A stretch of DNA of 64,000 nt from a bacterium (GCA_041690355.1 JAWLHK010000007.1:119122-183121); one strand, 5' to 3'; positions 1 to 64,000 are shown, counted from the stretch's first letter. Notes: generated by a model not told the origin, from the letters alone. Translations and numbers: made by a program.

Positions 1-1
1 C

Positions 2-631
2 GGCGATTTCTCGCCGTACGACGTCGACGCCATGCACGCGATTTACCCTCATATCCAGGCGGGCTTTCTGGAGTGTGCCGCCTACACGCGGACGCTTTGG
101 TTCGGCCCGGCGCTCACGAGCGTCATCGACGAATATCCCTTTCCCCTCCTCATCCTCAAGGACGGCGACGAACGCCCGGTATACGCCAATCGCGCCGCGC
201 AGCGTTGGATGCAATCTACAGCATACGAACCGGAAGCCCGCATCCCCGTGGCGGCTCGTTCGCAGACCGTCGCCGACGTTCTCGCGGCGGTCGCCGAAGG
301 TCGCCCGGAGATCCCGCGGCTTGCGGCCCGCGTCGAGATCGTCCCGCTCCCCGACTGGCCCCGCCTCGGCCTCGAATCGCCCAAGCTCGTCCTGCTCGAG
401 CCGATCGAGGCCGGACCGACGCCTGCCATCACCGGACGCCAGCACGAGGTGCTCGCCGCCGCCGCCTCCCACCCGCGGCTGCGGGATGCCGCCGAGCAGC
501 TCGGGATCACGGTCATGACCCTGCAGACTCACCTGCGTGACATATACCGGCGGCTCGGCGTTTCGGGACTCAGCGAGGCCATCACGCTGAGCCGCCTCTG
601 CCAGAGCGCTCCGGCGGCGTTCGACGGGTGA
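2..631 (+). CDS. LuxR-type HTH transcriptional regulator with a PAS-like segment (probably 5'-truncated by the window edge)
   Basis: Frame is open from position 2. C-terminal ITGRQHEVL...AAEQLGITVMTLQTHLRDIYRRLGV matches the LuxR HTH pattern; PVYANRAA is PAS-like. Confidence 0.75.
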   Translation, partial: GDFSPYDVDAMHAIYPHIQAGFLECAAYTRTLWFGPALTSVIDEYPFPLLILKDGDERPVYANRAAQRWMQSTAYEPEARIPVAARSQTVADVLAAVAEGRPEIPRLAARVEIVPLPDWPRLGLESPKLVLLEPIEAGPTPAITGRQHEVLAAAASHPRLRDAAEQLGITVMTLQTHLRDIYRRLGVSGLSEAITLSRLCQSAPAAFDG

Positions 632-751
632 GGCCGGGGGGAACGGCCGGCGTGCAATTTTTCGGTAGAGCACATGCCCCGCCCTGCTGCTACGCTGGGC
701 ACGGCAAGCACGTGCCGTGTGTTTTTCCGACGATGATTCTTTGGAGGTCCC

Positions 752-1600
752 ATGCGTATCCGTCTGTTCTTTCTGCCCGTCCTCGTCTTTCTCGGAGGCT
801 GCCTGCTCGGCCTGCCGCTCGAAGAGCCGTTCGAATGCGAAGGGACCTGCGTGGGCGATCTGGAAGTCAGTCTCCCCGATGGGCGGCTTTATGACGGGCC
901 CCTCCCACAGCCGACCAGCCATGGCGACGAGCCTGTGATTACGGGTTCGAGATGGGTCGCCGTCGACAACAACACCACCGGGCTTGAGATTCAGGCTCAG
1001 TCGGGGGCGGCGATTACGGCTGTCTATCTCGAAATCGACGGCGAAGTCTACGTCTTCGATCCCGTCGTCCTCGAAGGCGGCCCGGCGCCCGATGCCATCG
1101 ACGCCTGCGATATCGTGGCCGAACAGCAGGGGTATTCGTGCACCGAAGCCTGTGTCGAGGCCTGCTCCTGCGTCGAGTGCGACGACAGCTACATGCAGAG
1201 CAACCTTTCGAGCTCCTGCGCGGCTAGCTGCTCCATCTATGCCCATCAGGGGCTGATCGGTCCCGATCAGGAGCCTTACAGCAGCGAAGTCGTCTTCGCC
1301 GACATCATCTACAACGGCTATTCCTTCGACGGCGAGAGCGTTCCCGGAATGCTCGAAAGCCTGCCCGGATGTTACGGCAGCGTGTGCCGCGATCGGGCCC
1401 AGGAGCAGCAGGCCGCCGAGTCGAGGCGTGTCCGCGTCGACTTCTATCATCAGGACTGGAGCTTCCTCAAGGACCTGAATACGGGCGCCATGGTGGTCGA
1501 GTCACAACCGGAGCCGAGCCGCCCGTCGATCTCTCAACCGGCATCCCCGGCGCGCCTCGTCAACGAACCCGATTGTCCGGTACCCGGCTGCAGGACCTGA
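752..1600 (+). CDS. Cys-rich hypothetical lipoprotein
   Basis: GGAGG RBS, hydrophobic signal with LGGC lipobox, 15 Cys, acidic composition. Confidence 0.75.
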   Translation: MRIRLFFLPVLVFLGGCLLGLPLEEPFECEGTCVGDLEVSLPDGRLYDGPLPQPTSHGDEPVITGSRWVAVDNNTTGLEIQAQSGAAITAVYLEIDGEVYVFDPVVLEGGPAPDAIDACDIVAEQQGYSCTEACVEACSCVECDDSYMQSNLSSSCAASCSIYAHQGLIGPDQEPYSSEVVFADIIYNGYSFDGESVPGMLESLPGCYGSVCRDRAQEQQAAESRRVRVDFYHQDWSFLKDLNTGAMVVESQPEPSRPSISQPASPARLVNEPDCPVPGCRT

Positions 1601-1620
1601 GAGTTCTACGCTCTGCCACA

Positions 1621-1662
1621 GCGCGCGCCGGCAGGCCAGTCCCGCCGGCGCGCGCCTTTCTT
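1621..1662 (+). terminator. Probable intrinsic terminator between convergent genes
   Basis: GCGCGCGCCGG...CCGGCGCGCGC stem followed by CTTTCTT. Confidence 0.45.
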
Positions 1663-1700
1663 GCCGCAGCAGGATATCTGCCGGTAGTCCCGGTACCCGG

Positions 1701-1871
1701 CTACTCGCCGACCCCTTCTTCCACTTCCTCGCCGAGCTCTTCGCCGCCTTCCTCGATCCCCTCGCCGGTCTCCTCGGTCGCGCCTTCATCCCGTTCGACT
1801 TCGCAGGCGGCCAGCGGCGCGCCGACGAACAGGGCCAGCATGCCGCTCAGCAGAAACTGTTTCGTTACCAT
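1701..1871 (-). CDS. Small acidic lipoprotein (56 aa)
   Basis: GGAGGTG RBS before ATG at 1871, LAAC lipobox, Glu/Gly-rich mature part. Confidence 0.65.
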   Translation of the reverse strand: MVTKQFLLSGMLALFVGAPLAACEVERDEGATEETGEGIEEGGEELGEEVEEGVGE

Positions 1872-2023
1872 GGTGTCACCTCCCATCCCATGGTGATTCC
1901 GCGTCTGCGCGGACCACCAGCCTCACCCTAGCGGGATCCGCCGCAGGCCACCATGCCGCAGCCCTCGCCCCCCGATGGCTCGCCCGGCCGGCATCTGGGA
2001 TAATGTGACTTTTACATTCCCCT

Positions 2024-2446
2024 ATGTCCGAACCCACCCCCGAACCGTATCTCGAGCACCGCAAGGCGACCGGTTTCGCGGCCCGCATGCAGAGCTTCCG
2101 CTATGCGATCAAGGGGCTGCGGTACATGCTCGTCAGCCAGAAGAACGCCTGGATTCACGCCACCGTCAGCGTGGGGGTCTTCGGCGTCGCGGCGCTTCTG
2201 GAGACCGATCGGGCGGGCTGGGCCTGGCTGATCCTCGCCATGATGGCCGTGTGGACCGCCGAGGCCCTGAACACCGCCTTCGAGGCCCTGGCCGACGTGG
2301 CTTCACCCGCGTTTCACCCACTGGTCGAACGGGCCAAGGACGTCGCCGCCGGGGCCGTGCTGATTACCGCTTCGGGGGCCGTCCTGATCGGGCTGCTCGT
2401 GCTCGGGCCCCCGCTGTGGGACTGGTTCGTCCGATTTCTTCCGTGA
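2024..2446 (+). CDS. dgkA: Diacylglycerol/undecaprenol kinase family protein
   Basis: SFRYAIKGL, NAWIH, EALNTAFE and AKDVAAGAVL motifs; three TM segments. Confidence 0.9.
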   Translation: MSEPTPEPYLEHRKATGFAARMQSFRYAIKGLRYMLVSQKNAWIHATVSVGVFGVAALLETDRAGWAWLILAMMAVWTAEALNTAFEALADVASPAFHPLVERAKDVAAGAVLITASGAVLIGLLVLGPPLWDWFVRFLP

Positions 2447-2454
2447 GGAATGCC

Positions 2455-2964
2455 ATGTCAACGACGCATCCCAAAGGCGACGCCTGGCTCGAAGAACTCG
2501 AAGCCAACGCCGACCTTCTTCGTCTGCAGAGCCTGCATTCAGGCAAGAGCTGGGTGCACCACAACCCGGAGCTCAAGCGGCTGGATATCTCGTACTTCTT
2601 CAACCCGGTGAACAAGCGCCTGTACGGCAGCATCTACTGGGGGCCAGAGACCGAGGGTCCCCCGGGGTGCGGACATGGCGGCAGCATCGCCTCGGTGCTT
2701 GATGACTCGATGGGCACCACTGCCTGGGCTTCTGGCCACCGCGTGGTGGCGCTCAATCTCAACGTGAATTTCCGCTCGTTCATACCGCTGGAGTCCCGCA
2801 ACCGCATCGAGTGCTGGGTCGACCGCGTCGAGGGGCGCAAGGTCTACACGAAGGGGACGCTCTCGTCCGCCGACGGAAAAGTTCTCGCCGAATCCGAAGG
2901 ACTTTTCCTCATGATCGACTTCAACAAGCTGCTCGACAAGGAGCCGCGCGGCCCCGTCGCCTGA
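2455..2964 (+). CDS. PaaI/hotdog-fold thioesterase
   Basis: EGPPGCGHGGSIASVLDDSMG motif; start taken at ATG 2455 just after dgkA. Confidence 0.85.
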   Translation: MSTTHPKGDAWLEELEANADLLRLQSLHSGKSWVHHNPELKRLDISYFFNPVNKRLYGSIYWGPETEGPPGCGHGGSIASVLDDSMGTTAWASGHRVVALNLNVNFRSFIPLESRNRIECWVDRVEGRKVYTKGTLSSADGKVLAESEGLFLMIDFNKLLDKEPRGPVA

Positions 2965-2981
2965 TTCCGTCGCGCAGCGGC

Positions 2982-4061
2982 TCAGGCCGTCTGCCGCCGC
3001 CCGCGGACCTCGCGAAAAAGCACGACCGCCAGCGTGATGACGGTAAGCGGCAGCACGAACCAGACCATGACCTGGTTGACGACGGGGAGCGCATCGTGCT
3101 CTGCCGATCTCAACACCAGGTAGCCGATATAGGCCACGAAGTAGAAGAGAAAGAGCCACCCCTCCCACCGCGCGATCGTGTGGCCGGAGAGAAAGATCGG
3201 CAGACAGGCGACGGCCACGGCGATCATGACCGGAATGTCGAAGCCGAGGGCGGCCGGCTGCACGTTGACCGGGTGGATGACGGCCGTAACGCCGAGCACG
3301 GCGAGCAGGTTGAACAGGTTGCTGCCGACGACGTTGCCCACGGCGATGTCCCGCTCGCCTTTGAGCGCGGCAACCACCGACGTCGCGACTTCGGGCATGG
3401 AGGTGCCCGCGGCCACGATCGTAAGACCGATGACGAGCTCGCTCATCCCGAGCAGACGGGCGATCTCGACGGCCCCCTCGACGAACCATCCGGCACCCAG
3501 GACGAGCAGCGCCAGCCCTGCGAAGGCCATTGCAGCCGACACGATCGGATGGCGTCGGCCGGCTTCGGCTTCATCGGCCATTTCCACCTCGTACGGCTCC
3601 TGAACGGCCGCGCTCTCGCGGCGGCTCTTGCGCACCGTCCAGACGAGATAGAAGACGAGCCCCGCGGCCAGCGCGAGCCCGTCGTAACGTCCGATGGCGC
3701 CATCGAGCCCGAACAGAAGCACGGCCACCGATACGCCAATCATGAGCGGAACTTCGAACCAGATGACCTGCTGCGCGACGGCAAGGGGAATGATTGCGGC
3801 GCACAGGCCGAGGATGAGCAGCACGTTGAAGATGTTGCTGCCCACCACGTTGCCCATCGTAAGATCCGATTTGCCCGCCAGCGCCGACTGCAGGCTGATG
3901 GCCAGCTCGGGGCTGCTCGTACCGAAGGCGACGACCGTCAGGCCGACGACGAGCGGCGAAATTCCGAAGCGCAGCGCAAGACTCGAAGCGCCGCGCACGA
4001 GCAGCTCGGCGCCCAGGATGAGAATTGCAAGACCGATGACCGACAGGACGATGGGCAGCAT
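2982..4061 (-). CDS. Calcium/sodium antiporter (YrbG family)
   Basis: Duplicated GTSxPE and GNVVGSN alpha-repeats; polytopic membrane protein. Confidence 0.92.
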   Translation of the reverse strand: MLPIVLSVIGLAILILGAELLVRGASSLALRFGISPLVVGLTVVAFGTSSPELAISLQSALAGKSDLTMGNVVGSNIFNVLLILGLCAAIIPLAVAQQVIWFEVPLMIGVSVAVLLFGLDGAIGRYDGLALAAGLVFYLVWTVRKSRRESAAVQEPYEVEMADEAEAGRRHPIVSAAMAFAGLALLVLGAGWFVEGAVEIARLLGMSELVIGLTIVAAGTSMPEVATSVVAALKGERDIAVGNVVGSNLFNLLAVLGVTAVIHPVNVQPAALGFDIPVMIAVAVACLPIFLSGHTIARWEGWLFLFYFVAYIGYLVLRSAEHDALPVVNQVMVWFVLPLTVITLAVVLFREVRGRRQTA

Positions 4062-4108
4062 GACACTCCGAGTCGGGGGCGAATTCACAGTGTACCCGCT
4101 CGGCGGGA

Positions 4109-5509
4109 TTACGGGGACCTCTTCTGCCGTTTCGGGCGGAACAGGAAGATGCCGAACAGCATCCAGAAGACGGTGAGGCCGAGGGCGGCGCCGAAAAAGG
4201 TCGGGCCCCCGAATCGAGCGATGAGCGGAAGCGAGGCGGCCGTCACGAGCCCCCCGCCCACGAACGGCTCGGTCAGCAGCTGCTTGTAGCCGAACGCGTC
4301 CAGCGCCCCGGAGCGGTTGCGCGGATCGGCCATGCGGATGAGCAGCAGCCCCGTGACGGTCACGCCCATCGATTGCCCGAAATCGCCGATACCGCGCTCG
4401 AACCAGTGCTCCGGAAGCATGCGCGGGGCGAGGACGACAAACACAAAGACGTTCCACGCGATTCCCGTGAGGGCGAGCAGGAGAAAGGGAAGCAGATAGG
4501 CGCCCAGGATGCTCAGCGAAAGCGTGCTCAGGGCGGCGACGATGATGAAATCGAGCGATGCGCCCGAGATGCGGTTCATGAGGTGCCGATCGACGGCCGC
4601 GCCGTGCCCCAGACGGTCGAGCACGAGCTGAAGGATCACCCCGCCGAGCATGGCCATGGGAAACAGGGGGACGTGCGCGAGCAGCGCAAGCCCCCCCTCG
4701 CCGCCCCACGTCGCCTGCTCGATCAGGACGAGCCCCCGCAGAAGGAGCCATCCGAGCGCTATCGCCAGCGCGACGAATCCGATCTGGATGGCCAGCGGAT
4801 CCGTCGTCGGCTCGCCGCCCTTGCGCGGCGCGGGCTCTGACTCGAAAGCTGAATCCTCAAGTGCTGCGACTTCGGCGCGCGAATGCGGCTCCCCCGCCAG
4901 ACGCAGGCGCCCCGAGCGCACCCCCCAGTTGATGAGCGCCGTACCGATGACTACCCCCATCACGACGCCGACGGTCGCAAGCCCCATGGCCAGATCGGCC
5001 CCATCGGGAAAACCGAGGTCGCGAAAGGCCCCTGCCATCCCCGCGGCGGTGCCATGCCCGCCCTCGAAGGTAATCTCGATGAGCGCCCCGGCCAGGGGCG
5101 AAACGTCAAAGAAGGGGGTGAGCACGAGCAGCGTGAGCAGCATGCCGGCGGCGTACTGCCCCCACGCGAGCACTTGTCCGAACGCCACCTGGGGTCCCGC
5201 GCGTCGCCACACTTCGGCGGGGCCCGGAATGCGCGTGCCGAGAAACAGGGCGGCGAAAACGACGTTGATCAGGACGCCGGGGAGCGCGCGCCAGACGAGC
5301 ACGACCGCTTCGGGAAAAATCCCCCCGGGGGCCTCGGGCAGCCAGCGCCCGAGCACCTGCGCGCCCAGCAGCAGGCCGAGAACCCCGGCGAGAATGGAGC
5401 TCGGCAGAAAGATGCGCCGGAAGAGGGGGACGCGCTCGCGCACCAGGCGGCCGACGAGCAGAAGCAGGCCCAGCCAGAGCAGCGCCTGGAAAACGGAAAG
5501 CACGGACAT
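4109..5509 (-). CDS. gltS: Sodium/glutamate symporter (GltS family)
   Basis: FEGGHGTAAG motif, LPSSILAG, about 12 TM segments. Confidence 0.85.
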   Translation of the reverse strand: MSVLSVFQALLWLGLLLLVGRLVRERVPLFRRIFLPSSILAGVLGLLLGAQVLGRWLPEAPGGIFPEAVVLVWRALPGVLINVVFAALFLGTRIPGPAEVWRRAGPQVAFGQVLAWGQYAAGMLLTLLVLTPFFDVSPLAGALIEITFEGGHGTAAGMAGAFRDLGFPDGADLAMGLATVGVVMGVVIGTALINWGVRSGRLRLAGEPHSRAEVAALEDSAFESEPAPRKGGEPTTDPLAIQIGFVALAIALGWLLLRGLVLIEQATWGGEGGLALLAHVPLFPMAMLGGVILQLVLDRLGHGAAVDRHLMNRISGASLDFIIVAALSTLSLSILGAYLLPFLLLALTGIAWNVFVFVVLAPRMLPEHWFERGIGDFGQSMGVTVTGLLLIRMADPRNRSGALDAFGYKQLLTEPFVGGGLVTAASLPLIARFGGPTFFGAALGLTVFWMLFGIFLFRPKRQKRSP

Positions 5510-5621
5510 GGGGGAATTCTATCAAATTGAGAGAGGCGCGTCCTCGACAAGTGCGCCCGGCAGTGCGACCATCTGCTGAAACGAAGAACGCAAAACCGCG
5601 GAACGAAAAACGGAAACGATC

Positions 5622-6152
5622 GTGAACCTGCTGGCCAAGATCCGCACGATTCCCGACTTCCCCAAGCCGGGGATCCTCTTCTACGACGTGACCACCCTCT
5701 TCCAGGATGCCTCCGCATTCCGCCAGGTGGTCGACGAGATGGCCGCGCCGTGGACGGCGCCCGCGTGCGAAGCGCCTCCCGAATACATCGTGGGCATCGA
5801 CGCGCGCGGCTTCCTGCTCGCCAGCGCGCTCGCCTACAGACTGAACGCCGGCCTCGTCGTCGTGCGCAAGCGGGGCAAGCTGCCCTGGCGCACGGAGAGC
5901 ATCAGCTACGACCTGGAATACGGAACGGCGGAAGTGGAAATTCACGTCGACGCCGTTCGGCCCGGGAGCCGCGTGCTGATCGCCGACGACCTGCTCGCCA
6001 CCGGGGGAACCGCGGCCGCCGCGGTGGAACTCGTGCGCCGGACGGGAGGCGCCGTGCTGGGATGCACCTTCCTCCTCGAGCTCGATGGGCTGGGCGGGCG
6101 CGCGCGGCTCGCCGGAACGCCCGTCGGCAGCCTGATCACCGTTCCGGCCTGA
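5622..6152 (+). CDS. apt: Adenine phosphoribosyltransferase
   Basis: IPDFPKPGILFYD, GIDARGF, RKRGKLP, YDLEYG and VLIADDLLATGGT motifs. Confidence 0.96.
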   Translation: MNLLAKIRTIPDFPKPGILFYDVTTLFQDASAFRQVVDEMAAPWTAPACEAPPEYIVGIDARGFLLASALAYRLNAGLVVVRKRGKLPWRTESISYDLEYGTAEVEIHVDAVRPGSRVLIADDLLATGGTAAAAVELVRRTGGAVLGCTFLLELDGLGGRARLAGTPVGSLITVPA

Positions 6153-6549
6153 TCCCGTCTGTCCCCTCGCCCGGCTCCTTCGGGGGCGCTCCCTCCGGCG
6201 CGACATCGATCTCATAGGGGACCCCCTTGGACCGCGCCTGGCGCCGAGTCGCGGCCACGCGATCCTGAATGCCGGTTCCCAGGGTGTGATCGTTGTCGAG
6301 GATTTCGGTCGGACCGGCCTCCATGGCCCCGAATTCACGCATGCGGCCCGGCCGCAGGAACGGCGTCACGAGAAGAATGGCCCCGACGGCGACGGCGATG
6401 ATGAACAGCACCGCGCTGCCGGTCAGCAGGTAAAGCACCACCCCGGCGACCAAGGCCAGCAACCCGCCGAACACGGACAGGGTCGCCCCCAGATCCTGGC
6501 TTCGTGCCGGCGGCCTGACATTGAAATCGCTTCGTTGTTCCTGCGGCAT
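6136..6549 (-). CDS. Hypothetical membrane protein (2 TM)
   Basis: GGAGGTG RBS before ATG 6549; two hydrophobic helices. Confidence 0.65.
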   Translation of the reverse strand: MPQEQRSDFNVRPPARSQDLGATLSVFGGLLALVAGVVLYLLTGSAVLFIIAVAVGAILLVTPFLRPGRMREFGAMEAGPTEILDNDHTLGTGIQDRVAATRRQARSKGVPYEIDVAPEGAPPKEPGEGTDGIRPER

Positions 6550-6719
6550 CGGGCACCTCCTGCTGGACGTCGACGCGTGGACGTGCGATTCGCACATCCG
6601 TCCCGAAACACATTCAACCCTGGCTCCCGCGAGTGCAACAGCGAGAGGCTACCCACCCGGGCCGCGCCTCGCCGGCGGCCACGGACCTCGACGGGCGCAT
6701 GCCGCGCTAGAATGGCAGC

Positions 6720-7778
6720 ATGGCCCGGAATTTCCGCAACGTACAGGGGCATTTTGCGCGCGTGGCGCCGTGGCGCTACATCGCGGCCGCCGACTGGCAG
6801 AAGCCGCGCGACCCGAGTATTCACGGCGCGCTCGAGATCGACGCCACGAACGCCATGGCCTGGCTCGAGGCCATGCGCGACAAGTGGGGCGTTCATGTCA
6901 CGGTCAACCACCTCGTGGTCAAAGCCCTGGCCGAGACGTTCCGGCGCCACCCGCAGGCAAATGCCATCATCCGGCGTGGTCGCGTCTTCGTGCGTGATCA
7001 CATCGACATCTCGGTCCTCGTTGCCGTGCGCCCCGACAACGCAAACCACCTGCAGCGCGCCGATCTGTCATCCACGATGATCCGGAACGCCGATCGCCGC
7101 GACATTCTCTCGATTGCACGCGAAGTACAGCGTGGCGCCGGGGCCGTGCGCGAACATCACGATCCGCTGCTCGGGCGCACGAAGGCGATCATGCGCTTTC
7201 TTCCCCCGTCTCTTCTGCGGCTGGCCCTCGAAGGGGCTTATCGCGCCATGTACGACTGGAACGTTCCGCTGGCGCCCATCATCCCGCGCGATCCGTTCGG
7301 TTCGGCACTCGTCACCAGCGTCGGCACGTTCTGCATCGGCCATGCCTTCGCGCCCATCCCGCCGTTCATGAACATCGCCGCCATTCTTGCCGTCGGCGTC
7401 GTTGAGGATAAAGCGGTCGTGCGCAACGGCGAGGTCGTCGTGCGCAAGATCCTTCCGCTCTCGGCGACCATCGACCACCGGGTCATCGACGGATTCCAGG
7501 GGGCCCGCCTCAGCCGGACGCTCCAGACCATTCTCGAAAATCCGGCCCGGGAGCTGCAGATTGAACCGGTGGACGAAGCCGCCGCGCAGAAGGCGGCCGA
7601 GGAACGGACCCGCGAGATTCATCGGGAAGCGCCGCCGCTGCACGCGCGCGACGAAGAGGCGCCCCGTCCGCACGGCGACCCCCTGCGCGACCTGACCAGC
7701 CGCCCCGAGCACCATGCCGCGCCCCCGCCGGCGACCCCCTCGAGCGGAAGCACCGTCGAGCAGCAGGGTTCCGATTAG
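6720..7778 (+). CDS. 2-oxoacid dehydrogenase E2-like acyltransferase, catalytic domain only
   Basis: TIDHRVIDG catalytic motif; no lipoyl or E3-binding domain. Confidence 0.85.
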   Translation: MARNFRNVQGHFARVAPWRYIAAADWQKPRDPSIHGALEIDATNAMAWLEAMRDKWGVHVTVNHLVVKALAETFRRHPQANAIIRRGRVFVRDHIDISVLVAVRPDNANHLQRADLSSTMIRNADRRDILSIAREVQRGAGAVREHHDPLLGRTKAIMRFLPPSLLRLALEGAYRAMYDWNVPLAPIIPRDPFGSALVTSVGTFCIGHAFAPIPPFMNIAAILAVGVVEDKAVVRNGEVVVRKILPLSATIDHRVIDGFQGARLSRTLQTILENPARELQIEPVDEAAAQKAAEERTREIHREAPPLHARDEEAPRPHGDPLRDLTSRPEHHAAPPPATPSSGSTVEQQGSD

Positions 7779-7840
7779 GGCAGGGCGTTATCGGACCGGC
7801 TCTCGCCTTGCCGGGAAGGTGTTCTGAAGGACACAACATC

Positions 7841-7996
7841 CCACGCGGAGGCGCGGAGACGCGGAGCGGAAAAGACCGGAAAGAGCGTCTTCTTATCCGT
7901 CCGGTTGGAGGGAAGCCGATCAGGTCACACCGCAGCCCTGCTAAAAACAGAAAAAAGGGTTCCTGCTTCTCTCGGCGGCTCCGCGCCTCCGCGTGG
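7841..7996. repeat. 156-bp element bounded by a perfect 18-bp inverted repeat (MITE-like)
   Basis: CCACGCGGAGGCGCGGAG (7841-7858) and CTCCGCGCCTCCGCGTGG (7979-7996); arms are built of CGCGGAG(G/A) octamers. Confidence 0.7.
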
Positions 7997-8038
7997 AACG
8001 CCCTTCAGAGCTCCATCCCGTTCGACGTCCAGCCCCGC

Positions 8039-9892
8039 TCAGCTCTTGCCCTCCGGCGGGAGGACGCCGACGATGCGCATGAGGGCCATGGCGTTGCGGG
8101 TCGTCGATACGCCGGGGTGCAGCCGGTAATCGAATCGCAGCGTATCCCCTTCGTAATATTCCGTGAAGTGATAAATGGGGAACGAAGCATTGCGCTTCGC
8201 GAGCCGGTCGGCCACGTCCAGGTCGTGCGTGGAGACGAGGCCGGTCGCCCCCAGCTCGTGCAGCCGCTGCAACACCTGCTCGGCCCCCGTGTGGCGGTCG
8301 ACCGAGTTCGTGCCCCGGAAGATCTCGTCGATGAGAAACAACAGCGGCTCGCCGGCGCGCGCTTTCTCGACAATCATCTTCACGCGCAGGAGTTCCGCAT
8401 AAAACGATGAAATGTGCTGCTCCAGGTCGTCGCGGATGCGCATCGATGTTGCCAGCGACAGCACCCGACAGCGCATGCGGCGCGCGCACACGGGCCCCCC
8501 GGCCCAGGCGAGCACGTGGTTGATGCCGACCGTGCGCAGAAACGTGCTCTTGCCCGACATGTTCGAACCGGTCACGAGCACGACGGTACCGCCCCGGTCG
8601 ATGCAGAAGTCGTTGACGACCCGCGCCTCGGCCGAAATCAGCGGATGACCCATCGCATCGGCCTCGAAGTAAGCGCCGCCGCCGTCTTCGCTCTCCGGTT
8701 CGCCGGCCGCTTCGACGTCGGGGTCGCACCAGTCGGGCTGTTCCCAGGCGGGCACGGCGAGACTGCCGAGAGCTTCCAACTCTGCCACGGCATCGACCCA
8801 GGCGGGGAGCGCCGCGGCATGCCGGCGTTTCCACGTGCGCAGCGCGAGCAGAAACTGAAAATCCCAGAGCACGAGCACGTTGAGGATGACGTGCACGAGC
8901 GGGTTGCGGTGCACGTCGAGCCAGTCGTTGATGACCGTCAGCCGACGCGTGGCCGCCGAGGCGGGCTCGGCTCCGCGCCCCAGCCGGGCCTGCAGCTCGC
9001 GCAGACGCGGGGCGGCGAAGTCTTCGCGCTCGGCCAGCTCGAACAGACGCCGGAAGGCGGTCAGATCCTGGCGGAACACGCGCAAGCCTTCGATGACGCG
9101 GAAGTTGCGGCGGTAGGACCCGAGAAACAGAAAGAACTGCGCGACGAGCGCGAGCATGAGCCAGCGGTCCCAGCCCGGCCCGATCCGTGTCAACACGAAA
9201 AGCCCGGCGGTCACGAGCGGCATCGTGCGGTAGACGGCCGTCCCGACGGGGCCGAACGAGGGCTCGGGATCGGCAAGCCAGCGGCTGAACTCGGCCGGAT
9301 CGCGCAGCGGCCGGTCTCCCGCACGTCCCGAGGCCTCGAACGCCTGCCGCCAGTCGAGCCGCGGCGCCAGGTCACGCACCGCCTGCTGCCGCGCGCGAAT
9401 CTCCCCGACATCGGGCGGCGTCCCGGCGAGCCAGGCAGCAAGCCGCCTCCGTCCCTCTTGGGTCGACGCGGCCGACAGCCACTGGAACAGGGAGGCCGTC
9501 CCGAAAATATCGAGATCGCCGGCGTACGGGTGGGCGTCGCTGCTGAATTCTTCTCCCCGATCGCCGAAGGTGCGAACCCAGGCTCCCTCGAGCCGGGCGA
9601 GTCCGCGGCGGTTCACGTCGACGAGCGCCTCGGAGAGGCGCTGCTCGCGGATGCGCACCGCATGGCGGCGCATGAGGTAGACGAAGAGGCCGAGCCCCCC
9701 GGCAGTCGCATAGCCGGCCCCGCGCGCGCCGTCGAAGAGGTACCAGACGGCGACGAGCAACCCGGCAAAGACGAGCAGGCGCAGATTGGCGAGACGGCGC
9801 AGGCGGCGCTCGCCGGCAGTGACCTCGGCCTCGCGCGCGGCGAGCCTTTCCCGATAGATCTCGCGCGGGCCCGCGGCGGCCACGCCGCTCAA
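8039..9892 (-). CDS. Membrane-associated MutS-family ATPase (domain V, no mismatch-recognition domain)
   Basis: TGSNMSGKSTFLR, SSFYAEL, IDEIFRGTNS and STHDL motifs; N-terminal TM helices. Start inferred at TTG overlapping the glpD stop. Confidence 0.85.
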   Translation of the reverse strand: MSGVAAAGPREIYRERLAAREAEVTAGERRLRRLANLRLLVFAGLLVAVWYLFDGARGAGYATAGGLGLFVYLMRRHAVRIREQRLSEALVDVNRRGLARLEGAWVRTFGDRGEEFSSDAHPYAGDLDIFGTASLFQWLSAASTQEGRRRLAAWLAGTPPDVGEIRARQQAVRDLAPRLDWRQAFEASGRAGDRPLRDPAEFSRWLADPEPSFGPVGTAVYRTMPLVTAGLFVLTRIGPGWDRWLMLALVAQFFLFLGSYRRNFRVIEGLRVFRQDLTAFRRLFELAEREDFAAPRLRELQARLGRGAEPASAATRRLTVINDWLDVHRNPLVHVILNVLVLWDFQFLLALRTWKRRHAAALPAWVDAVAELEALGSLAVPAWEQPDWCDPDVEAAGEPESEDGGGAYFEADAMGHPLISAEARVVNDFCIDRGGTVVLVTGSNMSGKSTFLRTVGINHVLAWAGGPVCARRMRCRVLSLATSMRIRDDLEQHISSFYAELLRVKMIVEKARAGEPLLFLIDEIFRGTNSVDRHTGAEQVLQRLHELGATGLVSTHDLDVADRLAKRNASFPIYHFTEYYEGDTLRFDYRLHPGVSTTRNAMALMRIVGVLPPEGKS

Positions 9893-11661
9893 TCCTTCAC
9901 CGTGGCGGCCGGGGCGGCCGCGGCTGTGACGTCCGGCTTGCCCGCAGCCTGGTCGGTCCATGCCGCGCGGCGGGCGATCTCGGCGGCCACGCGCTCCTGC
10001 TCCACCTGCGCGTCCTGCTCCGAACGGCCCGTATCGGCCGCCCAGACGCGGGCCAGCGCAGGCGCCCAGGGGAGGCAGTGATCGCGGCGCGAGAGAAAGA
10101 GCGGCAGCCGGCGGAAGTAGAAGTCTTCGAGGTGCACGACCATGCCATGACGCAGAAGATAGCGCAGCTGGCCGGCGAGCAGGGGAAATCCGTCGGGGTC
10201 GCCCGGGATGGCCTGCGTCGAGCGGGCCTCGCGATCCAGCGTCAGGATCTCGCGGGCGCCGGCACCGTAGAACTCCCAGATCCGCTCGGGAATGGTTTCG
10301 CCGGCCTGCGCGGCTTCGGACCGCGCCCGCTGCACCGCATCGGGGGCCGTGCGCGGATTCAGGATGACGTCGGTGAGGGGCGCGCGCACCGATTCCGGCG
10401 GCGCGACCTTGCCGGCGGCCGCATCCTCGCGCCATACGCCGAGCGTGTAGTCGACGATCTCCTCGGCCATCTTGCGGTGCGTGGTGTATTTGCCCCCCGC
10501 CACGACGACCGTGCCGCCGGGGCCGCGCCCGATGTGGTGTTCGCGGCTGATCTTCTGCAGCTTCTTGCCTTCTTCTTCCTGGCCCACCGAAGGCGCAAAC
10601 AGCGGACGGATACCCACATACGACGCGATGACGTCGTCGGCCGTCAACTGGAGCGCGGGAAAAAATCGCGCCAGCAGGTCGAGCAGGTAGGTCTCGTCAT
10701 CGCGGCTGACGTCGGCGTCTTCGGGCCGGTCGGGCGGGGGACTGTCTGTGGTGCCCACGATGGCGACGCCGGCGCCGAAATCGGTTCGTGGAATGATGAA
10801 GGCGACCCGCCCGTCGCTCGGATGGATCATGGTGACCGCGCCGGGCACGGGCAGACGCTCGAGATCGAAGATGAGATGCACCCCCTTGCTCGGCGTGAGC
10901 CAGGAGCGCCAGTTGCGATCGAGCCGCACCCCCACCTTGTCGGTCCACGGCCCCGCGCAGACGACGACCTGCCGCGCGCGCACGTTGAAAGAAGGGGCCT
11001 CGTCGAACCCGGCGCGGTCGATGGCGCGGAAGCCGGCCACCCGTTCGCCCTCGAGTAGCGGCTCGAGCCCTTCGACGTAGTTCGCGATGACGGCCCCGTC
11101 GGCCGCTGCGGCGCGCAGCGTCTCGATCGTCAGCATGTCGTCCCACATGCTCGCGTCGTAATAGCGGAACACCGTACGCAAGCCCTCTTTGCGGATCATC
11201 GGCAGCTCCTGCGCGATGCGCACGCGGGAGAGGCGCCGGTGCACGCCGGCGCGGAAAAGCGCGAGCAGATCATAGAGCCAGAGGCCGGCCGAAAGCAGCC
11301 CCGGTCCCGCCCGGTCGTCGGCGAAGACCGGCATGTAGAACGGCAGCGGGCGCACCATGTGCGGCGCGTTGCGCAGCAGTTTCGCGCGCTCTGACAGAGA
11401 CTCGAAGACGAGCGCGAATTCGTAGTTCTCCAGGTAGCGCAACCCGCCGTGAATGAGCTTGGAGGAGCCGGACGAGGTACCCGAAGCGAAGTCGGCCTTT
11501 TCGACGAGGGCCACCTTGAGCCCCCGCGTGGCGGCGTCGCGGGCCGCGGCCGCGCCCGTGATGCCGCCGCCGATGACCAGCAGATCGAAGGTTTCGTTCT
11601 GCAGCCGTTCCAGCGCCCGGCGGCGGGCATCGAAGGAAAATTCGCGTTCAGGTGCGCTCAT
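9889..11661 (-). CDS. glpD: FAD-dependent glycerol-3-phosphate dehydrogenase
   Basis: DLLVIGGGITG, DFASGTSSGSSKLIHGGLRYLE, SREH and GGKYTT motifs. Confidence 0.93.
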   Translation of the reverse strand: MSAPEREFSFDARRRALERLQNETFDLLVIGGGITGAAAARDAATRGLKVALVEKADFASGTSSGSSKLIHGGLRYLENYEFALVFESLSERAKLLRNAPHMVRPLPFYMPVFADDRAGPGLLSAGLWLYDLLALFRAGVHRRLSRVRIAQELPMIRKEGLRTVFRYYDASMWDDMLTIETLRAAAADGAVIANYVEGLEPLLEGERVAGFRAIDRAGFDEAPSFNVRARQVVVCAGPWTDKVGVRLDRNWRSWLTPSKGVHLIFDLERLPVPGAVTMIHPSDGRVAFIIPRTDFGAGVAIVGTTDSPPPDRPEDADVSRDDETYLLDLLARFFPALQLTADDVIASYVGIRPLFAPSVGQEEEGKKLQKISREHHIGRGPGGTVVVAGGKYTTHRKMAEEIVDYTLGVWREDAAAGKVAPPESVRAPLTDVILNPRTAPDAVQRARSEAAQAGETIPERIWEFYGAGAREILTLDREARSTQAIPGDPDGFPLLAGQLRYLLRHGMVVHLEDFYFRRLPLFLSRRDHCLPWAPALARVWAADTGRSEQDAQVEQERVAAEIARRAAWTDQAAGKPDVTAAAAPAATVKD

Positions 11662-11834
11662 GGGGGGAACCAACGGGAAAAAGCAGGAGGATACTCTCAT
11701 TTTACCGGTCGCTGGCGGGCAGCGAAAGACCGGAGACGGAAGTAACGAGTGACGAGTGACGCGTGACGAACTCCGGCAAGAACCTGGATACACCGCATTC
11801 GCAGAGCGAGCGGCCGCTGTGCTTCAATGTGCCC

Positions 11835-12989
11835 ATGAAGAACTTGCTACGCCTGGTACGCGGCCTCTCTCCGGCCGTTCTCCTGATTGCCGCCGCCTGC
11901 GAGGGTACTCTGCCTGCTCCCGCCATGCCCGACCTGGCCCGTCTCGAAGCCGTCGGCCCGTACGTGCCCGCCGTGACGACCGTGACGCTCGTCGATCCGG
12001 CGCGCGACCGGCGGCTGACCGTCGATGTCTGGTATCCGGCCGTCCCCGAAGCGGCGCCCGAGGCCGAAGCCGGTTTTCCCGTGAGCGCCCTGATCACCGA
12101 TGCGACCCGGCAGGCGCTCTGGAACAACCAGGCCGCTCAGGCGCCGCACGGCGGGGTCACGGCCCGCGTCCGGGCCGCGCGGGGGGCCGCCTCGGCCGAG
12201 GGACCTTTTCCGCTCGTCGGCTTCTCGCACTGCATGAACTGCGTGCGCTTCAGCCTGTCGACGGTGGCCGCGCGTCTGGCCAGCCACGGCATCGCCGTCG
12301 TCGCCCCCGACCATGCGGGGGGAACGCTGTTCGACGACCTGCTCGACGGCGCCGAGGGGCTGAGCGACAGATTTCTCGCCACTCGTGCCGCCGACGTCGC
12401 CTTCGCCGTCGAGGCCGTGGCTGGCGGGGCCCCTGCGCTACCCTCCCCGCTGCGCAACCGGTTCGACGGTTCGCGCCGGGGGGTCTTCGGCCACAGCTAC
12501 GGGGCGGCGACGGTCGGGCTCGTTCTGCAGGAGTACGACGCCTTTCAAGCCGGTCTGGCCGTGGCTGCCCCGGTACAGAGCCCCCTCTTCGGCTCCGTGT
12601 CGCTCGAACGCATCGAAGAGCCAGTCCTTCTCCTGGTCGCAGGCGAAGACAACAGCATCACGGAGATCGGCAACGGGTACATGCGGCAGAATTTCGAAGC
12701 GCTTTCCGGACCGGCGTGGAAGGTGGAAGTGACCGACGCCGGTCACTGGTCTTTCTCGGACATCTGCGGCATCACCCCCGCGTTCGACGCCGGCTGCAAC
12801 CCGGCCGATACGCGCCAGACCGACGGCCGGGAGTTCGACTACATCCCCCTCGCGACCGCCCGGGAGATCGCCGCCGCCTACGTGACCGCATTCTTTCTCG
12901 CCGAGCTGACCGGCGACGCAGACGCACGCGCCTATCTCGAGACTGCGCGCCCTCCGGAACGGGTGGGAACCCTTTCGCGCAACCCCTGA
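11835..12989 (+). CDS. Alpha/beta hydrolase lipoprotein (dienelactone hydrolase/PAF-AH-like)
   Basis: AAAC lipobox; PLVGFSH, VVAPDH, GHSYG nucleophile elbow, D and GH triad residues. Confidence 0.82.
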   Translation: MKNLLRLVRGLSPAVLLIAAACEGTLPAPAMPDLARLEAVGPYVPAVTTVTLVDPARDRRLTVDVWYPAVPEAAPEAEAGFPVSALITDATRQALWNNQAAQAPHGGVTARVRAARGAASAEGPFPLVGFSHCMNCVRFSLSTVAARLASHGIAVVAPDHAGGTLFDDLLDGAEGLSDRFLATRAADVAFAVEAVAGGAPALPSPLRNRFDGSRRGVFGHSYGAATVGLVLQEYDAFQAGLAVAAPVQSPLFGSVSLERIEEPVLLLVAGEDNSITEIGNGYMRQNFEALSGPAWKVEVTDAGHWSFSDICGITPAFDAGCNPADTRQTDGREFDYIPLATAREIAAAYVTAFFLAELTGDADARAYLETARPPERVGTLSRNP

Positions 12990-13034
12990 CCCGCCGGGGG
13001 CCGTCGAGGCGGGCAGCCGGGGTACACTGAAGGT

Positions 13035-14171
13035 ATGTTCGGCCGCAGTATCCGTCTCTTCACGGTCTTCGGTTTCCGCGTCAGTGTCGACGCGAGCTGG
13101 ATCTTCATCGCCCTGCTCGTGACCTGGACGCTTGCCGTGGGCTTCTTTCCCGCCAACTTCGAAGGCATGAATCCCCCTGCCTACTGGATGATGGGCATCG
13201 CCGGGGCGCTCGGCCTCTTCGGCTCCATCATCCTGCACGAGCTCAGCCACTCGCTCGTCGCGCGGCGCTACGGGCTCAACATGCGCGGCATCACCCTGTT
13301 TCTCTTCGGCGGCGTGGCCGAGATGAACGAAGAGCCGCGCAACGCGAAAACCGAATTCATGATGGCCATCGCCGGGCCCCTCATGAGCCTGCTGCTGGCG
13401 GGCGTGTTCTATCTCGCCTACCGGGGGGCGGGCCCCGACGCCCCGCTCTGGCTGACGGGGGTGCTCTTCTACCTGAGCATCATCAATCTCGTCGTCGCCG
13501 GCTTCAACCTGATCCCCGCCTTTCCCCTCGACGGGGGGCGCGTGTTTCGTGCCGCCATCTGGGGGTGGACCAAGGACATCGGCAAGGCCACCCGGGCGGC
13601 GGCCGCCGGCGGTTCGATCTTCGCATTCCTGCTCATCGGTCTGGGGCTGCTCTCCGTCATGCAGGGGAACCTCGTCGGCGGCGGCTGGTGGATTCTCATC
13701 GGCTGGTTCATCCACGCCGCGGCCCGCAGTTCGCGCCGCCAGCTCGGCCTGCGCGTCCTGGCCGGAGAGCCCGTGCGCCGTTTTCTGCACGGCACTCCGA
13801 TCACGGTGCCCCCCGGGATGCTTCTCGACCGCCTGGTGGACGAATACATCTTCCGCTACCACGAGTATCTCTATCCGGTCGTCGACGGCGAGCGCTTCGT
13901 CGGGTGCGTGACCGTGGCCGACGTGCGCGCCGTTCCCCGCGAAGAGTGGCCTTACCGCAGCGTGGCTTCCATCGCGCGCCCCTGCAGCCCCGAGATCATG
14001 GCGCGCCCCGAAGAGGACGCGCTCGGGGCCCTGATGCGCATGCAGCGCAGCGGCACCGGGCGCATGCCGGTCGTCGACCACGACGAGCTGCTCGGCATGC
14101 TCGACGCCCGCGATCTGGTCGCCTACGTCCAGACCCGTTCGCAGTTGCCCGCCTCGAAGAGCGGGCACTGA
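13035..14171 (+). CDS. Site-2 protease (M50) with tandem CBS domains
   Basis: HELSH and FNLIPAFPLDGG motifs; C-terminal CBS pair. Confidence 0.93.
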   Translation: MFGRSIRLFTVFGFRVSVDASWIFIALLVTWTLAVGFFPANFEGMNPPAYWMMGIAGALGLFGSIILHELSHSLVARRYGLNMRGITLFLFGGVAEMNEEPRNAKTEFMMAIAGPLMSLLLAGVFYLAYRGAGPDAPLWLTGVLFYLSIINLVVAGFNLIPAFPLDGGRVFRAAIWGWTKDIGKATRAAAAGGSIFAFLLIGLGLLSVMQGNLVGGGWWILIGWFIHAAARSSRRQLGLRVLAGEPVRRFLHGTPITVPPGMLLDRLVDEYIFRYHEYLYPVVDGERFVGCVTVADVRAVPREEWPYRSVASIARPCSPEIMARPEEDALGALMRMQRSGTGRMPVVDHDELLGMLDARDLVAYVQTRSQLPASKSGH

Positions 14172-14183
14172 CGGCGCGGATCG

Positions 14184-14215
14184 AAAAAGGGGCGCCCGGC
14201 AACCGCCGGACGCCC
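14184..14215 (-). terminator. Intrinsic terminator
   Basis: GC-rich stem followed by a T-run on the minus strand, after the 14239 stop. Confidence 0.55.
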
Positions 14216-14238
14216 CGCCGCCAAGGGATCAATCTCCC

Positions 14239-15450
14239 TCACTCGTCGAACGGAGTATCTTCCTTATCGACATTCTCGCCGTTTCCGGGGGGCGCCTGGG
14301 GCTGATCGCCGGTGTCGCCGGAAACGCCGTCGTCGGTTCCGCCGGAGGTACCGTCACCGCCGTTCGCGGCGTCGTCGTCTTTCGAGCCGCCGTCGGTGCC
14401 GCCGGAGATGCCATCATCGCTACCATCGTCGGTGCCGTCGTCAGCGCCGTCGTCGCTTCCGTCGTCCCCACCGGCGTCCCCATCGGTGCCGTCATCCGTT
14501 CCGCCGCCGTCATCCCCCGAACCGCCGTTGCCGCCCGGAGGGGTAACCACGTCGGTGTCACCTGTTGAGACGCCACCCGTGCCCCCGCAGCTCACGCGCG
14601 GCGAGAAGTGGAAGTACATCGTATCGGAGGCGTTGGAACCGAAGGCGACGATGAACTGGTCATTCGCCGGAATCGGCGCCGTGACGAAAAGATCGGCCCA
14701 CCAGAAGTTGGAGCCCCCGAACGAATCGTAATATGCCTGCCGCGAGATGTCGACGTACTGATCGCCATGGACGATCGAGGCCGACGGCGTCCCCTGAATC
14801 AAGCGTTCCCCCACCTGCAGCCGCACGGTGTTTCCCGGACAGGTCACGCTGTAGATGTGCAGCGGCTCGCGGGGCGGCTGTTCGGCCGTGCCGCCGTTGC
14901 AGTCACCCGGAACGACGCGCAGCCAGAGCCGGCGGAAGAACGCGTCGGGATCACCCAGGTTGGGGTTGTCGGTCTGCACGATGAGCGCGACGTAGATGTC
15001 GCGATCGCCGGCCGAAGCGAATTCGGGACGGATGCCGATGGTGTAGTTCACCTGCTGCGTCGCGCCGACCGGCACGCTGATGCCCATCGGCTCGATGTGA
15101 TGCCCCGTGACGTATTCTTCGCCGCGGTAGTAGAGAATCGTGAACCAGAGATTCTCACCCGCGGTGTGCGCCGAGTTGTTCTCGATCGAGAAGCTCAACG
15201 TGTGCTCGCCCGGACAGAGCGCGACCTCTGCGCTCTCCTGGGTCCACCCCAGATCGAGCTCCGAGGCGCCGCCGTCGTGGCTCAGGCTGCGGAATGCGGC
15301 CGGCGACTCGGCGACCGGATCGGGCACGTAGACGGTCTGTCCCGGGTCGACCGTGTCGGTGGTGGTGCCGCTGTCGGCGCCCGGTCCGCAGGCGGCGACG
15401 AGCAGCGCGAGCGCCGCGCCCGCAGCCCGGAATTTCGTTGAGAAAACCAT
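14239..15450 (-). CDS. Hypothetical lipoprotein with Gly/Asp/Thr low-complexity tail
   Basis: AGGAGG RBS, VAAC lipobox, beta-rich core, repeated DDG units at the C-terminus. Confidence 0.75.
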   Translation of the reverse strand: MVFSTKFRAAGAALALLVAACGPGADSGTTTDTVDPGQTVYVPDPVAESPAAFRSLSHDGGASELDLGWTQESAEVALCPGEHTLSFSIENNSAHTAGENLWFTILYYRGEEYVTGHHIEPMGISVPVGATQQVNYTIGIRPEFASAGDRDIYVALIVQTDNPNLGDPDAFFRRLWLRVVPGDCNGGTAEQPPREPLHIYSVTCPGNTVRLQVGERLIQGTPSASIVHGDQYVDISRQAYYDSFGGSNFWWADLFVTAPIPANDQFIVAFGSNASDTMYFHFSPRVSCGGTGGVSTGDTDVVTPPGGNGGSGDDGGGTDDGTDGDAGGDDGSDDGADDGTDDGSDDGISGGTDGGSKDDDAANGGDGTSGGTDDGVSGDTGDQPQAPPGNGENVDKEDTPFDE

Positions 15451-15619
15451 TGTGACTATCCTCCTGTGTCGTGGCTTGAAAGGCCGGCAGAGCCGGCCGT
15501 GGCTTCGCCCGGGCGTTCTCACCCGGACGTCGACTCAGGGGCCATGTTAGCAGCGCACAGAAGCGGGGCTGCATGGCATGTGGCGAGGCAGTGACCGTGA
15601 ACGGCGCCGCCCTGAACGC

Positions 15620-15648
15620 AAAAGGCCGCCGGAGAACCGGCGGCCTTC
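15620..15648 (-). terminator. Intrinsic terminator of the fumarase gene
   Basis: AAGGCCGCCGG-ttct-CCGGCGGCCTTTT on the minus strand. Confidence 0.7.
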
Positions 15649-15675
15649 AGGAAATGAACGGCAAAGCGGGCGGGC

Positions 15676-17202
15676 TCAGCGCGCGGCGTCCGCCGCGGCG
15701 GCGCGCAGCTTCTCGCGCCAGATCTCGGGCCCGGTCCGGTGAACGGAATTGCCGTTCACGTCGACGGCAACGGTCACCGGCATGTCTTCGACCTCGAACT
15801 CATAGATCGCTTCCATGCCGAGCTCTTCAAAGGCAACGACCCGCGATTTGCGGATCGCCTTGGAAACCAGATAGGCAGCGCCGCCGACCGCAATCAGGTA
15901 GACGGCCTGGTGGCGCTTGATCGCCTCGATGGCCTCGGGGCCGCGCTCGGCCTTGCCGACCATCCCGAGCAGCCCCGTCTTCTCGAGCATCATCTCGGTG
16001 TACTTGTCCATGCGCGTCGACGTGGTCGGGCCGGCCGGGCCGACGACCTCGTCGCGCACCGGATCGACCGGCCCGACATAGTAGATGAAGCGGTTACTGA
16101 AGTCGACCCCTTCGGGGAGCGATTCGCCCTTGGCAAACAGGTCGGCGATGCGCTTGTGCGCGGCATCGCGGCCGGTGAGGAACTTGCCGGAGAGCAGCAG
16201 CGTCTCGCCCGGCTTCCACGTCGCGATCTCTTCGCGCGTGATGCCGTCGAGGTTCACGCGCCGGCTGCCGCCGACCGAGCGGGTGATCTCGGGCCAATGC
16301 TCGAGCTTCGGCGCCTCGAGGTGGGCGGGGCCGCTGCCGTCGAGCGTGAAGTGCACGTGCCGGGTCGCGGCGCAGTTCGGAATGATGGCCACCGGAAGCG
16401 ACGCCGCGTGCGTGGGGAAATCCCTGATCTTGATGTCGAGCACGGTCGTCAGCCCGCCCAGCCCCTGGGCCCCGATACCGAGGGCGTTCACCTTGTCGAA
16501 GATTTCGATGCGCAGCTCCTCGATCCGGTTCTTCGGACCGCGGGCCTTCAGCTCGTGCATGTCGATGGGCTCCATGAGCGATTCCTTCGCCAGCACGGCG
16601 GCCTTCTCGGCCGTGCCGCCGATGCCGATGCCCAGCATGCCCGGCGGGCACCAGCCGGCGCCCATCTTCGGAACCATGTCGAGAACCCAGGCGACCAGAT
16701 CGTCGTTCGGATTCAACATGGCGAATTTGGTCTTGTTCTCCGAGCCGCCCCCCTTGGCAGCCAGATCGACCGTCACCTTGTCGCCGGGTACCAGCTCGAC
16801 GTGCACGACGGCTGGCGCGTTGTCGCCGGTGTTCTTGCGCGGGCCCGCCGGATTGCGCACGACCGAGGCGCGCAACGGATTGTCGGGGAACTGGTAGGCG
16901 CGGCGCACGCCTTCATCGACGAGCTCCTGCAGGCTCTTCCCGGTTTCGAAGCGTACGTTCATGCCGACTTTCACAAACGCGACCACGATGCCGGTGTCCT
17001 GGCAGATCGGCCGGTGCCCCTCGGCCGCCATGCGCGAGTTGATGAGAATCTGGGCCATGGCGTCCTTGGCCGAAGGCGACGCTTCGCGCTCGTAGGCCTG
17101 CGTCAGCGACTCGATGAAATCGACCGGATGGTAGTACGAGATGAACTGGAGTGCGTCGGCGACACTCTGCACGAAATCCTGTTCCTGAATCGTGATGACC
17201 AT
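15676..17202 (-). CDS. Class I (Fe-S) fumarate hydratase
   Basis: ADALQFISYYHP, PICQDTG, KGGGSENK, GWCPPG and GPTTSTRMD motifs. Confidence 0.95.
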   Translation of the reverse strand: MVITIQEQDFVQSVADALQFISYYHPVDFIESLTQAYEREASPSAKDAMAQILINSRMAAEGHRPICQDTGIVVAFVKVGMNVRFETGKSLQELVDEGVRRAYQFPDNPLRASVVRNPAGPRKNTGDNAPAVVHVELVPGDKVTVDLAAKGGGSENKTKFAMLNPNDDLVAWVLDMVPKMGAGWCPPGMLGIGIGGTAEKAAVLAKESLMEPIDMHELKARGPKNRIEELRIEIFDKVNALGIGAQGLGGLTTVLDIKIRDFPTHAASLPVAIIPNCAATRHVHFTLDGSGPAHLEAPKLEHWPEITRSVGGSRRVNLDGITREEIATWKPGETLLLSGKFLTGRDAAHKRIADLFAKGESLPEGVDFSNRFIYYVGPVDPVRDEVVGPAGPTTSTRMDKYTEMMLEKTGLLGMVGKAERGPEAIEAIKRHQAVYLIAVGGAAYLVSKAIRKSRVVAFEELGMEAIYEFEVEDMPVTVAVDVNGNSVHRTGPEIWREKLRAAAADAAR

Positions 17203-17238
17203 GGACTGCTCACTTCCTGCGGGTGGGGAAAGGTATTC

Positions 17239-17267
17239 ATGGTAATGGCTGGATGAACGATGGTCAA
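17239..17267 (-). promoter_or_regulatory. Putative sigma70 promoter of the fumarase gene
   Basis: TTGACC-17 nt-TACCAT on the minus strand. Confidence 0.55.
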
Positions 17268-17359
17268 TCGGACGTGCGCGTCCAGGCGCTCGCAGCCGGT
17301 ATCTGCGTTCGTAACCGCGCTCGCTCATCCCGGTCTGCCCGACCCGAGCCGGGCCGACC

Positions 17360-18058
17360 TCACGCAAGATCGAAGAGCAGCGCCTCGACCTCCGTTGCCG
17401 CCTGCAGCGTGACCTGCGTCTCGTCGACAAGGGATGCGCCGTCGCCCGGCGAAAGGCGGGTGCCGTTCACCTCGAGATCGCCGCGGATGACCTGGAGCCA
17501 CCCCGCCCGTCCGGGTCCGAACGCGTGGACGATCTTCTCGCCGGCGGCGAGCAACGTGCCGTAGAGCAGCGCGTTCTGGTGGATCGTCACGGAACCGTCG
17601 CGCCCGTCCGGCGACGCGAGGACGCGCAGGCTGCCGGTGCGCTCGGCTTCGGGAAATGCCTTCTGCTCGTACGAGGGGGGCAGCCCGAGGGCGTCGGGAA
17701 GAATCCAGATCTGCAGAAAGTGCATCGGCTCGGTCTGCGACGGATTGTACTCGCTGTGCATGACCCCTTTGCCGGCCGACATGCGCTGCACCTCGCCGGG
17801 CCGGATGATCGAGCCGGTTCCCAGGCTGTCCTTATGCTCGAGGGCCCCCTCAACGACATAGGAAACGATCTCCATGTCGCGATGGCCATGCGGGGGAAAA
17901 CCGGCGCCGCCGACGACCCGATCTTCGTTGATGACGCGCAGGGAACGGAAGCCCATGTGCGCGGGATCGTAGTACTCGCCGAAGGAAAACGTATGCCGCG
18001 TATCGAGCCAGCCGTAATCAACGCGGCCGCGCTCGCCCGAACGTCGCACGCGGATCAT
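17360..18058 (-). CDS. Pirin family protein (YhhW-like)
   Basis: GWLDTRHTFSF, HGHRDMEI, HKDSLG, MSAGKGVMHSE and LQIWILP motifs. Confidence 0.93.
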   Translation of the reverse strand: MIRVRRSGERGRVDYGWLDTRHTFSFGEYYDPAHMGFRSLRVINEDRVVGGAGFPPHGHRDMEIVSYVVEGALEHKDSLGTGSIIRPGEVQRMSAGKGVMHSEYNPSQTEPMHFLQIWILPDALGLPPSYEQKAFPEAERTGSLRVLASPDGRDGSVTIHQNALLYGTLLAAGEKIVHAFGPGRAGWLQVIRGDLEVNGTRLSPGDGASLVDETQVTLQAATEVEALLFDLA

Positions 18059-18092
18059 AGTGCCCCCTTTCCGTCGAACCCTGCCGCTCTCT

Positions 18093-19004
18093 TCAACCCA
18101 GCCACTCCCGCGGCGTGCGCAGAACTCCGAGCAGGCGCGCCTCTTCGGACCCGGGTTCGGGATGATGATCATACTCCCAGCGCGCCGTGAGCGGAAGCGA
18201 CATGAGGATGCTTTCGATGCGCCCCCCCGTGCGCAGGCCGAACGTCGTGCCCCGATCGTAGACCAGATTGAACTCCACATACCGCCCCCGGCGCAGCTGC
18301 TGCCAGCGCTTCTGGGCGTCGGTGAACGGCAGGTCCTTCCGTCGCTCGACCAGCGGCACGTAGGCGGGCACGAAGGCGGCGGCGCAATCGCTCACGAAGC
18401 GGAACAGCGGTTCCGGATCCGGACCGTTCAGATCGTCAAAAAATATGCCGCCCACGCCGCGGGTCTCGCCCCGGTGCGCGACGCGGAAATACTCGTCGCA
18501 CCAGCGCTTGAAGCGGGGATAGTATGCCGGGTCATTCCGATCGCAGGCTTCCTTGTGGATGCGGTGGAAGTGGACCGCGTCTTCGTCGAACAGATAGGAG
18601 GGCGTCAGGTCGGCGCCGCCGCCGAACCACCAGGCGCCCGGGGCCTCGGGGGCGCCCCGCTCGAAATAGCGGTAGTTCGCGTGGGCCGTCGGCGCCATCG
18701 GATTTTTCGGGTGGATGACGAGGCTGACCCCCGCCGCGAAGAAGCGCAGATCCTCGACGTCACGCCCGCCGCCCATGGATTTCGCCGCCTCGGGGCTCAG
18801 GGTGCCGTGCACGACCGAAACGTTGACCCCCGCCTTCTCAAAGACGTTGCCGTCCTGCAGCACGCGGCTCCAGCCGCCGCCGCCCCCTTCGCGCTCCCAC
18901 GTGTCTTCGCGGAAAGGGGTGCCGTCGACGGCGGCCAGGGCGTTGCAGATGTCATCCTGGGTGGTGCGAATGAGCGTCTGCATTCGCGCGCGCATGTCAC
19001 TCAT
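18093..19004 (-). CDS. hemF: Oxygen-dependent coproporphyrinogen III oxidase
   Basis: [37 protein letters not shown] and ESILMSLP motifs. Confidence 0.97.
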
Positions 19005-19037
19005 GAGGGGGAACTCCTTCCGGAATGCAGGCCCGCA

Positions 19038-19661
19038 TCAGACGCCGGCCGGCCGCGGCGGGGGCGCCGCCGGGATCGAGAGATTGAAGTAGATGGAGAC
19101 CATGCGCACGAGCATGATGGCTCCGGCGCAGACAACCCCGAAGACCGCCTGAAACTCGGGCCGCCACTGGGCGAGTACCCCATAGGCAAGCGCCCCGGCC
19201 GCGGCCGCCAGCGCATAGATTTCCTTGCGGAGCACGTAGGGGATCTCGCCCGAGAGCACGTCGCGGATCATGCCGCCGCCGGTGCCCGCGACGACGCCGA
19301 GAAAGACGACGCCGGTCAGGCTGGTTTGCGCGAGAATGCCGCGCTGAGCGCCGGCGACGGCGTAGAGGCCGAGGCCCACGGCGTCGAGGTAGGCGATGGC
19401 CTTGGTCCACCGCTGCAGCCGTTCACCCGCGAAAAACGCGGCCAGTCCGGTACCGGCGGCGAGAAGCAGCACCCACTCGTTACGCAGGACGGCGGGGGTA
19501 CGGCCGACGAGCAGATCGGCGGTCATCCCGCCGCCGAACGACGTGACGACAGCGAGCACGATGGCCCCGTAGAAGTCCATGCCTTTGGCCACGGCGCGGC
19601 TGCCGCCCGAAAGTCCGAGCGCCACGAGCGCCAGCAAATCGAGTACCTGAATGTACGTCAC
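19038..19661 (-). CDS. TRIC/UPF0126 (YadS-like) membrane protein
   Basis: Two repeats, TSFGGGMTAD and GTGGGMIRDVL; DAVGLG; EIYA. Confidence 0.88.
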   Translation of the reverse strand: MTYIQVLDLLALVALGLSGGSRAVAKGMDFYGAIVLAVVTSFGGGMTADLLVGRTPAVLRNEWVLLLAAGTGLAAFFAGERLQRWTKAIAYLDAVGLGLYAVAGAQRGILAQTSLTGVVFLGVVAGTGGGMIRDVLSGEIPYVLRKEIYALAAAAGALAYGVLAQWRPEFQAVFGVVCAGAIMLVRMVSIYFNLSIPAAPPPRPAGV

Positions 19662-19694
19662 ATCCTAAAGGGTACACGGCCCGCCACCTCATTC

Positions 19695-19830
19695 AAATGA
19701 CAAATGGCCACCAACCAGACAAACGGCAAATGACAGATGGCAGAGAAGCAAAGGCCACAGGCGCCCCTGCCGCCCTCGGTTCGGATCTGCCATCTGCCAA
19801 CTGCAATCGGCAATCTGCGGTCTGCGGTCC
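19695..19830. repeat. Inverted arrays of degenerate heptamers
   Basis: CAAATGA/CAGATGG units on the left, ATCTGCC/ATCGGCA/GTCTGCG units on the right; CAGATGGCAGA pairs with TCTGCCATCTG. Confidence 0.5.
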
Positions 19831-19832
19831 GT

Positions 19833-21119
19833 TCAGCTGCGCTGAACGATCATGCCGGCGCCGACGGTGAGGTGAGTCGCTTCGTCAATGATGAGAAAGC
19901 TGCCGGTGGCCCGGTTCTCGGCGTAGGGGTCGACGAAGAGCGGGGTCATCGTCTTGAGGGTGATGCGGGCGATGTCGTTCATGCCCACCGCGGCATCCCC
20001 GGCTACGGGCGTCAGGGTCTCGATGTTCACTTTGTGGACGACCGCGTTCACGATACCCCGGGTTTCGCGCGTCGTGTGGCGGATGGCGTACTTCCCGCCG
20101 ACCTGCAGCGGCTTCTCGCCGAGCCAGCAGACCATGGCGTCGAGTTCCCGGGTCACGGCGGGGGGCGTATCGACGGGCACGATCATATCCCCCCGGCTCA
20201 CATCGAGGTCGTCGGCCAGCGTCAGCGTAACCGACTGGCCGCCTTGCGCGAAGGGAAGCGAGTCGCCGAAGAGATCGACGGTGCGGATCGTCGTGCGCAG
20301 CCCGCTCGGGAGCACGACTACCGGCTGGCCCGGCGTGAACGTCCCCCCGGCCACCTGGCCGGCGAACCCCCGATAGTCAGGCCAGGCTTCGCTCTGCGGG
20401 CGGATCACGTACTGGACGGGAAAGCGGGCCGGGGCCGCAAGCGCGTCTTCACCGACGTCGACGGTCTCGAGGTGTTCGAGCAGCGACGGGCCGCCATACC
20501 AGGGCATTTGCCCCGAGGGCGCGACCACGTTGTCGCCGTGCAACGCGCTGATGGGAATCAGGGTCACTTCGCGAATCCCCAATCCGGCGGCGAGCTCGCG
20601 ATAGGCGTCGGCGATCTCGTGGAACACCTGCGCGTCGTAGCCGACGAGATCCATCTTGTTGACGCAGACGGCGATGTGGGGAATGCGCAGCAGCGAAGCG
20701 ATGTAGCTGTGGCGGCGCGTCTGCTCGACGATCCCCTTGCGGGCGTCGACGAGGATGATCGTGAGCTGCGCGGTCGAGGCGCCGGTCACCATGTTGCGCG
20801 TGTACTGCACGTGCCCCGGCGTGTCGGCGATGATGAATTTGCGCCGCGGCGTCGAGAAGTAGCGGTAGGCGACGTCGATCGTGATCCCCTGTTCGCGCTC
20901 GGCCTTGAGGCCGTCGGTGAGCAGGGCCAGGTTGACCTGTTCATGCCCGCGGCTGCGGCTGCTCTGTTCGATCGCCTCGAGCTGATCCTCGAAGATCGTC
21001 TTCGTATCGAACATCAGGCGGCCGATGAGCGTGCTCTTGCCGTCGTCGACGCTGCCGGCCGTGGCGAAGCGCAGCAGGCCGCGGTCGAGCGAGGGGGTAT
21101 TCAGTTCTGCCGTGCTCAT
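19833..21119 (-). CDS. cysN: Sulfate adenylyltransferase subunit 1
   Basis: GSVDDGKSTLIGRL, EREQGITIDVAYRYF, DTPGH and NKMD motifs; no fused APS kinase. Confidence 0.96.
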   Translation of the reverse strand: MSTAELNTPSLDRGLLRFATAGSVDDGKSTLIGRLMFDTKTIFEDQLEAIEQSSRSRGHEQVNLALLTDGLKAEREQGITIDVAYRYFSTPRRKFIIADTPGHVQYTRNMVTGASTAQLTIILVDARKGIVEQTRRHSYIASLLRIPHIAVCVNKMDLVGYDAQVFHEIADAYRELAAGLGIREVTLIPISALHGDNVVAPSGQMPWYGGPSLLEHLETVDVGEDALAAPARFPVQYVIRPQSEAWPDYRGFAGQVAGGTFTPGQPVVVLPSGLRTTIRTVDLFGDSLPFAQGGQSVTLTLADDLDVSRGDMIVPVDTPPAVTRELDAMVCWLGEKPLQVGGKYAIRHTTRETRGIVNAVVHKVNIETLTPVAGDAAVGMNDIARITLKTMTPLFVDPYAENRATGSFLIIDEATHLTVGAGMIVQRS

Positions 21120-21136
21120 GCTGTCGTCCTCGAGAC

Positions 21137-22072
21137 TCAGAAGTATCCGGCGCGTTTGCGCTCTTCCATGGCTGCCTCGGAACGCTTGTCGTCGGCGCGG
21201 GTACCCCGTTCGGTGTTGCGCGCGGCGGCCACTTCGCCAATGATCTGGTGAATGTCCGACGCGGTCGACTCGACGGCCCCCGTGCAGGTCATGTCGCCGA
21301 TCGTGCGGAAGCGCACCACGCGCTCCTCTACCGTTTCGTGGGGGAGCGGGGTGAGATACGGACATTCGGCAAGCCACGTTCCGCCCCGTTGAAAAACGCG
21401 GCGGCGGTGCGAGAAGTAGAGCGACGGAATCGGGATGTTCTCGCGGGCGATGTACTGCCAGATGTCCATCTCGGTCCAGTTCGACAGCGGAAACACGCGG
21501 AAGCTCTCGCCCGGATTGCGCCGCCCGTTGTACAGGCTCCACAACTCGGGGCGTTGATTCTTGGGGTCCCACTGCCCGAATTCGTCGCGGAAGGAGAAGA
21601 TGCGCTCCTTGGCCCGCGCCTTTTCTTCATCACGCCGGGCACCCCCGAAAGCGGCGTCGAAGCGGAACTCTTCGAGCGCGTCGAGCAGCGTTACGGTCTG
21701 GAGGGCGTTGCGGCTCGCATTGGGACCCTTCTCTTCTACGCAGCGCCCTTTGTCGATGCTCTCCTGCACGGTGCGCACGATGAGCCGGCAGCGAAGCCGC
21801 GCCGCGAGTTCGTCGCGGTAGGTCAGGGTCTCTTCAAAATTGTGGCCGGTGTCGATGTGAAGAAGCGGAAAAGGAATCCTGGCCGGCCAGAACGCCTTCT
21901 CGGCGAGACGGGCCATGACGATGGAATCCTTGCCGCCGCTGAACAGCAGCACCGGCCGTTCGAACTGCGCGGCGACCTCGCGCAGGATCGCAATCGACTC
22001 GGCTTCGAGACGGGCGAGGTGAACGGCGTCACGGTGGACGTCGGTCTGTTTCTGATATTCCTGCAAACGCAT
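21137..22072 (-). CDS. cysD: Sulfate adenylyltransferase subunit 2
   Basis: LFSGGKDS, GGARRDEEKARAKER, WDPKNQRPELW motifs. Start uncertain (22072-22096). Confidence 0.96.
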   Translation of the reverse strand: MRLQEYQKQTDVHRDAVHLARLEAESIAILREVAAQFERPVLLFSGGKDSIVMARLAEKAFWPARIPFPLLHIDTGHNFEETLTYRDELAARLRCRLIVRTVQESIDKGRCVEEKGPNASRNALQTVTLLDALEEFRFDAAFGGARRDEEKARAKERIFSFRDEFGQWDPKNQRPELWSLYNGRRNPGESFRVFPLSNWTEMDIWQYIARENIPIPSLYFSHRRRVFQRGGTWLAECPYLTPLPHETVEERVVRFRTIGDMTCTGAVESTASDIHQIIGEVAAARNTERGTRADDKRSEAAMEERKRAGYF

Positions 22073-22324
22073 GACGGCTCTCGGCATCAGGGTCATCCGG
22101 AGCGGTCGGAAGCATGGGCCCGCTTCTGCCGCTCTTTTCTGCAGCGTAGCAGGAAACCGCCCTTAACACAAGCACCCTTGTCGGAGTTGCAGCCCTAAAC
22201 ACGACTGATCTAGTGCAAATATCGAAAAGGAATCGAGAATTCCGGGGTGTGCTCGGGCGCGCCTCGAGGCATCCGCCGGGAAGGGGACCGTCTGACGATG
22301 GTTGGGGGCCGTAAGGCCGAAGGT

Positions 22325-23320
22325 TCAGGGGGCGTGGGGGTTCTGTCTGCGCTCGCGGAAGCGGGTCTCGAGCCCGAGCAGCGCAACCTGCGCTTCTTCA
22401 TGCCCGGGATCGAGACGCAGAACCGTCTGGTACTCGCGCACGGCGTCTTCGAGCCGCTCCTGCTCCTGGTAGAGCAGTCCCAGATTGAAGTGGCCGTTCG
22501 GGCTCTCGGGCTGGAGGCGCACGAACGCCTCGGCGGCCGCCGTCGCGCGTGCGAAGTTACCGAGTTCGCGGCTGATTGCGGCCAGCAGGAGCCAGGCGTG
22601 GGCGTGCGCCGGGTCGAGGCGTACGACTTCTTCGAGCTCGGCCGCGCAGCGCTCGGGCTGTTCGAGCCGGCCGTGCAGGTTGGCGAGCATCATGCGGGCC
22701 GAGGTGTTCTCGGGCTGCAGATCGACGGCCCGCTGCAGCAACTCGAGCGCCTTCTCGTTCTGCTGGCGCTGTGCATAGAGCCAGCCGAGGCTGTAGAGGG
22801 AATGGCCGTCGTCGGGATTCAGCGCGAGCGCCCGCTCGAAGGCGACCGCGGCTTCTTCGTACCGCTCGAGCTTCGAGAGAACGCCCCCGAGGTTGTACCA
22901 GGCGAGCGCATTCCCGGCGTCGAGCTCGGCCGCCCGCTGCAGCAGTGTGAGGGCCGCCTTCTGATTACCCTGACGGGCATACCAGACGCCGACGCGAAAG
23001 GCCATGCGTCCGTCGGTAGGGTTGTTGCTCAATTCAAGTTGATAGGCCTCCATGGCCTTGTCGAGATCCCCCAGATCTTCGTAGCAGGCCCCAAGCAGGG
23101 CGTGCACGCCGTTGACGTCGGGCGCGAGCCGCGCCGCCTGCTGCAACAGAGGGAGCGCCTCCGAATTCCGGCCGAGCGCGCCCAGGGCCGCCGCCTTGCC
23201 GGTCAGGGCCACGACGTTGTCGGGGTCGTCGCGCAGGGCCTGTTCAAAGTGGCCGAGCGCGTCGAGGGGACGCCCCGTGCGCATGGCCTCACGCGCCTGC
23301 TGCAGACGTTGATCGTTCAT
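22325..23320 (-). CDS. Tetratricopeptide repeat protein
   Basis: About nine consecutive 34-aa TPR units (AWYNLG...ALALNP); GAGGT RBS. Confidence 0.9.
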   Translation of the reverse strand: MNDQRLQQAREAMRTGRPLDALGHFEQALRDDPDNVVALTGKAAALGALGRNSEALPLLQQAARLAPDVNGVHALLGACYEDLGDLDKAMEAYQLELSNNPTDGRMAFRVGVWYARQGNQKAALTLLQRAAELDAGNALAWYNLGGVLSKLERYEEAAVAFERALALNPDDGHSLYSLGWLYAQRQQNEKALELLQRAVDLQPENTSARMMLANLHGRLEQPERCAAELEEVVRLDPAHAHAWLLLAAISRELGNFARATAAAEAFVRLQPESPNGHFNLGLLYQEQERLEDAVREYQTVLRLDPGHEEAQVALLGLETRFRERRQNPHAP

Positions 23321-23403
23321 CGCTACCTCGTGTTTGCCGTCGAACCGGATATTGTAACGAGTCTTCGCGCGGAATTCCGCTGGTTCCGACGGAACGAAAG
23401 CGC

Positions 23404-23432
23404 TTGAGCCCGGGGCGCTCTTTGGGTAGACT
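23404..23432 (+). promoter_or_regulatory. Putative sigma70 promoter of the two-gene outer-membrane operon
   Basis: TTGAGC-17 nt-TAGACT. Confidence 0.45.
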
Positions 23433-23460
23433 ATCGCCTGGTCTGATGACAGGAATCGCT

Positions 23461-25047
23461 ATGCGCACACTCGCCCTCTGGACCGCATTTTTGCTCGCTG
23501 CCGCCGCCGCCCCCGAGGCCCGGGCGGCCGATCCGTCGCCGCCCGCTCCCGTCGAAGGGGTCGTGCTGGCCGTGCAGGACGGCGAAATCATCGTCGATCT
23601 CGGCCGCGCCCAGGGGCTGCGCCTCGACAGCCCCCTGCAGCTGTACCGGCGCCTGGTGGTCAAGCACCCGCTGACCGGCAAGGAGCTGCAGGACCGTTTT
23701 CCCATCGGGACCGTGAAGCCGAGCGAGGTCGGCGACCGGCTCACCATCGTGCGCGGCGCCGGGGGGCTCTCACGCGCCCCCCAGCCCGGCGACTTCGTCG
23801 TCTATCGGCCCCCGGCGGCTCCTGACGCCGTGCGGCCTGCGCCGGTCGCCGCGCGCACGACGGCCCCCGACGCCGACGCGCTGGAAGGCATTCTGCGCCA
23901 GAACATGGGGAGCCCGCTCGACGCGCGCATTCAGCGGTTCGAGGGCTTTCTTCTGCGGTACCCCCGCAGTGCATTCGCCCCCGCCGTGGGGACCGAACTC
24001 GAGGCCCTGCGCCGCCTGACCGCGGGGGGGCAGCCGGCGGTTTCGCAGACACCTCAGGCCGACACGCTCGGCGTCTACTTCCGCAAGACCCGCGTGGGGG
24101 TTGCCGGGCAGCCCTTCGTCCCCTCCGTGGGACTGCGGCAGGCCGATCAGGTGCAGCACGTGCGCCTCAACGTGCGGCGGGCAGGCGATCCTGTGTACGA
24201 GAGTTTCGCCATGCACCGCAGCGGCGACGGCTACTTCTCGCGGGCCTTTCCCGCGGAATTTTCGGCTGCGGCGGGGGCCACGGATTACTTCGTCGACGCC
24301 GTTACGCTCGATGATGCCGTCATCCCGCTCGTGGCCGGCGCCGACGCCCCCATCCGCCTGCGCCTGCAGGAAGCCCCCGTGCGCACCCCGCAGACGACGG
24401 GGCGCACGCGGGCCGAGTTTCGCGCCGAGTTCGTGGATTTCAACACGGTCGGCGCGGCCGAAGACCAGTACTCTCAGTTCGAAGGCTCGGTGCGCTACGC
24501 GGTGCAGGCGGGCGACGTTCCCCTCTTCCGCTCCTTTCACGTCGGGGCCGGCTCCATCGACGGCCACGGTGGAAACACGGAAGAGATTGACGCCGGTGCT
24601 CCTTCGGAGCGAATCGCGCTGAGCTACGGGTTCGCCGAGGGCGAGGTCGAACTGGGTTCGTGGTTCGGCGTGGCCACCCGCGTGCTCGGCGGCAATCACC
24701 ATGCCACCGCCGACGGCACCGCGCGCAACGTGGGCGGAGTCGAGGGGCGGCTCCGCTTCGGCCGGTGGAACGGCACGCGGCTGATCGCCGGCGTCTCGGG
24801 AATCGTGGACCTGGGCACGCAGGCGTTCACGCAGATGCACATCGAGACCTTTCCCAGCGTACCCATCGTGACGGGTGTGACCGTTACCGATCTTCCGGTC
24901 GCGGGGAGCACGGGCGTGCGGCTCACCGCGCAGGCGGGGTGGCGCGCTGCCGACTGGCTGTCGCTCAATCTGCTGACCGGGTGGAACGCCCGCACGATCG
25001 ATCATCACGGTTACTCGCTCGGCGGCTCGCTGGGCATGGAGTGGTAA
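23461..25047 (+). CDS. Secreted/outer-membrane protein: FlgT-C-like domain, Ig-like domain, predicted beta-barrel
   Basis: Signal peptide; IIVDLGRAQGL...HPLTGKEL resembles the FlgT C-terminal domain; amphipathic strands ending in Trp. Confidence 0.7.
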   Translation: MRTLALWTAFLLAAAAAPEARAADPSPPAPVEGVVLAVQDGEIIVDLGRAQGLRLDSPLQLYRRLVVKHPLTGKELQDRFPIGTVKPSEVGDRLTIVRGAGGLSRAPQPGDFVVYRPPAAPDAVRPAPVAARTTAPDADALEGILRQNMGSPLDARIQRFEGFLLRYPRSAFAPAVGTELEALRRLTAGGQPAVSQTPQADTLGVYFRKTRVGVAGQPFVPSVGLRQADQVQHVRLNVRRAGDPVYESFAMHRSGDGYFSRAFPAEFSAAAGATDYFVDAVTLDDAVIPLVAGADAPIRLRLQEAPVRTPQTTGRTRAEFRAEFVDFNTVGAAEDQYSQFEGSVRYAVQAGDVPLFRSFHVGAGSIDGHGGNTEEIDAGAPSERIALSYGFAEGEVELGSWFGVATRVLGGNHHATADGTARNVGGVEGRLRFGRWNGTRLIAGVSGIVDLGTQAFTQMHIETFPSVPIVTGVTVTDLPVAGSTGVRLTAQAGWRAADWLSLNLLTGWNARTIDHHGYSLGGSLGMEW

Positions 25048-25049
25048 TC

Positions 25050-26219
25050 ATGCGCCGGACATTCACGCTCGCATCCCTGTTTGCCGCCGTCCTGTTTCCC
25101 CTCACCCCCGCCGCGGCCGAGACGCCGGCGCCCGCGACAGCTGCTGCTGCGGCCCAGGCGGGTATCGCTTCGCGCGTGCTGCACTGGCCGAAACTCTCGG
25201 CCCGCGCCGGCCGGCCCATTTCGCTGACCGCGCACGTCTCGGTCGACTGGAAGCTCGAGCAACTCGCGGTGGCCGCCCGCACGCGCGGCGCCGAGGCCTA
25301 CGAGACGTTCCCCTTTCGCCGGGTGCAGGGGAACGAATACGCCGCCGTCATTCCCGCCCACCTCGTTCAGCCGCCGGGGCTCGAATACGCCATCGTCTCT
25401 TCGGCGGTCGACGGCTCGGGGGGCACGCAGGCGCACTTCGCCTCCCGTGAAGCGCCGCACGCTGTCAACGTATACGGCTACAGCGATGACATGCGCGAGA
25501 CCGATCGGCTTGCCGTCTGGCGCAATCACCGCTCGACGGTGGCGCTGCGCGGCAGCTTTGCCTCCATGGGGAGCCGCCGCGAGAGGCGTACCACCCAGGA
25601 CCCGCTCTTTTATGCGTCAGACGAGCAGAGCGACCGCTTCTACCTGGCCGAAGCCTCGTATACATATCGGCCGCTGGCCTCGATTTATGACTTCGGCTTC
25701 GGGTTCGGCGTCATGCGCGGCGACCGCCCCGCGGTGGCGGGCACGCCCATCGCCTGGTCGGGAGATGCCGGGAGCCGTCCGGGCCTGAACTACGGCTGGA
25801 GCGACGTCAACGTCGAGCTGATTGAGTATCTGACGGTCGGGCCGCGCCTGCTGCTCGGCGCCAGCGACCGCGGATTCGTCGCAGGCGTCGGCGGGCGGGT
25901 CTTCATCGGCACGCCCGGGGGCACTCACTTCAAGATCGAAGGAGACGCCACGCAGGATATCGGCTACCGCACGACCTTTCTCTTCCACTGGACGACGCTG
26001 CCGCAGTTCCCCATGGGTCTGGGGCTCATGCTGACCAACTGGCCCTATGCCGAGGACATCAACGGCGGCAGCCGTCCACAGGCGGCCATCATGTTCTATG
26101 ACGTGGCCGTTCGCTTCGCCGAAAGCAATCTGGTCGGGGTGCGCATCGGGCGAACGAATCGATCGGAAAGCCTGAAACCCGGGATGCTGGTGGACCTGAC
26201 GTTGGCGCGGGAATTCTGA
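25050..26219 (+). CDS. Secreted/outer-membrane protein, paralog of the upstream gene
   Basis: Signal peptide; YAAVIP...GLEYAI Ig-like motif; barrel-like C-terminal half ending in Phe; starts 2 nt after the upstream stop. Confidence 0.7.
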   Translation: MRRTFTLASLFAAVLFPLTPAAAETPAPATAAAAAQAGIASRVLHWPKLSARAGRPISLTAHVSVDWKLEQLAVAARTRGAEAYETFPFRRVQGNEYAAVIPAHLVQPPGLEYAIVSSAVDGSGGTQAHFASREAPHAVNVYGYSDDMRETDRLAVWRNHRSTVALRGSFASMGSRRERRTTQDPLFYASDEQSDRFYLAEASYTYRPLASIYDFGFGFGVMRGDRPAVAGTPIAWSGDAGSRPGLNYGWSDVNVELIEYLTVGPRLLLGASDRGFVAGVGGRVFIGTPGGTHFKIEGDATQDIGYRTTFLFHWTTLPQFPMGLGLMLTNWPYAEDINGGSRPQAAIMFYDVAVRFAESNLVGVRIGRTNRSESLKPGMLVDLTLAREF

Positions 26220-26231
26220 TCAAGTCACAAG

Positions 26232-26357
26232 TGACGAATTCGGTCCCCCTCCCTCACGGATGCAGTTGCAGTAGCGTTCCCCCGATGGGGGCACTGCAAG
26301 TGGGCCTCGACAATTCGGGCTCTTGTTTGCTCGGTGCTCAGCGCTCGGCGCTTGGCG
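26232..26357. ncRNA. Candidate structured ncRNA, copy 1 of a tandem pair
   Basis: Near-identical to 26407-26536; nested stems TTGCAGT/ACTGCAA and CCCCC-gat-GGGGG; indels between copies break frame. Strand unknown. Confidence 0.45.
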
Positions 26358-26406
26358 TTTTGCCCGAGTGACGAGTTACGAATCGGACCAATTTACGATT
26401 GACGAT

Positions 26407-26536
26407 TGACGAATTCGGGCCCCCCTCCCTCACGGATGCATTTGCAGCAAGCGTTCCCCCGATGGGGGCACTGCGTAAGTGGGCCTCGACAATTCGGGCT
26501 CTTGTCTGCTCGGCGCTCAGCGCTTGGCGCTCGGCG
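26407..26536. ncRNA. Candidate structured ncRNA, copy 2 of a tandem pair
   Basis: Direct repeat of 26232-26357 at a 175-nt offset. Confidence 0.45.
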
Positions 26537-26655
26537 CTACGGCCCGGCCTTGTCAGGCGCGGCGGAGCCCGCTACCCTGTAACGGATTACCGTGGCCTAC
26601 CGCTTGGTAGGCAGGTGTTCCGTTTTCCTATTCGCTTTACCCTTCTGGAGGATTC

Positions 26656-27477
26656 ATGGCCAGCCTCAAAGGCAAGACCCTGTTCATCACCGGCGCCAGC
26701 CGCGGCATCGGACTCGCCATCGCCCTGCGCGCAGCGCGCGACGGCGCCAACGTGACCATCGCCGCCAAGACGACCGAACCCGATCCGCGCATTCCGGGCA
26801 CCATCTACACCGCCGCCGAAGAGGTCGACAAGGCAGGCGGGCGCGCGCTGGCCGTGGCCACCGACATCCGCTTCGAAGACCAGGTCGAGGCCGCGGTCAA
26901 GAAGACGGTCGACACTTTCGGGGGGATCGACATTCTCATCAACAACGCCAGCGCCATCAGCCTGACCGACACGCTCGCCACCTCGATGAAGCGCTACGAC
27001 CTGATGCACCAGATCAACCTGCGCGGAACGTTTCTGTGCTCGAAGATCGCCGTGCCGCACCTGAAGAAGGCCGAGAATCCGCACATTCTCACGCTCTCGC
27101 CGCCGCTCAACATGGATCCGAAGTGGTTCGGGCCGCACGTGGCCTACACGATCGCCAAGTACGGCATGAGCATGTGCGTCTTCGGCATGGCCGAAGAGTT
27201 TCGCACCGACGGCATCGGCGTGAACGCCCTCTGGCCGCGCACGACCATCGCGACGGCGGCGGTGAAGAACCTGCTCGGCGGCGACGAGATGGTCAACGCC
27301 TCGCGCACGCCGGAGATCATGGCGGATGCGGCCTATGCCATCCTCACGAAGCCGGCGAAGGAAACCACGGGCAACTTCTTCCTCGACGAAGACGTACTGC
27401 GCAAGGACGGCGTCACCGATTTCGACAAGTACGCCGTGAGCCCGGGCAGCTCGCTCATGCCCGACCTGTTTCTCTGA
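26656..27477 (+). CDS. SDR oxidoreductase (HSDL2-like)
   Basis: ITGASRGIG, INNASAI, YTIAK and NALWPRT motifs; GGAGG RBS. Confidence 0.92.
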   Translation: MASLKGKTLFITGASRGIGLAIALRAARDGANVTIAAKTTEPDPRIPGTIYTAAEEVDKAGGRALAVATDIRFEDQVEAAVKKTVDTFGGIDILINNASAISLTDTLATSMKRYDLMHQINLRGTFLCSKIAVPHLKKAENPHILTLSPPLNMDPKWFGPHVAYTIAKYGMSMCVFGMAEEFRTDGIGVNALWPRTTIATAAVKNLLGGDEMVNASRTPEIMADAAYAILTKPAKETTGNFFLDEDVLRKDGVTDFDKYAVSPGSSLMPDLFL

Positions 27478-27495
27478 GCGGAAATCGATTCCACG

Positions 27496-27535
27496 AAAAA
27501 ACCGGCAGGCGCGCCCGCGTCTGCCGGTTTTTTTT
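27496..27535 (+). terminator. Intrinsic (bidirectional-type) terminator
   Basis: A-run, ACCGGCAG...CTGCCGGT stem, T-run. Confidence 0.8.
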
Positions 27536-27658
27536 GTGCGCTCTACACACGCAAGGCGTACAAAGCGAAATGTACAAAGGGTATGGAGGTTTCGTTCGCG
27601 ATCAACCCATCGGCGCGTGCGGCCGGGCAGTCGGGGGTGAATCTTTCACGCGGCATGG

Positions 27659-27691
27659 AAACTTTAATCATCCTGTCAATGATTAAAGTTT
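27659..27691. promoter_or_regulatory. AT-rich perfect inverted repeat (13-7-13); protein-binding or recombination-site candidate
   Basis: AAACTTTAATCAT-cctgtca-ATGATTAAAGTTT. Confidence 0.5.
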
Positions 27692-27797
27692 TGGGTCTTT
27701 TCTTTTCATCTACTCTTTCGGTTATCCGCGCGGTAACTTGCGTGGTTGAATCGCCCTTGTCTCCATCCCCCACTCCGCCAGGGTATCGAGAGAACCC

Positions 27798-28553
27798 TTA
27801 CTCGATCACAATCTCCACCGGACAATGATCCGACCCCATCACGTCACAGTGGATCGCGGCGCTCTGCAGGCGCGGGCGCAGGGAGGCCGACATGCAGAAG
27901 TAGTCGATGCGCCACCCGATGTTCCGGGCGCGCGCGTTGTTCATGTAGCTCCACCACGTGTAGTGGCCGGTCTGCCCCGGGTGCAGCTCGCGGAAGCAGT
28001 CGACGAACCCCGCTTCGACGACCTGCGTGAAGCAGGCCCGCTCTTCGGGCGTGAACCCGGCGTTCTTCTGGTTCGTCTTCGGGTTCGCCAGGTCGATCTC
28101 CGTGTGCGCGACGTTCAGGTCGCCGCAGAAGATGACCGGCTTCGTCCGCTCGAGATCCCGCAGATACGCCAGAAAGGCGCGCTCCCACTCCTGCGTCCGA
28201 TAGGGCAGCCGCGCCAGGTCGCGCTGCGCGTTCGGCGTATAGACGTTCACGAGATAGAAGTCTCCGAAATCGGCCGTCTGCACGCGCCCTTCGGTGTCGG
28301 CAAGAAATTCTCCGAGCCCGGTCGTGACCGCGCGCGGTTCCACTTTCGTGAACAGCGCCGTCCCCGAATATCCCTTCTTCTCGGCCGGGTTCCAATGCGC
28401 GTGATAGCCCTCGAGTTCGAGTTCCACCTGGTGGGGATGAGCCTTCACTTCCTGCAGGCAGAGGACGTCGGGGCGGTGGGCCGCGAAGAAGTCGTGGAAA
28501 CCCTTGCCGAGGATGGATCGAATGCCGTTCACGTTCCAGGAGATCAGTTTCAT
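27798..28553 (-). CDS. xth: Exodeoxyribonuclease III
   Basis: [35 protein letters not shown] and SDHCP motifs. Confidence 0.96.
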
Positions 28554-28684
28554 GCCGTTCACACCTTGCAAAAGGAAACAGGGTAGCAGCCTCGCGCCCG
28601 TGCTTCAGCTCCGAAGGCAGCGAAAGGACCGGTCGCGCCGATTTTTCAGTCGTGCAACCGGGGCGGATCGGGTATTCTGAGAGG

Positions 28685-29248
28685 ATGGTAGCCAGCAAAC
28701 TGACGACTTTCGCCCAGCCTTCGGATGCGTACCGCGAACTCGCATCCCTCTCGAACGCAGCCCTCGAAGAAAAATTCCGCGCCGGCGTCGCGCCGAGCGC
28801 CGCCGACCTGACCGGTTTCGAGTTCCGCGGCTTCAACACGCCGTTCTTCGCCCGCCTGCTCGGCATTCAGAAATTCATCAAGGGGTTCTTTCTCGACGGC
28901 GAGTCGGTGCAGGGCTACAACATTCCCGTGAAGCAGAACGGCATGGACGGCCCATGGCTGCACAAGCCGAGCGCCGACAAGCCGAAGCGCTTCGGTTTCT
29001 ACGACGTCTACGCGGTGCGCAAAGAAGAGCGCGACAATCTCTACCCGAATGCGCTGCTGCTCAACTACGGCGCGAGCACGCGCAATCCGTTCTACCGCGT
29101 CGAACGGGTGCTGCGCGATTACGTCGTGCAGCCCGACCCCGAAAACCCGAACCTGCTCATCGGGAAGGCCTACCTCGCCCTCGGCCCGATTCGGATCCCG
29201 TCGAACTTCTTCATTCTCGAACGGCTGCGGGCGGCCCCGCCGGTCTGA
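28685..29248 (+). CDS. Hypothetical protein
   Basis: Host-like codon bias, globular composition, ends 8 nt before rsgA. Confidence 0.75.
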   Translation: MVASKLTTFAQPSDAYRELASLSNAALEEKFRAGVAPSAADLTGFEFRGFNTPFFARLLGIQKFIKGFFLDGESVQGYNIPVKQNGMDGPWLHKPSADKPKRFGFYDVYAVRKEERDNLYPNALLLNYGASTRNPFYRVERVLRDYVVQPDPENPNLLIGKAYLALGPIRIPSNFFILERLRAAPPV

Positions 29249-29256
29249 ATCTGCCT

Positions 29257-30288
29257 ATGGCGTTGGACGCATACGGGTGGAACGAGCACTTCGCGGCGGC
29301 CTTTGCGGAACATGCCGGCGAAGGCCATGAACCCGGCCGCGTCCTGCTGCGCTACAACGAGTATTTCACGCTGGCCACGGCGCATGGCGAGCTGCTCGCC
29401 GAACTGAGCGGACGCCTGCTGCACCGCACCCGCAAGTCGGAGCGTCCCGCCGTCGGCGACTGGGTCGTCATGACCCCCTACCTCGACGAGCGCAAGGCGG
29501 TCATTCACGCCACGCTGCCGCGCACGAGCAAGTTCTCGCGCCGGTTCAAGGGGACCGAAACGCGCGAGCAGGTCGTCGCGGCGAACATCGACACCCTCTT
29601 CATCGTCACGTCGCTCAATCAGGAGCTGAGCCCGCGGCGGCTCGAGCGGTACCTGACGACGGCGGTGCGCAGCGGCGCGCGGCCGGTGATTCTCCTCAAC
29701 AAAGCCGACCTGGTTTCCGATCCGGCGCCGATGCTCGACCTCGTGCGCAGGGTGGCGCCCGAAACGCCGATCCACATGGTGAGCGCCGCCCGCGGGACGG
29801 GTCTCGACGTGCTGGCCCCCTACCTGGAGACCGGGCAGACGGTCGCGCTCGTAGGCTCCTCGGGCGTCGGCAAATCGAGCCTGATCAACACGCTTTTAGG
29901 CGAAGCGCGCCAGGCCGTGCGCGAGATCCGCGAGAGCGACAAGGGGCGCCACACGACCACCCATCGTGAACTGATTCGCCTGCCCGAAGGGGCGCTGCTC
30001 GTCGATACGCCGGGGATGATGGAGCTGCAGCTCTGGGAAGACGAGGAACCGACGGCCGAAGCCTTCACGGAGATCGAAGCGGCGGCCGAACGTTGCCGTT
30101 TTCGCGACTGCCGCCACGAAGCGGAACCGGGATGCGCCGTGCGCGAAGCCATGGAGCGCGGCGAGATTCCCCGCGCGCGCTACGACAGCTACCACCGCCT
30201 GCACGGCGAGCTGCGGGAGCTCTCGCGCAAGAAGGAAGAGAAGACCTGGAAGCAGCGCAAAGGGCACCCGGGGCGCACCGGGCGCTGA
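29257..30288 (+). CDS. rsgA: Ribosome small subunit-dependent GTPase A
   Basis: PAVGDWV, NKADL, GSSGVGKSSL, GRHTTT, DTPG and CRFRDCRHEAEPGC zinc-finger motifs. Confidence 0.95.
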   Translation: MALDAYGWNEHFAAAFAEHAGEGHEPGRVLLRYNEYFTLATAHGELLAELSGRLLHRTRKSERPAVGDWVVMTPYLDERKAVIHATLPRTSKFSRRFKGTETREQVVAANIDTLFIVTSLNQELSPRRLERYLTTAVRSGARPVILLNKADLVSDPAPMLDLVRRVAPETPIHMVSAARGTGLDVLAPYLETGQTVALVGSSGVGKSSLINTLLGEARQAVREIRESDKGRHTTTHRELIRLPEGALLVDTPGMMELQLWEDEEPTAEAFTEIEAAAERCRFRDCRHEAEPGCAVREAMERGEIPRARYDSYHRLHGELRELSRKKEEKTWKQRKGHPGRTGR

Positions 30289-30289
30289 G

Positions 30290-30524
30290 GCGCCCGGTGC
30301 GACCATTCCTGATGCCTGATTCTTGATTCCTGAGGCGGCAAGGGCGAAGACCACGCTCGCTTCGATCGCTTCCCCCCTCCTCCTTGCGAAGGAGGAGGAC
30401 CCCATGCGCCGGAAGCGCAGGGAGAGGCGGTCATCGACGCGCCCGGCGCGACCATTCCTGATTCCTGATTCCTGATTCCTGATTCCTGATTCCTGATTCC
30501 TGATTCCTGAGGCAGCAAGGGCGA
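30290..30524. repeat. Direct-repeat pair containing (ATTCCTG)n arrays and enclosing a REP-like hairpin
   Basis: GCGCCCGGYGCGACC-(ATTCCTG)n-AGGCRGCAAGGGCGA at 30290-30347 (4 partly degenerate units) and 30439-30524 (8 perfect units). Confidence 0.8.
30372..30430 (-). repeat. Diverged copy of the REP-like double-hairpin repeat
   Basis: CCTCCTCCTT-gcg-AAGGAGGAGG plus a TGCGC...GCGCA hairpin, same layout as 33603-33662. Confidence 0.6.
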
Positions 30525-30569
30525 CGGCGCTCGTTCCGTACCGGCGTCCGACGTCCGAAGTCCGATGAC

Positions 30570-31553
30570 CTACAGTTCCATGGCCCGCTCATGCGCCGCC
30601 GCTTCGCGGCTGCGCACCTCGCGGACCCGGGCGAGAACCGGCGCCGTATCGGGCGCCTCCATCTCGGACAGCGCTTTCAGCGCGAAGGCCAGATCGCACC
30701 ACGCCTCGCCGGCCGCCTGCATCCGCTCGGCGAGGCCGAGCTCGCGCACGCGGGGAACATGCGCTTCGGCTTCGCGGAGGAAGTCCGCGTACATCAAGCG
30801 GAACCCGCCGCCCCCCGTGCCGCGCTTCTCGATGGTCTGGTAGGCGAACCGCGCCGCCCACTGCCAGTCGGGAAGCGCCGGCCAGGCTTCCGGAAGTTCC
30901 GAAATCCAGCGGTCGAGGCCGCCGATGCCGCTCACCGGATTGTCGGCCTGCAGCAGCAGTTCCGCATTGTGCCGGATGGCCGCCACGATCCGCTCCGGCA
31001 GGTCGGCCGGCGCGGCGAGCGAAGCGGGTGCAAAGAAATCCCCCTCGTGCTGAAAGGGGAGCCGGTCCGAATAGCGCGCGTCCCGCATCTTTTCGAAGGG
31101 AACCTCGAGCACATCGGGCCGCTCGGTGTCGGTGACCAGGAAGGTTCCGCGTTCCTCGTCGTATCCCCACACGCCGATGCAGTGGCCGGGAAAGTGCGTG
31201 CTCGAGTTGTAGTAGGGCAGGTAGTAGATGTCGCTGAGCAGGATCGCCGGCCGCCTGTCCGCGAGCGCGTCCTTGAGGTGCCGCTCGGCGGCAACCGGAT
31301 CCCGATCGCGTTCCCAGCGGAACGGAACCCCGATGCGCTCGAAGAACTGCTGCTCGAACCCGCCCGAGCGCACGTGCACGATGCGGCTCGGATTCATGCC
31401 GGGCACCCCGAGATACCAGAGGCCAAGGCCGCTCCCCAGGCCGAAGCAGAACGCCTCGGACCACGGCAGTCCGTGAAAGTTCACCAGGTCGGCCAGCGAC
31501 GTGCTGGCGCAGTGGCGGCCGGGGGTGTGGGTCGGAGGGATGAGGTGGCGCAT
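30570..31553 (-). CDS. BtrH N-terminal domain / DUF4872 protein (papain-like fold)
   Basis: GRHCASTSL, SEAFCFGLGSGL, DIYYLPYY, HFPGH and IEKRGTGGGGFRLMYADFL motifs. Confidence 0.85.
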   Translation of the reverse strand: MRHLIPPTHTPGRHCASTSLADLVNFHGLPWSEAFCFGLGSGLGLWYLGVPGMNPSRIVHVRSGGFEQQFFERIGVPFRWERDRDPVAAERHLKDALADRRPAILLSDIYYLPYYNSSTHFPGHCIGVWGYDEERGTFLVTDTERPDVLEVPFEKMRDARYSDRLPFQHEGDFFAPASLAAPADLPERIVAAIRHNAELLLQADNPVSGIGGLDRWISELPEAWPALPDWQWAARFAYQTIEKRGTGGGGFRLMYADFLREAEAHVPRVRELGLAERMQAAGEAWCDLAFALKALSEMEAPDTAPVLARVREVRSREAAAHERAMEL

Positions 31554-31671
31554 GGGGGAGGACGATTCCTGATTCCTGATTCTTAATTCCTGAGCCGGAA
31601 AGGCCAAGGAAGCCAGTCAATTCCATGATCCCGTGAATATGGCCTTCACGCCAGTCTTCGCCCGCCCCGAC

Positions 31672-31701
31672 TTGACGAATGGTAGCTACAGTAGCTACCT
31701 T
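31672..31701 (+). promoter_or_regulatory. TA operon promoter with overlapping palindromic operator
   Basis: TTGACG-18 nt-TACCTT; palindrome GGTAGCTAC-A-GTAGCTACC at 31681-31699. Confidence 0.7.
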
Positions 31702-31707
31702 GGAATC

Positions 31708-32025
31708 ATGAAAGCTGTCGGCATCAAGAACCTGAAAAACAACCTGAGCCGTTACCTGAACCTGGTGCGCGAGGGCGAAATCGTCTACGTGACCGATCGG
31801 GACGAGATCATCGCCGAAATCCATAAGCCGGTGTCGGCACCGACCCGCGTGATTTCCCGGTGGGATGCCTTTCTGAATGAGCTCGAACGTAAGGGGAGCG
31901 TCGTCCGGGCCAGACGCACGGAGTCGACCATCGATGAGGACATGAAGCGGCTGACTTTGAAGCGACCGGCCGGAAGCCCTACGCTCGAGGAATTGCTTGA
32001 AGAAACCCGGGAAGATCGCTTCTGA
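31708..32025 (+). CDS. Phd/YefM family antitoxin
   Basis: MKAVGIKNLKNNLSRYLNLVREGEIVYVTDR pattern; stop overlaps the toxin start (TGATG). Confidence 0.88.
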   Translation: MKAVGIKNLKNNLSRYLNLVREGEIVYVTDRDEIIAEIHKPVSAPTRVISRWDAFLNELERKGSVVRARRTESTIDEDMKRLTLKRPAGSPTLEELLEETREDRF

Positions 32026-32465
32026 TGACGGTCGCCTATTTCGACGCCGGAGTTCTGCTTTCGATCCTTCTGAACGAGCGTTCAGCGGCGGATGCGCGTT
32101 CACTGTGGCTGCATTATCCGCAACGTGTGTCCTCGATCCTTTTTGAAGCGGAATGCCTGACGACGCTGCGAAGGGCGGCACCGTCAGTCGGAAGAAAAAA
32201 GGCTGCCAGCGATTGGCTCCGGGAAAAGTCCGCTTTTCTTGCCGAACGAATGCAGGAAATCACGGTTCAGCACGTCGACAGCAATGTTCTGTCCCGCCTC
32301 CGGGACGAACCTGCGCTTGGCGCATGCCGTACGTTCGACGCCGTTCACCTGGCGACGGCCCTGTACTTCCGGGAGCGCACGGACGATGGGCTCGTCTTGA
32401 TCTCGCTGGATAAGCGGATGCGAGAGACGGCTGCTCTGTTCAAATTTCCCATCCTTCCTGCCTGA
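32025..32465 (+). CDS. vapC: PIN-domain (VapC family) toxin
   Basis: AYFDAG, conserved Glu, RTFDAVHLATA and SLDKRM motifs. Confidence 0.88.
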   Translation: MTVAYFDAGVLLSILLNERSAADARSLWLHYPQRVSSILFEAECLTTLRRAAPSVGRKKAASDWLREKSAFLAERMQEITVQHVDSNVLSRLRDEPALGACRTFDAVHLATALYFRERTDDGLVLISLDKRMRETAALFKFPILPA

Positions 32466-32546
32466 CCATTCTCACGAAGCCTCCTGCTCCCGGGGGCCCG
32501 CCCTGTGGACGCTCTGCCCGGCGGTGCGCTATGCTTTAGGATCCGT

Positions 32547-33599
32547 ATGACAAACAAAGCCATTCAACGCGCGTTCTTTCTCGGCCTCGTCCTGCTGACG
32601 ACGGTCGGCTTTCTCTGGCTCATCAACGACTACCTGGAACCGGTGTTCTGGGCGGCCGTCATGGCCATCCTGTTCTACCCCGTGCAGCGCCGCTGGCTGG
32701 GGGTGACGGGCAATCGGCCCTCGGCCGCCGCCGGGCTCTCCATCCTGACGGTCGTTCTCATCGTGCTCATCCCGCTTTTCTTTGTCGGGCTGGCGGTCAC
32801 CAACGAGTCGATCAACTTCTATGAGCGCCTGTCGCAGGGAGACCTGCGCGACACGCCGGCCGCGGTGCTCGAGCGCCTTCGCCCGGCGCTCGAACGGCTC
32901 GAGCAGGTCTCCGACCGGTTCCGCATCGACGAGCAGGAGATCACGACGCGCGTTTCGCAGGGGGTCGTGCAGCTGAGTCAAGGGCTCGCGGGGCGCGCCG
33001 TCGCCATCGGACAGAACGCGGTGCGCTTCACAATCGCGCTCTTCGTGATGCTCTACGTGCTCTTTTTCTTCCTGCGCGGGGGGCCGGCGATCATCGACAA
33101 GCTGATTCGCGTGCTTCCCCTCGGCGACATCCGGGAGCGCCGCCTGTTCGCAAAGTTTGAAGAGGTTTCGCGCGCGACCATCAAGGGGACGCTCGTCATC
33201 GGCATCGTCCAGGGTGCGCTCGGCGGCATTCTCTTTCTCATCGCCGGCGTCACGGCCCCGGTCTTCTGGGCCGTCATCATGACGATTCTTTCGATCATTC
33301 CGGCCGTGGGCGCGGGCCTCATCTGGGCGCCGGCGGGGATCATCCTGCTGCTGACCGGCAAGATGTGGCAGGGGGTGCTCGTGCTGACTGCAGGCGCGCT
33401 CATCATCGGGCTGGTCGACAACCTGCTGCGCCCCAAGCTCGTCGGCAAAGATACGCAGATGCCCGACGCGCTCGTGCTCCTCTCCACCCTGGGCGGCCTG
33501 GCCGTCTTCGGCATCTCGGGCTTCGTCATCGGCCCGATCATCGCCGCCTTCTTCCTCGTCGTGTGGGATATGTTCGAGGAAGAGTTCAACCGGGAGTAG
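32547..33599 (+). CDS. AI-2E family transporter
   Basis: IIPAVG, DNLLRPKLVG and STLGGLAVFGISGFVIGPII motifs. Confidence 0.92.
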   Translation: MTNKAIQRAFFLGLVLLTTVGFLWLINDYLEPVFWAAVMAILFYPVQRRWLGVTGNRPSAAAGLSILTVVLIVLIPLFFVGLAVTNESINFYERLSQGDLRDTPAAVLERLRPALERLEQVSDRFRIDEQEITTRVSQGVVQLSQGLAGRAVAIGQNAVRFTIALFVMLYVLFFFLRGGPAIIDKLIRVLPLGDIRERRLFAKFEEVSRATIKGTLVIGIVQGALGGILFLIAGVTAPVFWAVIMTILSIIPAVGAGLIWAPAGIILLLTGKMWQGVLVLTAGALIIGLVDNLLRPKLVGKDTQMPDALVLLSTLGGLAVFGISGFVIGPIIAAFFLVVWDMFEEEFNRE

Positions 33600-33602
33600 G
33601 CG

Positions 33603-33662
33603 CACCACCTCCCGCCTGCGCTGCCGCGCATGGCGCCCTCCTCCTCCAGCGAGGAGGAGGGG
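33603..33662 (+). repeat. REP-like double-hairpin repeat, copy A (left flank of DUF559)
   Basis: CACCACCTCCC-gcc-TGCGC tgcc GCGCA-tggcg-CCCTCCTCCTC cagc GAGGAGGAGGG. Confidence 0.85.
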
Positions 33663-33717
33663 ATAGTATCACCAGGGGGTACCTTGGTTGACTCAGGTGT
33701 GATATGTTCGCCATGTC

Positions 33718-34089
33718 ATGGGGAACATCTTCAACCGCCGGGTGTGGAAAGAGAAGCGGCAGCGGCTGCGCAATCGAGCGACTCGCGAAGAGCGAATTCT
33801 CTGGCAATACCTGCGCGGGCGTGGCGTGGGAGATGCCAAATTCCGTAGGCAGGCGAGCATCGGCCCCTACATCGTCGACTTTTATTGTCCGGCGCACAGG
33901 CTGGCGATTGAGCTCGATGGCGGTCAACATGGCCAGGAAAGCGCCAAAGCCTACGACGGGATCCGCACCGACTACCTGTCGTCACTCGGGATCCGAGTCC
34001 TGCGATTTCCCAACGCAATGATCCGCGATCGTCTTGAAGAAGTCCGGGTTACAATCGCGGCTTCCATAGCACCACAATCTGCACCTTGA
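33718..34089 (+). CDS. DUF559 (Vsr-like PD-(D/E)xK) endonuclease
   Basis: LRNRATREERILWQYLR, FRRQASIGPYIVDFYC, IELDGGQH and D..RT.YL...G.RVLRF.N motifs. Confidence 0.93.
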   Translation: MGNIFNRRVWKEKRQRLRNRATREERILWQYLRGRGVGDAKFRRQASIGPYIVDFYCPAHRLAIELDGGQHGQESAKAYDGIRTDYLSSLGIRVLRFPNAMIRDRLEEVRVTIAASIAPQSAP

Positions 34090-34090
34090 A

Positions 34091-34175
34091 CCCTCCTCCT
34101 CGCTGGAGGAGGAGGGTCCGGGCGGGTCGATCCCGCCCGGGGGAGGTGGTTGCCGGCAGCCCGGGGGAGGTGGTG
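34091..34175 (-). repeat. REP-like repeat, copy B (right flank of DUF559, inverted relative to A)
   Basis: Same 26-nt main hairpin as copy A in reverse orientation; ACCACCTCCC leader present twice, with different inner hairpins. Confidence 0.85.
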
Positions 34176-34180
34176 CCTCT

Positions 34181-35644
34181 TCAATCGCTCGGGCACTTCT
34201 CCTTCGTCAGCCCGTACGCCGCCAGCTTTGACGGCGTGAGCGGATCGTCCTCGGCAACCGCATCGAGATCGACGGGCGGAATCGACGTACCCAACGCCTT
34301 GTTCATGTGCTCGAGGAAAAGGTTCGCGAGCACGGCGTAGCCGACCTTCGTGAGGTGAAGACCATCGAGGCTGATGAAGCCGCCGAAGTTGTCGACGGTG
34401 AACTCCTCGCCGTTGATGACCATCCCCTCGCGGTACATCCGGTCGAGCGTTTCGGAGAACGGAACCACGACCGCGCGCGGATACTTCGCGGACTCTTCCT
34501 TGAGAATCGCATTGAGCTCGGCCACGCGGTCGCGTACGCTCTGGATGCCCGCGTCGACCTCCTCGGGCGTGTGTCCGCGGGCAATCAGATTCCGCCGCCG
34601 GATGCGGGAATCCGGAATGAGCGTGATGTCGGGGAGATCGGCAAAAAAGACCCAGGTGTCCGGGCCGAGCCGCGAGAACAACTCGCGGTAGTTCGTGCGG
34701 AAGTATTCGTCGTCGGCGATGCGCGAGCCGTCGAACATGCTCCCCCACAGCGCGGGGAGCACGTCGTTTCCTGTCAGGTCGACCGCCATGACGAGCGTCG
34801 GCTTGCGCTCTGCCACGTAGTCGAGCTCGCTCCCCTGGCGCGGGCGCTGCAGGATACCGACCCAGTCGACGAACGGATCGTAAACGAGATGCTCCAGGAG
34901 GACGACAGCTTTCTGCTCCTGCGTGATCGCGCCGTTCACGACGCCGCCGATGACCGAACCGCCGACCGCTGCGTTGCGCACCTCGATGGTTGGGTCGATG
35001 CGCAGCCCCCACGGCTGCAGGCGACCGGTGTAAGCCTGGAACCCTTCCAGGGCATGATCAAGCTGCGCCACGAGGCGCTGGTCTGAGCCCTGCACCGAAC
35101 AGGTTCCCTCGAAATCGGCCGGATGGGTCTCTGGAATATACCCCTGCTTCGTGAGCGGCAGCGGGAAATAGGCGCCGACCGCTCGCGCCACCTGGGCGCT
35201 CGGAGCGTGCATCTGGCCGTCGGGGCCGAAGCTGTTGTTGATGACCCCCTGGCCGAAGCTCGCGCCGATGCTGAACATGCGCTCGAAGGCCGGATGCGGA
35301 ATCGGCTTCACGGTCAGCGCGTCGGCAATGCGGAAAGATTTTCCCGCGGCGCGCACGTCGATGTCGGCGGTGGCGTCGGGCGAACCCTGCCAGCGGAAGG
35401 TCACCGTCGTGGGCGACTCGAGGGTGAGATCGTAGACGGCATTTCCCGCAATCGTGATTTCGGGGGACCCGCCGAAGATCGGCTCTGCCGCCTTCACGCG
35501 CAGCAGCTCGTGACCGAAGGCGCTCACGGTCTTCGGTTCCACAATGGCCGAAACGATCTGCGGTCCGCCCGCGGGGGCGGCCGAATCCTCGGTGCTGCAG
35601 GCGGCCAGCAGAGCGGCCATGACTAAAAGGGGCAGGTACTTCAT
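34181..35644 (-). CDS. SGNH/GDSL-like hydrolase lipoprotein with an N-terminal IPT/Ig-like domain
   Basis: LAAC lipobox; IGASFGQG, NAAVGG, GNDVL and SLDGLHLT blocks. Confidence 0.8.
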   Translation of the reverse strand: MKYLPLLVMAALLAACSTEDSAAPAGGPQIVSAIVEPKTVSAFGHELLRVKAAEPIFGGSPEITIAGNAVYDLTLESPTTVTFRWQGSPDATADIDVRAAGKSFRIADALTVKPIPHPAFERMFSIGASFGQGVINNSFGPDGQMHAPSAQVARAVGAYFPLPLTKQGYIPETHPADFEGTCSVQGSDQRLVAQLDHALEGFQAYTGRLQPWGLRIDPTIEVRNAAVGGSVIGGVVNGAITQEQKAVVLLEHLVYDPFVDWVGILQRPRQGSELDYVAERKPTLVMAVDLTGNDVLPALWGSMFDGSRIADDEYFRTNYRELFSRLGPDTWVFFADLPDITLIPDSRIRRRNLIARGHTPEEVDAGIQSVRDRVAELNAILKEESAKYPRAVVVPFSETLDRMYREGMVINGEEFTVDNFGGFISLDGLHLTKVGYAVLANLFLEHMNKALGTSIPPVDLDAVAEDDPLTPSKLAAYGLTKEKCPSD

Positions 35645-35768
35645 GCCCGTTATGGTACCAAGGCATGGAGGTGGCCGCCCGATGGGCAACCGCACGGCCC
35701 TCGGCCTTCGTCAGGCGGCGGCTGGCGGAGAATCCTCTTGTGGTCTCGGCAAATCTTGGTTCACCTCA

Positions 35769-35828
35769 CCCCTCCTCCTCGTTGGAGGAGGAGGGCGCCA
35801 TGCGCGCCAGCGCAGGCGGGAGGTGGTG
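35769..35828 (-). repeat. REP-like repeat, copy C
   Basis: Reverse complement matches copy A at 58/60 positions; both differences fall in hairpin loops. Confidence 0.88.
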
Positions 35829-36089
35829 CTACCCGCGCGCCTTCTCCTCGGCCTCGAGCCTGTCGAGGTGCGCGAGCATGTTCTTTACAAGCTCGGGCTC
35901 GTCGCCGTAGAAGCGGCGCAGCAGATGACGCCGCTTGTCCCACTCCGTCGCGCCGGGAGGAAGGCTGGCCAGCACGAACGCGCGCGCGGTTTCGAACATG
36001 TCGGTCCCCATGAGGAACCGTTCTTCGGGCGTGCGCTCCATCATCATCTTGAAGACGAGGGCCTCGATTTCGGGAGACGTATCCTTCAT
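35829..36089 (-). CDS. Small hypothetical protein, putative partner of the nucleotidyltransferase
   Basis: MKDTSPE...RTPEERFLM; ATGA overlap with the upstream gene; AGGAG RBS. Confidence 0.75.
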   Translation of the reverse strand: MKDTSPEIEALVFKMMMERTPEERFLMGTDMFETARAFVLASLPPGATEWDKRRHLLRRFYGDEPELVKNMLAHLDRLEAEEKARG

Positions 36090-36637
36090 GAAGCAAGCTC
36101 CTTCCGCAGCGCATGCAGGCGCGCATCTACGCCGAGGCGAGCGGCCCAGGATTCCAGATACTCCGCATCGGTTCCCGTCTGAAGCAACGCGCGAATGTCC
36201 CGGGCCTGCACCTCAGAGGCCGAGTCTGCCGACCAGAGGAGTTTCGAAAGGATGAGGTCCTCCTTGGACACCACCCACGCTTCGAAGCCGTTGACGCGAA
36301 GGCGGACCCGCCGGTTGAATTCAAGCCGGCGGTATTCATCCGGCTTGCGGATGATCATGTCGACCTTCACGATGCTCGTATTGTGGATGAGATTGAAGAG
36401 GCTGCGACGAGTGATCGCCTCGGATACCGCTTCGGCGCTCACGTAGTAGGCGTCGCCGAAGAGTGCCTCCACCCGCTGCACGCTGTCTGCGGAAAGCTCG
36501 ACGACGATATCGATATCCCGGGTCATGCGGGGCTGCGCATAAGCGTTCAGCGCCATGGAACCGGTCAGCATATAGGGAATCCCCGCGGAATCCAGCCGCG
36601 AGGCGACGTCGCGGAGAACGTCGAGTTCGGCACTCAT
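36086..36637 (-). CDS. Pol-beta superfamily nucleotidyltransferase (TA-associated type)
   Basis: YMLTGSMA...PRMTRDIDIVV motif, KVDM, EDLILSKL. Confidence 0.85.
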   Translation of the reverse strand: MSAELDVLRDVASRLDSAGIPYMLTGSMALNAYAQPRMTRDIDIVVELSADSVQRVEALFGDAYYVSAEAVSEAITRRSLFNLIHNTSIVKVDMIIRKPDEYRRLEFNRRVRLRVNGFEAWVVSKEDLILSKLLWSADSASEVQARDIRALLQTGTDAEYLESWAARLGVDARLHALRKELAS

Positions 36638-36670
36638 GGATACAGTGTAACGAGGCGCGATCGCGCAAAC

Positions 36671-36702
36671 AAAAAAAGGACTTCCTTGCGGAAGTCCTTT
36701 TT
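36671..36702 (-). terminator. Intrinsic terminator after tRNA-Arg
   Basis: AAAAAGGACTTCC...GGAAGTCCTTTTT, bidirectional form. Confidence 0.85.
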
Positions 36703-36708
36703 CAAAAT

Positions 36709-36785
36709 TGGTGGGCCCGAAGAGATTCGAACTCCTGACCCTCAGATTCGTAGTCTGATGCTCTATCCAACTGAGCTACGGGCCC
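36709..36785 (-). tRNA. tRNA-Arg(ACG)
   Basis: 77 nt; GGGCCCG acceptor stem, anticodon ACG, TTCGAAT T-loop, encoded CCA. Confidence 0.97.
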
Positions 36786-36961
36786 ACGCGAAATATGTAA
36801 TTGATCAGTATACCATCCCACGCCGCTCTTGAGAAGGGGTTTCCCTCTTTATTGCTTTGCGTCTGGTGGCTGAAGATTTGACGATCTCTGGAGTGGCAGG
36901 CGATTGACGGCTTCGAAAAATCGTCAATCGTCAATCGTAAATCGTCAATTCCGGTGAATAC

Positions 36962-37051
36962 TGGCGGAGAGGGAGGGATTCGAACCCTCGATACGGTTTC
37001 CCGTATGCAGGTTTAGCAAACCTGTGCCTTCAGCCACTCGGCCACCTCTCC
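36962..37051 (-). tRNA. tRNA-Ser(GCT)
   Basis: 90 nt; long variable arm, CAGGT-TT-GCT-AA-ACCTG anticodon arm, GCCA end. Confidence 0.97.
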
Positions 37052-37097
37052 TGAAAGCGTATTCATTTGTCTCCGACCGCCCCCGGACCAGGAAAAC

Positions 37098-37185
37098 TGG
37101 CGGAGGGGGTGGGATTCGAACCCACGGTACCTTTCGGTACAACGGTTTTCAAGACCGCCGCCTTAAACCGCTCGGCCACCCCTCC
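37098..37185 (-). tRNA. tRNA-Ser(TGA)
   Basis: 88 nt; long variable arm, anticodon TGA, GCCA end. Confidence 0.97.
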
Positions 37186-37342
37186 CGAATCCCCGATCGC
37201 GGAGCGACCGCAAAGAGATCAATTATACCGGCCGGCGGCCCTTTCCGCAAAGACCGTGAAGCCCGACAGGGGGAATCCATGCCTGCCTCGGCCTCCCCTT
37301 TTTTCGGGTCCCCCCTCGGCGGACGACAGGGGGCCGGCGCGG

Positions 37343-38608
37343 TCAGCCGATGATATCGGCCCGCACGTAATCGCGCAGCGCGTGGGGAATGACGACCTGG
37401 CCGCGCTCGTTCTGGTAGTTCTCGAGGATGGCCACCAGCGTGCGCCCGACCGCAAGACCGCTGCCATTAAGGGTATGCACGAACTCGGGCTTCGCCCCCT
37501 TGTCGCGGCGGAAGCGGATGTTCGCGCGGCGCGCCTGGAAGTCTTCGAAGTTCGAGCAGCTGGAGATCTCCCGATACGTGTTCTGCGAGGGGAGCCAGAC
37601 CTCGAGGTCATACGTCTTGGCCGCGCTGAAACCGAGGTCGCCCGCGCACAGCGAGATGACGCGGTACGGAAGCTCGAGCAGCTGCAGGATGCGTTCGGCC
37701 TGGTGCGTGAGGCTTTCGAGCTCAGCCTCGGAGTCTTCGGGTCTCACGAATTTCACGAGCTCGACCTTGTCGAACTGGTGCTGGCGAATGATGCCGCGCG
37801 TGTCCTTGCCCGCCGCCCCCGCTTCGCTGCGGAAACAAGGCGTGTAGGCCGCGTAGCGAATCGGGAGCTGCTCGCCGTCGAGCATCTGGTCGCGATGGTA
37901 GTTCGTGACCGGCACCTCGGCCGTGGGCGCCAGATAGTAATCGCGCCCTTCGAGCTTGAAGAGATCTTCTTTGAACTTGGGCAGCTGGCCGGTGCCGAGC
38001 AGGCTGCGCTCGTGCACGATGAACGGCGGCCACATTTCCACATAGCCCGCGTCGGCGTGCTGATCCATCATGAAATTGATGAGCGCCCGCTCGAGCCGCG
38101 CGCCGAGCCCCTTGAGCACCGAAAAGCGCGCGCCCGTGATCTGCGCCGCCGCCTCGAGATCGAGAATTCCCAGCTTGATCCCGAGCTCGTCGTGCGCCTT
38201 GGGCGCGAAAGGGAACGAGGGAACGACTCCCCACTCCTTGAGCACCGGGTTGTCGTCTTCGCTCTTGCCCTCGGGCACGCTGGCGTGCGGGAGGTTCGGG
38301 ACGGTCAGGAGAAACTCGTCGAGCTTGCGATCGATTTCGTCGAGCTGCCCCTCGAGCCCCTTGATCCGATCGCCGAGCAGGCGCATCGATTCGATGGGGG
38401 CGTCGGCATTCTCGCCTTCGCGCTTCAGCCGGCCGATCTCGTCGCTGGCCTTGTTGCGCTCTGCCTTCAGGCTTTCGATCTGGCGGAGAAACTCGCGCCG
38501 CTGCTCCTCCTGCTCGAGGACGGGTGCGAAGTCGAACGTGATCCCCCGCCGGGCCAGCCCATGGCGCACGCGATCGGGATCTTCACGGAGCAGTCTGCGG
38601 TCAAGCAT
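37343..38608 (-). CDS. serS: Serine--tRNA ligase
   Basis: [29 protein letters not shown] and [13 protein letters not shown] motifs. Confidence 0.98.
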
Positions 38609-38725
38609 CGGAAACCTGTGCGGAAAAGGAATCATTATAGAGAGTCGGGGGTCGAGAGTCGAGTCTCGAGGGCCGGAAACGATTCGCCTCCCGTCGAAAG
38701 TCCGTGGTCCGAAGCCCGGACAGAC

Positions 38726-39490
38726 TCAACCGCACGAGGTCTTTCCGAGTCCCTTCGCGGGGGCCGTGGCGACCCACGCGCTCCCCACCGCCCACGCCCG
38801 CCGATGCGCCGCCTCGATGAAATCGGCCGGGTATCGCCAGACGCTTCCGACCGGGCAGGCGAGCCGCGCGGCGCACGCCGTCTCGCAGGTTCCCGGATGC
38901 TCGACGCGGAAGCGGAAGGAGTGCGGATAATCGAGCCGCTCAACCCCTGCGGCATCCGCCCGGATGGCCCCCGCGGGACATGCCGCGCGGCACGGCGCCG
39001 CACAGGTCTCGCAGGGGGAATCTGCTACGCGCGGGCTCGCGCCCGTCACGCCCTGCGGGTCGTCGACCAGGAACAGCGCGCGAAAGGCGAACCACGGCCC
39101 GTACTCCGGGTGGATGAGAATCGTCAGCCGGCTCGGCGCCCCGCCCCCCAGCCGTTTCGCGATCCCGACGAAATCGAGCGGTTGTTCGTCGAAGGGAAAG
39201 CGAACGGCACGAAATCCGCCGTCGAGCAGACCCGCCAGGCGCCGGGCATTGCGCACCGTGAAGGTGTCGAGGGGATCTGCGTGCGCCGCGAGCTCCGAAT
39301 CGACTGCCCGCTGGCTCTGCATCCGCCGCCAGTACTCCCCACCCGGCTGTCCCACGAGCACCGCATGGGTAGATCCATCCGCGGCGTCAGGCAGCCCCGC
39401 GTCGGCGACCGTTCCCCAGACGCGATGGTGCAGACCGAGTCGATCGCACTCGGCGTTGAAGCGGAACCATGCAGCCTGCGTGAGCGCCAT
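38726..39490 (-). CDS. QueG/CblC-like 4Fe-4S protein
   Basis: DPLD, LIHPEYGPWFAFRA, CETCAAPCRAACP and CETACAARLACP motifs. Confidence 0.75.
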   Translation of the reverse strand: MALTQAAWFRFNAECDRLGLHHRVWGTVADAGLPDAADGSTHAVLVGQPGGEYWRRMQSQRAVDSELAAHADPLDTFTVRNARRLAGLLDGGFRAVRFPFDEQPLDFVGIAKRLGGGAPSRLTILIHPEYGPWFAFRALFLVDDPQGVTGASPRVADSPCETCAAPCRAACPAGAIRADAAGVERLDYPHSFRFRVEHPGTCETACAARLACPVGSVWRYPADFIEAAHRRAWAVGSAWVATAPAKGLGKTSCG

Positions 39491-39580
39491 TTCTAGAGCG
39501 TACCCCGTCTGCGCAGGCGGATGCCAGCACCGGGCCGCCGATTCCGCCCGTCGCCCCCCGTGTGCTAAAATATCGAACTT

Positions 39581-40312
39581 ATGGACATCGAGAATACCCT
39601 TGCCGGCGCCCCCGCTAATTCCGGGGGTCCGTTGCCGCCCGGCCTGCGCGTCAGCCTCACCGATGCGCAGGGAGCCACCCACCTGCTCACCCGCACTCCC
39701 TACGTCATCGGCCGCAAACACGGCGACCTGGTGGTCAACCACGGCACGGTTTCGGGAAAGCACGCGAGCATCGAACGCGGCGAGGCCAGTTTCGTGATCG
39801 TGGATCAGGGGAGCACGAACGGGACCTTCGTCAACAACGAACGCATCGTGCGCCGCGACATCGGCAACATGGACGAGCTGCGCTTCGGCGATGTCACCTT
39901 CACCTTCAACGTGGTCGAAGACCGCTACGGCATGCACGACACCCCCGCCGCCGCGCCCCAGGCCGACCCCAACGGCACGCTGATCATCGCCTCGGCCCCC
40001 AACGTCGCCGAAATTCCGGCCGGCAAGACGGTCATGCTCTTCGCCGAAACCGGCGGCGTCGAGCAGGTCATCCGCCTGACCAAGCGCATCACGACCGTGG
40101 GCCGCACCGAGGGAGAGGTGGTTCTTCCCGATCAGGCGCTCAGCCGCCGCCATTTCCAGATCGAATTCTATCCCGACGGTTTCGGCCTGAAGGACCTCGG
40201 CAGCGCCAACGGGACCCAGATCGACGGCCGTCCCGTCAGCTACACGCGTGTCGCCGCCGGCAAGGAGTTCACAGCGGGGCGCACCCGTTTCCGTCTCGAG
40301 ACCCGGGGATGA
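39581..40312 (+). CDS. Double FHA-domain protein
   Basis: Two GR...SxxH...DxGSxNGT units. Confidence 0.9.
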   Translation: MDIENTLAGAPANSGGPLPPGLRVSLTDAQGATHLLTRTPYVIGRKHGDLVVNHGTVSGKHASIERGEASFVIVDQGSTNGTFVNNERIVRRDIGNMDELRFGDVTFTFNVVEDRYGMHDTPAAAPQADPNGTLIIASAPNVAEIPAGKTVMLFAETGGVEQVIRLTKRITTVGRTEGEVVLPDQALSRRHFQIEFYPDGFGLKDLGSANGTQIDGRPVSYTRVAAGKEFTAGRTRFRLETRG

Positions 40313-41766
40313 CCATAGAACACAAACCATCTTTCGACCCCGCCCACTGGAAAGCCGCTGCCCTGCGCCTCGCGCCGGCCCTCGACTGGGCCCGCCGGTC
40401 GTGGAAGTGGCTCGCCGGCGCGCTTCTCGCCGCCATCGTCTTCGGCGCCTTTACCGACGACGTCATGAAATGGTGGTACAAGCCGAGCAAGAAGAAGAGC
40501 GGCGGCGGCATTTCAGGCTTTCTGCGCAGCCTGAATGAGCCCGACGGGCCGCCGAAGTGGAAATCGGCCACCGAAACCGCGCTCCCCATGCTCTGGTTCC
40601 TCTGCGGCGGCGTCGCTCTGTTCGGCCTCGCGCTGCACGTGCGCCCGGCGGCCGAGGCGGCCGAGTCGCTGGCCGCCGATGCCCGGCGCAAGGCCGATGA
40701 GGCCCTGCAGCAGAACCGGCTGCCCGACGCCCGTGCGCAGTACCAGGAATACATGCGGTGGACCTTGCGCGACCGGGATCTGATCCGCACGAAGGTGGCG
40801 CGGCTGAACGACCAGATCGCCCAGGACGCCATCGGCGCCTCGCGCGTGAACGCGCCCTCCGCGCCGGTCGATCGCACGCTGGTGACGAGCGCCGGAGCCA
40901 CGGCCGTGGGCGCCCTGCCCACGTCGCCGGACGGCACGGTCGTGATGCAGGCCCAGTCGAACCGCATCGGCCCCCAGGGGCGCTACGAACTCCGCAAGAT
41001 GCTCGGCAAGGGGGGCATGGGCGAGGTATACGAGGCCTGGGACGGGGATCTGGAACGCGTCATCGCGCTCAAGAAGCTCCCCCCGCACTTCGCCGCCGAC
41101 GCCCAGTTTCTCACCCGCTTCCAGCATGAGGCCAAGGCGCTCGCCCGCGTTTCGCACCCCTTCATCGTGCAGGTCTTCGACATCATCCGCGACCCGAGCG
41201 GCGTCTACCTGGCGCTCGAGTTCGTCTCCGGCGGCGACCTGCAGGGGCTCATCCAGCGGGAGGGGAAGCTGAACCCGGCGCGCACCCTCGAGCTCGCGCG
41301 GAAAATGGCCGAAGGGCTCGCCTTCGCGCACGACAAGGGGATCGTGCACCGCGACATCAAGCCGCTGAACATCCTCCTGACCGAAGACGGGCAGCCGAAG
41401 CTCACCGACTTCGGGCTCGCCAAGATGGAGAGCGCCACGCAGCTCACCATGGACGGCGCGATCCTCGGTTCCCCCCACTACATGAGCCCCGAGCAGGTCA
41501 ACGGCAAGCCGGCCGACGCGCGCAGCGACATCTACGCGTTCGGCATCATGCTCTTCGTCATGCTCGCCGGCGAAACCCCGTACCAGGGGGATACGGGTCA
41601 GGTGCTCGCGCAGCACCTCACCCAGCGCGTGCGCAGTCTCCCCGACGTTCTCCCGGCCCTCGACGCAATCGTGCAGCGGTGCACCGAGCGTGAAGCCGAT
41701 GCGCGGTATGCCGATGGACGGGAACTGCTCGCGGCCTTGAACGGCGTGAGCGGGGCTCAGTCTTAA
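40309..41766 (+). CDS. Membrane-anchored Ser/Thr protein kinase
   Basis: Two N-terminal TM helices; GKGGMGEV, HRDIKPLN, DFG and YMSPEQ motifs. Confidence 0.95.
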   Translation: MTIEHKPSFDPAHWKAAALRLAPALDWARRSWKWLAGALLAAIVFGAFTDDVMKWWYKPSKKKSGGGISGFLRSLNEPDGPPKWKSATETALPMLWFLCGGVALFGLALHVRPAAEAAESLAADARRKADEALQQNRLPDARAQYQEYMRWTLRDRDLIRTKVARLNDQIAQDAIGASRVNAPSAPVDRTLVTSAGATAVGALPTSPDGTVVMQAQSNRIGPQGRYELRKMLGKGGMGEVYEAWDGDLERVIALKKLPPHFAADAQFLTRFQHEAKALARVSHPFIVQVFDIIRDPSGVYLALEFVSGGDLQGLIQREGKLNPARTLELARKMAEGLAFAHDKGIVHRDIKPLNILLTEDGQPKLTDFGLAKMESATQLTMDGAILGSPHYMSPEQVNGKPADARSDIYAFGIMLFVMLAGETPYQGDTGQVLAQHLTQRVRSLPDVLPALDAIVQRCTEREADARYADGRELLAALNGVSGAQS

Positions 41767-41794
41767 AAGGAAGGGCGTGGGAATCCCACGCCCT
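41765..41794 (-). terminator. Terminator hairpin between convergent genes
   Basis: AGGGCGTGGG-aat-CCCACGCCCT, followed by TCCTTTT on the minus strand. Confidence 0.65.
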
Positions 41795-41814
41795 GGAAGC
41801 CGGTTACGTTCTGA

Positions 41815-44199
41815 TCAAGGGGTGCCGAACTGGGCGACGTACCCCTGGTAGTATCCGCTGACAATCTCGTCCTCTCCGGGCTCGCCCACGCCGAATTTCA
41901 TCGGCGTGGCCGCCCCCGCATGCCCGACCACGACCAGGCGGCCGTTGGTCAGATGCGCGATGCCGTAGCCCCTGTCGTTATCGACATCGACGCCGAAGTT
42001 GGTGGCGAATTCGAGCGTCCCGTCCGCCGCCTGATATCCGGCGAGAAACGCGTCACGCGCCGCCGGGAATAACTGGGTCTGCAGCGAACCGCCGGGATCG
42101 AAGACGGCTCCCGGTGAGATCCACCCGGTCGCGAAGACCGACGCGCCATTCCGCGAGAACTTGACCCCGAGGCCGTTATCGGTCTGGTTGCTGCCGATCT
42201 TCTCGGCCCACCGCAGGCTGCCGTCGCTTTCGTAGATGGCCACATAAGCATCCGTTTGGCCGGATGAAACGAGGGTCGTCTGGTTCGGCTCGCCGGCGCC
42301 GAGCGTCATGGAACCGTAGAAGTAGCCGCTCGCCGCCACCGCGCCCTCCCCGTCCATGTCCAGGCCGCCCAGAATCGAGTGGTTGATGGACGGCCGCAGC
42401 TGTCGCGTCCAAGCAAGAGAACCGTCGGGATTAAGCCGCACGAGCCACGTGTAGCGAACCGAACCCGACAGCGTCGCCGCGTCGGAGTACCCCGGTCGAA
42501 CCGTGACGTCGCCGCCGTTCACCACATCGCCGCCCGCCACGACCTCATTGTCTGCGCCGGCCGCGAGCCCCATCAGATACAACCCATTGAGCGCCGTGAC
42601 GTGCTGCACCCAGGTGAAGTCGCCGGTATCGGTAAACCGGGCAATGTAGGCATCTCGCTGCTGTGATCCCGTTCCCTGCGCGTAGAGAATTGTCTCGTCG
42701 ATTTCACCGGCCGAAAACGTCACGGCAATCGAAAACGTGCCGCCCGCGAACACGGTGCCCGCGGCCCCGAAGGCGACCCCGCCGACCGTGTCGGCTCCGC
42801 TTCCTCCCCAGTTGTTGACCCACTGCAGCTGGCCGGCGCTGTCGTACAGCGCCAGAAAGGCGTCGGTGCCGCCCGCCGTGGCGATGACCTGCGGGGTGCC
42901 GGTCTCTTCGCCGATGGTCAGGGTACCCGTAATCGATCCGCCCACGAGAATGTCCCCGCTCGCCGACACCGTAACCGAGGACGCGTAGGCGCCCAGAATC
43001 CTGCGGACCCACAGCAGCCCGCTCGAAGCGTCGAACCGAGCGAGAAACGCGCTTTCGCCTCCCGGTGCGTCTAGAGTGGGCGCGGGATCGTTGGGGTCGA
43101 GATGCAGGGCCGAATTGTAGCGACCGAGCATGACATAGCCGTCGCCGATCGGCTCCACATCGAAGGCGTAGTTGGCCATCGCGCCAGTCGCAGATGTCAC
43201 CGGATGCGCCGAGCGGAACATGGCCTGCGGAGAAGTATTCCGCCAGCTGGAGACGGCGGGGGTGTCGTCGAAATTCCCCGCGGCGTCGATCGCCCGCGCG
43301 TAGAGCCGGTTCGTCTTCGGAAGCAGATCGGTCAGGGTGGTCTCGCTCTCGCAGGACCACCAGGTCGCCTGATCGAAAGAGCATTCGAAGGTGGCCGGGC
43401 TGCCGTCGGCCGTCGCAATGGCGAGGGTGACCGAGGTATCGCTCGTCACCGCCCAGCGCGGGCCCGTGATGACCGTATCCGGCGGCGTGAAATCGATCGT
43501 CCAGACCGTTTCGGCCACCGCAGAAGGATTTCCCGCGGCGTCGGTAGCACGCACTTGGAGTGAATGCTCGATCTCGGTGGCGACGGTCACGAACAGCGGC
43601 GACTCGCAGGAACTGAATGCGGCGTCGTCCAGGCTGCACTCGACCGGTCCCGCCTCACTGACCGTCCACTCGAGGCGGAACTCGGTGGCGCTGGTCACGG
43701 CAGGGGGCGCGGCGACCCAGCTGACCACCGGGGGAGTCGCATCGAGGGTCCACGTCCACTCGGCCGACGCCTCCCGATCATAGGTGTCGGTGACCCGCAC
43801 GGCCGCCTTGTGCTCGCCGTCGCCATTCACCGTGGTCGACCAGGGGGATGCGCATTCTTCCCATTCGCCGTCATCGACCGAGCACTCGGATACCACCTCG
43901 AACACCGAATCGACCGTGAAAGTGAGGGTTACCGTACCCGCGTTCGTGAGCTCGGCCGGTCCCGCATCAATGGTTACAGCGGGAACCGGCGGGGCGTCGG
44001 CCGGGTCTTCGGGATCGCTGCCGGCCGCCAGCTCGTCGTCATCGGTGAACCCGTCACCATCCGTGTCGACCGGTTCGTCGCCGGTATCCGTGTCATCGTC
44101 GTCGTTGTCTGTCGTCACCGACCGGGGTTCGGGAGCGTCAGCGTCACAAGCAGCGAGCGCCACCGCGAGGGCGAGCAGAAAGGGAGAAAACCGAGCCAT
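41815..44199 (-). CDS. Surface lipoprotein with three Ig-like repeats and a beta-propeller (SBBP-like)
   Basis: LAAC lipobox; DTDGDGFTDDDE Ca-binding-like motif; three ECSxD...CxSP...VRAxDAAGN repeats; DAFLAxYDxxGxLxW blades; GGAGGT RBS. Confidence 0.82.
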   Translation of the reverse strand: MARFSPFLLALAVALAACDADAPEPRSVTTDNDDDDTDTGDEPVDTDGDGFTDDDELAAGSDPEDPADAPPVPAVTIDAGPAELTNAGTVTLTFTVDSVFEVVSECSVDDGEWEECASPWSTTVNGDGEHKAAVRVTDTYDREASAEWTWTLDATPPVVSWVAAPPAVTSATEFRLEWTVSEAGPVECSLDDAAFSSCESPLFVTVATEIEHSLQVRATDAAGNPSAVAETVWTIDFTPPDTVITGPRWAVTSDTSVTLAIATADGSPATFECSFDQATWWSCESETTLTDLLPKTNRLYARAIDAAGNFDDTPAVSSWRNTSPQAMFRSAHPVTSATGAMANYAFDVEPIGDGYVMLGRYNSALHLDPNDPAPTLDAPGGESAFLARFDASSGLLWVRRILGAYASSVTVSASGDILVGGSITGTLTIGEETGTPQVIATAGGTDAFLALYDSAGQLQWVNNWGGSGADTVGGVAFGAAGTVFAGGTFSIAVTFSAGEIDETILYAQGTGSQQRDAYIARFTDTGDFTWVQHVTALNGLYLMGLAAGADNEVVAGGDVVNGGDVTVRPGYSDAATLSGSVRYTWLVRLNPDGSLAWTRQLRPSINHSILGGLDMDGEGAVAASGYFYGSMTLGAGEPNQTTLVSSGQTDAYVAIYESDGSLRWAEKIGSNQTDNGLGVKFSRNGASVFATGWISPGAVFDPGGSLQTQLFPAARDAFLAGYQAADGTLEFATNFGVDVDNDRGYGIAHLTNGRLVVVGHAGAATPMKFGVGEPGEDEIVSGYYQGYVAQFGTP

Positions 44200-44380
44200 G
44201 GACCACCTCCGTCGCAAGAGGAAAAGGATGCTCCGGGGGAGGATCGAGGGAGAGAGAACCGTGGAGCAGACGTTTACCCTATAACACAGCGGGAAAGCCG
44301 AGCGCAATTCCGGCCGGTGCCGGCTCGCGATCGATCCGCATCGCTGCACATCACTTCACACGGTTTCTCGTCGGTCCTCC

Positions 44381-44435
44381 ATGATGTACCATGATGCACC
44401 GCGATGCACCGCGATGCACTGCGATGCACCGCGCA
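44381..44435. repeat. Tandem 10-mer repeat (GATGCACCGC consensus, 5 units)
   Basis: atgatgtacc atgatgcacc gcgatgcacc gcgatgcact gcgatgcacc. Confidence 0.75.
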
Positions 44436-44514
44436 TGGCGCCGGCCGGGGCCATTTTTGCGCCCCCTGCGTAGTCAAGCGCTGCGGGCTCCGGTAAACTG
44501 CCATTACCGGACGC

Positions 44515-45423
44515 ATGCTGAACCACGACCTTCTTCGAACCCTGATGACCACCGAGGCCTCGGCCGGCGACGAAGACCGGCTGGCCCTTTTTCTTCTCGA
44601 GTGGCTCGCCGACAACGCGCGCGGCGTCTCCTGCCGCCGCGTCGGGAACACGGTTGTGGCCATGCGTGGTCGCCCGCGGGTTGCCGTGTTCGCCCACATC
44701 GACTCGGTCGGCTTCACGCTCGACTTCGACCATACGCTCATCCCCATCGGCGGCCCCGATCCGGAGGATGGAACCCCCCTGCGCACAACCGTAGGGGGCA
44801 CCACCTGGCGCGGAATCCTGCGCGCCGCCGGAGGGGCACGACGCCCCCGCTACCGTCTCGAAGGAGAAGGCCCGCCGGGGAGCGCCTGGATCTATGACAC
44901 CGAGCCGGCGCTCGACGAACAGACGCTGCGCGGCGCGTACCTCGACAATCGCGTCGGCGTGCTCACCGGGCTGCACCTGCTCGAGCGTCTCGAGGATGTC
45001 TGCGTCGCCTTCACGGCCGCCGAGGAGATCTCGGGACGCGGCGCGCTCGACGCGGCCCGCTGGCTCTACGAAGAGACCGCCATCCGTCAGGCCTTGATCG
45101 CCGATATCACCTGGGCGACCGAATCGGTGATCGCCGGCAAGGGTCCGGCGCTTTCGCTGCGCGACGCCTTCATCCCGCGCACGGCCTGGTTCCGCCGCCT
45201 TCGCGAGCTCGCCGAATCGTCCGGGACGCCCTTTCAGATCGAGATTCAGTCTTCCGGATCCTCCGACGGCGGCATGCTCGAACGTTCGGGGTTCGGGTTC
45301 GACTGGCTCTTCGTCGGCGCTCCGGAACACGGCTATCACAGCGCGCACGAAGAGCTGCAGACGCAAGACGCCGTCGGCATGCTGCGGCTGTTCGAGTTTC
45401 TCGTCAACGGACTCAACGCATAG
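44515..45423 (+). CDS. M42/M20-type metallopeptidase
   Basis: AHIDSVG, YLDNRVG, AEE, IADIT, SDGG and YHSAHE motifs. Confidence 0.85.
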   Translation: MLNHDLLRTLMTTEASAGDEDRLALFLLEWLADNARGVSCRRVGNTVVAMRGRPRVAVFAHIDSVGFTLDFDHTLIPIGGPDPEDGTPLRTTVGGTTWRGILRAAGGARRPRYRLEGEGPPGSAWIYDTEPALDEQTLRGAYLDNRVGVLTGLHLLERLEDVCVAFTAAEEISGRGALDAARWLYEETAIRQALIADITWATESVIAGKGPALSLRDAFIPRTAWFRRLRELAESSGTPFQIEIQSSGSSDGGMLERSGFGFDWLFVGAPEHGYHSAHEELQTQDAVGMLRLFEFLVNGLNA

Positions 45424-45432
45424 GAGGCCCTC

Positions 45433-46056
45433 ATGGCTGAATCCCGCCTGTTGAAGCTGGTGCGCGTTGCCCGCCGTCTCGTGACGGCGACCCGCAGCTC
45501 CCTGCGCGAGCGAGCCCTGATTCGCGCGCAGCGCCGGGAGATGCCCGTGCGCCACGAAGTCGTAACCGAGCCGGCAGACCGCAAACGCAGAAAGGGCCAT
45601 GGCGCCGGGGCCCCGGCCGAAACGTCTGCGATCCAGGCCCCGCCGCGCCCCACCCGCCGCAAGCGCGCTCGGGCGACGACGACCGGCTCCATTGCCGGCG
45701 AGCCCGCGGCGAAACAGCGGCAATCGGGCCGCATCCGCGGCCGTACCGATCACGGCGTCGAGCAGGAACCGGCCCTCCCTCCGCAGCCGCCGTCTCTTCT
45801 CGATTCGGCCGAAAAAGCGACTCGCCGGAAGCCCCGGCGCGCAGAAGCGGCCGAACCGAAACGCGGCGGGAAGATGGCGGCTCGCGAAGCGACCCCCGGG
45901 TCGGAGTCCAAGGGCGCGACCGCGCGGAAACGGGGGGAACTTGAAGGGGGCGGAATTTCGAGCCAGCGCAAGCGGCGCGACGCGCACGCGGGCGAAACCA
46001 AGCCGCAGCAGGTGCGCTCCGACGCCGATAAGCGCGCGACCCGCAAGACGCGCTGA
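45433..46056 (+). CDS. Basic, probably disordered hypothetical protein
   Basis: AGGAGG RBS right after the peptidase stop; Arg/Lys/Ala-rich; fills the gap to the NUDIX gene. Confidence 0.6.
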   Translation: MAESRLLKLVRVARRLVTATRSSLRERALIRAQRREMPVRHEVVTEPADRKRRKGHGAGAPAETSAIQAPPRPTRRKRARATTTGSIAGEPAAKQRQSGRIRGRTDHGVEQEPALPPQPPSLLDSAEKATRRKPRRAEAAEPKRGGKMAAREATPGSESKGATARKRGELEGGGISSQRKRRDAHAGETKPQQVRSDADKRATRKTR

Positions 46057-46138
46057 GCGGCCGGTTCCGTCTTCCGTCTGCGGCCGTGCTTTTCGGGCTG
46101 TCCCGGTTCCCGTGCGGGCCTGCGGGCGGACCCCCGTG

Positions 46139-46618
46139 TTATCGGGCGTTCGTCGGAGACGCAGCCGACGTGGCCGCCGGCGTCGAACGGGCGCGCAGGA
46201 CCTCGGCCGCCTTCGCGAGCACCGACCGCTCGTTGGGGAACCCGAGCAGCTTGAGGGCCTGCTCGAGGGGGAACCAGCGGGCCTCGTCGACCTCGCCGTC
46301 GTGGTCGTCGGTGATGCCGCGCTCGTAACGGAGCAGAAAGTGGTGGACGAACTTGTGCCGCCGCTCGGGGCGGGGGCCGAACTTCCACAGATACCAGAAG
46401 TCGATGCGGGCCAGCGGCTGCTCTACCTCGCCGAGCAGCCCGGTTTCTTCGCGTACCTCGCGGCACGCCGCCTGCTCGTTCGTCTCGCCCGGCTCGACCC
46501 AGCCCTTGGGGAGCTGCCACCGATGTTTTCCGCGGGCGGTGATCAGGCACACCTCATAGGCGCCCGGTCCGGTTTCCCGGTAGATAACCCCCCCTGCTGA
46601 AACTTCGGTTCTGGCCAT
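46139..46618 (-). CDS. NUDIX hydrolase
   Basis: LPKGWVEPGETNEQAACREVREETG Nudix box; SAGGV. Confidence 0.92.
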   Translation of the reverse strand: MARTEVSAGGVIYRETGPGAYEVCLITARGKHRWQLPKGWVEPGETNEQAACREVREETGLLGEVEQPLARIDFWYLWKFGPRPERRHKFVHHFLLRYERGITDDHDGEVDEARWFPLEQALKLLGFPNERSVLAKAAEVLRARSTPAATSAASPTNAR

Positions 46619-46706
46619 CGAATTGCCCGCTCCTTTATTCTACCCCGATGAAACCGTACCATGCATGATGCCATGACCCAAGTTTTCCCGTTCTGCCCCT
46701 TCTGCC

Positions 46707-47651
46707 ATGTCTGCTGACTCGTTCTCGCGGCCGGTCACCTACCGGGCCGCCGTACCCGAAGCCCTCGCCGGCATGCGCATCGACCAGGCGCTCGCGCAAC
46801 TGATCCCCGCGCTCAGCCGGCGCCGGCTGCGCGACATCCTCGTGCGCGGCGGCGTCTGGGAGGGTACCCGGCGCCTCCGATCGCAGAGCTCCGCCGTCCA
46901 GGCAGGGAGCGAGCTCATCGTCATTCACCCGCCCGAGTTCATCTACCCGATCGTCGAGATCGCCGAGGAGGACGTTCTCTGGGAAGACGAGTGGTTCGTC
47001 GCGCTGCGCAAGCAGGCCGGCTGGTACGTGCAGCCGACCCCGTGGGACCTGTTCGGCAACCTCGAGCACGCCGCCGGCGAATTCCTGCGCAGACGCATGG
47101 GAAAACCGGTGCCCCTGCACCTGACCCACCGGCTCGATCGCGATACGTCGGGAGTGATCGTTCTCGCCCGCAACCCGAAGGTCAACGCCCCGATGCAGCG
47201 TCTGTGGTCGGCGGGCGGCGTGCAGAAGCGCTACCGGGCGCTGTTCCTGGGCGAACCGCCCGAGCGGTGGGAGTCGCAGGAGCCGCTCGGCCCCGGCCCG
47301 AACGCGCGCCACCGGGTCGATCACGAACGCGGACGCGCGGCGCATACGCGCTTCGTCACCCTGCTGCGCGGGGACGGGGCCGCCGAGATCCAGGCCGAGC
47401 CGCTCACGGGGCGCACCCACCAGATCCGCATCCACGCGGCGCACACCGGCCACCCGCTGCTGGGCGACGTCCGCTACGGCGGACCCGACCTTCTGGATGG
47501 AATGCCGGTGCCCCGCGTCATGCTCCACGCCGCCTCACTGCAGTTCACGCATCCCATGACGGGCGCCCCCGTCGTGCTCGAAACCGAGCCGCCCGAGGAT
47601 TATCAGGCCGTGCGCCGGGTTGTCGCCGGAGGGGACCGGCCGGTATCATGA
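46707..47651 (+). CDS. RluA-family pseudouridine synthase with S4-like N-terminus
   Basis: HRLDRDTSG, TGRTHQIRIH, GHPLLGDVRYG and MLHA motifs. Confidence 0.93.
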   Translation: MSADSFSRPVTYRAAVPEALAGMRIDQALAQLIPALSRRRLRDILVRGGVWEGTRRLRSQSSAVQAGSELIVIHPPEFIYPIVEIAEEDVLWEDEWFVALRKQAGWYVQPTPWDLFGNLEHAAGEFLRRRMGKPVPLHLTHRLDRDTSGVIVLARNPKVNAPMQRLWSAGGVQKRYRALFLGEPPERWESQEPLGPGPNARHRVDHERGRAAHTRFVTLLRGDGAAEIQAEPLTGRTHQIRIHAAHTGHPLLGDVRYGGPDLLDGMPVPRVMLHAASLQFTHPMTGAPVVLETEPPEDYQAVRRVVAGGDRPVS

Positions 47652-47685
47652 CGGAATTCCTGATGCTGCTTTCTCCGGGGGGAAC

Positions 47686-48483
47686 ATGGAAAACGTGAAA
47701 ACCGTCCTCATCACGGGCGCCTCCTCAGGGCTCGGCGCCGCCCTCGCGGTCGAGCTGGCCCGCGGCGGCCGCCGGATCGGGCTCGTGGCCCGCCGCGCTG
47801 AACTGCTTGCCGACGTCGCCGCCGCCGTCCGTGAAGCCGGCGGCGAGCCGCTCGCCCTCGCTGCAGACGTCACCGACCGCGTCGGGCTGCGCAGCGCGGT
47901 CGAGCACCTGACCGAAACCTGGGGCGATATCGACCTCGCCGTTGCGAACGCCGGACTCGGATCGCCGACCCCCGCCCACCGGTTTCCGCTCGACGAAGCG
48001 GTCCGCGTCATGGACGTCAATTTCTACGGCGTACTCCACCTGTTCGATGCCGTCGTGCCCCGCATGCTCGCGCGCGGGAGCGGCCGCTTTGCGGGCGTCG
48101 CCTCGCTTGCCGGGCTGCGCGGGATGCCGACCTCCTCGGTCTACTCCGCCAGCAAGGCCGCCGTGCAGGCCTTTCTTGAAGCCTCGCGCGTCGACCTGGT
48201 CGGCACCGGCGTCGGCGTCACGATCATCAACCCCGGTTTCGTGCGCACGCCCATGACCGACAAGAACGATTTCGACATGCCCTTCATGATCGAGGCCGAA
48301 GAGGCGGCGCGCATCATGGCCCGCGGCCTCCTCGCGGGCCGGCGTGAAATCGAGTACCCCCTCCCCACCACGCTGGCCAGCCGGTTGGCGCGGCTGCTCC
48401 CCAACGCGGTCTACGACGCCGTCATGCACCGGCTGAGCCCCGGCCCGCAGTCGAAGAAGCCCCGCGACAAGGCCTCGGTTTAG
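47686..48483 (+). CDS. SDR oxidoreductase
   Basis: ITGASSGLG, ANAG, YSASK and PGFVRTPMT motifs. Confidence 0.92.
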   Translation: MENVKTVLITGASSGLGAALAVELARGGRRIGLVARRAELLADVAAAVREAGGEPLALAADVTDRVGLRSAVEHLTETWGDIDLAVANAGLGSPTPAHRFPLDEAVRVMDVNFYGVLHLFDAVVPRMLARGSGRFAGVASLAGLRGMPTSSVYSASKAAVQAFLEASRVDLVGTGVGVTIINPGFVRTPMTDKNDFDMPFMIEAEEAARIMARGLLAGRREIEYPLPTTLASRLARLLPNAVYDAVMHRLSPGPQSKKPRDKASV

Positions 48484-48571
48484 GGCTTCGACGGAGCGCT
48501 CCACATAGATTTCCGCTCGTCTTTCCGGCGGCGAGCGTGATAAACTGAGGCCGTTTTTTAGAGGTGCCGCC

Positions 48572-48943
48572 ATGAAACGACCCCTTTTCACCCTGGCCGT
48601 CTGTCTGCTGATCGCCGCCGGGCTGAACGCCTGCGCCGCCCGCGGCAGCCGGGCCCAGGAAGCGCTCCAGCGCGTGAAAGCCCGCTCCTCGGGAACCCAC
48701 GGGCTCTCCATGGAGCGCGCCGTCCAGCAGTTCATCCGCGACGTTCGGGCGACCAGCCGCAGTCCCGTGGTCGAGGGCAAGTGGTACAGCAACCACGCCA
48801 TCGAGTACGACAAAGCCGACGTCTACAAGGTCGGTTACCAGTTCAGCAAGGACGGCCGAACCACGCGGCTCAGCTGGCTCTACTACATCGACGAAGACCG
48901 GCTCGTGCCCCTCTCTGAGGCCGCCCGCCAGTTCCACCCCTGA
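48572..48943 (+). CDS. Hypothetical lipoprotein
   Basis: GAGGTG RBS; LNAC lipobox. Confidence 0.75.
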   Translation: MKRPLFTLAVCLLIAAGLNACAARGSRAQEALQRVKARSSGTHGLSMERAVQQFIRDVRATSRSPVVEGKWYSNHAIEYDKADVYKVGYQFSKDGRTTRLSWLYYIDEDRLVPLSEAARQFHP

Positions 48944-49090
48944 CGGGCCTGCCGGGAACCGGGCGCCCGGCCTGCGGCCTCCTTGTGAGCCGCAGCTGGC
49001 CTCTACCGGTGCATCTGGGCTAAAATGTTGCCCGGACGTTCCGAATCCGCCCGCCCCCGCGGCGGGGACCGCCGGAGGAGAGGTTCAACG

Positions 49091-50350
49091 ATGCGCATCG
49101 AGTTCGGTTACAAGTTCGTCCTTGGCGTGTTTGTCGTCATCGGCGCCGTCATTCTCGGCTTCGTGCTGGTCGACCAGTACCGCCTGCCGAACTACATCGC
49201 CTATGTCTTCGCCCTGCTGGTCGGCCTCTTCATCGGGCTCACGTTCATGCGCATCTACGGGAGCCTTTTCGGCAACCTGCGCAAGCAGACGGGCGCCATC
49301 AGCCAGGGCGACCTTTCGAATCCGGTCTCGCTCGGCTCGCGCGCCTTTCCCGACGAACTCGACGACCTGGCCCAGGCCATCGACAACATGCGCCTCAATC
49401 TCGAGGACCTCGTCGCGCACATCCGCAAGACGGCCAACGACGTAGCCGACGCCTCCGAAAAACTTTCGGGCGACGCCGAGAACGTCGACCACAAGACCGA
49501 GGCGATTGCCTCGACCATGGCCCGCATGTCGAACGCTTCAGAGCAGCAGCGCCAGCTCGTGACGCGCGTCGTTTCGGCCATGAGCGAAGTAACCGCCATT
49601 CTGCAGGATACCGCCGCCCGGGCGCGCGACGCCGCCGACGCCGCCGTCAAGACGAATGAGACGGCCAAGGCCGGGGGCCGGGTCGCCGAGCGGGCCGTCC
49701 AGCACATGCAGACGATTTTCGAACAGATGGAGCGCAGCCAGGGCCTGCTTCTCAACTTCAGCGAACGCACGCGCGAGATCAACAAGATCGTCGAGGTCAT
49801 CAACGGCATCGCGCAGAAGACGAACATTCTCGCCCTGAACGCCACCATCGAAGCCGTGCGCGCCGGTGAAGCGGGCCGCGGATTCGCGGTCGTCGCCGAA
49901 GAAGTGCGCAAGCTGGCCGAAAGCACGGCCCACTCGGCCGAAGCGATCATGGATCTGGTGCGGGGCATCGAGGGCGAGAGCGGCCGCGTCATCGAAACCA
50001 TCAAGCAGAGCAGCTCGAGCATCAACGACAGCCGCGACTCGATTCACGACATCGGCGAGAACCTGACTTCCATCATCGCGCTCGCCAACGAAACCGTCGC
50101 CAAAGTCAACGAGATTCATCGCGCCAACCAGAGCCAGGTGCGGCGCGGCGACGAGGTGGCCGGCATGATGAACGAGATTGCCAAGGTCACCAGCGACAAC
50201 AACGAAGCGACTCGATCAGTTACGCAGGCCGCCGCAGAGCAGGCCAGCGTCACGGCCGGCATGTCGCGCCAGGCCGACGAGCTGGCGAGTCTGGCCGAGA
50301 GCCTGCGCACGATTGTCGATCGCTTCAAGCTGAGCCGGACCCGTGTCTGA
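49091..50350 (+). CDS. Methyl-accepting chemotaxis protein without periplasmic sensor (DifA-like)
   Basis: Two closely spaced TM helices, HAMP ([13 protein letters not shown]), signalling tip [12 protein letters not shown]...[15 protein letters not shown]. Confidence 0.93.
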
Positions 50351-50750
50351 GCTGGCCATCGTCTTCGAGATCGGCGAGACCGCCTGCGCGCTCCCGGCGG
50401 GCGTCATGCGTGAGATTCTCGAAGACGCCTACGTGGCGCCGACCCCGATGGCCCCCGCGTCCATCGAGGGGGTGGTCAACCGGCTGGGGCGGCTGTACGT
50501 GGTTTTTGATTTGGGGTCGCTCATCGGAGTTCCGATGAGCACCCGCCAGAAGCTGATCCTGTTCGGTCACGATCGGTTTTCGTTTGCATCCTGGGTCGAC
50601 GGCGTCGTCGGCGTCGTCGATGCACAGCGGGACCGCCTCGAGACCGAATCGGCGCTTCCGTTTCAGTCCGGAACGCTGCGGTATCGGGAGCGGATCGTGC
50701 CGTTTCTCGATCCCGAAGCCCTTTTTCAACGCGTTGACGAGCTAGTCTAA
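50343..50750 (+). CDS. cheW: CheW coupling protein (DifC-like)
   Basis: [21 protein letters not shown] and VDGVVGV motifs; operon context. Confidence 0.85.
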
Positions 50751-50760
50751 AGGAGTGCTC

Positions 50761-51123
50761 ATGCCTCGGGTTCTGATTGTCGATGATGCGGCCTTCATGC
50801 GCAGCATGATCAAGGACATCCTGACGAAGAACGGTTTCGAGGTCGTCGGCGAGGCCGGTAACGGCAACGAGGCGCTGCGGCTCTTCGAAGAGCTGCGCCC
50901 CGACCTGGTGACGATGGACATCGTCATGCCGTTGAAGAGCGGCATCGAGGCGACCCGCGAGATCGTCGCCCGCTTTCCCGACGCGCAGATCGTCATCTGC
51001 TCGGCGCTCGGCCAGGAGACGCTTGTGATGGAGGCGATGGAAGTGGGCGCGCGCGACTTCATCGTCAAGCCGTTCAAGGAAGAGCAGGTCGTCGAGATCT
51101 GCAAGCGCCTGGCGGCCGCCTGA
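50761..51123 (+). CDS. cheY: CheY response regulator (DifD-like)
   Basis: VDDAAFMR, MDIVMP, SALGQ and FIVKPF motifs. Confidence 0.92.
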   Translation: MPRVLIVDDAAFMRSMIKDILTKNGFEVVGEAGNGNEALRLFEELRPDLVTMDIVMPLKSGIEATREIVARFPDAQIVICSALGQETLVMEAMEVGARDFIVKPFKEEQVVEICKRLAAA

Positions 51124-51226
51124 GCCGGCGGGTCAGCATCCGAAGGCGAACCGCGACCCGGGGGCCGCGCGCGCGCAGGCGGAACGGGCGGCATCGGGTA
51201 CGGCGGAAAGTTGACCGGCGGAACGC

Positions 51227-53125
51227 GTGGATCTGAAGAAGTATCGAAAACTCTTTCTCGAAGAAGCACGGTCGCACCTCGAGTCGCTCGACCGCGAGAT
51301 CGTGCAGCTCGAGTCGTCGGGCGGCCGTGAGCTGCTCGACTCCATCTTCCGCCATGCCCACTCGATCAAGGGCATGGCCGCCTCGATGGGTTTCGAGCCG
51401 ATCGTCGAGCTCGCCCACGCCCTCGAAGACCTCATGGACGGGGTCCGCACCGGAGGGCAGACCGCCGGCTCACCGATCATCGACCTTCTCCTCGAGGGAA
51501 AGGACGCGCTGACCGAACTCGTCGGCGCCGTGGAACGGGAAGAAACCTTATCTTCCGAGCCGGCGCTCGTCGCGCGCCTGCGGGGGCAGAAACCTCCCGA
51601 GCCGCCGGCCGCGGAGCCGGAGGCGCCGTCTTCACAGGCCGCACCGGCGGCCGTGCCCCCTTTGGCAACGGCCGGTGGGACATGGATCGTACTCAAGGTT
51701 GACCCGGCGGCCGCCTTGGGCGCCGCCCGCGCGTTTCAGGCCGCGCGCCTGCTCGAGAACCTCGCCGACGCCTTTGACCCGCCGGTGGCCGATCTCCGGG
51801 GCGGAAAGTTTTCGGGTTCGCTGCGGGTGCACCTGCGCGAGGCGCCGGCCGACGAACTGCTCACGCGCCTGGCCAAGCTGCCCGACATCGTTTCCGTCGA
51901 AGCCGAGACCCCCGGGACCGCGCCCGAGCCCGAGGCCGTCCGCGAGCAACCGGCGAAACCGGCGAAAATCGAAATGCCCTCCCAGATCCGCATCGACACG
52001 GCGGTGCTCGACCGCTTCGTCGACATGGTCGGCGAACTCCTGACGGTCAACAACCAGATTCGCGAGGTGAGCCGCTCGCTCTTCTCCGAAGAACTCGTAC
52101 AGAACGTCGAGGCGCTCGGCCGCATCACGGGCGATCTGTACCAGCAGGTCCTCCAGGCGCGCATGGTCCCCTTCGCCATGCTCTCCGAACGGCTCCCCCG
52201 GGTGGTGCGCGATGTGGCTCACCGGCTCGGCAAAGAGGTGCGCCTGAATCTCGAGGGCAACGATGTCGAAATCGACCGTTCCGTCATGGAGCATCTGACC
52301 GATCCGCTCCTGCACCTCGTGAGAAACGCCGTCGACCACGGTCTCGAAGCGCCCCAGGGACGCACCACCGCCGGCAAACCGGCCGAGGGCTCCCTGACCG
52401 TGCGCGCCCGCCGCTCGGAAGGTTCCGTCGTCATTGAAGTCGACGACGACGGCGCCGGCATCGCGACCGAAAAGGTGCTCGCGCGCGCTGTGGAACGACG
52501 GCTGGTCAAGGACGGCGAGGCCGAGCGCATGAGCGAGAACGAGATCCAGGAACTCCTTTTCCGCCCGGGGTTCTCGACCGCCGACAAAGTGTCGGATGTT
52601 TCAGGTCGCGGCGTGGGCCTCGACGTCGTCAAGAACGCCATCGAGGGGGTCGGCGGCGAAATCCAGATCCGCTCGAGCGCCGGCGCTGGCACGACGTTCC
52701 GCCTGCGGGTTCCCGCCCAGGTGGCCATTCTCCCGGTCTTTCTCGTGCGCGCCGGCGAACAGAGCTTCGCGCTCCCGATCGCCAAGGTCACGCGCGCCCG
52801 CTGGATCCGCCTGCAGGACGTGCAGGAAATCGGCGGCCGCCAGGCCGTACTTCTCGACGGCGCCGTGGTACCCTACTACAATCTGGCGCGCCTGCTCGGC
52901 ATCCAGGAGAGCTTCTTCGAAACCGAAGAGCTTCTGGCACTCGAGTTCGAGCGCGATGCGAACCGCGCGCTCATCGGCGTCGAAGCGTTTCTCGAAGAAC
53001 GCGATGTGTATCTGAAGTCCGCCCCGCGGCCGCTCGACCGGCTGCGCGGCCTGCTCGGGGTCACGCTCGTCCGGGGCGTTCCCGTTTACGTACTCGATCC
53101 CGGCATGATGGTGTGGCATGTTTGA
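51227..53125 (+). CDS. cheA: CheA histidine kinase (DifE-like)
   Basis: Hpt HSIKGMA, HLVRNAVDHG, DDGAG, PGFST, SGRGVGLDVV; C-terminal CheW domain. Confidence 0.95.
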   Translation: MDLKKYRKLFLEEARSHLESLDREIVQLESSGGRELLDSIFRHAHSIKGMAASMGFEPIVELAHALEDLMDGVRTGGQTAGSPIIDLLLEGKDALTELVGAVEREETLSSEPALVARLRGQKPPEPPAAEPEAPSSQAAPAAVPPLATAGGTWIVLKVDPAAALGAARAFQAARLLENLADAFDPPVADLRGGKFSGSLRVHLREAPADELLTRLAKLPDIVSVEAETPGTAPEPEAVREQPAKPAKIEMPSQIRIDTAVLDRFVDMVGELLTVNNQIREVSRSLFSEELVQNVEALGRITGDLYQQVLQARMVPFAMLSERLPRVVRDVAHRLGKEVRLNLEGNDVEIDRSVMEHLTDPLLHLVRNAVDHGLEAPQGRTTAGKPAEGSLTVRARRSEGSVVIEVDDDGAGIATEKVLARAVERRLVKDGEAERMSENEIQELLFRPGFSTADKVSDVSGRGVGLDVVKNAIEGVGGEIQIRSSAGAGTTFRLRVPAQVAILPVFLVRAGEQSFALPIAKVTRARWIRLQDVQEIGGRQAVLLDGAVVPYYNLARLLGIQESFFETEELLALEFERDANRALIGVEAFLEERDVYLKSAPRPLDRLRGLLGVTLVRGVPVYVLDPGMMVWHV

Positions 53126-53690
53126 CGAACGACAACTGGACGCGCTGAAAGAACTCTGCAACATCGCTTCGGGAAGCGCCGCCACGGTGCTCTCGCCGTT
53201 TCTGCGTCAGGACATCCGCATCGAGGTGCCCCGCGTGGTACCCGGCGAAGATGCCGTACGCTTTCTCGAGGCGACCGAGTCGTGGGCGAGCATTCAGCAT
53301 GCCGTCGGCGGCAAGGTCGGCGGCCGCCTCGTGGTGCTCGTGCGCAGCGCCGATCTGGGCCAGGTGCTCGAACCGCTGCTCGGCCGCCCCGTTGCGCGCT
53401 GGCACGAAGACGAAGCCGCCTGTTCGGCCGTCCGCGAGATCTCGAACATCCTCACCAGCTACTTTCTTTCGGTCATGGGCCAGTTCTTCGGCCAGGTGCT
53501 CGTACCCGGCGTCCCCGAGCTGTCGGTAACGGTAGACCCGGCCCTGCTCAACCAGGTGCACGAGAACGAGGCAATCCTGATCGAAACCCGGTTCCACAAT
53601 CGCGGCAACGAAACCCTCTGGTACCTGCTGCTGCTTCCCGAGCGGGGCAGCATGCACACCGCGCTCGACCAGCTCCTTCGAAAGGCCTGA
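53118..53690 (+). CDS. cheC: CheC-family phosphatase (DifG-like)
   Basis: Two ExxN motifs: DALKELCNI and SAVREISNI. Confidence 0.88.
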   Translation: MFDERQLDALKELCNIASGSAATVLSPFLRQDIRIEVPRVVPGEDAVRFLEATESWASIQHAVGGKVGGRLVVLVRSADLGQVLEPLLGRPVARWHEDEAACSAVREISNILTSYFLSVMGQFFGQVLVPGVPELSVTVDPALLNQVHENEAILIETRFHNRGNETLWYLLLLPERGSMHTALDQLLRKA

Positions 53691-54439
53691 TGGAACGCAG
53701 CGCCCTGCAGGAGTTGCTCGAAGAGGTCGCTTCAGGCCGCACCGATGTGACGAGCGCCGTTGAGCGCCTGCGCCTGCTCCCCGAGGCCTGTCTCGACTAC
53801 GCCACGCTCGACCGCCACCGCGTCCTGCGGCAGGGGCACGTCGAGGTCGTGCTGGGCGAGCGCAAGACGGCGGCCCAGATCGCCGGCATCGTCGAAGAGC
53901 TTGCCAGGCACGACCGCCCGGTGCTCGTGACCCGGGTCGACGCCGAAAAAGCCGCCGCGGTCGCGGGCGAGATTCCCGTTTCGCTGCATCCCGAAGCGCG
54001 TGCGTTGACGCTGCACCTCGACAAGGTGCGCCCCATCGACGGGGCGAGCGTCGCCATCGTCACCGCCGGCACGAGCGATTTTTCCGTCGCAGCCGAGGCC
54101 GAGATCACGGCCCGGGTGCTCGGTCTTGAACCGGTGCGCTACAACGACGTTGGAGTCGCCGGTCTGCACCGCATGCTGTCGAGGATCGAGGCGATCGCCC
54201 AGGCGCGCGTCGTCATCGTGGTCGCGGGCATGGAGGGGGCCCTCCCTTCGGTAATCGGCGGCATGCTCGACCGGCCGATCATCGCCGTGCCCACGAGCGT
54301 CGGCTACGGCGCGGGCGCGGGCGGGCAGGCTGCCCTGCTCGGCATGCTGAACTCCTGCGCCTCGGGGCTCACGGTCGTCAACATCGACAACGGGTTCGGC
54401 GCCGCCTACGCCGCCTACCGCATTCTTCACCGCTCCTGA
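53690..54439 (+). CDS. larB: Nickel-pincer cofactor biosynthesis protein LarB
   Basis: TAGTSD, DVGVAGLHR, VAGMEGALPS, AVPTSVGYG, LNSCASG and VVNIDNGFGA motifs; TGATG overlap with cheC. Confidence 0.95.
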   Translation: MERSALQELLEEVASGRTDVTSAVERLRLLPEACLDYATLDRHRVLRQGHVEVVLGERKTAAQIAGIVEELARHDRPVLVTRVDAEKAAAVAGEIPVSLHPEARALTLHLDKVRPIDGASVAIVTAGTSDFSVAAEAEITARVLGLEPVRYNDVGVAGLHRMLSRIEAIAQARVVIVVAGMEGALPSVIGGMLDRPIIAVPTSVGYGAGAGGQAALLGMLNSCASGLTVVNIDNGFGAAYAAYRILHRS

Positions 54440-54444
54440 ACACC

Positions 54445-55779
54445 ATGGATCTGCTCTTCGAAGCCTTCTCGGGAATCGCCGGCGACATGACGGTCGCGGC
54501 ATTGCTGGACCTCGGCGTCGACCGGGCGCAGTGGGAGGCCGAGCTGCGCAAGCTCGCGCTCGAAGAGGCGTGGCAGGCCGAACTCACGCGCACGCAGCGG
54601 CACCGGATCGAGGGTAACCATATCCGCTTCACCGTCGACGGCCGCTCCATCGACATGCCGCTCGAACCCGAACACCCGCATGCACACGGCCATGGACACG
54701 ATCACGATCATGGCCACGCTCACGACCACGACCACGGACACGAACACGGACACGGACACGAACACGGACACGAACACGAACACGAGCACGAACACGAACA
54801 CGATCACACGCACCGCGCCTGGCGCGACATCCGGCGTCTGATCGAGGATTCGGACCTGCGGCCGCGGGCGCGCGACTTCGCCCTACGGATCTTCGGGCGC
54901 ATCGCCGCCGCCGAAGCGAAGCTGCACGGTGTTTCGGTCGATGAAGTCCACTTCCACGAAGTGGGCGGCCTGGATGCCATCCTCGACGTGTGCGGAACGG
55001 CGGTCGCCCTCGATCTGCTCGATGTGGAGCGGATCTACTGCCAGCCGTTGCCCGTCGGCACCGGCGCCGTGCGCGCGGCCCACGGCGTCATGCCGCTGCC
55101 GGCGCCGGCGACCGCCGAGATCCTGCAGGATTTTCCGCTTCGGCGCGTGGATCTCGATTTCGAGCTCGTCACCCCGACGGGCGCCGGGATCGTCGCGGCC
55201 CTCGCCTCTCCCGAAGTTCCGCCGCGCTATCGGATCCGCCGCATCGGATACGGATGCGGAACCCGGGATGACCGGCGGATCGCCAATGTCCTGCGGATCT
55301 TCGCCATCGAGGCGGCAGAGCCGCCGTCCGGCGGGCAGGAAGTCGTCACGGTCTTGGAAACGACGATCGACGATTCGACCGGCGAGTGGGTGGCCGACCT
55401 GGCCGAGAAATTGCGCGCCGCGGGGGCTCTCGACGTCTGGAGCACGGCGGTGCAGATGAAGAAGGGGCGCGCGGGGGTCACGCTCAGCGTGCTCGCCGCG
55501 TCGTCCGACGCCGGGCGCATGGCCGAGCTGTGCTTTCTGCACTCGACGACCATCGGCGTCCGCATGCGCACCGAATCGCGCATCGTGCTCGCGCGGCGCG
55601 CGGCCGCCGTCGAAACGCCGTGGGGCGCGGTTCAGGTCAAGGTCGTGACGCTGCCCGACGGCCGCGAAAGGGCCACCCCCGAGCACGACAGCTGCGCGGC
55701 AGTGGCGGCGCGGTCGGGCATTCCCCTGGTCGACGTCTACCGGGCCGCTGCCGCAGCCCCGGTGCCGAAGGACGGCTGA
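54445..55779 (+). CDS. larC: Nickel insertion protein LarC
   Basis: SGIAGDM, His-rich tract, VHFHEVG, PAPAT, ELVTPTGA, MKKGR and STTIGVR motifs. Confidence 0.95.
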   Translation: MDLLFEAFSGIAGDMTVAALLDLGVDRAQWEAELRKLALEEAWQAELTRTQRHRIEGNHIRFTVDGRSIDMPLEPEHPHAHGHGHDHDHGHAHDHDHGHEHGHGHEHGHEHEHEHEHEHDHTHRAWRDIRRLIEDSDLRPRARDFALRIFGRIAAAEAKLHGVSVDEVHFHEVGGLDAILDVCGTAVALDLLDVERIYCQPLPVGTGAVRAAHGVMPLPAPATAEILQDFPLRRVDLDFELVTPTGAGIVAALASPEVPPRYRIRRIGYGCGTRDDRRIANVLRIFAIEAAEPPSGGQEVVTVLETTIDDSTGEWVADLAEKLRAAGALDVWSTAVQMKKGRAGVTLSVLAASSDAGRMAELCFLHSTTIGVRMRTESRIVLARRAAAVETPWGAVQVKVVTLPDGRERATPEHDSCAAVAARSGIPLVDVYRAAAAAPVPKDG

Positions 55780-56631
55780 TCAGCGCTTGCGGACGGCGAC
55801 CACCTCGCCGATGGCCTCGCCGAGCTTCACGACCTGATCGGTCTGAAAGCGATCGAGTTTCACCCGCCCCTTTTCGAAGAGAAGAATGACGGTCGAGCCG
55901 AACTCGAAGCGGCCGATCTCGTCTCCCTTCGCCAGGCGGCGCGGAAAATCGATATCCTTGCTGTAGGGGCGCCCGCCGGCGACGTTCGTCGTGAAGTCGC
56001 CGTAGACGACCCGCACGCTGCCGACGATGGTCGCGCCGACCTTGACGAGGCCGACCAGCCCCGCCGAGGTTTCCAGATAGGTGATCAGGCGTTCGTTGCG
56101 GGCGAACAGATTGGAAACATTCCGCACGGCGAAAGGGTTTACGGGGAACAGTGCCCCCGGCACGTAGGTCGCCGAAACGATGCGCCCCCCGAGCGGAACG
56201 TGAATGCGGTGATAATCCTGCGGGCTCAGGTAGATGGTGACGAACTCCCCGTCGAGGTAACGCTCGGCGGCTTCGCGATCGCCGCCGACGAGATCGAGAA
56301 GGGAGTATTCCCTCCCCTTCACCTGCCAGAGACGCCCGCGGGTGATCTTGCCGGAGGCGCTCACGCGGCCGTCGACCGGGCTGACGACGACGCCGGCGCC
56401 GGGCGCGATGGGACGCAGCCCCTGTTTGAGCCGGCGCGTAAAGAACTCCACGAGCGTCTGGTACTGCTCGAGGGGCTTCTCGGCCTGATCGAGGTCGATC
56501 TTGAAATGGTTCGCGTACCAGGGAATGGCCACGCGGCTCGCCGGCGAGCGGGCCAGCCGGCCCACGGTCCGTGAAAGCGCCCGCTGCGGAAGTACGTTCA
56601 GCGCGAGCAGTTGCAGAGAATCTTTGAACAT
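55780..56631 (-). CDS. psd: Phosphatidylserine decarboxylase proenzyme
   Basis: FFTRRLK, SPVDG, YLSPQDYHRIH, NER and FGST autocleavage motif. Confidence 0.94.
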   Translation of the reverse strand: MFKDSLQLLALNVLPQRALSRTVGRLARSPASRVAIPWYANHFKIDLDQAEKPLEQYQTLVEFFTRRLKQGLRPIAPGAGVVVSPVDGRVSASGKITRGRLWQVKGREYSLLDLVGGDREAAERYLDGEFVTIYLSPQDYHRIHVPLGGRIVSATYVPGALFPVNPFAVRNVSNLFARNERLITYLETSAGLVGLVKVGATIVGSVRVVYGDFTTNVAGGRPYSKDIDFPRRLAKGDEIGRFEFGSTVILLFEKGRVKLDRFQTDQVVKLGEAIGEVVAVRKR

Positions 56632-56678
56632 GCCATGCTCTGGGAAATAAAGGTCACAGTATAACACGCGAGGGACCG

Positions 56679-57182
56679 ATGACCGAAGAACTGCGGCTGC
56701 GCATTCAGGCTGCGCGTGAGAAGACCTTCATGCTGTACGAGGGAAAACAGGTTGCCCACCGCAGCTGCGGGATTGCCCTCGCCGAGACCTTCAACCGCGC
56801 CACCCCCGCCTATCAGTCGCTGCGGCGCGGCGGCATCACGGGCTGCGGCGAATGCGGCGCCGTGAAGGCGGGCGAGCTGATTCTCGGCGAGATTCTCGGC
56901 GATCCCGATCCGGCCGGCCCGGTGACCGACGAGCTGCGCTCGGCCATGCAGCTTTTTCAGCGGCGCATCACCGAGCGGGTCGATCGCGGCGACAGCCCCG
57001 ACCTCGTCTGCAACCACCTTACCGCGCAGCACGGCGATTTTCTTGGCGAGCGGCGCAAGGCGTTCTGTACGAACCTGGCGGCCATCGTGTCCGAGACCGT
57101 GGCCGAGGTGCTCGCCGAGTGCGACCGCCTTCCCGAGATTACGCCCATCCCGCGCGCAGACGCCGACGGCGGCTCCCGCTGA
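56679..57182 (+). CDS. C-GCAxxG-C-C family putative redox protein
   Basis: Cys pattern SCG...GGITGCGECGAVKAG...VCNHL...FCT. Confidence 0.75.
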   Translation: MTEELRLRIQAAREKTFMLYEGKQVAHRSCGIALAETFNRATPAYQSLRRGGITGCGECGAVKAGELILGEILGDPDPAGPVTDELRSAMQLFQRRITERVDRGDSPDLVCNHLTAQHGDFLGERRKAFCTNLAAIVSETVAEVLAECDRLPEITPIPRADADGGSR

Positions 57183-57238
57183 ACCCGCCGGGATTTACTC
57201 TTGCCGGCACGTGCGGGCAAGGGCCATGCTGACGAGGC

Positions 57239-57418
57239 ATGGAAAAACCCAAGGCACATTCCGAATCCAGCCCCGCCCCATCTCCTTCCACAGAACCGGC
57301 GGAACTCGAGAAGCGGCGGCTGTCGAACAGCGACGCCGAAGAGCCCCAGGAACATCCAACGGATCCGTGCGACTGGCCCGACCGGATCGCGCGCGCCGAA
57401 GACCGCGGCCTGGATTGA
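57239..57418 (+). CDS. Putative 59-aa acidic small protein (below the ORF-track cutoff)
   Basis: MEKPKAHSES...DWPDRIARAEDRGLD; preceded by TTGCCG-18 nt-CATGCT. Confidence 0.35.
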   Translation: MEKPKAHSESSPAPSPSTEPAELEKRRLSNSDAEEPQEHPTDPCDWPDRIARAEDRGLD

Positions 57419-57582
57419 GTGACGAGTGACGAGTCGGGCAATTGACAATTTTCGATTGACGATTGACGCTTGCGGTCCGGGAAGCACCTGAAGTGCATGG
57501 CCCTCGTTTCTTTGGCGCTTGGCGCTCGGCGCTCTTCCCCCCGGCCTCGCTTCTCAGGAATCAGAACTCAAGAATCAGGAAT
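57417..57582. repeat. Cluster of four heptamer micro-arrays
   Basis: GAGTGAC, GATTGAC, GGCGCTY and TCAGGAA units in succession. Confidence 0.65.
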
Positions 57583-57632
57583 CGCCCCCGGCGTATTGGG
57601 CATTCTCACGGGCACGCGCTACAATAGCGCTC

Positions 57633-59027
57633 GTGGCCAAACCCAAAATCGTATTCGTGTGCCAGCAGTGCGGCCAGACCTCGCCCCGCTGGGTCGGCCG
57701 CTGCAGCGCCTGCGGCGAGTGGAACTCGTACGTCGAAGAGGCGCAGGAGAAGCGCGCCGTGCAGTCGGCCGCTTCGGGCGCCCGCGCCGTGCCGCTCCCC
57801 GAGATCGAGCCGCCGCGCGGGGAGCGCTATCACACCGGCATCCCCGAACTCGACCGCGTGCTCGGCGGGGGCGTCGTGCAGGGCTCGGTCACGCTCATCG
57901 GCGGTGATCCGGGCATCGGCAAGTCGACCCTGCTCATGCAGGCCCTGAACGGTCTCGCCGCGTCGGGCGCCGCCCTGTACGTCACCGGCGAAGAATCGCC
58001 GCAACAGGTGAAGCTGCGCGCGACCCGCCTCGGCACCCTGCACCCGGGCATCGACGTGCTCTCTGAAACCGCGCTCGACACCGTGCTCGGCGTGCTGGCA
58101 GACCGCAAGCCCGTGTTTGCGTGCATCGATTCCATCCAGACGCTCTATTCTGCCGACCTGCCGAGCGCGCCCGGATCGGTCGGTCAGATTCGCGAAGTGG
58201 CCGCGCGCCTCGTCGACTACGCCAAGCGCAATGACTGCGCGCTGTTTCTCATCGGCCACGTGACGAAAGACGGCTCGCTGGCCGGCCCGCGGGTGCTCGA
58301 GCACATCGTCGACACCGTGCTCTACTTCGAGGGTGAACGCGGCCACCCCTTCCGCATCCTGCGCGCCTTCAAGAACCGCTTCGGGTCGACGAATGAAATC
58401 GGTGTCTTCGAAATGAAGGAGACCGGGCTGCGACAGGTCGAGAATCCGAGCGAGATGTTTCTCGCCGAGCGCCCCGTCGGCGCCGCCGGATCGGTGGTCG
58501 TGCCCAGTCTCGAGGGAACGCGCCCGATTCTCGTCGAAGTGCAGGCCCTCGTGAGCGCGAGCGCCTACGGCAATGCCCGGCGCACCGCCATGGGATTCGA
58601 CGTGAACCGCGTGAACCTGCTCACCGCCGTACTCGAGAAGAAAGCGGGCCTGCACCTCGCCGGGCAGGACATCTTCGTCAACGTCGCCGGCGGCGTGCGC
58701 CTGGTGGAGCCGGCCGCCGATCTGGCCGTCGCGCTGGCCATCGTCTCCTCCTTTCGCGAAGAGCCCGTCGATGCGCACACCGTCGTCCTCGGCGAGCTGG
58801 GGCTCACCGGCGAGGTGCGGGGGGTCTCGCAGCTCGAACAGCGGCTGCACGAGGCGCACAAACTCGGGTTCCGCGGCGCCGTGGTTCCCGAAGTCAATCT
58901 GCGCCGGCTTGAACGCAACGCGCCGCTCGCCTGCATCGGCGTCGACAGCGTCGAAGCGCTTCTCGAAGCCTACCCGCGCGGTGAACGCCGCGCCCCGCTG
59001 CTGCCCGACCAGAATCGAATCGGTTGA
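57633..59027 (+). CDS. radA: DNA repair protein RadA/Sms
   Basis: C4 zinc finger, GDPGIGKST, KNRFG; GTG start. Confidence 0.97.
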   Translation: MAKPKIVFVCQQCGQTSPRWVGRCSACGEWNSYVEEAQEKRAVQSAASGARAVPLPEIEPPRGERYHTGIPELDRVLGGGVVQGSVTLIGGDPGIGKSTLLMQALNGLAASGAALYVTGEESPQQVKLRATRLGTLHPGIDVLSETALDTVLGVLADRKPVFACIDSIQTLYSADLPSAPGSVGQIREVAARLVDYAKRNDCALFLIGHVTKDGSLAGPRVLEHIVDTVLYFEGERGHPFRILRAFKNRFGSTNEIGVFEMKETGLRQVENPSEMFLAERPVGAAGSVVVPSLEGTRPILVEVQALVSASAYGNARRTAMGFDVNRVNLLTAVLEKKAGLHLAGQDIFVNVAGGVRLVEPAADLAVALAIVSSFREEPVDAHTVVLGELGLTGEVRGVSQLEQRLHEAHKLGFRGAVVPEVNLRRLERNAPLACIGVDSVEALLEAYPRGERRAPLLPDQNRIG

Positions 59028-59083
59028 CGCTCTCTGACCGGGGGCATATACTGTACGTGCCCTGCCTTCACGGCACGATTATC

Positions 59084-59743
59084 ATGCGCTTCGGGATTCT
59101 CAGTGACACCCATGGGAACATCGACGGCCTACAGAAGGCAGTCGAATTCCTGCGCGAAGAACTCAAGGCCAAGCGCATCTTTCATCTCGGCCACGAGTTT
59201 GACGACGTCGACGAACTGATCGCCCGCAAGCGCGCCGCGAAACACGAGCCCGGCGAGGCGACAGACTTTTTTTCGGATCTGGCCGAAGCCCTGACGACGA
59301 CGCTCGATCTGGCCACCCGCACGGTGCTCAAGGCCGAGAGCGACGAGCTGAGCATGCTGCGCCGGCTCATGATCCGCGTGCCGGGCGAAGGCGACCGCGC
59401 CTACACCGACGGCGCGCACGCCCACATCGATTACGAGATGCTCGGCGACCGCATCATCACCCTGGTGCACAACGTCAAGGAACTGAAGAAAGAAGACCTG
59501 GCCACGGCGCACATCGTCTTTTACGGCGGGTCGCATCTTTACCAGGTCGACAGGGTCGGGCACCGGTGGTTCATCAACCCCGGTCATCTCATGAAGGCGA
59601 CCGACAAAGGGCGTGAGCCGACGTTCGGCTTTCTCGACGCCGACAACGAGACGCCCGTGTTTCGCATCTACGACCTGAACCTGCAGGTCAGGCTCGAAAA
59701 AGAGCTCGTGCTCGACAAGAAGAACAAGTTCTCGGTCAGCTGA
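59084..59743 (+). CDS. Metallophosphoesterase-fold protein (YfcE-like, degenerate ligands)
   Basis: ILSDTHGN and FINPG present; other metal motifs altered. Confidence 0.75.
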   Translation: MRFGILSDTHGNIDGLQKAVEFLREELKAKRIFHLGHEFDDVDELIARKRAAKHEPGEATDFFSDLAEALTTTLDLATRTVLKAESDELSMLRRLMIRVPGEGDRAYTDGAHAHIDYEMLGDRIITLVHNVKELKKEDLATAHIVFYGGSHLYQVDRVGHRWFINPGHLMKATDKGREPTFGFLDADNETPVFRIYDLNLQVRLEKELVLDKKNKFSVS

Positions 59744-60260
59744 TCGTCCGCAGCCGCTCGAGAATGGCGGCGTACTCGGCGCGCACTTCGCCCGGCATGC
59801 GGAACTTCGCGGCCCACCGCCCCCAGAAACTGCCCGCTTCCCACTCGCCGACCAGATCGACCTCTGTGCCGTTCTCGCGCGGCTGCAGGGTGACGACGGT
59901 GCGGCGCTCGCGCAGCCCCTTGCGCGGGCGATCGCCTTCGCGCTCTTCGACGACCTTGACGCCGTACTGCCGGTTCTCAACCCAGGTGGTCACCTGCTCG
60001 ACGGTCATGCGCGCCTCGGGCCCGGCGCCATGGAGCGCCTGGCGCCGCGCCGGGCCGTCCTTGCCGTGCACCCGTTCGGCGCGCGCGTAACCCGGCCGCC
60101 AGGCGGAGGTCTGGTCGAGGTCGGTAATCACGGCGAAAATCCGCTCGGCGCCCGCGGGCACCCTGCCCGTCACGCGCACCGAGGACGAGCGCGGCAGCAG
60201 CGCGGTCGCCACCAGCGCGAGCACGGCGGCAAAAAGAACGAGATAGACGACGGTTTCCAT
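59736..60260 (-). CDS. SRPBCC/START-domain protein with N-terminal TM
   Basis: AERIFAVITDL...WRP pattern; GTEV strand; C-terminal helix; GGAGGT RBS. Confidence 0.8.
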   Translation of the reverse strand: METVVYLVLFAAVLALVATALLPRSSSVRVTGRVPAGAERIFAVITDLDQTSAWRPGYARAERVHGKDGPARRQALHGAGPEARMTVEQVTTWVENRQYGVKVVEEREGDRPRKGLRERRTVVTLQPRENGTEVDLVGEWEAGSFWGRWAAKFRMPGEVRAEYAAILERLRTIS

Positions 60261-60306
60261 GGTTCGACCTCCGGAGGAGCAGCAGAGCGCCCATATTGTA
60301 GCAGGC

Positions 60307-61428
60307 TCAGGCGGGGAGCAGGGTCTCGACGACGCTGTCGGCGACAGCCATCCCCTCGACGGTCAGCGCGATCGTTTCGCCCTGACGCCGCACGAGGCCG
60401 GCGCGCTCGAGGCCGGCCAGCCGCGAAGCCGCCGGTTCCCGCTCCAGATGCGCAAATTCGCGAATCGAGAGGCCGTCGCTGCGCCGCAGTCCGACATACA
60501 TCCGCTCGAGAAGCGCCTCGGCTTCGGTAAGATTTTCTTCTCCCTCGCGCGGCAGCCGCCCTTCGGCAAGCGGCGACCGCCAGCGATCGTAGGCGCGCAG
60601 GTTCCAGAAGCGGCGCCGCGCCTGCGGGTCGTAGGAGTGGGCCGAGGGGCCGTATCCCCGATAGGCGCCGCCGGTCCAGTAGAGCTCGTTGTGGCGGCTG
60701 CGGTGGCCGGGGCGCGCGTAGTTGCTGATCTCGTAGTGTTCGAATCCGCGTTCGGCAAGGCGCGCGTGCAGAGCGAGAAACTGTTCGCGCTCGTCCTGCT
60801 CGGGCGCGGCCGAGAAGCGCCCCTGTTTCCGGTCGCGCGCCAGCAGGGTGCCTTCGTAGATCGTCAGTCCATAGGCCGAGATGTGGCGTACGCCCGCTTC
60901 GACGAGCCGGTCGGCGTCCTCGAGAAGCTCTTCGCGCCCCAGACAGGGGATGCCGAAGATGAGATCGGCGCTTACCGACTCGAACCCCGCCGCCACGGCC
61001 GCGCAGACGGCGCCGAGCGCCTGGCCCGCGTCATGCGTGCGGCCGAGAGTGCGCAGGTGCACATCCCGCAGCGACTGCACGCCGAGGCTCAGCCGGTTGA
61101 CGCCTGCCGCCCGATAGCCGGCCAGCCCTGCGGCATCTTCGGGATTAGCCTCGAGCGTGACCGTGGCATCGGGCCGGCGGGGCACCGCCCGCAGAATGCG
61201 CGCGACCTGCTCGGGCGCCAGCAGGCTCGGCGTTCCGCCCCCGAAATAGACGCTGTCGGCCATCGGCGGCGGATCGAGCGCGATTTCGGCCAGCAGCTCG
61301 TCGACGAACCGGTCGACGGGCGGATCACGCCGCACGACGAAGGCGAAGTCGCAGTAGGGACAACGTCGCCGGCAGAAGGGGATGTGCAGGTAGACGCCGA
61401 ACGGCGTGACAAGCGGGGCGGAGTTCAT
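60307..61428 (-). CDS. hemW: Radical SAM heme chaperone HemW
   Basis: YLHIPFCRRRCPYCDF, YFGGGTPS, YEISNYA and HNELYW (HNxxYW signature). Confidence 0.92.
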   Translation of the reverse strand: MNSAPLVTPFGVYLHIPFCRRRCPYCDFAFVVRRDPPVDRFVDELLAEIALDPPPMADSVYFGGGTPSLLAPEQVARILRAVPRRPDATVTLEANPEDAAGLAGYRAAGVNRLSLGVQSLRDVHLRTLGRTHDAGQALGAVCAAVAAGFESVSADLIFGIPCLGREELLEDADRLVEAGVRHISAYGLTIYEGTLLARDRKQGRFSAAPEQDEREQFLALHARLAERGFEHYEISNYARPGHRSRHNELYWTGGAYRGYGPSAHSYDPQARRRFWNLRAYDRWRSPLAEGRLPREGEENLTEAEALLERMYVGLRRSDGLSIREFAHLEREPAASRLAGLERAGLVRRQGETIALTVEGMAVADSVVETLLPA

Positions 61429-61547
61429 AGTTCGGCGTTCATGGTGTCGGGAGCGCAAGGCGGACGCAAGTCCCCGCAGGCCCGGGGCGGAGGAAAAACC
61501 GGGTCCGCCTGCCACGCTAACCCCTTGAAAGTCCTGCAACGTTTGCG

Positions 61548-61576
61548 TTGACGACCGACGGCTCGCGTGCTAGACT
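61548..61576 (+). promoter_or_regulatory. Sigma70 promoter of the hrcA operon
   Basis: TTGACG-17 nt-TAGACT immediately upstream of CIRCE. Confidence 0.75.
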
Positions 61577-61581
61577 TAGAC

Positions 61582-61608
61582 TTAGCACTCTCAAAGGCAA
61601 AGTGCTAA
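61582..61608. promoter_or_regulatory. CIRCE element (HrcA operator)
   Basis: TTAGCACTC-N9-AAGTGCTAA, one mismatch to TTAGCACTC-N9-GAGTGCTAA. Confidence 0.93.
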
Positions 61609-61663
61609 TTTTCGAGACCGGGACGGGCAAGGCCGCAACGACACGGACTTCGGGAGTCTTACG

Positions 61664-62701
61664 ATGGAACCTCTGAACGAACGCCGCAAGCGCATTCTTC
61701 AGGCCGTCATTTCCGAATACGTGATGACGGCCGAGCCGGTCGGATCGCGCACGATCAGCAAACGCTACGAAATCGACCTGAGCCCGGCGACCATCCGCAA
61801 CATCATGAGCGATCTCGAAGAGCTGGGCTACTTCATGCAGCCCCACACCTCGAGCGGGCGCGTGCCGACCGACAAGGCCTTTCGCTTCTACATCGAAGAG
61901 ATCGCCCACTTCAACCCCCTCGACGCCGACACCCAGCAGTCGCTGCAGAGCCGCGCCGAACACACCGAGCGCGATGTGCGCAGCCTCGTGAGCGAGACCT
62001 CGAAGGCGCTGTCGGAATACAGCCAGAGCGTCGGGTTCGGCTTTCTGCCCACGCTGGCGGCCGCCCGTTTCCGCCACATCCAGTTCATCAGTCTCAACCG
62101 CCGCCAGGTGCTGGTCGTCTTCGTCTCCGACGCCAACCTGGTGCAGAACCGCGTCGTGAACATCGACCGCGAAGTGCGCCAGGCCGATCTCGAGCGGATG
62201 AGCAACTACCTCAACGCCCTCGTCGCCGGCCTCACCCTGAAGGAGGCGCGTGCCCGGATGGTCGAAGAGCTGACCAGCGAACGTCTTCAGTACGACGCCC
62301 TGCTGCAGAAGGCGGCCGAACTGGGCGCCGCCGTCATGGGCGAGGGCGAAGACGTCATCATCCGCGGCGAGAGCAACATGCTGCTCGCGCCCGAATTCGG
62401 CGAGGTCGACCGCATCCGCACCCTGTTTCGGGCCTTCGAAGAGAAGAACCTCATCGTGCAGCTTCTCGACCGCGCGCTCGCCTCGCCGGGCGTCCACATC
62501 TACCTGGGCAACGAGGTCGAAGAGCAGACCCTCGAGAATTGCGCCCTGGTGACCGGCACGTACGGTTCGGGGGGCAAGCTTCTCGGCGCCATCGGGGTCA
62601 TCGGCCCGATGCGCATGGATTACACGCGCGTCGTTCCCCTTGTGGAGTATACGTCGCGCCTCATCAGCCAGCAGTTGGAAACGTTCAGCACCGACGAGTA
62701 G
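61664..62701 (+). CDS. hrcA: Heat-inducible transcription repressor HrcA
   Basis: EPVGSRT, SPATIRN, QPHTSSGRVPT and GVIGPMRMDY motifs. Confidence 0.97.
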   Translation: MEPLNERRKRILQAVISEYVMTAEPVGSRTISKRYEIDLSPATIRNIMSDLEELGYFMQPHTSSGRVPTDKAFRFYIEEIAHFNPLDADTQQSLQSRAEHTERDVRSLVSETSKALSEYSQSVGFGFLPTLAAARFRHIQFISLNRRQVLVVFVSDANLVQNRVVNIDREVRQADLERMSNYLNALVAGLTLKEARARMVEELTSERLQYDALLQKAAELGAAVMGEGEDVIIRGESNMLLAPEFGEVDRIRTLFRAFEEKNLIVQLLDRALASPGVHIYLGNEVEEQTLENCALVTGTYGSGGKLLGAIGVIGPMRMDYTRVVPLVEYTSRLISQQLETFSTDE

Positions 62702-62711
62702 AAAAAGCGCT

Positions 62712-63356
62712 ATGCGGCAAGACAACGATTTCGAAGAAGAGAACCAGGACGAGAACAGCCCCTCCTTCCGCATCGAAGGGGCCGAAGAGGCCATGCAGGA
62801 GGCCCTGCGCGCCATCGAAGAGCGCGAGGCCCGCGAGAAGGACGCCCGGAAGAAGGGTTCCGGAAACGACGCCCGCGTCGCAGAGCTCGAGAAGGAGCTC
62901 GAGGCCCGGTCGGCCGAGGCCAATGAGTGGAAGGAAAAAGCCCTCCGCACGATGGCCGACTTCGAGAACCTGCGCAAGCGCGCCCTGCGCGAGAAGGAAG
63001 AGGCGCGGCACTACGGCGCCGAGAACCTGCTGCGCGATCTGCTCCAGGTCATCGACAACATGGAGCGCGCCGTCGAGGCCGCCGGCGAGGCCGAGCAGAT
63101 TCGCGAAGGGGTGCGCCTCACGCATGACCAGTTCAAAGGGATCCTGCGCCAGCACGGCGTCGAGGTAATCGAGTCGACGGGCAGCGCATTCGATCCGCAC
63201 CGGCACGAGGCCGTGGCCCACGTGCCCACCGCCGAGCACGAACCGGGCATGGTCATCCAGGAGCACCGGCGCGGCTACCGCCTTCGCGAGCGCCTGCTGC
63301 GCCCGGCCATGGTTTCGGTGGCCAAGGCCCTCGAAGCGCCCAAGACCGAAGAATAG
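62712..63356 (+). CDS. grpE: Nucleotide exchange factor GrpE
   Basis: ADFENLRKR, DNMERA, FDPHRHEA and GYRLRERLLRPAMVSV motifs. Confidence 0.96.
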   Translation: MRQDNDFEEENQDENSPSFRIEGAEEAMQEALRAIEEREAREKDARKKGSGNDARVAELEKELEARSAEANEWKEKALRTMADFENLRKRALREKEEARHYGAENLLRDLLQVIDNMERAVEAAGEAEQIREGVRLTHDQFKGILRQHGVEVIESTGSAFDPHRHEAVAHVPTAEHEPGMVIQEHRRGYRLRERLLRPAMVSVAKALEAPKTEE

Positions 63357-63366
63357 ACCCGGTCGC

Positions 63367-63395
63367 TTGCAATCAGCCCCCCCGCCGATTATGCT
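63367..63395 (+). promoter_or_regulatory. Putative internal sigma70 promoter for dnaK
   Basis: TTGCAA-17 nt-TATGCT. Confidence 0.55.
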
Positions 63396-63397
63396 AA

Positions 63398-64000
<603 letters not shown>

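What the first reader, a model, noticed from the sequence alone, without database searches (positions are those of the whole stretch)
33603..34175. DUF559 endonuclease bracketed by inverted REP-like repeats: a REPtron-like unit with a non-HUH nuclease
Seen: a lone 123-aa DUF559 gene lies between two inward-facing copies of CACCACCTCCC-[variable hairpin]-CCCTCCTCCTCCAGCGAGGAGGAGGG. The right copy begins 1 nt after its stop, and the ~570-bp unit exactly fills the gap between two convergent host genes. Solo copies occur at 35769-35828 and 30372-30430. Established: REP/RAYT systems have this layout (nuclease gene flanked by inverted REPs plus dispersed solo REPs) but use an HUH tyrosine transposase, whereas DUF559 is a Vsr-like PD-(D/E)xK nuclease of unassigned role. 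Inference: DUF559 recognises or nicks these hairpins and spreads or maintains them, forming a minimal selfish element with non-autonomous derivatives. This is my best candidate for an undescribed system here.
Basis: partly seen in the sequence, partly recalled or inferred. Interest (0 to 1): 0.8.

Follow-up and report, generated by a model that had tools for sequence, protein, structure and literature searches.

The report
DUF559 nuclease cassette with triplex-repeat ends
A small nuclease gene of unknown role sits between two inverted copies of a folded DNA repeat that is also scattered through the genome, which points to a partner enzyme for a long-known but unexplained family of bacterial repeats.

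Summary
A 123-aa DUF559 (Vsr-like) gene at 33718-34089 is bracketed by inverted repeat arms at 33603-33661 and 34091-34175. The unit fills the gap between two convergent host genes.

The pattern is general. All 5 DUF559 loci of this genome have the same layout, each with its own repeat family. Every same-family inverted repeat pair spaced 400-950 bp encloses a DUF559 gene. One gene-less doublet elsewhere has the same two arms as this cassette (left arm 60 of 60 identical), so it looks like a MITE-like twin. In 78 DUF559 loci from many phyla, inverted flanks occur in 46, against 3 of 162 neighbouring ORFs.

The arms are not classical REPs. They fit the BoxC/PIT/TM "class II intrastrand triplex motif" of E. 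coli: pyrimidine arm, purine arm, then a mirror G-rich box. Here a 22-nt variable hairpin sits in the second loop.

My best reading (0.6) is a REP/RAYT-like selfish unit whose nuclease is DUF559. Cleavage of the repeat is inferred, not shown, and I found no empty site.

The scan has noted this pairing before on other DNA (93 notes). My literature searches found no paper on it.

The parts
32505..33599 (+). Context, not part of the unit: AI-2E family transporter gene; its stop codon lies 3 nt before the left arm
   Evidence: PF01594 E 1.1e-50; sequence
33603..33661 (-). Left arm. The class II triplex-type motif reads on the minus strand. Y/R hairpin 33636-33661 (gene-proximal), type-1 inner hairpin 33614-33635, terminal box 33603-33613 (CACCACCTCCC on the plus strand, GGGAGGTGGTG on the minus strand).
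   Evidence: fold, z -5.9/-5.5; mirror rule 11 of 11
33662..33717 (+). 56-nt spacer between the left hairpin and the DUF559 start codon; no sigma-70-like site found
33718..34089 (+). DUF559 (Vsr-like PD-(D/E)xK) gene, 123 aa. It carries the D54, E65, D67 and H71 columns that are invariant or nearly so in the 16-sequence alignment. GC3 is 0.65, against 0.83-0.88 in the neighbouring genes.
34091..34175 (+). Right arm. Y/R hairpin 34091-34116, type-2 inner hairpin 34118-34140, third domain GGGAGGTGGTT 34141-34151, GCCGGCAGCCCGG 34152-34164, second copy of the box GGGAGGTGGTG 34165-34175.
   Evidence: mirror 10 of 11; z -4.6/-6.5
34181..35695 (-). Context, not part of the unit: GDSL/SGNH-type gene; its stop codon lies 5 nt beyond the right arm
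   Evidence: PF00657 E 5.6e-05
35770..35828 (+). Solo copy of family A (type-1 inner hairpin). Its terminal box ends directly at the stop codon of the 86-aa ORF 35829-36089 (-).
   Evidence: (mirror 11 of 11)
30372..30430 (+). Solo copy of the sister type (CCTCCTCCTT-GCG-AAGGAGGAGG) with a degenerate third box
   Evidence: (7 of 10)

Best explanation
The 573-bp unit 33603-33175 region (33603-34175) is one compact selfish cassette. It consists of a DUF559 (Vsr-like PD-(D/E)xK) endonuclease gene between two inverted copies of a BoxC/TM-type repeat. Each arm holds a pyrimidine-arm/purine-arm hairpin next to the gene, a variable hairpin, and an outer G-rich box that mirrors the purine arm. The same arms occur without the gene, as solo copies and as short inverted doublets. 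The relation therefore resembles that of a RAYT gene to its REPs/REPINs, or of an autonomous element to its MITEs. Shown: the layout, its recurrence for every DUF559 paralogue with a family-specific repeat, the gene-less twin, and the recurrence across phyla. Inferred: DUF559 binds the folded form of its cognate repeat (hairpin or intrastrand triplex on the G-rich strand) and nicks or cuts there. Repair, template switching or recombination at these breaks would then copy or keep arms and cassette, and would also account for the genome instability reported around such motifs.
For: (1) This genome has 5 DUF559 loci. All 5 are bracketed by triplex-type motifs on both sides, always with the third domain pointing away from the gene. 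Each gene's flanks carry its own repeat family, apart from pattern cross-matches between the similar A/B/B' and C/E families. (2) Reverse test. The genome has 147 merged motif loci (182 raw calls, against 25 in a reversed-genome control). Inverted pairs within 1.5 kb number 15 'out' and 1 'in'. All same-family pairs with 400-950 bp gaps are the 5 DUF559 loci, and the other same-geometry pairs are gene-less doublets with 28-53 bp gaps. (3) The doublet at G000:C12:5017-5184 has a left arm 60 of 60 identical to this cassette's left arm. Its right arm matches the cassette's over about 72 nt, including the type-2 inner hairpin and CCGGCAGCCC beyond the box. Its Y/R hairpin is kept by compensatory changes. 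(4) Broad sample, 80 named loci from many phyla. An inverted-flank score of at least 30 occurs in 46 of 78 DUF559 loci against 3 of 162 control ORFs in the same loci, and at least 40 in 34 of 78 against 1 of 162. At least one motif lies within 250 bp in 70 of 78. In a first set, 15 of 23 loci scored above their shuffles; 4 of these 15 are this genome's own. (5) The nuclease looks functional. The D54, E65 and D67 columns are invariant and H71 nearly so in 16 sequences. The closest solved structures are 3HRL (E 1.5e-19 by sequence) and, by fold, the homing endonuclease I-Bth0305I, PvuRts1I and Vsr. (6) Paralogue similarity ((C7,C1),(C18,C3b),C3a) parallels repeat similarity ((A,B),(C,E),D). (7) DUF559 GC3 is 0.63-0.75 against 0.83-0.88 in the neighbours, as expected for a foreign or mobile gene. 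(8) The only HUH/Y1 gene in the genome is not flanked by these repeats. (9) Holder et al. 2015 (sections 3 and 18 read, and term searches) report heterotypic inverted pairs of the E. coli motif and instability at motif loci. They found no link to mobile elements and do not mention ycjD, DUF559 or any endonuclease.
Against: No biochemical or expression evidence ties DUF559 to the repeat. No empty site or insertion polymorphism was found for this cassette. The one same-family genome is not syntenic here, and none of 57 metagenome loci with an AI-2E relative carries an SGNH or DUF559 gene beside it. No two cassettes in the genome are near-identical, so recent movement of the gene itself is not shown. 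No target-site duplication was seen by eye. Repeat type follows protein distance only weakly in the broad sample (Mantel r 0.107, 4 of 2000 permutations reach it), and the signal comes mostly from the 12 closest pairs. The five-paralogue agreement has about a 1 in 15 chance expectation. In other phyla the motif can face the gene either way, so a fixed geometry is not required. A PD-(D/E)xK nuclease alone has no known way to do strand transfer. The 8 of 78 loci without a nearby motif, and E. coli ycjD with a canonical motif on one side only, show that the pairing is not obligatory.
Confidence: 0.6

Rival explanations
1. DUF559 is a free-standing homing-type endonuclease gene that parasitises the repeat. 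It cuts gene-less inverted doublets and is copied into them by repair. The repeats themselves arise and spread by some other route. The gene exploits the repeats but does not spread them.
For: Gene-less doublets with the cassette's geometry and the same heterotypic arm pair exist. The closest characterised fold is a homing endonuclease catalytic domain, I-Bth0305I (E 1.1e-04). The DUF559 ORF abuts or runs into the downstream hairpin.
Against: Each repeat family in this genome has exactly one cognate DUF559 locus, and almost no motif family lacks one. That fits a maintaining partner better than an occasional parasite. Doublet spacers of 28-53 bp show no remnant of, or similarity to, the cassette interior (local scores 13-16), so the direction of derivation is open. 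No identical cassettes at several sites were found.
Confidence: 0.2
2. DUF559 is a housekeeping Vsr-type mismatch endonuclease that repairs T:G from 5-methylcytosine deamination, as proposed for Caulobacter VsrA. The flanking repeats are incidental: they accumulate in any tolerant intergenic space or act as insulators.
For: Passages found by term search in PMC12907096 describe a DUF559-containing Caulobacter protein, VsrA, as functionally linked to a solitary cytosine methyltransferase. The genome has one C5-methyltransferase gene. Vsr is a fold neighbour (E 0.05-0.07).
Against: There are five DUF559 loci against one C5-methyltransferase. One copy is broken by an insertion. GC3 is atypical. 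The flank association is far above that of control ORFs (46 of 78 against 3 of 162) and is family-specific. Holder et al. cite earlier work that found no promoter or terminator activity for these motifs.
Confidence: 0.1
3. The two arms belong to the two convergent host genes as 3'-end elements (for instance mRNA 3' stabilisers), and the DUF559 gene merely lies between them.
For: Stop codons of host-like genes lie 0-12 nt from the outer box in 27 of 118 elements and next to the hairpin end in 0 of 118. Both arms of this cassette obey that rule with respect to the AI-2E and SGNH genes.
Against: With about 20 family-A copies in the genome, two independent same-family insertions at one convergent pair are very unlikely. 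The same heterotypic arm pair recurs as one unit at C12:5017-5184. The other cassettes keep paired arms where no host stop codon adjoins, such as the upstream arm at C1. The box fits the DNA purine-motif rule (T or A opposite A), not the RNA-compatible pyrimidine rule. No terminator-like site was found.
Confidence: 0.05

Closest known systems
[quoted passage not shown] 2015, PMC4666352; earlier work by Hoyne, Maher and colleagues as cited there)
   Same: The order is the same: pyrimidine arm, loop, purine arm, loop, then a G-rich box that mirrors the purine arm with G opposite G and T or A opposite A. This scores 10-11 of 11 in both arms here. The copies are intergenic and dispersed. Close inverted pairs always join two different subtypes: type A with type B in E. 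coli, type-1 with type-2 inner hairpin here. Family D of this genome has the short loops of the canonical motif. E. coli K-12 ycjD, a DUF559 gene, has a canonical motif about 170 nt downstream.
   Different: In families A, B, C and E the second loop is 20-22 nt, and in A and B it forms a variable hairpin; 83 of 94 long loops are distinct. That is outside the 1-6 nt loops of the published finder. The published work names no partner gene and found no link to mobile elements. Here every family has a DUF559 gene between two copies. Triplex formation by these sequences is untested.
   Same: A single-copy nuclease gene flanked by two inverted copies of a structured repeat. Dispersed solo copies and inverted doublets of the same repeat. 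Several gene and repeat-family pairs in one genome. Preference for gene 3' ends.
   Different: The enzyme is a PD-(D/E)xK Vsr-like nuclease, not an HUH/Y1 transposase. The one Y1 gene of this genome is not flanked by these repeats. The repeat carries a mirror-repeat third domain that REPs lack.
I-Bth0305I (EDxHD family) homing endonuclease, PDB 3R3P (PMC3239194; only the start of its abstract in a search listing was seen)
   Same: Second-best structural match of the model (E 1.1e-04, TM 0.60/0.74). A Vsr-like nuclease core used by a selfish genetic element.
   Different: I-Bth0305I sits in a phage group I intron and has an extra DNA-binding region. This protein is a bare 123-aa domain in a free-standing cassette with repeat ends, and sequence identity is 22-23%.
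NGO0050 'endonuclease-like protein' of Neisseria gonorrhoeae, PDB 3HRL
   Same: Same family: phmmer E 1.5e-19 over residues 21-112 and top fold match (E 2.4e-07, 38% identity).
   Different: The entry carries no functional information. Its genomic flanks were not examined here.

Membership tests
Pfam DUF559 (PF04480) | Profile match above the curated cut-off | tested here: met
   106.7 bits against a cut-off of 20.6, E 7.6e-31, profile positions 4-107 of 109
Vsr-like PD-(D/E)xK nucleases | Nuclease core fold with conserved acidic and His residues (D...ExD...H) | tested here: met
   D54, E65 and D67 invariant and H71 at least 90% conserved in 16 sequences. AlphaFold2 model pLDDT 85.8. Fold matches to 3HRL, I-Bth0305I and PvuRts1I; Vsr itself only at E 0.05-0.07.
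Vsr-like PD-(D/E)xK nucleases | T:G mismatch nicking linked to a cytosine methyltransferase | not testable with these tools
   There is no adjacent methyltransferase. The genome has one PF00145 gene on another contig.
REP/RAYT system | Nuclease gene flanked by inverted copies of the repeat, with dispersed solo copies and doublets | tested here: met
   5 of 5 loci; reverse test; about 118-147 dispersed copies
REP/RAYT system | The enzyme is an HUH/Y1 tyrosine transposase (PF01797) | tested here: not met
   The cassette gene matches DUF559 only. The single PF01797 gene at G000:C3:284649-284990 has no such flanks.
BoxC/PIT/TM class II intrastrand triplex motif | 5' pyrimidine domain, then a Watson-Crick complementary purine domain | tested here: met
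   An 11-12 bp perfect Y/R hairpin in both arms
BoxC/PIT/TM class II intrastrand triplex motif | 3' third domain antiparallel to the purine domain with G*G and A/T*A triplets (mirror repeat) | tested here: met
   11 of 11 (left arm) and 10 of 11 (right arm). 29 of 40 Y/R hairpins with stems of at least 8 bp have such a box within 50 nt. The direct-repeat control also passes in 16, because GGA-periodic arms are self-similar; families B and C do discriminate, for example 10 of 11 mirror against 7-8 direct.
BoxC/PIT/TM class II intrastrand triplex motif | Short loops (1-6 nt in ITxF; 0-10 nt in the earlier search) | tested here: not met
   Loop 2 is 22 nt in both arms and forms its own hairpin. 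94 of 147 motif loci have a loop 2 of at least 15 nt, and 44 have one of at most 6 nt.
BoxC/PIT/TM class II intrastrand triplex motif | Forms a triplex in vitro (CD, NMR, footprinting) | not testable with these tools
   The folding tools used model Watson-Crick pairs only.
MITE / TIR transposon pair | Terminal inverted repeats shared by a gene-bearing copy and a gene-less copy | tested here: met
   The C12:5017-5184 doublet against this cassette
MITE / TIR transposon pair | Target-site duplication and a recognisable transposase | tested here: not met
   No direct repeat was seen at the ends of the cassette, doublets or solo copies (inspection only). The only gene inside is DUF559.
Homing endonuclease gene | Resides in an intron or intein, or at a cleavable allelic empty site | tested here: inconclusive
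   There is no intron or intein context. No empty site could be found.

The most novel reading that the evidence does not exclude
BoxC/PIT/TM triplex-type repeats across bacteria are the non-autonomous derivatives of DUF559 cassettes. DUF559 would then be a structure-specific nickase that recognises the folded (hairpin or triplex) form of its cognate repeat. This would define a new class of minimal mobile or self-maintaining element built on a PD-(D/E)xK nuclease instead of a transposase. It would also explain the genome instability reported at these motifs.
Probability: 0.4. Interest if true: 0.9.

Novelty: new variant of a known kind. Interest (0 to 1): 0.78.

Why it matters
Two long-standing orphans would explain each other. 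DUF559 is a very large family of small nucleases, including E. coli YcjD, with no assigned role. BoxC/PIT/TM repeats have been known since the 1990s, occur in hundreds of genomes and are linked to genome rearrangement, yet no partner enzyme has been published. If DUF559 acts on these repeats, the case becomes a second, mechanistically different example of the REP/RAYT principle, with a PD-(D/E)xK nuclease and a non-B DNA structure. It would also give a direct, cheap experiment: protein plus oligonucleotide. This genome is a clean natural test set, with five paralogues, five repeat families and one gene-less twin.

Tried and rejected
Empty site. The SGNH and AI-2E orthologues of the only same-family genome (G001) lie on different contigs with other neighbours. 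None of the 57 metagenome loci encoding an AI-2E relative (at most 58% identity) has an SGNH or DUF559 match beside it. This gives no evidence either way.

Sequencing runs: none was listed for 32900-34900, so no read-level test of excision or polymorphism was possible.

Dimer prediction of DUF559 (two copies, alignment A1): no support, score 0.00 against a mark of 0.42. This is not evidence for or against binding.

Rfam: no family matches at the arms or the cassette; only three tRNAs and sub-threshold hits at 36712-37197. The promoter and terminator scan of 33400-34400 found nothing.

RAYT as the mobiliser: rejected.

RNA triple helix in the host 3' UTRs: considered and rejected. The box has A where the pyrimidine (RNA-capable) motif needs T/U, while the G-rich DNA strand fits the purine motif at 10-11 of 11.

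A first alignment of 16 DUF559 proteins was too diverse for the locus scan. A 5-sequence alignment worked.

My crude GC3-based gene caller covers only 71% of the genome. I used it only for GC3 context. The stop-codon test uses its own ORF and GC3 filter.

Loose regexes for families D and E over-call (control 24 for E), so per-family copy numbers are approximate.

One literature search (ycjD or BoxC, any term) returned only irrelevant 'boxcar' papers.

Supplementary tables of Holder et al., which hold the motif lists and neighbouring genes, were not opened. They might show ycjD next to a motif.

Full report
**What is there.** The window is G000:C7:119122-183121 of a 4.64-Mb, 65.6% GC draft genome. 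The ORF at 33718-34089 (+) encodes 123 aa and matches Pfam DUF559 at E 7.6e-31. Upstream lies an AI-2E transporter gene (32505-33599, +). Downstream lies a convergent GDSL/SGNH gene (34181-35695, -).

The left arm (33603-33661) reads CACCACCTCCC, then a 22-nt imperfect hairpin, then the perfect hairpin CCCTCCTCCTCC-AGC-GAGGAGGAGGG. The right arm (34091-34175) is the inverse design. It has a different 9-bp inner hairpin, and the terminal box occurs twice. The gaps are 3 nt to the AI-2E stop, 1 nt from the DUF559 stop to the right hairpin, and 5 nt to the SGNH stop.

The 26-nt hairpin is found three times in the window, and 0 of 100 shuffles gave a match. Each arm folds as two adjacent hairpins plus a free 10-11-nt box, with z-scores from -3.8 to -6.5.

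**The repeat is a triplex-type motif.** Read on the strand where the hairpin comes first, each arm has four parts in order: a pyrimidine arm, a purine arm, an inner hairpin, and GGGAGGTGGT(G/T). That last box is the mirror image of the purine arm GAGGAGGAGGG, with G opposite G and T opposite A. It scores 11 of 11 in the left arm and 10 of 11 in the right.

This is the rule for a class II (purine-motif) intrastrand triplex as defined by Holder et al. 2015 (PMC4666352; passages found by term search, section 18 read). Those authors studied it as BoxC/PIT/TM(ECO) of E. coli. I took the lead from earlier notes of this scan and tested it here.

- Of 40 Y/R hairpins with stems of at least 8 bp in the genome, 29 carry such a mirror box within 50 nt.
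- For the GGA-periodic family A a direct-repeat control fits equally well. Families B and C discriminate, for example 10 of 11 mirror against 7-8 direct.
- A genome-wide finder gives 182 motif calls, against 25 in a reversed-genome control. These merge to 147 loci.

The difference from the published motif is loop 2. It is 20-22 nt in families A, B, C and E, and only family D has the canonical 2-4 nt. Of the 147 loci, 94 have a loop 2 of at least 15 nt, with 83 distinct sequences. Only 33 of those 94 fold better than 95% of their own shuffles, so a strong 'variable hairpin' holds for families A and B and only weakly for C and E.

**Every DUF559 gene of the genome has its own pair.** PF04480 finds 5 loci: 4 intact and one split by an insertion of about 280 bp with terminal inverted repeats. 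All 5 have motifs on both sides, always with the hairpin next to the gene and the box pointing outward. Each has its own repeat family:

| Locus | Repeat family |
|---|---|
| C7 (this window) | A |
| C1 | B/B' |
| C18 | C |
| C3 at 20.7 kb | D |
| C3 at 309 kb | E, with tandem copies downstream |

Family-by-gene counts show no foreign family at any gene, apart from pattern cross-matches between the similar A/B/B' and C/E families. Copy numbers under strict patterns are A 22, B 17, C 10, D 42 and E 27. These are approximate.

The reverse test is clean. Among inverted motif pairs no more than 1.5 kb apart there are 15 'out' pairs and 1 'in' pair. All same-family pairs with gaps of 400-950 bp are the five DUF559 loci. 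The remaining same-geometry pairs are gene-less doublets with gaps of 28-53 bp, plus a few mixed-family pairs.

**A gene-less twin of this cassette.** The left arm of G000:C12:5017-5184 is 60 of 60 identical to the left arm here. A 53-bp spacer follows, unrelated to the cassette interior (local scores 13-16). The right arm then matches the cassette's right arm over about 72 nt. The match includes the type-2 inner hairpin, the box and CCGGCAGCCC beyond it. Its Y/R hairpin differs but stays paired through changes on both sides.

A second, more decayed doublet of the same type-1 plus type-2 design lies at C1:332340-332500. Holder et al. report the same habit in E. coli: five close inverted pairs, each joining a type A and a type B motif. 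So the two arms travel as a heterotypic pair, with or without the gene. That is the relation of an autonomous element to a MITE, or of a RAYT locus to REPINs.

**Beyond this genome.**
- In a first set of 23 scorable DUF559 loci, mostly from other phyla, 15 had inverted flanks above their shuffles; 4 of those 15 are this genome's own.
- In 80 named loci, from Bacteroidota, Patescibacteria, cyanobacteria, Pseudomonadota, Verrucomicrobiota and others, 78 could be scored.
- An inverted-flank score of at least 30 occurred in 46 of 78, against 3 of 162 control ORFs from the same loci. A score of at least 40 occurred in 34 of 78 against 1 of 162.
- At least one triplex-type motif lies within 250 bp in 70 of 78. 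With a stricter stem, 71 of 78 DUF559 loci had one against 24 of 162 controls.
- Unlike here, many of these loci have the box facing the gene, and some have doublets on each side.
- E. coli K-12 ycjD has a canonical motif about 170 nt downstream, after a duplicated fragment of its own 3' end, and none upstream.

Kin are not independent, so these ratios describe the sample and are not proper tests.

**The protein.** D54, E65 and D67 are invariant and H71 is nearly so in 16 sequences. The nearest solved structure by sequence is 3HRL, an unannotated 'endonuclease-like protein' (E 1.5e-19). The AlphaFold2 model has pLDDT 85.8. It matches 3HRL, then the catalytic domain of the homing endonuclease I-Bth0305I, then PvuRts1I/AbaSI and Vsr. 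GC3 of the four intact paralogues is 0.63-0.75, against 0.83-0.88 for the two neighbours.

**Co-variation.** Among the five paralogues the best protein pairs are C7-C1 (score 318) and C18-C3b (score 250; the halves of C3b were scored separately). This matches the repeat similarities A-B and C-E. With five taxa that agreement has about a 1 in 15 chance. Across 69 loci the Mantel correlation between protein distance and purine-arm distance is r = 0.107, and 4 of 2000 permutations reach it. It is driven by the 12 closest pairs, with mean arm distance 0.11 against about 0.37 elsewhere. So co-variation is real but weak, and it is compatible with simple co-inheritance of gene and arms.

**An unexplained polarity.** Stop codons of genes with host-like GC3 lie 0-12 nt from the outer box (one case at -14) in 27 of 118 elements. 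None of the 118 has one next to the hairpin end. Both arms of this cassette follow the rule with respect to the AI-2E and SGNH genes, and so does the solo copy at 35770-35828. This is far more than gene-strand bias could give. Holder et al. saw no such trend in E. coli. It may reflect target choice or selection, and I cannot tell which.

**What it most likely is.** The shown part is that arms plus gene form one unit with gene-less derivatives, in this genome and widely elsewhere. The inferred part is that DUF559 recognises the folded repeat and nicks or cuts it, and that break repair, template switching or recombination then copies or preserves arms and cassette. This would fit the instability that Holder et al. 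report at motif loci (abstract).

Rivals:
- A homing-type gene that merely targets doublets (0.2).
- A housekeeping Vsr-type repair nuclease, as proposed for Caulobacter VsrA (passages found by term search in PMC12907096), with incidental flanks (0.1).
- Arms as 3' elements of the host genes (0.05).

The only HUH/Y1 gene of the genome is not associated with these repeats.

**Novelty.**
- DUF559 + repeat returned 18 papers; the 15 listed, judged by title and abstract start, are not on this topic.
- DUF559 + triplex returned 0 papers.
- 'ycjD' as a whole word returned 13 papers, none on repeats by title.
- 'intrastrand triplex' + bacterial + repeat from 2015 returned 14 papers, none naming a partner enzyme by title.
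- Vsr-like + palindromic + mobile returned 8 papers, with none of the 5 listed relevant.
- Holder et al. contain no occurrence of ycjD, DUF559 or endonuclease.
- The 2005 PD-(D/E)xK survey, in the three passages that mention YcjD, treats it only as a Vsr relative.

The library lacks most subscription journals, and supplements were closed. This scan has noted the pairing before on other DNA: 93 notes hold the search words. Those notes gave me the BoxC/TM lead and are not independent evidence.

I rate the finding a new variant of a known kind: the REP/RAYT or MITE logic, with a different enzyme class and a non-B-DNA repeat.

Noticed in passing
G000:C23:55982-56708 (L174), G000:C26:16253-16896 (L176), G000:C5:79137-79928 (L175): Small genes of the 23S rRNA-IVS / four-helix-bundle family are bracketed by inverted arrays of tandem heptamers. 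PF05635 matches at E 1.1e-25 (L174) and 7e-16 (L176); the L175 gene was not scanned.
   Followed up: partly
G000:C3:309470-309750 (inside L178): The fifth DUF559 gene is interrupted by an insertion of about 280 bp with terminal inverted repeats (AACAGGG[T/C]GTTGAAATAT). It looks like a MITE of another kind. Repeat family E of this gene is nevertheless abundant and forms tandem copies just downstream.
   Followed up: no
genome-wide; in the window 33597-33613, 34165-34183, 35818-35831: Strong polarity of the repeats. Host gene stop codons abut the outer box in 27 of 118 elements (0-12 nt away; one case at -14) and never abut the hairpin end (0 of 118). In several copies the stop codon (TGA) directly precedes the box.
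   Followed up: partly
window 35829-36637 (-): A two-gene pair: a 183-aa AbiEii-like nucleotidyltransferase (PF08843, E 2.1e-05) overlapping by 4 nt an 86-aa ORF with no Pfam match. It looks like a type IV toxin-antitoxin pair.
   Followed up: no
window 31633-32465 (+): A Phd/YefM-like antitoxin ORF (PF02604, E 1.3e-05, below the cut-off) overlapping by 1 nt a PIN-domain ORF (PF01850, E 2.4e-09). It looks like a VapBC-type toxin-antitoxin pair.
   Followed up: partly
window about 30430-30520 and many intergenic sites of G000: Tandem heptamer runs (GGAATCA-type here; CACTCGT, GACGATT, GACGCCG and others elsewhere) fill many spacers, often next to the triplex-type repeats.
   Followed up: no
L031 (E. 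coli K-12 NC_000913) 4205-4420, minus strand: Downstream of ycjD lies a duplicated fragment of about 40 nt of its own 3' end, followed by a canonical BoxC/TM motif. The ycjD start region lies in a long hairpin (CACCTCATTCTGACAA...TTGTCAGAATGAGGTG).
   Followed up: no
L142 (contig titled Candidatus Bathyarchaeia archaeon): A DUF559 gene flanked on both sides by the E. coli-type motif CCCTCTCCC...GGGAGAGGG...GGGTGAGGG sits in a MAG labelled archaeal. It is either cross-domain transfer or a binning error.
   Followed up: no
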